A DNA stretch of 63,872 bases, filler included, from Olpidium bornovanus S191 (taxonomy: Eukaryota; Fungi; Olpidiomycota): the NCBI GenBank assembly GCA_017911155.1. It is 30 parts of 30 records of this genome, joined end to end, with 100 filler letters (N's around TTAATTAATTAA, not from the genome) between each part and the next. Parts side by side here need not be neighbours in the genome. Positions count along the whole stretch, not along the records: positions 11,334 to 13,713 come from JAEFCI010006023.1; 29 more parts are not named here. One strand, given 5' to 3'. The notes under the pieces were generated by a model. It was given only the letters and a program-made list of their open reading frames with translations, ran no database searches and was not told the DNA's origin. A program made the translations under genes and the position numbers. Positions 1-63,872 of this stretch are shown here, piece by piece (position 1 is the first letter of the stretch; each line of letters begins with the position of its first letter).

Positions 1-11792: not shown

Positions 11793-13030
11793 TTAGACCA
11801 AAGAGGAGTTGGCCAATCGCGCGTCCTGGTCGGCATCTGTCACGTCCTCGGGGATTTCCGTGTGATCATCTCCCCCAGGCTCAGAGTGCCTGAGGTTACC
11901 ATCATTACTCGAAAGCTCAGAGCACCTTGAACCAGATGCCGGCCTGAATCCCCTTGTCATGACAAACAACCAAAACCGCTGCGGGATGGCATGCGCTATC
12001 GTCAGGCGCCCCTCATGGTTTTCCGGAAAGTCCATGACGGCGGTGCCGTGATGCTCTCGATTGGCGAAGAAGAAGAGCATGTTGTCTTCCAAAGCGAAAT
12101 AGACGCCGCGCGTCGGAAAGATGAACTTGCCGACGGTAATGCTCGGTGCCTCCATGCAGTATGCAAGGCACAGGTGGTTGGTGTCGTTATCAATGTGCAT
12201 GCGTGGCTGCAAAAGAAGTATGCAAGCGGTAGTAGAGCGATATACCGGCCACCGGGCCCAAGACCCATTTAAATATGAAAAAGATTTTCTACCTGGTTAT
12301 TGTGAGCCGCGCACATTGGCGGCGGCGCATTAGGAAATGCCCAGTGGAGTTTGGCCAACTCGTCACTTAGGCACAAGCCGTGCGCCTCCACATAGGCGAG
12401 GAACTCACGCACGGGCCCGTGCTGTGCCGCACAGTTTGCCCGCATGACCAACCCCTCAGGCTCTTTACGAAGGGCGGGCTTGGCGAGGAATTGATGGAGC
12501 TCCCGCACCCCGCGAGGGCTTGCCAAGCCGAACCCTGCCATTTTCCCGCTGGTGATGTGCTGCCGGCAAGCGCTCTGACTCACCTCCAGCTGCGAGGCGA
12601 GGAGGACCCAACAACGGCAAAACCAGCGGTTGGAGGTTGATGTTGCTGCAAAGTTGTGGCGAAAGCCCCTGACCACAGCCATCGTCGCCTCCTCAAAGAT
12701 CTAACACTCGCGGATGCGGCGCCCTGGGTCGAGGTTTTTCAGGCCTTCCAGAGAGACGCACTCAGCTGACGGCGGGGTGCTGGACAAGCTCAAGATGAAT
12801 TTCCCCAGGCATCGAGAACGAAGAGCTGCATTGTGCAAAAGGACAAAACATACTGGAGTCCCTCGCCGACGCGTAACGGGTGCCTTCGGGCACCCAGGTT
12901 TTGCCCATGACCCCAGGCCCCGCACACCCTTGGAAAACGAACTGCACAATGGCCCAGCAGGGCGCCATGCCTTGCCCAGACAGGGGGATCAGGCGGCCAC
13001 CAGACAGACGCCTCAGCCCAAGCTTGCAAC
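11793..13030 (-). pseudogene. TET/JBP-family 2OG-Fe(II) dioxygenase; catalytic half intact, N-terminal half with a frameshift and a stop
   Basis: Motifs: SGKMAGFG, HxD (MHIDND, 12197-12189), [26 protein letters not shown] (distal His at ~12050) and NHEGRLTIA (Arg at ~12008). A probable phase-0 intron at 12207-12292 (CAG|GTAGAA...TTGCAG|CCA) joins ORFs 12269-12682 and 11793-12212. In-frame TAG at 12701-12703; frameshift at ~12803. Confidence 0.78.
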
Positions 13031-13813
13031 CATTCACGGTCGGCGAGGAGGACCTTGAGAGCCCCGAGCAGCGTGACGCCCTCTTAGACTTGAAAGAGGA
13101 TCTGCGCGTGCGACATGTTTAAAAATTAGCTTCCCTGCCGAAGGCAAATCGGGCTCTGGGGATGCGAGTTGGCCACGACGGCCCATGCCCCCTTCCAACG
13201 AAGCTCGCAGACCATACCTGTGCTGTGGCACGGCCCTCAATCCCGACCGTCGCCCAACGCCAAGGAGGAAGCCACGGAAGGCGGCGGCGGGCGGGAGGCG
13301 GAGGCGGAGGAAAGACGGCCCAGGGGCCCGGGGCCCGACCAATAGAATAGTCCCACCCAGAGCCCGCCAATAGAAGAGCCCCCCCCCCCCTCCCACAATA
13401 ACGCCACATGCGGGAATCCACCGCCAACCACATTCCCCCCCTTGGTAAAGAGACTGCCCCCGCGCGCAACTGCGCGCGAGCTTGGAGACCCTCGTGGGGA
13501 CCACGACCGCGAGGGAAAGCAACCGCGTCGGCGGACGCGAGATCAAGGAACGACTCGGACGACGTCCTGCCCCGCCGCTCAAACTCGACGGGCATGAATA
13601 GCCCGTCCCGCTCCGTAGCCTCGTCCCCTCACCAACTCGAACTTAACCGTACTCGTAACCCTCGTCACCTCACCTGTCGTCTTTCGCGCAGACCTGACGA
13701 GGAGAATATAATANNNNNNNNNNNNNNNNNNNNNNNNNNNNNNNNNNNNNNNNNNNNTTAATTAATTAANNNNNNNNNNNNNNNNNNNNNNNNNNNNNNN
13801 NNNNNNNNNNNNN

Positions 13814-14845
13814 ACATGAGCAGGATCCGTTCTTGGAGATCTTTCGACAGGGACATATGGAAAAGCGACCATCCAAGTTTCTTGTTCAGCGATCACGTGG
13901 TCCGGTAATTGGCCGAGGAGATTTTGGAATGCCTCTGTGTGGGCCTGTATGGACAAGTATCTCCCGTGATCGAAACAAATTAGTTTGCTACGGACATTGG
14001 CTGCGAAATTCACGGGATAATACCTGTTTCGAAGCGCATTACGGACGCAGCTGCATGCAGTACTTTGAGCTGATCGGAAACGATCCCTATGCTCATCAGG
14101 TCATAGGCATTGAACTTCTTGATGAAGGTTTCCAACACGGCAGGACTTCCCGTGCCGTCGTAGTGCGGAACGTCGTTGAGCAGTGGCTTAACCATGCTGT
14201 AGGAAATATTATCTATGGTTCCAGGGGAGGAAACGCTCGGTCCGAGGTTGTCAGTAGCGGCCATGCCGGCCGCGACTGAGCCACTGCTCGTGGCTGCACG
14301 CCCCGCAGCTGCGTCAACTGTGTGCGGCTCCGCAGAGTCGTCGGCGACGTCACCAGCATGCACCACGGCGTTGCCACCACCATGCACAACCGCGGCCTCC
14401 GCGGCGTCTTCCTCCTCCTCCTCATGGAAAGCTTCCGTTTTTACGTCCAAAGCTTCCAGGCGTCGAAGAATTGCTTCCAACGTGGCATTGTTTGCTTCTC
14501 GCGGACTGCTGCTGCTGCGCGTTCCCGTTCTGCTGCGCGCTCTCGTTCTGCCTCGCGCGCCGCGGTTACGCACTCTATGGCAAGCAGCCTTTCCTTCAAA
14601 CTTGACACGTCCTCCGTTTCGGGCGCTGCCGCCCTCAAGGCGCGTTCAAGCAGTCATTCTTCCCACATACCTTCCGTTCTTTTCTCGTCCTGGAGGACTC
14701 TCCTGCCCTGGCTCCTGGTTGTTAATCCTTGAGGTACGTCCTCGACGGGAAAACGCGTCCCTTCAAGCTTTACAACGTTTTCTGCAGCACCGCCGCTCTT
14801 TCTGACGCGGGGCTCCGGTCTTACTGGACTTCTCTCCGTGGGCAT
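13814..14845 (-). mobile_element. Degenerate Ty3/gypsy-like gag
   Basis: VPHYDGTGSPAVLETFIKKFNAY..SDQLKVLHAAAS and FAANVRSKLI..SIQAHTEAFQNLLGQL are retrotransposon capsid-type motifs. A coiled-coil N-terminus is present, with stops and frameshifts. Confidence 0.72.
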
Positions 14846-14958
14846 CGCCTCTTCGCTGACGGGAACGGGGTTGGAAGGGAAAATTGGAAAATGGTTTAAA
14901 GGGACAGGGACAGGGGTGCTGTGACGATGGTTCTGGTTGTCGTCGTCACACCCGGGTT

Positions 14959-15089
14959 GGGCTCATAACCTCTTGTGAACCGTCCCGTTGTATTGCTCTC
15001 TGAGGGTTTATTCTACGTGTGTGTAGGGAAAAGCTACGGTTTATGGCGTAGTGCGCGGTTGATACCCAACAACTCCTACCTTTCGCATG
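14959..15089 (-). promoter_or_regulatory. Putative 5' LTR end (AATAAA at 15007-15012, ...TCACA at 14974) and primer-binding site GGTTATGAGCCC (14959-14970)
   Basis: The minus strand reads GAATAAACCC...GTTCACA-AGA-GGTTATGAGCCC upstream of the gag. The motif matches the Ty5/copia half-tRNAiMet PBS. Confidence 0.65.
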
Positions 15090-16717
15090 NNNNNNNNNNN
15101 NNNNNNNNNNNNNNNNNNNNNNNNNNNNNNNNNTTAATTAATTAANNNNNNNNNNNNNNNNNNNNNNNNNNNNNNNNNNNNNNNNNNNNCATGAGCGCGG
15201 AGGAGGCATTTCACTTACGGTGTCACTTCCGCGGTAGTAAGAGGCAGCTTGATCTTCCGCCTGAAATCGCCATTGGTTTTCGTTTATTAGACTAGCCAAG
15301 TGACATATTAAGGCGTCCGGAGCACAGGGAAAGCATTTCGCTTGCATTGTTATCCTGCGCGTGTTCGTCCCCCTTTGAATGGGGTGAAATCGCATCGCAT
15401 TCGTTTGTTTATACGTTCGTTTGTACACCAGCTGCTAAGCTGGTTTCCCATCGCTGAAAGGCGGGCCGAGCACAGACTCACGTTGCGGGGAAAGGAGTTC
15501 GGAGCTTCTTCGACGGGAGAGGTGTTCGCAGGTTCTCCGTACTTTTGAATGTGTGGGAACGCGTCAGCTCTCATCTGCGTTAGGTTGTGAATTCACTGAC
15601 GAGGAATTCCGCTTACGCTTCCGGAAACGGCGTCCATAGCGTCCGCAGGTTCTCCACCCTTCGAACGTGTGAAATCGCGTCAGCTTTCGTTTGTTGGATT
15701 GGCGAAACTCGGCTGCCAGGCGACTTGCTAAAGCAGCCCGAGCATGGAGGAGCTCCTTTACTCACGTTTTCTGGAGGAGAGTCGTCCTTTGTGCGCGCGG
15801 AACCGCCGTCAGTTCTTATTCGTTAGACTAGTGAAACACGGCTGCAATTCTCCTGCTCACCTGCTCCTCTGAGTAGGCTCTCAGGTCGTCCATTAGTTCA
15901 ACTGCTGGTTAGTGCCGATTGGTACCTGGCCACTCCTTCGCCTTCTTACGCACCAGCACTTCTTCCGCCTGCAAGCAGTCCGCGGGTTAATGGACGGGAT
16001 CACGTTCGACGAGCAGCAAAGACAAAGCGCCGTTCGCCTACCCTCTTCTTCACGGGATGGTCCACAGGGCTCGCAGGCCGGCGGTAACCCATCGCTTTGG
16101 CTGGGAAGTCAGGCCGGAAGGGGGTCAGATCAGACGCGGCGATGTCCGGGGCCAGGTAGGTAGTTTGGAGCGCCCCCGCGGGCGCTTTTGGGCGGAGGGG
16201 TCCCGCCGCTGAGGCGACCGCCGGCCCAGCATAGAACGAGAGTGTTCCGCAGGGAAAAGGAGGCAAGCGGCTGCGGAGCAGCGGCGCCAAAGCCCGCCGG
16301 CGACGATCGGCCTCCTGTGGTCGTCGAGGAGCCGTCGACCCCTGCTGCCGTGGCCGGGAACGCGGAGCTTTCCAAGGAACCACAGGGCCGCCCCTGCGCT
16401 ACGTGTTGCAGAACGCACGGCGAAGGGACTTGCACCCCAGCGGGAAGGGTGGCGGTCGGCGCTGCTTTTGGTGACGAGCGGACGCGAGCACATGCCGCCG
16501 CTGCCACCGCTACTCACCCTGCCCGATCACGTCGCGGGTTTGCCGGCCGCCGACTTTCAGGAACGGGGTGGGTGGATGGCTTGGTGTCTTAAAGGACGGG
16601 AACCATCCGGTCTGACATCTGTGTCCGGCGAATCCTGAACGGCTAGGAAGGGCCTTAGCACCGACCCGCGGTCCCCGCGAGAATAGCGACGGCACCTCAG
16701 CGTGGAGGCGAACGTCC

Positions 16718-17669
16718 GTGAAAACTAGAAACGGCTTGAGCGAGGAGCGGCCGCCCGCGGCTCAGGATGACACCGTCGGTTCCAGGACGCGTTCCGCGTC
16801 CTCCCTGGACGCCGGCGCGCAAAATCGCCAACCCGGTTTCCGGTCTTTCTCCAGTTCCAAGGCCGACGGCGGCCGGAGCACCATTCAAGACGAAGTCACG
16901 GCGGAGGGTCTGTTCCGCGCGTCCTCTGGGAGCATTACTCAAAGCGAAGCCTCGGCGGAGATCCCTCTCCGTGCCCCCTCTCGGTTGCCATCTGCGGCTT
17001 CGGATTTGGACCAGGTGCAGCCGGTCCACCCGTCGCGTGCGCACTACGCGGCCTCCAGTGCGGGGATGAGCAGTATTCGACGAAGCCAATTGGGATCTCT
17101 AATTTGGAACTGCTCCGCGCAGGAGTACATCGAGCGTAAGTATGGTATCGCGCCTCCAACAGACTCGGCTGACGTCCGTCCCCCGACCCCGCCGGCGGAG
17201 ATCGAGAGGATAATTCGGGAGCCTCTCGATGAAGACGAGCTCGAAGTGTTTCTTAACGCCAAAGTCTGGGCACCCAATGCTTATTGGCAGTCCGGCAAAG
17301 GCAGCTGCCGCTCGTGCGCGCAACCAATAAACGACACGGATGTGGCATTCAAGGCCGAAGCCGTGGACTCGGTACCTACCCGTCCCCCCCCTGCCTCTTT
17401 ACTGCGCCGATACTTCAAATCAGCGGCGGCGCGGGCGGCGCCTGTCCGAAACTGTTGACCAAGATTTGCTTTGTTCTCAAAGTAGATTTTCCACGCATCT
17501 TGCTTTCGGTGTGACCAGTGCGACGTGTTACTGGACGAGCACACGTTGTTCACACTGCGCGGTGGCAAAATTATCTGTCGGAGCAAGTGTGCTGCGTCCG
17601 TCAGCAGGAGCCCCGAGACATCACCGGCAAGCACCTCCGACGGGAGGAGCAAGAATCGCGAACGGTAAT
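16718..17669 (+). CDS. LIM-domain protein (partial)
   Basis: After removing intron 17372-17485 it reads CRSCAQPINDTDVAFKAEAVDS|IFHASCFRCDQCDVLLDEHTLFTLRGGKIICRSKC, which is the C2-H-C-C2-C..C LIM pattern. The N-terminal region is low-complexity and the start is uncertain. Confidence 0.8.
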
Positions 17670-18717
17670 GAAGAACGCTCGAAAACCGCCATGNNNNNNN
17701 NNNNNNNNNNNNNNNNNNNNNNNNNNNNNNNNNNNNNTTAATTAATTAANNNNNNNNNNNNNNNNNNNNNNNNNNNNNNNNNNNNNNNNNNNNGGCGCAC
17801 CCAGGTCGGTTCTCGGCAAAGTTGGACGCTGCGATCACCGCCCCCCCCCCAGCCTCTGTACTGCTGTGAGCAGTGATCACTGAGACTTGAGCGGCGCTCG
17901 CCGACCGTGCATGCCCGACTGCTGTCACTGTATGCACTGCGAAGTGTGTCGTGACCGTGCGCCGGGCCCCGCTGCGTCACGGATAAATGTAAAGCGAGGT
18001 GCGTGTGTTCCCCGCCGGTGCGGCAGAATTCTCGTAATGGCAGCCCCAATGTACTGGGGATGGGTTGAAAATAAAGCGGAGAAGGAATTTGACGGCCGCG
18101 GCTTTGCCGGTGCCGACTTCAATGTCGGCGCAACTAGATTCCAGCTAAACCGGGGGGGGGGATCGAGTGGTGTACGGATCGGGAATCACACCGCCCTCAC
18201 GTAAGAGGTGTCGCCGAAGAAGAAAGAAAAAATGGGTGGCCGCGGCTGCGGTTCTCCGCGGAATCCCAAATGCTCCACGAGTCGCAGGACGGTGCATCTG
18301 ATGTCTTCCGGCAGCTCGCCGGATGGTGATATAACGCCATGTGCGCAGGCGGCAAATCAAGGGCGCCTCGGAAAAGTTCCTTGAAAAAAAGGCAAGACGA
18401 TTGCACGGCAACAGCGTTGTTTCGTGCTCATGCATCCAGATCACGAACAATAATTCCGTTGCGTCATTGACTATCCTGAAACAAAATCCTTAACGACAGG
18501 ACGTTTCGCATAAGTATATGGTGGCTTTTCCTGGGATCATCAGTGGACAAAACTAAGGTGAAAGCGTCCGAAGGAGAAAAAAAAAAGGCGGACTAAAAAA
18601 TTGGGGGAAAACGGGAAACCCCGGTCGCCTTTTGCCCTCCCTTTTAATTCGTTCGTTAATTTGCGTGCGCTTCGGTGACCTCCGGCTTGGCCGAGGCGAA
18701 CAAATGCGATATGCTTC

Positions 18718-20258
18718 TCAGCTGTTTCTCGACAGTGACACGTAAGCCGGCGATGCGGCCTCGTAATATGCGACAAATAACGACTCGGCGTTCTTCTCCA
18801 TAAATTTAAGGATCTCGTCGAAAACTGACTGGAGCACTTTGATGGCGTCGGCGTCCATGTTCGTGTGGCCTATGAGCACAGGGAGTTGAACTGGGTATGG
18901 GAGCGGAAGCGAATTGATGCAATGAGGTCAGCAGTAGAAACAGAGATGAAAAAGAGATGTCAAAACAAAAAGTAGAAGAAAAAAGGGCTTCCGGACAGCT
19001 CACCGAAGAGGCGCAGCAAATGCTCTGCGCCGTAGATTTCCGGCATAGTCTTCCCCTCGTACTCTTTCCGCGCGCTCATGTACTGGTGCCGCTCGAAACG
19101 GTATAACAAAATGTTCCCGAGGGCTTTGTGGAAGTAGAGTTTCAAGCCGTCAAGGACTTCGTTAAGGATATCATCGGGTACCCTGCAAGCCAAGGGGGTT
19201 GGGTTTGCGAGCGGCATAAAATTGGCAAGTGGCAGCGGTGCTTAGACTACGGCGGCATCTGCTTCCTGTCTGCAAAGATACAGTCTGCTGCTCACGCGTC
19301 GGTGTCGCTGCTGCCCGAGAACGTGCTGTTGTCTTTTACGTGATCCGCGAACATTTTAAGGATGTCGACGATGTTGGGGGCCCGCGGAAGAGGGACCAAA
19401 AGGTGATTCTTTGTGACGTACTCCCAGTCGTCCACCAGCCTGACCTTGAGGGCATCGGGTATCGGGATTTTGACGTCAACGCGCTTGGATAACTGGTCGT
19501 CCTTTTTGTAGGGTAACGTTGGAACTTTTTAGATTGCCGAAGAGGGCTCTCCTCGCTTTTTTCGGCCGCGTGGCGATTTCTGGGAGGGGGGCGTTCTCCC
19601 CGCGGGCCAGCTGCCTCCGTAACTACCTTTTCAGACGACTGGTCCCGTGGGCGCTTCTTCGACTTGTTTGCCCCGGTGTCGAGCGCGCCGCGGTCCTTCG
19701 ATGACGCCGCGCGTTTCGTTTCCGTGAACGTGTCTTTCAGGTGGGCCTGCCGCGCGAGGTTCTTTTCCGTCCATTTCAAAACCCGGGACTCGGCGACCCA
19801 CTCGTCCCACCTGCGGCAAACCGCGCCAAAGGCCTGCCTATCAGGGGCGCGGGTACCGGCGCAGCTCGTTGGTTCCCCCCCCCCCCCCCCCCTCCCCTCC
19901 CCCCCGCCGGCAGGGCGGCGTGCGTTTCGTGCCCTCGTTTTTCATGGGAGCGTACTTGCTGTTCCAGCCTTTGTAGTGAACGAAATAATGTGGCCCCGTT
20001 CCGCCGCCGGCGCTGCCGTCCCAGATTTCGGCCTTGAGGATCTGCGTGGCGAAAGACGTGCGGCGCGCGGCGCTCAGCCGGAAAAGCCGCCTTTCACGAG
20101 AAGCCGCGGGGGCGTCGGGTGCGCCGTCTCCCTGGTGCATTCAAGCGATGACAAAAGACCCGTGGCTCCTCTCTCACCTTCGCCTCGTACACCAGCGGCC
20201 CATGAAAGCAGAGGACTTCTTCGTTGGCCGCGAAGGCCGTCTTGGCAGTTTCCTCCAT
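18718..20258 (-). CDS. EAF3: MRG-family chromatin protein Eaf3/MRG15 (multi-exon, apparently complete)
   Basis: MEETAKTAFAANEEVLCFHGPLVYEAK, HYFVHYKGWNSK, WDEWVAESRVLKW, LKVRLVDDWEYVTK, GLKLYFHKALGNILLYRFERHQY, EIYGAEHLLRLF and ...YVSLSRNS*. Confidence 0.95.
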
Positions 20259-20717
20259 AAAAACGGCGGCACGGCGCGGTGTCTGTTAGTGGTCCCCCCG
20301 GGGCTCCTTGGGGACGTTGTATTTTCCCGAGCGGCCCTCGGCTCTGTTGGGGCCCCCGCCGCAAGAGCGGAGAAGCGAACTCGGGAGCTCCGTCGAAGAC
20401 GAGGCGCACGGAACGTCGGGAGGCGTCCCGGGCAGGTCGCGGCGCTTGCGGGATGGGCGCTCCGCCGCTCGCANNNNNNNNNNNNNNNNNNNNNNNNNNN
20501 NNNNNNNNNNNNNNNNNTTAATTAATTAANNNNNNNNNNNNNNNNNNNNNNNNNNNNNNNNNNNNNNNNNNNNCCGCCCGCCCCTTCGGCGCGGTGCCAG
20601 CGTGGGCACGCGAGGCAGCGGTCGGGAACCGCTGGCCTGCTCAGCTCCGGACGATTCAGATTGCAAGCGCAAAAAAAAAAAGAAAGGAAAAGCAATCCCG
20701 GCATCGTGGAAGCGGGG

Positions 20718-22061
20718 TCAGGAGGCCCCGTCCTGACCGGAGGAATGTCCCGCCACCAGCGCGCCGAGGCGGTCTACGTCCGCTTTGAGCGACTGGTTTT
20801 TGGGATCGAGATCGAGGGCACGGCGGTAGTCGCGCAGCGCTGCCAACGATCGTGCGGAAAGCACCGGATTAAGAATCGGGCTCGTCACGCGCGGGTCCAG
20901 CAAAAAAAAAAAAAAAAAAAAAACAAAAAAAAACAAAAGGAAGTCGCCCGACGGCCTGGCCCGCAACGGTGTTCAGCCGTCCAAAGCAACAACCCTCCCG
21001 CCCCACGAAACCGGCACACCCGTACCGTCCGCGTGAGCGCCCTCGTCTGCCATCGCGGTGGCTCGGCGGACAAGAAGACCGGCGAGGCACTCCCGGCGGA
21101 GCTTTTCCTCAAAGCCGCCGCGCTCCGGCGGCTCCATCATCTTCTCGGTTTCCTCCTGTTCCAATTCGTCAACGATTGCGATCGCCCGCGCGCAGTCCTC
21201 CGCGCAGGCGGCGTTGTTGCCGAGTTTCCGGTACGCGGCCGCGCGGTTGGAGAGCGTGCTGGAATTTTCACCAGATCCGAAAAGGAAAGGAGCGGTCAGT
21301 TCGCCGCGGTCCCTCCTTCACGCCCGCACCCCTGCGTCCCACCGGCCGCTGCCGTGAAGCGAGCGCCGCACCGGCGCCGCGGGCGCGCATACGGCCGGCC
21401 GGAAAACGCACTCTACATTCCGCCCGGAGTCCAGCGTCAGGCTCCTGTCGTACGCGTTGATTGCCGCCTGGTAATTCCCGTTCCTGAAGAAATTGTCCCC
21501 CTTCTCCTTCATCAAGAAGGAATTCTCCTCCTCGAGCGTCATCCCGTCCTTCTTGCCGCCGTCTTCGGCTTTTCCTTTGCCCCCGCTGGCGCCCTCCGCG
21601 CCTCTCCTCCCGGATAGCTTTTTCGCCAGCCGCGACCGCGCCAATCTTTCCGAATCCCGGCTCTCGCGCGCGGGGTGCGGGACGTCCCTGTGTGTGAACG
21701 TGACGGCGATGGACCCGTTCCGCCGCGGCTCGTGAGCGGCGGGCGCGGCCGGCTTCTTTCTCGCTTGCGCCCGGTTGCGCGCGACCGCCTGCATGGCCTC
21801 CGCAAGGACTTCTTCATCGGACGACCCCGAGTCTTCATCCAAGCCCGGACTTGAAGTAAAGATCGGCGTCGTCGGGATGGGACCTAGCGAAAAGGCGGCC
21901 AGCCGTTCCGGGGCTGCGGCGCAGCCCGCGTCACGGCTGACGCCGTCGTTTGCCGCGGTCCCGTTTAATTCTCGGGCTTCTACAGTCGAAGCCGGGTCGA
22001 ACGTGACATGTAGATGCGAGGGGTCGTTGGAGAGCGAATTCCGCCAGCGATCGAGGTCTGC
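20718..22061 (-). CDS. DNAAF4: Axonemal dynein assembly factor 4 (DYX1C1-like), C-terminal part with TPRs
   Basis: ADLDRWR, EPRRNGSIAVTFTHRDVPHPARES, EENSFLMKEKGDNFFRNGNYQAAINAY, GLLVRRATA and LRDYRRALDLDPKNQSLKADVDRL parallel the DYX1C1 PRxxGxIxxTFTxRxxPxPxRES motif plus TPRs. Confidence 0.85.
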
Positions 22062-22227
22062 CTATTAGAAGATACGCCTTCTGAGTTTTTGAATACGCTT
22101 TGCAAAAATGATCGAAAGAGTCGCGGCNNNNNNNNNNNNNNNNNNNNNNNNNNNNNNNNNNNNNNNNNNNNTTAATTAATTAANNNNNNNNNNNNNNNNN
22201 NNNNNNNNNNNNNNNNNNNNNNNNNNN

Positions 22228-23293
22228 CATGTTCTTCTGCACCTCGTCCGATACAAGCCCGCACACGTGCCTCGCGTATTGGTCCAGACTAGCTGTAGTC
22301 TTTCCGATGAGAGGGAAAAGTTTCATGTAGCGGCGGATGCCCTCCTGGTCTCCGGCCTGGGCGGCTTTCTCAAACTCCTGGGTAATGACGTCCGACAGTG
22401 TCTGTTGCGCTTCCGCCAACAGCTCTCCGGCGTTTTTGGAGTTACGCGATGCGGGAAGAGCGTAATCGGCCAAACTGCCCTCGACGACACGACGGTCCAG
22501 CTTCTTTGACCGGTGGACGTGCTCCGCCGCAGCCTCATAGTCGCGATCCTTAATCGCTTTCTCTACTCCTGATACACATTTCTGCAAGCGACTAACAAAC
22601 GTCAACGAGCAAAGCACGTCGCGAAACACTGTACAGCGGGGACATTGCCGGATTTTCAACATGCCTTGAGCTCTTGGATATCTTCTACTATATTTATCGC
22701 TTCTTTGACGCGCGACTGGGGAATGCGCTCGTTAAAGATTTTCGAGAAAGTCCCAGAACTTTGGTCGCGGGACATCCGATAACGGCTTCTGACCTGTTCT
22801 AAATCAAGCTGTCGCACTTTCACGCTGATCGACTCGGCAAGGCGCGATGTCCTGGCGATGTTCTCAAAGAGTTTCGAGCAACCTCCCCACAGGCTCTCCA
22901 GTTGTGGCCTGAACGAAAGGCTGTCCGATTTAGAGAGATACGCCGGCGAACGAGTTCTTCTATTGAACGGACGACTGGCTGCCAAAGCACCGCACAGCCC
23001 GTTCGTGATCCTTTCTTTCTCTCCCAACATGAGCCCCCCCTTTGTTTGTCCAAAACGCCCAGCTGCGCCTCGAGCTCCGGCCGGCTTTCCAGCAGCCGGT
23101 CGAGGTCGGCGTCCACCTGCGTCTCATATTCGCTCACCAAACGCAGGGCTTGTATCACGTTTCCGATGTCAGTTAGGCGGCGAATCTCCTCGAGAGAATG
23201 CAGCGGCTGCAGAGCCCTGTCCCCGCGGGACGACGATCCTGCCGCGGATGAAGGCGCGTCTGCCGAGCCCGCAGACGAACGCGGTGAGACCAT
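22228..23293 (-). CDS. COG4: Conserved oligomeric Golgi complex subunit 4 (N-terminal part)
   Basis: ETQVDADLDRLL, LAESISVKVRQLDLEQ, SRVKEAINIVEDIQELK, KCVSGVEKAIKDRDYEAAAEHVHR and IRRYMKLFPLIG. Confidence 0.92.
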
Positions 23294-23943
23294 CTGGCTG
23301 AGGCGCGAGTGCCGCGGCTCGCTTTCCTTCGACGGCCCGCGCGGCGGAAGCGTTTGCGGAGACGAAACGCAGCGAAAGCGTGAAAACGCCACAAATTTGA
23401 CTGTTGCATTTTAGCGTGCGTGTCCGGCAGTCTGCGAACCGCACCAAGCGGACCAAATTGAAATTGATTGGGCAATTTGGAAAAAAAAGGCCGGTAGCCC
23501 GCATTTTGGGCAAATGCATTGTGTAAAAAGTAAAGGCTGGCAGCGCACAACCAGAAGCTGGGGTAAGATGCGCGCGTTCCAATTCGGCCTCGCATGGAAA
23601 TAATTATCTCCGCTCCTCATCATGGCTCCAACAACCACAAAAAAAAGTTACACAGCATGTAACTCTTTGTGTTCCTCCCGTTTCTTTTTATTGCGGCTCA
23701 TTGGCGTTGCCCTGATCCGCGCCTTTGGCTTCGCATCGGCCAGGCACGCCAGCTCCGTGTGGCTGGTCATCTGGCGGAATTCCTGTGCCTTTCGGCGTAT
23801 TTTTCGGCCTCGTTTCTTTTGACCAGTTGGCCGGCGCGCGCGCNNNNNNNNNNNNNNNNNNNNNNNNNNNNNNNNNNNNNNNNNNNNTTAATTAATTAAN
23901 NNNNNNNNNNNNNNNNNNNNNNNNNNNNNNNNNNNNNNNNNNN

Positions 23944-26900
23944 AAGCCAGTACTCCGAACCCTCCCTGTCGCCGACAAAGATCAGCTACGTTCACAGCTC
24001 CACAGCGACGGCAGCTGTAACAGAGGAAGACCGGACGCAACTCACGGACGCGCTGAACAACATGCTACGGTTGAACGTGGCGCAGCACCAGGCAGATCGT
24101 CAACAGCGGAGGTCAAACAAAGATCCGTCAACCCGGGTCCCAAAGCTCCAAACGAGGCTCGTTTTTGGCGTTCCGGGCGGGACAGCCCCTCGTGATTCCG
24201 AAAAGTACGCCTGCCCGGCCTCTGTGTCCGAACCTGATGGTCTTCGGCCCCAGAGCTTACCCAGATCGGGCCAACCGGCGGAAGTGGACCTCGGAAAGAA
24301 GCTCCAATCCCGGCGCGCGGCAGTCCGGGAGCTCGTGATCTCAGAACAGTCCTTTCTGTCTGACATGATCGTCCTGCGTGACGCGTGTTTCCTCCCGGCC
24401 AAATCCCTCGTGTCTGCGGACTGCATGTCAGAGCGGGACCTGAAAACGCTCTTCTCGAACCTGCCCGTTCTAATCACGTTCTCGGGCGAGTTTCTCGAAC
24501 TTCTGGCGGCGGCTGGAAATGTGGATCTGATTACGGAAGGGGCATCCTCCACAGCTTCCGCGGAGTCCGTCGGCGCCGAAACGACCCGAACGAGGGACGA
24601 TGCGGTGCCTATGCGGGACTGGATCGGCGAGGCTTTTCTGCAATTGAGCTCCCAGATGGCGGAACTGTACGCGGACTACTGCTCCCGCCATGAGGCGGCG
24701 GTAACCCGACTGCAGGAACTGGAGTCCGGCGTGTCCTCGGATAACCGCGGCGTGGTGTCTCAGTACATTAAAGACTGCTCAGAACGGATAAAAGGCAAGA
24801 CCAACGCCTGGGATATTGGGAGCCTGCTCATCAAACCGGTACAGCGAGTGCTGAAGTACCCACTGCTTCTTCAGGTCGGGTTTTGTGCTGACGATTGACT
24901 TCCAAGTGGCCATCTCGGTGCCAGTTAAGCTAACGATGCAGAGTATTTCTGCTAACCTGCCGGGGTGTAGGCAATTTTTAAAGAGACGCCTGACGACCAT
25001 CCGGATTTTGAAAGCCTGAAATTTGCGATAACGGAAGCTCAGAAGGTTGCTGATCATGTGAACGAGATCAAGAAACGGAAAGACCTCGTGGAACAGATTA
25101 CGGGGGTCAAGAAGAAAGACGTCGACGTATGCCTTGCGCTTGGTGGCAGCGTGGCGAAGGTCGAAAGATCGGTTGTAATTTACTTTTGCGCGAACCGCCC
25201 AATGAATCCGTTGCGCGTTTCCCGGACCCGTAGTTTGTGTGCGCACACTTTGGCATCCCAGTTGTATTGTGCGCTGGAAGCGAACGCCGCTGCTGAACAC
25301 TTTGCTTTCGCGGACGTCTGTGCGCATTAGCCATGGCATTAACAAGAAGTGGTCTCGAGCCGGACAGCAGCTGAAGCTTGCCGCCGGCATCGGTGGAGAT
25401 GTAGGGGTAAGCGGTCGTCTCATTATTTGTTACCCCGGTCGCCGCGACCGTTTGAGGGATATCGCGCACCGCGGTCGCGAGCTGACGCGACGTCATCACT
25501 TGGTGCAGGTCGACCCCGTCTTCGAGGCCCTCGTTGAGCGGTTGGATATCATCGAGTATCAGTCCCGCCTGTTTACCAGATACGTCGCCAATTGGTTGAA
25601 GTCGTTGAAACGTACGTCCCGCCTATACCGAGGGACCTGACGACATAATCCTTAGGTAGAAATTTCACGGGAAACCGCACTGAGGGACGTTTACCCACGC
25701 TACCCAGACTCCGCTTCCAGCCTGGACGAGCTTGCCTCCACTCTCGAAAACATCTACGCGCTGAATACCACTGACGCGGCGCTGACGAAGGGCCCGCAGC
25801 GAGTGCTGAATGTTATGGAGTACCGGAAACGTGTCGGCGTCGTTATGAACAACCTGCTGCGACGGTTGGTTGGTATAAATTTTCGTGCGGGCAGATTTTT
25901 TTATGCGTAACGGATCTTGCGCGACGGCAGAAAGGGCTGATATCTCCGGTCGCCGTTTGGCACATCAGGAGGCCAAAGCGAAGGAGAAAGTCTTCCTTCC
26001 CGTCGAGGAGATCTCCAAGATGAGGTCAGGGATCGATGCGGTGATGGGGAAGAGAGCGAAGAAGCTCCTAGATTATACCAAATCGGAGGGCATGCGAGCG
26101 AAGGGCGACACGGTATGTTTGTTGCTTTGTTCGTGGCCACGTTCCAACGTTAAACCTGAGCTGACCATTGCGGTCATCGCCTTTCCCCTAGCCGGACAAA
26201 GCTCTTCAGGAGTCCGCGGACGCCTACGTCTCCATTCACGGCCAGCTTCTGGACGAACTGCCGAAGTTCGTCGGATACTGCATTCAGTACCTGGACACGC
26301 TGCTCTGCCAAGTTGCGGCGCTGCAGCGCGAGTTCCACGACGGCGTGGCCGCCGTTCTCACGGACCTCGCGCGGCGGGCGGGGTTCCTAGGAAACGACGA
26401 GAGTTCGGCCCCCCCGATGTCCTCGATCGCCAAGGAGTACGTCCGCCGGTTGGTGGAGGACAACGTCGACGGAATGATCAAGAGTCTCTCGGTCATAGGG
26501 TGGAGGAAGCATCCCGACGGTAAAGCTGTCCCTGCTTTGTCTAGCGGCGAAGCGCCCCTTGCCAGTGAGCTTCAATCCGGGGTGCCTGACGCTCGAGGCG
26601 TGGTCTGGCTCGACGCCTGTTGCTTTTCTGCCAAAGGTGCACGTTTGACGGAGCTCGGTGCGTGGCGGCACTGCCTCCTCACGGCGGTCCACGGGCAGGA
26701 TTTGTTTTTTCCGAGTGTTTACCGCCCTTTCTTGCTTTTCAGATTTCCGGACAAGAAGCTCGTCTTTAACTGGGCTGGACAGCGACTGCACGTGGCCAAG
26801 TACGATGGTCACAGCAGAATATTTTCGACTTATTTTTCCCGTCTCCCCCTCCCCCCCCCAATTTTTAACGGCGTTCTGAAGCACGGACTTGGTGATTGCC

Positions 26901-27556
26901 CAGATCGCGACCGAACGCCTGGCCGCGAGCGGCGCAGGCCTAAAGCGGAGGGAATTCCCACAGGCAATCTGATATCTTTTGACTCCGGTAGGCGCGCTCT
27001 TTTTTTTTCCCCCGGGGCTCCGCCGTCTGTTTGCACGTTGCACAGAGGTCGCTGACCCCTCCCCCCCTCGTGTCCCTTTTTTTGATTTTGGCCGTCACAA
27101 GATCCGGCCTCACCGACCGACCCGTTCGCCGATCCGGAGTCTGCTCACGACCCGTTCCAGTCGTCGAACTGCTCGTCGCGGGCGCCGTCGTCCGCGTCGT
27201 CCCGCTCGCCCATGCGGCTGGCTAACAACCCGGAGACCCCGGAGTCCGCGCCCGCGGCCGGCCGCAGGGCGCATGAGGCGGCCCCCGACCGCTTTCGCTC
27301 GCGGTCGGACGCGGTCCACGCCCGCGCTGCGGCGACGGGCTTATCCGCCACTTTGGTCTCCGGGCGCGCCACGCCGCCTCTCTTCAGCGCCGCCGTCGCG
27401 TACGCGTACCGGCCCGACGACCCGGCGCACCTCCGCCTCGAGGAGGGTGATGTGGTAAACGTCCGTCGGTGCTCGCCCGGCTGGTGGTTCGGGGAGGACA
27501 TCGAGACGGGGGCGACCGGGTGGTTCCCGGAGAGCTACTGCGTCAGGATGGAGTAA
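23944..27556 (+). CDS. RhoGEF with DH, BAR and C-terminal SH3 domains (Tuba/DNMBP-Gef1-like; multi-exon, 5' partial)
   Basis: DH domain: VRELVISEQSFLSDM, LFSNL, YADYCSRH, LLIKPVQRVLKYPLLL, DHPDFESL. BAR-like region: DPVFEALVERL..VANWLKSL. SH3: AVAYAYRPDDPAHLRLEEGDVV..GWWFG..GATGWFPESYC. Confidence 0.85.
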
Positions 27557-28858
27557 AACTAGGCCGCGGGGGGGGGGGGAGGGGGAAGGAATGTTTGCAT
27601 TGCGTTATACCTGAATCCTTCTCATCGATCTTCTGAATTAACCTTAAAGTTCCCCATTATCTGCGTGGTTTCCTTAATCAAATCATTGAAAAAGAGCCAC
27701 CCGTAACGTTCGCATTGCCGTGGGTACGTCCGGAAACAATGTCAAGCTGCACAGGGCCGGGCCTTTGATCCCAGCTTTGCTCAGGGAGAAACATACATGG
27801 TTTAGCGACGGGGAATGGGGAAAGCGTACGAATTAGATTTCTAGAACGGAAGGGGACGGTAGGGCAATAGCTTTGGCAATAGGGTCCGGTCTGGAGAAGA
27901 GACATGTACAAAGAGCGGAACACGGTGCGCCGGCCCGAGTCTGGGTCCGGCGCCTATATTCAGTTGGGCTCCGGCCTCACGAAGCCGGTTAGCAGGATTA
28001 AAAAAAAACCACCAAATCACAGNNNNNNNNNNNNNNNNNNNNNNNNNNNNNNNNNNNNNNNNNNNNTTAATTAATTAANNNNNNNNNNNNNNNNNNNNNN
28101 NNNNNNNNNNNNNNNNNNNNNNAAAATTCGTCGGCTCGGCTGCCGATTCTCCCGTCTTTTTCCGGTTGCATCATTCGTGTTCGCTCGATCGGACCTGAAA
28201 TGCGCAATGGAAAGGACGTACGTGCACTGCGCGTTCACGCGGGTTGACGATGACATCACACGGAATATTTTTCGAGAGAATGTTGCATTCACTGCGGGAT
28301 ATACCCTCATGCAGTGTTGACCTTTGTAATGTCGTAAAATGCCTCCCCAACGAGGGGGAACGGGCGAGGCGTCGTCCTCGGGAAAAAAAGAAGGAATCGG
28401 CGGCATCCCATTATCCCATTCCCACTTCCTTGAGGGCAGCTTCGCCTCCCCTGGTGTTACACCCGCGTCGCAGGATCAGAGTGGACCGCAGACAGAAGCA
28501 ATTACAGCCAGCCCAATTGGTGTCGCGGATATCTTTCTGGGAGTGGTGCTAGGTAATTGCGAACGACTTTAACGGGGCCCACACAAACGCTTTAAAACGT
28601 GCAAGCATATCTGAGTGCTGCAAACGGCATGCGGTTGAGCCGCCCATCCCGTTCTCACTGGGCCTCTCCCAAACCGACACTGGACTTTATAAGCGAGCGT
28701 GTATGACCAACCGCGGACCGGCCGCCGGAAGGACGTTCCTTTGTAATGACATCCGAGAGACGCCGTGGGTGGCCAATAAATAGAAATGCGGAATTTTTTT
28801 TTTTTTTTGCTCTTTGCCGACGCTGCGCACGACTTCCTCGCGTTCAGCTGGTTGCGGG

Positions 28859-30903
28859 TCAGTCCAACGGGAAGAAAGTGGATCCAGATTTCCGCACCGT
28901 CGGACCGCGGGCCGGGGACTCGGGACCGTCTGCCAACAAACGGAGCTCTGTCATGGACCGCGACCTGATCATGGGGTTCTCGAAGGAATGTCGGCCGCCG
29001 GACGCGACGGCCGCGTGTGCGGCGTTGGCGACGGCGGCGGCAGGCGGCGGCCTTGGCTGAGACAGCGGTTGGGGCCTGCCGGCGGCCGGGCCGGCCGCCG
29101 CCGCCGCCGCTGCCGGAGCGGGCGGCGCGAGGGAAGCCGGCGTCCGCGGAGTCCGGTAAATTTCTTCGCGGTCGGGTTCCAGCGGCGTCACCACCTCTTC
29201 CAGCGACGCGGTGCGCTTGGGTATCTGCAGCGACCACTCGGACCCGCGGACGGGGCGGAAACCCTTCGCCCGCGGGTCGCGGAACCCGAGCGCGCGGTCG
29301 ACCAGGCCGATGTCCTCGCTGCCGGCGCGCCCGCCGAGGGCGATTCCCCGCGGCCGCCGGCGGAAGAGCGTCGACCAGCGGCGCCCGACGCAGAGCAGGA
29401 CGGCCGCGAAGGGGACGAGCGAGGCGGCTAGGACGTAAGCCAGTATCCGCCCGCTCGCCGCGGCGCCGGGCGACGCCTCGCCGGCCGCTTTCCGGCTGCC
29501 GCAGGTGCTCGAGCCGTTGGCGAGCGTCTCCGCGTCGCGCGCAGAGCACGTCCCGAAGAAGGTCAATTTCCAGGCCTGCAGGACGCCGGGCTTCGGCCGT
29601 CCGCCCGCCGGACCTCTCGGCGGGCCGCCGCCGCCGCCGTCGACGACCGAGAGGAACCAGTCCCCCACGGGGTCTTCGCCCCAGTGCAGCACGGTGGTGA
29701 ACTTCCAGCCCGAGTACCCCTCGGTGGAATTGTCCGTCGCCCGCTCCGTCGCCAGCACGGAGCGGGTGCCGCTGGGGGACTCGAGCTCGATCCGCAGCCG
29801 GCCGCGGAAGGGGTGCGCGATCCAGACGGCGACCTGCACGCTCTCAAGGTACGTCAGGGACTCCACGGCGGCCGCGTCCACCGCGTGCCGGACGCGGAGG
29901 AGCTCGTCGTCCGCGAGCGGGATCTCCGCGTTGCACGCCTTCTTCTCCGCGTGGTGCACCAGCTGCGGCCGCGGGACCAGCGCGTGGCGGCGCGCGCCCT
30001 CCACCAGCGCCGCCGCGTCCATCATGCCGAAACCGTACCGGTGGCTGACGCGGCGCCCGCTGCCGTTGGTTTCCCAGGAGGCGTCCGAGATGTCCGTCAC
30101 CACGGCCTTCTCCACGATCAGGTGCTGCACGTCCCGCCACGTGAGCTCCGGGCGCACTTGCAGCATCAAGGCCACCACGCCCGCCGCCAGGGGCGCGGCC
30201 GCGGACGTCCCGGAGTGCTCCTTGGTGCACGTGTTGCCGACGTCGGTGGTGGACTGTGGGGGAAGCGGGGGCGTCAGCCGCGCGGTGCGCCGTCAAATCA
30301 CTCAAGGGGGGGGGAGAGGGGCACCTCGGGGAATTTCGTTTCCCCCCCCCCCCCCACCCACCCTTCCCGCAGCACAAACCGTGCGGAACCGCCCTTCTCA
30401 GATACCCCGCTCCTCCGAACGCCGGAGCGGTGCGCCCCGCGCTGCGCAAGGAAGGTGGAGAACCTACGATGAAGTGGCCTTGTCCGCTGCTGAACGTGAC
30501 CGCGAGGATGGCAGAGCACTCCTCGCTGTAGTACGCCTGCACGCCCTCCTTCGTGATCGCGCCGATGGAGATCGTGTACGGGCTGTTGGCGTACCCGTCG
30601 AAATTGCAGTTGTCCTCGACGGCCCTGCCGTTCCCGGCGGCAAACACGTAGATGGATCCGCGCCCGCCGCGGCCGCGGGCCGTCCCCTCCGCGAGGGCGC
30701 GCTGCGTGAGGAGCCCCGGGCCCTCGACCGCCGTCCCGTCGTCCCCGGGGCCCCACGAGGAGCTGTAGATGTCGTTTTTGTCCATGTACCACGTGAACGC
30801 CGCCGCCTCGTCGCTGTCGGTCGGCCAGTCGGAGATCAGGCGCTCGCCGGCGATGCGGGCGCCGTACGCGACGCCGACGCCGCAGACGTCGTTAGGCCGG
30901 GCC
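28859..30903 (-). CDS. KEX2: Kexin/furin-like subtilisin proprotein convertase (5' truncated)
   Basis: DIYSSSWGPGDDG, YVFAAGNG, DNCNFDGYANS, HSGTSAAAP and LTWRDVQHL, followed by a P-domain, a TM segment and a cytosolic tail. One intron at ~30255-30467. Confidence 0.95.
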
Positions 30904-32397
30904 NNNNNNNNNNNNNNNNNNNNNNNNNNNNNNNNNNNNNNNNNNNNTTAATTAATTAANNNNNNNNNNNNNNNNNNNNNNNNNNNNNNNNNNNNNNNNN
31001 NNNCATGTTCGCGGTCGGTTTTGCTGTGATCGCCGTCCTGATCGTCTTCCTCAGCTGTGCAAAACGTGTGGACGAGAGGGCGTGTTGCAGCGGCACTCGG
31101 GCTCGCGCGGGAAACTGCGTCAACCGCTTCCCCGCACTCGCAGCGCGTTTTTGGCCTTGCCCACTGCTCCGTTTTGCCGCAAGTTAATGGCGAGCTAGCT
31201 CTAATAGCCGGCGGCGTTCTGGAAGGCCAACGACGAACGCGCAGGACTCCACAGCTCTCTCTCCGCCTCTTCCTGCAGCTCCTCGTGATTGCGAAGTTGG
31301 AGTCCATTATCCGGGCACCCGCGGGTGTTATCACGGTTTACGACAGACCGTTGGCGATCCGCAACGTCGCGGACCGCGCCCAAAAGTCCTCGCCTGATGC
31401 AAGAAACGCCGGGTTGAGCCCATGTTGTGCACGCCAGCGACCGGAGAAAATAGGGGCATTTATGAGTTACGCGGCCTCAGGCAGACAGCAGCCTGGCCTC
31501 CAGCGGGGAGAGGTGCACGGTCTCAGGTACGGCGCAGCCGTCAACCGGCAGAGGTCCTGTGCTCGGCCAAAGGTTGCACCATGGTGCACCACCGGCGGCC
31601 TTAGGTTGCGACACGTCGTACCAATCGTGGAACTGGTTCTCAGCGGTCCCGCTGCCCTCGGGCGTCTCTTGTCGCGTCCGCCTGCTCTCTGCATTCTCAC
31701 CCGCCGCCGCCGCAACCGTCGACGGTTCCTCTCACTCCGCCGTGGTTCTCTCCTCTCTCTCCGCCGTCGTCCCGTCGCCGCCGCAGCCGCCGACGGTTCT
31801 TCTCTCTCCTCCGTGGTTCTCTCCGCCATGGTGCTCTCCGCCGTGGTTCTCTCCCGTCCCCCCCCCCCCCCCCCCCCGTTTTTTTCCCCCCCCCCCCCCC
31901 TTTTTTTTTCTGCAGTTGTCTGCGCCGCGCGCGCGCGCGCCCGGCGGGTTGCTAAGCAACGGACGGGGGAAAAGTCGGGTCGGGGGACGCGGGCCACCTC
32001 CTGACGCAGGCGACGACAAGAAAGCACGGCTTATTCGTCCTTCCAGCGTCCTCCTGCGGCGTAGCCAGGAGATACCTTCTCGCGCTCTCTACGTAAAACA
32101 ATCTCCAACGTGTCTGGAGTAGTAGTAGCATAATTGTCAATTGGGGGGGGGAATACCTGCTTGGCTCTCAACGGTCATTTCATTTTTTCGCGCTCACCAC
32201 AAAAGCAAAAAGAAAGATTGGGACGGCGAGAAAGAACTACGGGCGGGGGGGGGGGGGGGGGGAGGGAACCGCGGGGGGGGGCCCCAGGGGGGGGGGNNNN
32301 NNNNNNNNNNNNNNNNNNNNNNNNNNNNNNNNNNNNNNNNTTAATTAATTAANNNNNNNNNNNNNNNNNNNNNNNNNNNNNNNNNNNNNNNNNNNNC

Positions 32398-33105
32398 ATG
32401 CAACCGTGGAGATCCGCATCGCAAGTTAAAGAGAAGGAACCGGCAAAAGCTGCTGCAAGGAGGCCAAAACAGCGAGGAAAGAGGGAGCCGACGAGCGGAA
32501 ATCGGCCTTCGGCGCCGTCCTCGGTCGTGGCACCACCCTCGCCAGAATCGGCCAGCCTCCTGCTCGCCAGGGTGGAAACAATGCTCCGCGAGGAGTCCGC
32601 GAGGAGGACGGACGATCGCGGATTTTTCCACCTGCGGCCGATCCTGTCGCGGCACTCGTCGGCGCCGTCGTTTTCGATGCGCAAAGCCCTCGGCATGCTC
32701 CCGGGAGATCAAACGTGGGCGGCCGCGGAGGACCGGCTGGCGCGCGCGCGGTACTCGGCGATGCCGCCGAAATGGGTTGCCGCCGAGAGAAAACGGGAAG
32801 CAGAAATAAATGCCGGCGTCGTGACCTCCGCCGGCGGGACGCACGGGCCGCGGCTGCCGCCGCTGTTTCCTTCGCGCATACCGAGGTGGCGCAGCGCGCC
32901 AGGTAAAGTGGGTTTCCCGAGCAAGGAGCGCACGGAGCGGATTGGCGTTTCGCCCTTCCACATCCCGCCCGCTCGCCGGCAAAAGGAAGGAGAACCGGGG
33001 CCCGTAAAACAACGTGAAGCTCTGTTGGGACTCCGCGAAGGCGATTTCGGCGAACTTGACGGTATGATTTTTTGCGGGGATGGGGGGGGGGCAGTGACTT
33101 CCTAA
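32398..33105 (+). CDS. Hypothetical protein exon (unrecognised)
   Basis: A 235-aa open frame with protein-like composition, probably continuing into 33182-34356. No family recognised. Confidence 0.3.
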   Translation: MQPWRSASQVKEKEPAKAAARRPKQRGKREPTSGNRPSAPSSVVAPPSPESASLLLARVETMLREESARRTDDRGFFHLRPILSRHSSAPSFSMRKALGMLPGDQTWAAAEDRLARARYSAMPPKWVAAERKREAEINAGVVTSAGGTHGPRLPPLFPSRIPRWRSAPGKVGFPSKERTERIGVSPFHIPPARRQKEGEPGPVKQREALLGLREGDFGELDGMIFCGDGGGAVTS

Positions 33106-34702
33106 TTTCGCTGCGCTGGGGACGACCGCTTAAAGTGATGCGGCCCGCCGCCTGTCCTCAGAATCACTGGGGGCGTTTCTATTGGCCGAGCGCCTGTGCC
33201 TGCACGATCATCTCTCGCCCGACGACGTTGTTCGGGTTCTCAACGACGACATCGGTAGGCGGCGGTCAACGGTAGTTCAAAGCTTGGGGCAAGTCCAGGT
33301 CCGGCCGTCCTCCACATTCCTGGAGCGAGCCTCACCCACGGTGCAGGCTTCGCCATCGGAAGATCATCTGCACCGCCACCTGCAGTCGAATTTCCAGCTG
33401 GCGTTGCGGCACTACCGCGGACCTCGCGAGGGCAGCACCGGCTCCGCGCGAGCACGCCGGAAGTCGTCGGCGCAGGAGGGACGGAGCCCCACTCCGGTCA
33501 AGCCTAATCCTTCACACGGGATTGCAGCGCGTGAGAGACGACGTGCGGTGCGTGAGCGGCCGTCCCTTGTTGACAAGCTCGACGCGCTGAATTCCGCCCT
33601 GCAGAGCCTGCAGAAGGAAAAAACCAACCAACTTCCAATGCGCGGGCCACGCCTGATCGCGATCCTCGCCCGGTTTCTTTTTTGATTTTTTTGTTTTACG
33701 TGCACGCGCGTGTTGCGCGTGTTTTTTCTATTTTTTCTTATCAGAGATCGTGTAGATCGGCGAGGCCGGGCGCAGCAGGATCGACCGGAGAACGGATGCC
33801 TAAGTCGCGCGCGAGGGGCCACGACGGCACCTCTGCCGGCAAGAGCCCGGATGCTGGGCCGTTCGAGAAGCGCTCTCCCCAGCACGTTCCAGCTCCGCCG
33901 TCGACGGTCCCGCCGCCGAGACAGCGCCGGCGGGCGTCGAGAGCCGACGCGGATTCCGCGGCGGCATCTGGCCACGTGCGGCAAGCCGACGCTGCTCCGC
34001 CCCTCCAGACCCCGGACGTGCAGACGGCGTCACGCCCCTGGCACGGCGGCCGCGCGGACGACCGCGGGGCGCTCGATGTCTCAATTGCGGCGGCCGAAGA
34101 GGTGCTGGAAGCGACGATCAACAGCCTCAGCGAGCAGCTGCGCGCCCGGGGAATCGAGCGCGAGCTGCTCTCCCAGGCCTCGCCAACACGAGCCTATCAG
34201 ACGGCGCCCCAGGTAAAGTACCTCCCCGGTCCTCGGTTCGGCGTTTGCCGGTGTGGACTGCCCTCGCGCCGATTCCGCCCGCACCGGCTACAGCATCGCC
34301 AAGTGGCGAAATCCTGCTTAAAGTGCACGCTGCTCGTCCGCCCTGCCGCTCGCTGACGCGCCACCCACCCGGCAACGCGTCACACGTCGTTTAGGTTTTG
34401 CCTGCAGTCCCCGCGACCAACCCGGCGGCGTTCGTAGGGTCGAAGGCGCAGCTTCAGAAGTCATTACCATTGTCATTCGGAAGCGTGGCGACTGCCGTTG
34501 AACCTGCCAGCTTCTTTGCATAATTAGCCGCGCTGACCTTCGGGCGACGCCCAGAAATCACCCGATTCGCCGACCGCGCTTAAAACGCTGCGCAAGCTGC
34601 ACGTCTGCACGCCGCGCCTGGCCCCGCCGTCACGGAGTACATAGAGAGTCCCTCAACACGCAACGCCGTTGCGCCCTACCGATCGCAGCTCCCTGTTAGC
34701 CA

Positions 34703-34705
<3 letters not shown>

Positions 34706-34767
<62 letters not shown>
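34706..34767. repeat. (CA)n microsatellite
   Basis: Directly visible. Confidence 0.97.
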
Positions 34768-34769
<2 letters not shown>

Positions 34770-59165: not shown

Positions 59166-61103
59166 TTACGGGAAAAAGGAAACAGGAGACGTCACGCGCA
59201 GCCCCGCCGCCGACGTCGCGAGCTGGCCGCCGCCCGGCACGCCCGGGGGTCCGGTTCCAGTCGCGGCGGGCCCGTTCAGCGGGCCGGCGGCGCCGGGCAC
59301 AGGAGCGCCGCCGGCGCCCAGGGGACCGGACGGCGCGTTCGGCGGCGCGCCGGAGAAGGCGCCGAACGGGACGCCCGGCGCCACCGCCGGCCCCGCGAAG
59401 CCCGGGCCGCCCGGCGCGACGCACCCGGGCGGCGGCGCCCCGGCGCCCCCTTCCGCGGACGTCCGGTCGATGACCCGGGGCGTGCGCGGGGGGTTGCCGC
59501 ACCTGTCCTTCCCAAAGTTGACCTTGTAGCCGGCGTACTCCGAGTTCATCCGCATGCCCTCGACCGCTTTCAGCGCCGCCACGATGCTCGTGAAGTTGAT
59601 GAACCCGCAGTTCTTCTCCCGCAAGATGTTCACCAGCTCGATCTCCCCGTACGGCGCGAAGTCCGCCCGCAGCTTGTCCTCGTTCGTCGACTCGTCGATG
59701 CCGCCGAGGTAGACGTTCCGCGACGCGCCGGCCTGCACGGCCATCAGCACCTCGCGCGGGACGACGACGGACTTGCCCCACCCGACGCGGACGCGGCGGC
59801 TCTTGACGGCGAGGCCGTTGAACGCGCAGTTGTTGTAGAACTGCATGGCCGCCGAAGGCTCGACGAACGTGACGAACGCGATGTGTTTGTCCGGGATGTA
59901 CCTGATCTGGCTGAGGATGCCGCCCCTTATCGCGTTGCATATGTCCTCCCCGGTCGCGTCTGGATGGATGCCGCCGAGGTACACGCTGCGGTTGGTGCCG
60001 GGGATGTCGTGCGGAAGGAGGAAACCGTGCACGCCGACGTCGGGCACGTGGAACGAGTCCTGGCCGCCGAACGTGCCGGTGAACGCCACCGGGTTTTGGA
60101 ATCCGCACTGCTGAAACGATCGGCACGGCAAGCCGCCGGGCTTGTTCTGATAAACGGCGCAGCGGTCTTTTCCGTAGTGCACCCTGCGCCCCTGGTAGTC
60201 TGGGTCGTTTTGCAGAGCAGTCACGCACTTCACCGCCGCCTGGATGCTGAGAAGGTGGGCAAACCCGATGCTCTTGTCCCGAATTACCTTGACATGCTCG
60301 ACGGTGCCGAATCTGCCGAGGTCCTCGCGGATGCGGTCTTCGTTGAAGTCTTCGTCGAGGTGCCCAAGGTACACGTTGCGGGTGGCTCCCGCTTCGGCGG
60401 CAGCCAGGACGGCGGGCGGGAGGCTCGACGGTTTTCCCCAGCCGACCCGCAGCTCGTGGCCGTCGACGGTCAGCTTTTTGTGTTGGCACTCTTGGTGGAA
60501 GAGTGCGGCCGTCGGCACGTCCAAAAAGTAGATAAATGCGCAAGATTTGTCGGGGAAGTGCCGGACGTTTTCGATCGGCCCGGCGCACTTGACGTGGTCC
60601 AGCAGCCGCGTGATCGCGACGTCCGGCGGGATGCCTCCGATGTAAACTGTTCGCGTCGGGCTCGCCGCCGACGCGGCGGCCTGCTGTGCGGCGATCGCGA
60701 CCGCGAACGCCGCGTGCTGATTCGGGGAGTACGCGCCGCCGCCCTCGGTACCTCCCTGCTGTCCCGTCATGCCGACGCCGCCGGAAGTTCCGGTGGCCCC
60801 GCCGCCGAAGTAGCTGCCGCCAAGAGCCGCCTGGTACGCCGCCACCGGATAATGCTGCTGGTGAACGCCTGCTCCTATCCCGACGCTCCCGATACCGATC
60901 CCGGCCCCGGGTATACCGCCACCGTTTGCAACGCTCATGAATGTTGACTTTTGTGTGTAAACCCCGTATGCGTCAGCGCTGATGCCCATGCCAGGTGCCA
61001 TAGAGATGAATGTCGGGTAGTAAGAAAATATGCCGGTTGCTGCCGCGACTTTGGATTTTTTATTATCGTGAAATACGCTGTAGCCGTCCTCCCCCCTTCT
61101 CAT
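59166..61103 (-). CDS. Four-RRM RNA-binding protein, Mrn1 / S. pombe Nrd1-like (no obvious intron)
   Basis: RTVYIGG..KSCAFIYF..RVGWGKPS, ATRNVYLG..KSIGFAHL..YGKDRC, NRSVYLGGIHP..KHIAFVTF..VGWGK and ASRNVYLGGID..KNCGFINF..NFGKDRC. Confidence 0.9.
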   Translation of the reverse strand: MRRGEDGYSVFHDNKKSKVAAATGIFSYYPTFISMAPGMGISADAYGVYTQKSTFMSVANGGGIPGAGIGIGSVGIGAGVHQQHYPVAAYQAALGGSYFGGGATGTSGGVGMTGQQGGTEGGGAYSPNQHAAFAVAIAAQQAAASAASPTRTVYIGGIPPDVAITRLLDHVKCAGPIENVRHFPDKSCAFIYFLDVPTAALFHQECQHKKLTVDGHELRVGWGKPSSLPPAVLAAAEAGATRNVYLGHLDEDFNEDRIREDLGRFGTVEHVKVIRDKSIGFAHLLSIQAAVKCVTALQNDPDYQGRRVHYGKDRCAVYQNKPGGLPCRSFQQCGFQNPVAFTGTFGGQDSFHVPDVGVHGFLLPHDIPGTNRSVYLGGIHPDATGEDICNAIRGGILSQIRYIPDKHIAFVTFVEPSAAMQFYNNCAFNGLAVKSRRVRVGWGKSVVVPREVLMAVQAGASRNVYLGGIDESTNEDKLRADFAPYGEIELVNILREKNCGFINFTSIVAALKAVEGMRMNSEYAGYKVNFGKDRCGNPPRTPRVIDRTSAEGGAGAPPPGCVAPGGPGFAGPAVAPGVPFGAFSGAPPNAPSGPLGAGGAPVPGAAGPLNGPAATGTGPPGVPGGGQLATSAAGLRVTSPVSFFP

Positions 61104-62018
61104 TAAAGCGCTCTGCGATGCCGTCGATCTGGGATTCGCAAAGGGAATCCCGTCGGAGAAAAGTTTTTGTACGTCAGGAAAACCAAGCGGGAGCTCCGGG
61201 CATACTTATAAAAAAAAATAAAACAAAAAAGAAAAGGGCACCAGAGTTTCGAAAACAGGGCAACCGGCGGGATCTGGGCGACAGCCGCAAACGCTAAGCC
61301 GCTTGACGGTTCGGCCGGTCCACGGGGGAAGTCGGAGTCGCTCCGCTCCGCCAACGGGAACGGAAGGCGGACAGAGAAGGCGGGGCGCGCGCGGGGGGAC
61401 GGGAAGGGGGGAGGTGGAAGGGGAGGCAAGGGGGGGGGGGAAAGAAAGCGCCGGGGTTGAAAAACGCGCAGCAAAACGTTTCGTACCAGCGAAGAACATT
61501 CGAGTCCCGGGGGAAGCTCGCGGGAAGAGATGAGCGGGGCCGGGACACGTCCGGGCAGCAGCGCAAGCGGCGGAGACCCGAACCCGCCCGCCCCCCGAGC
61601 ACACCGCCGGGCAGCCGCCACCGCGGAGAACTCACAGTCCGGTTGTGCGGACGCGGGACGCTCGGCATCCGAGCGTCCGCGAAAGGCGACCGCCCCTGAT
61701 CCCCGCCGGATGCTGCGCGGGCGGCCGGACGGGGGGAAGGGTCGGAAGCCGGCGCCGGGGGGGGACTGAGGGGGGGGGCCGGCGGGGGCCGGGGGGGGCG
61801 GGGGGGGGGGGCGGGGGGGGGGCGGGGGGGGNNNNNNNNNNNNNNNNNNNNNNNNNNNNNNNNNNNNNNNNNNNNTTAATTAATTAANNNNNNNNNNNNN
61901 NNNNNNNNNNNNNNNNNNNNNNNNNNNNNNNATGCAACACCGAAAGCGCCTTCGGGATCTGTACACATGGGGTCTGCGGAGGGGAGGGGGGGACTGGCTC
62001 CGAACAGCGCGCGATCTC

Positions 62019-63164
62019 TCAAGCTCTCTCAGCCGTGACCTTCTCCTGCACCTTCACAATGATCTGCCACGGGGTTGGAGGCAAGGAGCGTCGGAATGCT
62101 ATCCAAGTTGCGGCTTTGCAGCGCGCCGTGGAGAGGCGGGCTACCGAAAAAAAAAAAGTGGAAGCAGCAAATAGAGCGAGTTTACGCACCACAGGGATGG
62201 GCAGATGGTGCACGCAGTAGTCCGAGACCGAGCCGAGCAACGTCCGTTTGATGGCTCCCATGCCGCGCGAGCCCATGACCACGGCTGAAAGCCGAGACAG
62301 GAGAGACAGCGGATGTTGCCTTTAAAATTTTTCCAAAAAAAAAAAACCAAAAAAACCAAAAAAACCAAAAAAACCAAAAAAACCAAAAAAACCAAAAAAA
62401 CAAAAAAAACAAAAAAAACAAAAAAAAAACAAAAAAAGGGCGGGAACCCTCGAAGCTCACCGTCCACTTTAAGCTCTATCGCCTTACGCACGATGTCGTA
62501 CCTCGGATCGCCGCTGCGAGTCCGGCGAACGCCGGCAATAAAAACGTCGAAATAAAACGTCGGAAATTTTTATTTTCTTCAACACGCCAGAAGTGAGCCC
62601 ATTTCGATACTCGGGGCAAACCTACCGGATGGCGATGGCTTTGCAGTCAACTAAAAAATAATAGAACAGTAGAACATTTCGTAGAAGAGGTTCGCATTCT
62701 TTTTTTTTTCGGCGCCAAAGCAATTCCTTACGCGCGCAATGATTTTTGCCGCAACAATAACTCACACCCCCTGCTTTTTAAGATCTCGCCGTACTTAAGC
62801 AGGAGGCCGTGCGAAACCTTGCGGCTGTGGTCCTCCATCCGCGCGCTGGAGTGAACAATCGAAAAAGGCGGCGTTTGCCGAGGTTACGAGTCGCGGGCAT
62901 ACTTGCGACCACGCGAACAAACAGATCCCCGGCCGTACACTCACAGAACGTCGCTAAAGTCAATATACGCCGCACCTGCGTCGAGGCGTTGTATCCCGGC
63001 CGTTCACGGGCGAGTTCATTGATGGGGGGAAGGAAGAAGGGGTGGACGCGGTCTTTTTCGATGAAAACAGGCGCTTACCGTACGGTCCAGGGACGTTGGA
63101 AGGCAGCCGGACGTTTACGAGCACTACAAAGTCGGTCTCCTGACGCAGGAAGTTCGTCATTGCC
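62019..63164 (-). CDS. Universal stress protein A-like protein (multi-exon; first exon not located)
   Basis: Spliced pieces: AMTNFLRQETDFVVLVNVR, KVSHGLLLKYGEILKAG, DCKAIAIR, GDPRYDIVRKAIELKVD, VVMGSRGMGAIKRTLLGSVSDYCVHHLPIPV and IIVK...*. Confidence 0.9.
62340..62430. repeat. (AAAAAACC)n tandem repeat within a USP intron
   Basis: Directly visible. Confidence 0.9.
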
Positions 63165-63684
63165 CTATTATAATCGACCTCGAGTCGTGGGCTTCGGGCC
63201 TTGGCAGGAGAAAACCGGCGCGCGGAAGTGTCGAAGCGCGGGGGAAGAATTGGGCGGCGGCGGGGGGGGGGGGGGGGGGGGTTTCCCCCCCCCGGGGACG
63301 GGGGAAAAAGCGGCGGGGGCGGGAAACAGCCGCCGAGCGCCCCCCCCCCCACCCCCGTCCCGCGCCGCTCGGACCCCCGCGGGCAGAGTAAGGAAGACGA
63401 GAGAGAGAGAGAGAGAGGCCGAGACAGACAGACAGACAGAGAGATGCGCGCCACGCTCCCTTCCCCGTCTCTTCCCCGGTTCCTTTTTTTTTACTGCCGA
63501 AAATCCCCCCAGTCAGTAGTCTTCTTTCTTTCTTTCTTCTGGCTGTCGGCATTTCCCCCCCTCCTGTTTTTTACGCACCCCGCGGGCGGCGCGAGTTTTG
63601 CCGGATCTCGATCGAGAGACGCCCGACGGCGTCGCCCCGCCCGCCCCAACACCGAAACCGAAACCGAAAAAAAAACCCGCGAGA

Positions 63685-63866
63685 GGGAGAGAGAGAGAGA
63701 GAAGGGAGAGAGAGCAGGAGAGAGAGAGCAGGAGAGAGAGAGAGAAGAGAGAGAGAGCAGGAGAGAGAGAGCAGGAGAGAGAGAGAGAAGAGAGAGAGAG
63801 CAGGAGAGAGAGAGCAGGAGAGAGAGAGAGAAGAGAGAGAGAGCAGCAGAGAAAGAGACAGAGTGA
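63685..63866. repeat. Compound (GA)n / GAGAGAGAGCAG purine repeat
   Basis: Directly visible. Confidence 0.92.
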
Positions 63867-63872
63867 GAGTCG

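What the first reader, a model, noticed from the sequence alone, without database searches (positions are those of the whole stretch)
11793..12682. The dioxygenase has a TET-like rather than AlkB-like catalytic signature
Seen: HxD in MHIDND, then [22 protein letters not shown] and NHEGRLTIA. Established (recalled from memory): human TET2 has [24 protein letters not shown]...NHPTRISLV, with H1881 and R1896. The [16 protein letters not shown] match, the His-to-Arg spacing (14 versus 15 residues) and the upstream GKMAGFG strand fit the TET/JBP clade. All four predicted Fe/2OG ligands are intact in this copy. Inference: the ancestral product oxidised modified pyrimidines in DNA or RNA. The substrate is unknown; early-diverging fungi differ widely in their 5mC and 6mA content.
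Basis: partly seen in the sequence, partly recalled or inferred. Interest (0 to 1): 0.75.

Follow-up and report, generated by a model that had tools for sequence, protein, structure and literature searches.

The report
TET-like dioxygenase carried by a retrotransposon

Summary
On the minus strand, 12682-12293 and 12206-11796 are two exons separated by an 86-nt GT..AG intron. They encode MHIDND, ..ANREHHGT, ..GRLT and GKMAGFG exactly as quoted.

The TET-like reading is supported by consistent sub-threshold matches:
- The only Pfam families hit by this protein and its 13 relatives are Tet_JBP (6 of 14) and Tet-like PF20515 (8 of 14, best E 6e-5). No AlkB or prolyl-hydroxylase model matched.
- The only solved structure found by two profiles (one without any Olpidium sequence) is CMD1, the Chlamydomonas TET homologue.
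- The distal His and the Arg align to CMD1 H397 and R410.

Contigs from three public runs lack this intron and two upstream ones, so the gene is expressed. Against a paralogue dN/dS is about 0.1.

The family is tiny: 13 relatives among 1.8 billion representatives. Four copies (this window and three contigs of the Olpidium bornovanus assembly) and five metagenomic lineages converge on the SH3-chromodomain end of a Ty3/gypsy pol. One pol reading frame is open for 903 aa.

This copy is decaying. Its pol is frameshifted, and an in-frame TAG lies seven codons before the Met. No LTRs were seen, and the substrate and co-substrate are untested.

The parts
11796..12206 (-). Last coding exon (137 codons; stop TAA at 11795-11793). 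It holds HxD (12197-12189), the [22 protein letters not shown] strand pair with the distal His (12050-12048), the Arg of GRLT (12008-12006), and an acidic tail.
   Evidence: ORF list; coordinates; family alignment; Pfam Tet_JBP E 0.03-0.09; CMD1 alignments.
12207..12292 (-). Intron 3: 86 nt, GTAGAA..TTGCAG, phase 0, immediately before the codons for PRMHID. The same site is used in paralogues L001 and L003 and in the distant relative L008.
   Evidence: Sequence. The joint 12206|12293 is present in contigs of runs X1, X2 and X3. L001; L008.
12293..12779 (-). Exon 3. The Met is at 12682-12680, and the open frame of 267 codons runs from there to the stop. An in-frame TAG lies at 12703-12701, seven codons upstream. 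GKMAGFG is at 12547-12527. An Arg invariant in the family (RAN) is at 12442-12440.
   Evidence: The TAG is unchanged in the transcripts and reads TGG in paralogue L002.
12780..12853 (-). Intron 2: 74 nt, GTATGT..CCAG. An alternative acceptor gives 88 nt (12766). The intron is retained in one run.
   Evidence: Joints 12779|12854 (X1) and 12765|12854 (X3); unspliced in X2; ends. With the window sequence as it stands, the 74-nt form joins the frame that resembles relatives' N-termini to exon 3.
12854..13101 (-). Exon 2. It weakly resembles the N-terminal region of longer relatives (L008 residues 66-124). The frame is uncertain because transcripts and paralogue L002 carry one extra base after 12909.
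   Evidence: tblastn; the insertion is seen in three runs and in L002; frame bookkeeping.
13102..13217 (-). Intron 1: 116 nt, GTATGG..CGCAG.
   Evidence: Joint 13101|13218 in X1 and X3; ends.
13218..13304 (-). First exon seen in transcripts (5' end not defined). The stretch 13219-13291 is deeper than the gene and is joined to several different sequences in other contigs.
   Evidence: tables 2, 7 and 8. Similarity to paralogue L002 stops exactly at 13218.
11517..11792 (-). 3' untranslated region running antisense through the pol remnant, with two further GT..AG introns (11786-11712 and 11677-11596).
   Evidence: One 209-nt contig of run X1, depth 3; ends. Supported by a single contig only.
11654..11791 (+). 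Chromodomain remnant of a Ty3/gypsy pol. Its stop lies 1 nt from the dioxygenase stop on the other strand.
   Evidence: Pfam Chromo E 2.3e-6; ORF list.
11334..11633 (+). Integrase C-terminal / Tf2-type SH3 remnant of the same pol. It is broken by stops and by a frameshift relative to the chromodomain.
   Evidence: SH3_Tf2-1 E 0.017; three-frame translations.

Best explanation
The piece holds a four-exon minus-strand gene for an Fe(II)-dependent dioxygenase of the TET/JBP superfamily. It belongs to a small, previously unnamed subfamily whose nearest solved relative is the algal TET homologue CMD1.

The gene is cargo of a Ty3/gypsy chromovirus. It lies just past the chromodomain end of pol, on the opposite strand. 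Its introns are therefore antisense in the element's genomic RNA and would survive reverse transcription.

Inferred mechanism: H-x-D and the distal His bind iron. The Arg 14 residues later holds the distal carboxylate of 2-oxoglutarate. The enzyme oxidises a 5-methylpyrimidine in DNA, most likely 5-methylcytosine, which would relieve methylation-based silencing of the element. This is the role proposed for TET genes of fungal DNA transposons.

Shown here: gene structure, transcription and splicing, conservation of the ligands, purifying selection between subfamilies, family assignment at profile level, and linkage to pol. Inferred only: activity, substrate, co-substrate, benefit to the element, and position inside the LTRs.

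This particular copy is a decaying one. Its pol is frameshifted, a TAG lies just upstream of the Met, and it diverges evenly from its nearest paralogue.
For: Family assignment:
- Only Tet_JBP and PF20515 are hit, in 6 and 8 of 14 members, with best E 9e-4 and 6e-5.
- CMD1 is the sole PDB hit of profile A3 (E 0.0034), of profile A6, which contains no Olpidium sequence (E 0.013), and the top hit of P0013 alone.
- The distal His aligns to CMD1 H397 and the Arg to R410 (residue roles from PMC7854593).
- Language-model and shape look-alikes are led by Tet_JBP- or PF20515-labelled or Basidiomycota clusters.

Real gene:
- Three GT..AG introns are removed in contigs of three runs.
- dN/dS is about 0.1 against L001, with saturated dS and unalignable introns.

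Linkage to pol:
- The gene is tail-to-tail with SH3_Tf2-1 plus Chromo ORFs in the window and in L001, L002, L003, L004/L005, L010, L011, L012 and L013. The arrangement ranges from a 180-nt gap to a 149-nt overlap.
- L004 has an uninterrupted 903-aa pol frame that reaches the contig end: RVT_1, RNase H, integrase, SH3 and Chromo.
Against: - No single sequence reaches Pfam's gathering score (12.5-13.9 bits against 34.9 for the window exon).
- The N-terminal half gives no profile or PDB hit.
- The N-half model is unusable (pLDDT 46).
- No LTR, primer-binding site or target duplication was seen. All contigs are 0.6-4.4 kb, and similarity to L002 simply ends at 13218 and 11468.
- The runs are only guessed to be RNA.
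- In this copy an in-frame TAG interrupts sequence that is coding in relatives. Identity to L002 is flat at 82-87% across exons, introns and pol.
Confidence: 0.7

Rival explanations
1. It is a TET/JBP relative, but its chemistry is not canonical 5mC oxidation. It could be a CMD1-like enzyme that uses ascorbate to add a glyceryl group to 5mC, or a thymine or 6mA oxidase.
For: CMD1 is the closest solved protein in three searches. CMD1 Trp358, which blocks 2OG binding (PMC7854593), aligns with a family position that is Trp in 7 of 11 members. Kojima 2025 also leaves the chemistry of divergent transposon TETs open.
Against: In the window and the other Olpidium copies that position is Tyr, Phe, Cys or Val, not Trp. 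The Arg equivalent to the 2OG ligand is kept in most members. Whether it points into the pocket cannot be read from sequence.
Confidence: 0.2
2. The dioxygenase is not part of the retrotransposon. It could be a host gene or the cargo of a DNA transposon that repeatedly lies beside chromovirus remnants.
For: No LTRs were found. The two most distant relatives lie beside a hAT and a Harbinger-type transposase, as in the published fungal cases. The first exon of the window's transcript lies in a separate repeat.
Against: Nine lineages, differing by up to about 65% in protein sequence, keep the same stop-to-stop junction with pol. One of them has a 903-aa uninterrupted pol frame. Chance adjacency or nested insertion would not preserve a junction at this precision while synonymous sites saturate.
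Confidence: 0.12
3. It belongs to another 2OG-oxygenase family (AlkB, prolyl hydroxylase, JmjC), and the TET resemblance is a convergent motif.
For: The HxD..H..R pattern and its spacing occur across the superfamily. Fold searches with the half-domain list cupins, a P4H and other 2OG-FeII_Oxy families at similar scores.
Against: No AlkB, P4H or JmjC Pfam model is hit at E up to 10 by any of 14 members, while the TET models are hit by 6 and 8 of them. The PDB profile search finds no such protein.
Confidence: 0.05
4. This copy makes no functional enzyme. It is a transcribed pseudogene, and only other copies are active. This is compatible with the main explanation for the family.
For: A TAG lies at 12703-12701 inside sequence homologous to relatives' coding region. 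It is unchanged in transcripts. There is a 1-nt difference at 12909. The pol is frameshifted. Divergence from L002 is even across exons and introns. Two introns downstream of the stop could mark the mRNA for decay.
Against: The 267-codon frame from Met 12682 keeps every catalytic residue. A paralogue (P0004) is annotated from the same Met. dN/dS against L002 is 0.3-0.4, not 1.
Confidence: 0.5

Closest known systems
CMD1 (5-methylcytosine-modifying enzyme 1) of Chlamydomonas reinhardtii, PDB 7cy4
   Same: It is the only solved protein found by the family profiles. They share GGEFVLP..G..F.P..HGT and an Arg 13-14 residues after the His. The HxD-to-His distances are 52 and 49 residues.
   Different: About 30% identity over 50 residues only. 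CMD1 is a host gene that uses ascorbate. The window has Tyr where CMD1 has the 2OG-blocking Trp358. No N-terminal similarity was detected.
Transposon-encoded TET/JBP dioxygenases of fungi (Iyer 2014, cited from memory because the paper is not held; Kojima 2025, PMC12730594)
   Same: A TET-like gene carried as cargo by a mobile element and present in multiple copies per genome. [quoted passage not shown] The two most distant relatives of this family lie beside hAT and Harbinger transposases, as published for the PU type.
   Different: [quoted passage not shown] Here the carrier is a Ty3/gypsy chromovirus, the gene is antisense and spliced, and the host appears to be Olpidium, an early-diverging fungus.
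Pfam PF12851 Tet_JBP and PF20515 2OG-FeII_Oxy_6 (Tet-like)
   Same: These are the only oxygenase models matched. The matches cover the C-terminal strands with the distal His and the Arg.
   Different: All scores are below the gathering cut-offs. The N-terminal half is unmatched.
Retrotransposons that acquired epigenetic enzymes (DNMT or adenine methyltransferase domains; bioRxiv 10.64898/2026.05.21.726589)
   Same: A chromovirus-type element carrying a DNA-modification enzyme next to its chromodomain.
   Different: Those enzymes are fused in frame to pol. This one is a separate antisense gene with its own introns, and it is an eraser rather than a writer.

Membership tests
TET/JBP dioxygenases | H-x-D ... 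H iron-binding triad | tested here: met
   H 12197-12195, D 12191-12189 and H 12050-12048. They are conserved in most of the 14 relatives. The distal His aligns to CMD1 H397.
TET/JBP dioxygenases | Arg 10-15 residues after the distal His that binds the 2OG C5-carboxylate (TET2 R1896, NgTET1 R289) | tested here: met
   The Arg of GRLT is 14 residues after the His. Its column aligns to CMD1 R410 through P0013. The equivalence of R410, R1896 and R289 comes from PMC7854593.
TET/JBP dioxygenases | Significant match to the family profile (PF12851 or PF20515) | tested here: inconclusive
   The window exon scores 12.5-13.9 bits, E 0.03-0.09, against a cut-off of 34.9. Relatives match in 8/14 and 6/14 cases, with best E 6e-5 and 9e-4, and no competing oxygenase family. 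Exons were searched apart; the joined protein was not searched.
TET/JBP dioxygenases | Double-stranded beta-helix fold closest to solved TET structures | tested here: inconclusive
TET/JBP dioxygenases | N-terminal Arg that binds the 2OG C1-carboxylate and stacks on the flipped base (TET2 R1261, CMD1 R244) | tested here: inconclusive
   An invariant Arg (RAN, 12442-12440) exists in all six N-terminal halves. No alignment to a known TET covers it.
TET/JBP dioxygenases | Oxidation of 5-methylpyrimidines in nucleic acid | not testable with these tools
   This needs an enzyme assay.
AlkB-like dioxygenases | Match to AlkB-type profiles or solved AlkB/ALKBH/FTO proteins | tested here: not met
   None at E up to 10 in Pfam for 14 members, nor in PDB profile searches.
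Ty3/gypsy chromovirus (the carrier) | pol with RT, RNase H, integrase, SH3 and a C-terminal chromodomain | tested here: met
   The full domain order is present in L004. SH3 plus Chromo are present in the window, L001, L005 and L010-L013.
Ty3/gypsy chromovirus (the carrier) | Long terminal repeats enclosing the cargo gene | tested here: inconclusive
   No long direct repeats were found in the window, L002 or L003. The contigs are too short to hold both LTRs.
Fungal TET-positive DNA transposons (Kojima types PU, AG, PE) | Cargo of a DDE or Helitron DNA transposon | tested here: not met
   The window and eight other lineages adjoin a retrotransposon pol. Only L006 (DDE_Tnp_4) and L007 (hAT) adjoin transposases.

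The most novel reading that the evidence does not exclude
A lineage of Ty3/gypsy chromoviruses, in Olpidium and in unidentified intron-bearing (presumably eukaryotic) organisms seen in metagenomes, carries its own TET-like DNA demethylase as a spliced antisense gene behind pol. This would be the first retrotransposon-borne TET/JBP. It would extend transposon-encoded anti-silencing beyond DNA transposons and beyond Dikarya. The enzyme might share CMD1's unusual co-substrate chemistry.
Probability: 0.6. Interest if true: 0.75.

Novelty: new variant of a known kind. Interest (0 to 1): 0.62.

Why it matters
TET genes carried by fungal DNA transposons are thought to let the elements escape cytosine-methylation silencing. 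The most recent survey read here stresses that no retrotransposon does this, and it offers copy number as the reason.

A chromovirus lineage that keeps a TET-like gene under purifying selection would overturn that generalisation. It would also show how an intron-bearing gene can ride in a retroelement, namely by lying antisense. And it would point to 5mC-type marks mattering in an early-diverging fungal lineage whose epigenome is essentially unstudied.

It also defines a compact, very rare TET subfamily close to CMD1. That subfamily could help map which residues decide between 2OG and ascorbate use.

Tried and rejected
- NCBIfam scan of both exons: nothing.
- phmmer of the exon against PDB: only chance lectin hits.
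- Word-index protein searches: exon 3 found nothing, and the long N-terminal ORF of L008 found nothing.
- Two metagenome scans with family alignments: no confirmed locus. The first attempt failed for lack of a conserved stretch.
- PHROGs scan: uninformative.
- Foldseek and VIA searches with the 88-aa model: generic cupins only.
- AF2 of the N-terminal half: pLDDT 46, not searched further.
- P0008, a 797-aa repeat protein in the big search, was set aside as a low-complexity artefact.
- A 28-nt 'intron' that I first proposed to explain the frame change near 12850 was rejected. The runs show a 74-nt intron instead.
- My first exon coordinates were off by three bases and were corrected.
- Iyer et al. 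2014 is not held in the library.
Frames of the joined forms were only counted in a local script.

Full report
**What is in the sequence**

The piece (11334-13713) carries a minus-strand gene. They are exons joined by an 86-nt, phase-0 intron, GTAGAA..TTGCAG, at 12292-12207. The spliced frame from Met 12682 is 267 codons.

All quoted strings are present. MHIDND has its H at 12197-12195 and its D at 12191-12189. [22 protein letters not shown] has the conserved His at 12050-12048, which is the second H; a paralogue reads EEPHGT. NHEGRLTIA has its Arg at 12008-12006. GKMAGFG is at 12547-12527.

**Is the gene real?**

Contigs of three public runs from one study, 99% or more identical to the window, lack exactly 12207-12292. 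They also lack two further GT..AG introns upstream. These are 12780-12853, with an alternative acceptor at 12766 and retained in one run, and 13102-13217. One low-depth contig adds two introns in the 3' UTR.

The runs are only guessed to be RNA. Alternative and retained introns at canonical sites are what transcripts show, so I take the gene to be transcribed and spliced.

A word search found one relative, a hypothetical protein of Olpidium bornovanus. Its contig L001 holds both exons with the same intron site. Between the two copies, third codon positions carry most of the changes. Synonymous sites are saturated, dN/dS is about 0.1, and the introns cannot be aligned. The protein has therefore been under purifying selection.

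**Which family?**

Exon by exon, Pfam gives only a weak Tet_JBP hit (E 0.087, 12.5 bits). The paralogue gives weak hits to Tet_JBP and to PF20515, 'Tet-like 2OG-Fe(II) oxygenase'.

An exhaustive HMMER search with a two-sequence profile found only 13 true relatives among 1.8 billion representatives. Three are from the Olpidium assembly and the rest are from metagenomes.

- Scanned one by one, 8 of 14 members hit PF20515 (best E 6e-5) and 6 of 14 hit Tet_JBP (best E 9e-4). No AlkB, prolyl-hydroxylase or JmjC model appears at E up to 10.
- A profile of the 14 finds one solved protein, CMD1, the Chlamydomonas TET homologue (E 0.0034).
- A profile built without any Olpidium sequence finds the same protein (E 0.013). 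So does P0013 alone.
- From those alignments, the distal His corresponds to CMD1 H397. The Arg column corresponds to R410, which the CMD1 structure paper equates with TET2 R1896 and NgTET1 R289.
- Look-alike searches by language-model features and by shape also lead with Tet_JBP- or PF20515-labelled clusters.

The limits are plain:

- All scores are below curated cut-offs.
- The N-terminal half matches nothing.
- The 88-residue model (pLDDT 71) looks like any cupin.
- The N-half model failed.

**Surroundings**

On the plus strand, 11334-11791 is the decayed end of a Ty3/gypsy pol. It comprises a Tf2-type SH3 remnant and a chromodomain (E 2.3e-6), separated by a frameshift and stops. Its stop lies one base from the dioxygenase stop.

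The same convergent junction is found in L001, L002 and L003 of Olpidium. It is also found in five metagenomic lineages: L004/L005, L010, L011, L012 and L013. The arrangement ranges from a 180-nt gap to a 149-nt overlap.

In L004 the pol frame is open for 903 aa up to the contig end. It carries RT, RNase H, integrase, SH3 and chromodomain, and it overlaps the dioxygenase stop by 4 nt. These lineages share only 31-74% identity with the window in the catalytic core. The linkage is therefore old and conserved, which is what cargo of the element would show.

Only the two most distant relatives sit beside DNA transposases instead: Harbinger-type in L006 and hAT in L007. They form their own clade.

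An antisense position explains how introns persist in a retroelement. They are not introns in the element's own RNA.

No LTR was seen. The contigs are short, and repeat searches found nothing.

**State of this copy**

Relatives are longer. L008 has a 335-aa N-terminal ORF before the conserved intron. Similarity to it runs upstream of Met 12682, across an in-frame TAG at 12703-12701 and, through intron 2, into exon 2. That TAG reads TGG in L002 and is unchanged in the transcripts. The transcripts and L002 also carry one more base after 12909 than the window does.

Against L002, identity is 82-87% alike in exons, introns and the pol remnant. dN/dS is 0.3-0.4, and L002 has lost the Asp of HxD. 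So this is a decaying, still transcribed copy. Its catalytic reading frame happens to be whole, and it might still make the 267-aa product that a paralogue is annotated with.

**Comparison with what is known**

TET/JBP genes are known cargo of fungal DNA transposons. Kojima (2025) lists 11 such lineages in rusts, mushrooms and Pezizomycetes and names CMD1, CcTET, NgTET and TET2 as their nearest solved relatives. [quoted passage not shown] Other library searches found no report of a retrotransposon that carries a TET gene. One preprint's introduction does mention 'TET demethylases' loosely among domains acquired by 'several retroelements'. Its cited reference could not be checked here.

The enzyme itself is thus a new, divergent member of a known superfamily. 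Its carrier, orientation and host lineage make it a new variant of the transposon-TET theme.

**Mechanism**

I commit to an Fe(II)/2OG-dependent oxidation of 5mC in DNA that counters silencing of the element. I put about 0.45 on that chemistry, given membership. The main alternative is CMD1-like or other base chemistry. CMD1's 2OG-blocking Trp358 aligns with a position that is Trp in most relatives but Tyr here.

CpG-context transitions between the window and L002 are twice as frequent as at other C/G sites. That is a weak hint that cytosine methylation acts on these repeats.

Noticed in passing
window 13219-13291: This stretch has two to three times the contig depth of the gene. In several contigs it is joined at 13218/13219 to at least four unrelated sequences. 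Similarity to paralogue L002 also stops exactly at 13218. It could be a first exon shared by many copies or the edge of another repeat such as an LTR (the plus strand starts TG at 13219).
   Followed up: partly
window 13339-13386: Two CCAATAGAA-type direct repeats 28 nt apart lie just upstream (on the gene's strand) of the first transcribed exon. They may be promoter CCAAT boxes.
   Followed up: no
window 12909/12910: All three runs and paralogue L002 carry one extra base here relative to the window. This is either an assembly error or a polymorphism, and it changes the reading frame of exon 2.
   Followed up: partly
window 11596-11786: Two GT..AG introns lie downstream of the stop codon, antisense to the chromodomain. 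They are supported by a single low-depth contig. The first donor is 6 nt after the stop.
   Followed up: no
L006 3896-5308 and L007 3553-5109: The most distant relatives of the dioxygenase lie tail-to-tail with a DDE_Tnp_4 (Harbinger-type) and a hAT transposase. This resembles the published rust-fungus 'PU-type' TET transposons. The organisms are unknown.
   Followed up: partly
L002 3118-3247 and 1213-1380: There is a 65-nt tandem duplication (97% identical) inside the pol remnant. A 45-nt repeat pair also straddles the point where similarity to the window ends.
   Followed up: no
L009 1224-1923: In this relative the junction (..CNYQPKTHQD..) appears to be read without the otherwise conserved intron. 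A frameshift separates the two halves. This may be an intron-less, decayed copy.
   Followed up: no
window 13408-13713: Separate, deeper contigs of runs X1 and X2 cover this G+C-rich end of the piece without linking to the dioxygenase transcript. It may be a neighbouring transcription unit.
   Followed up: no
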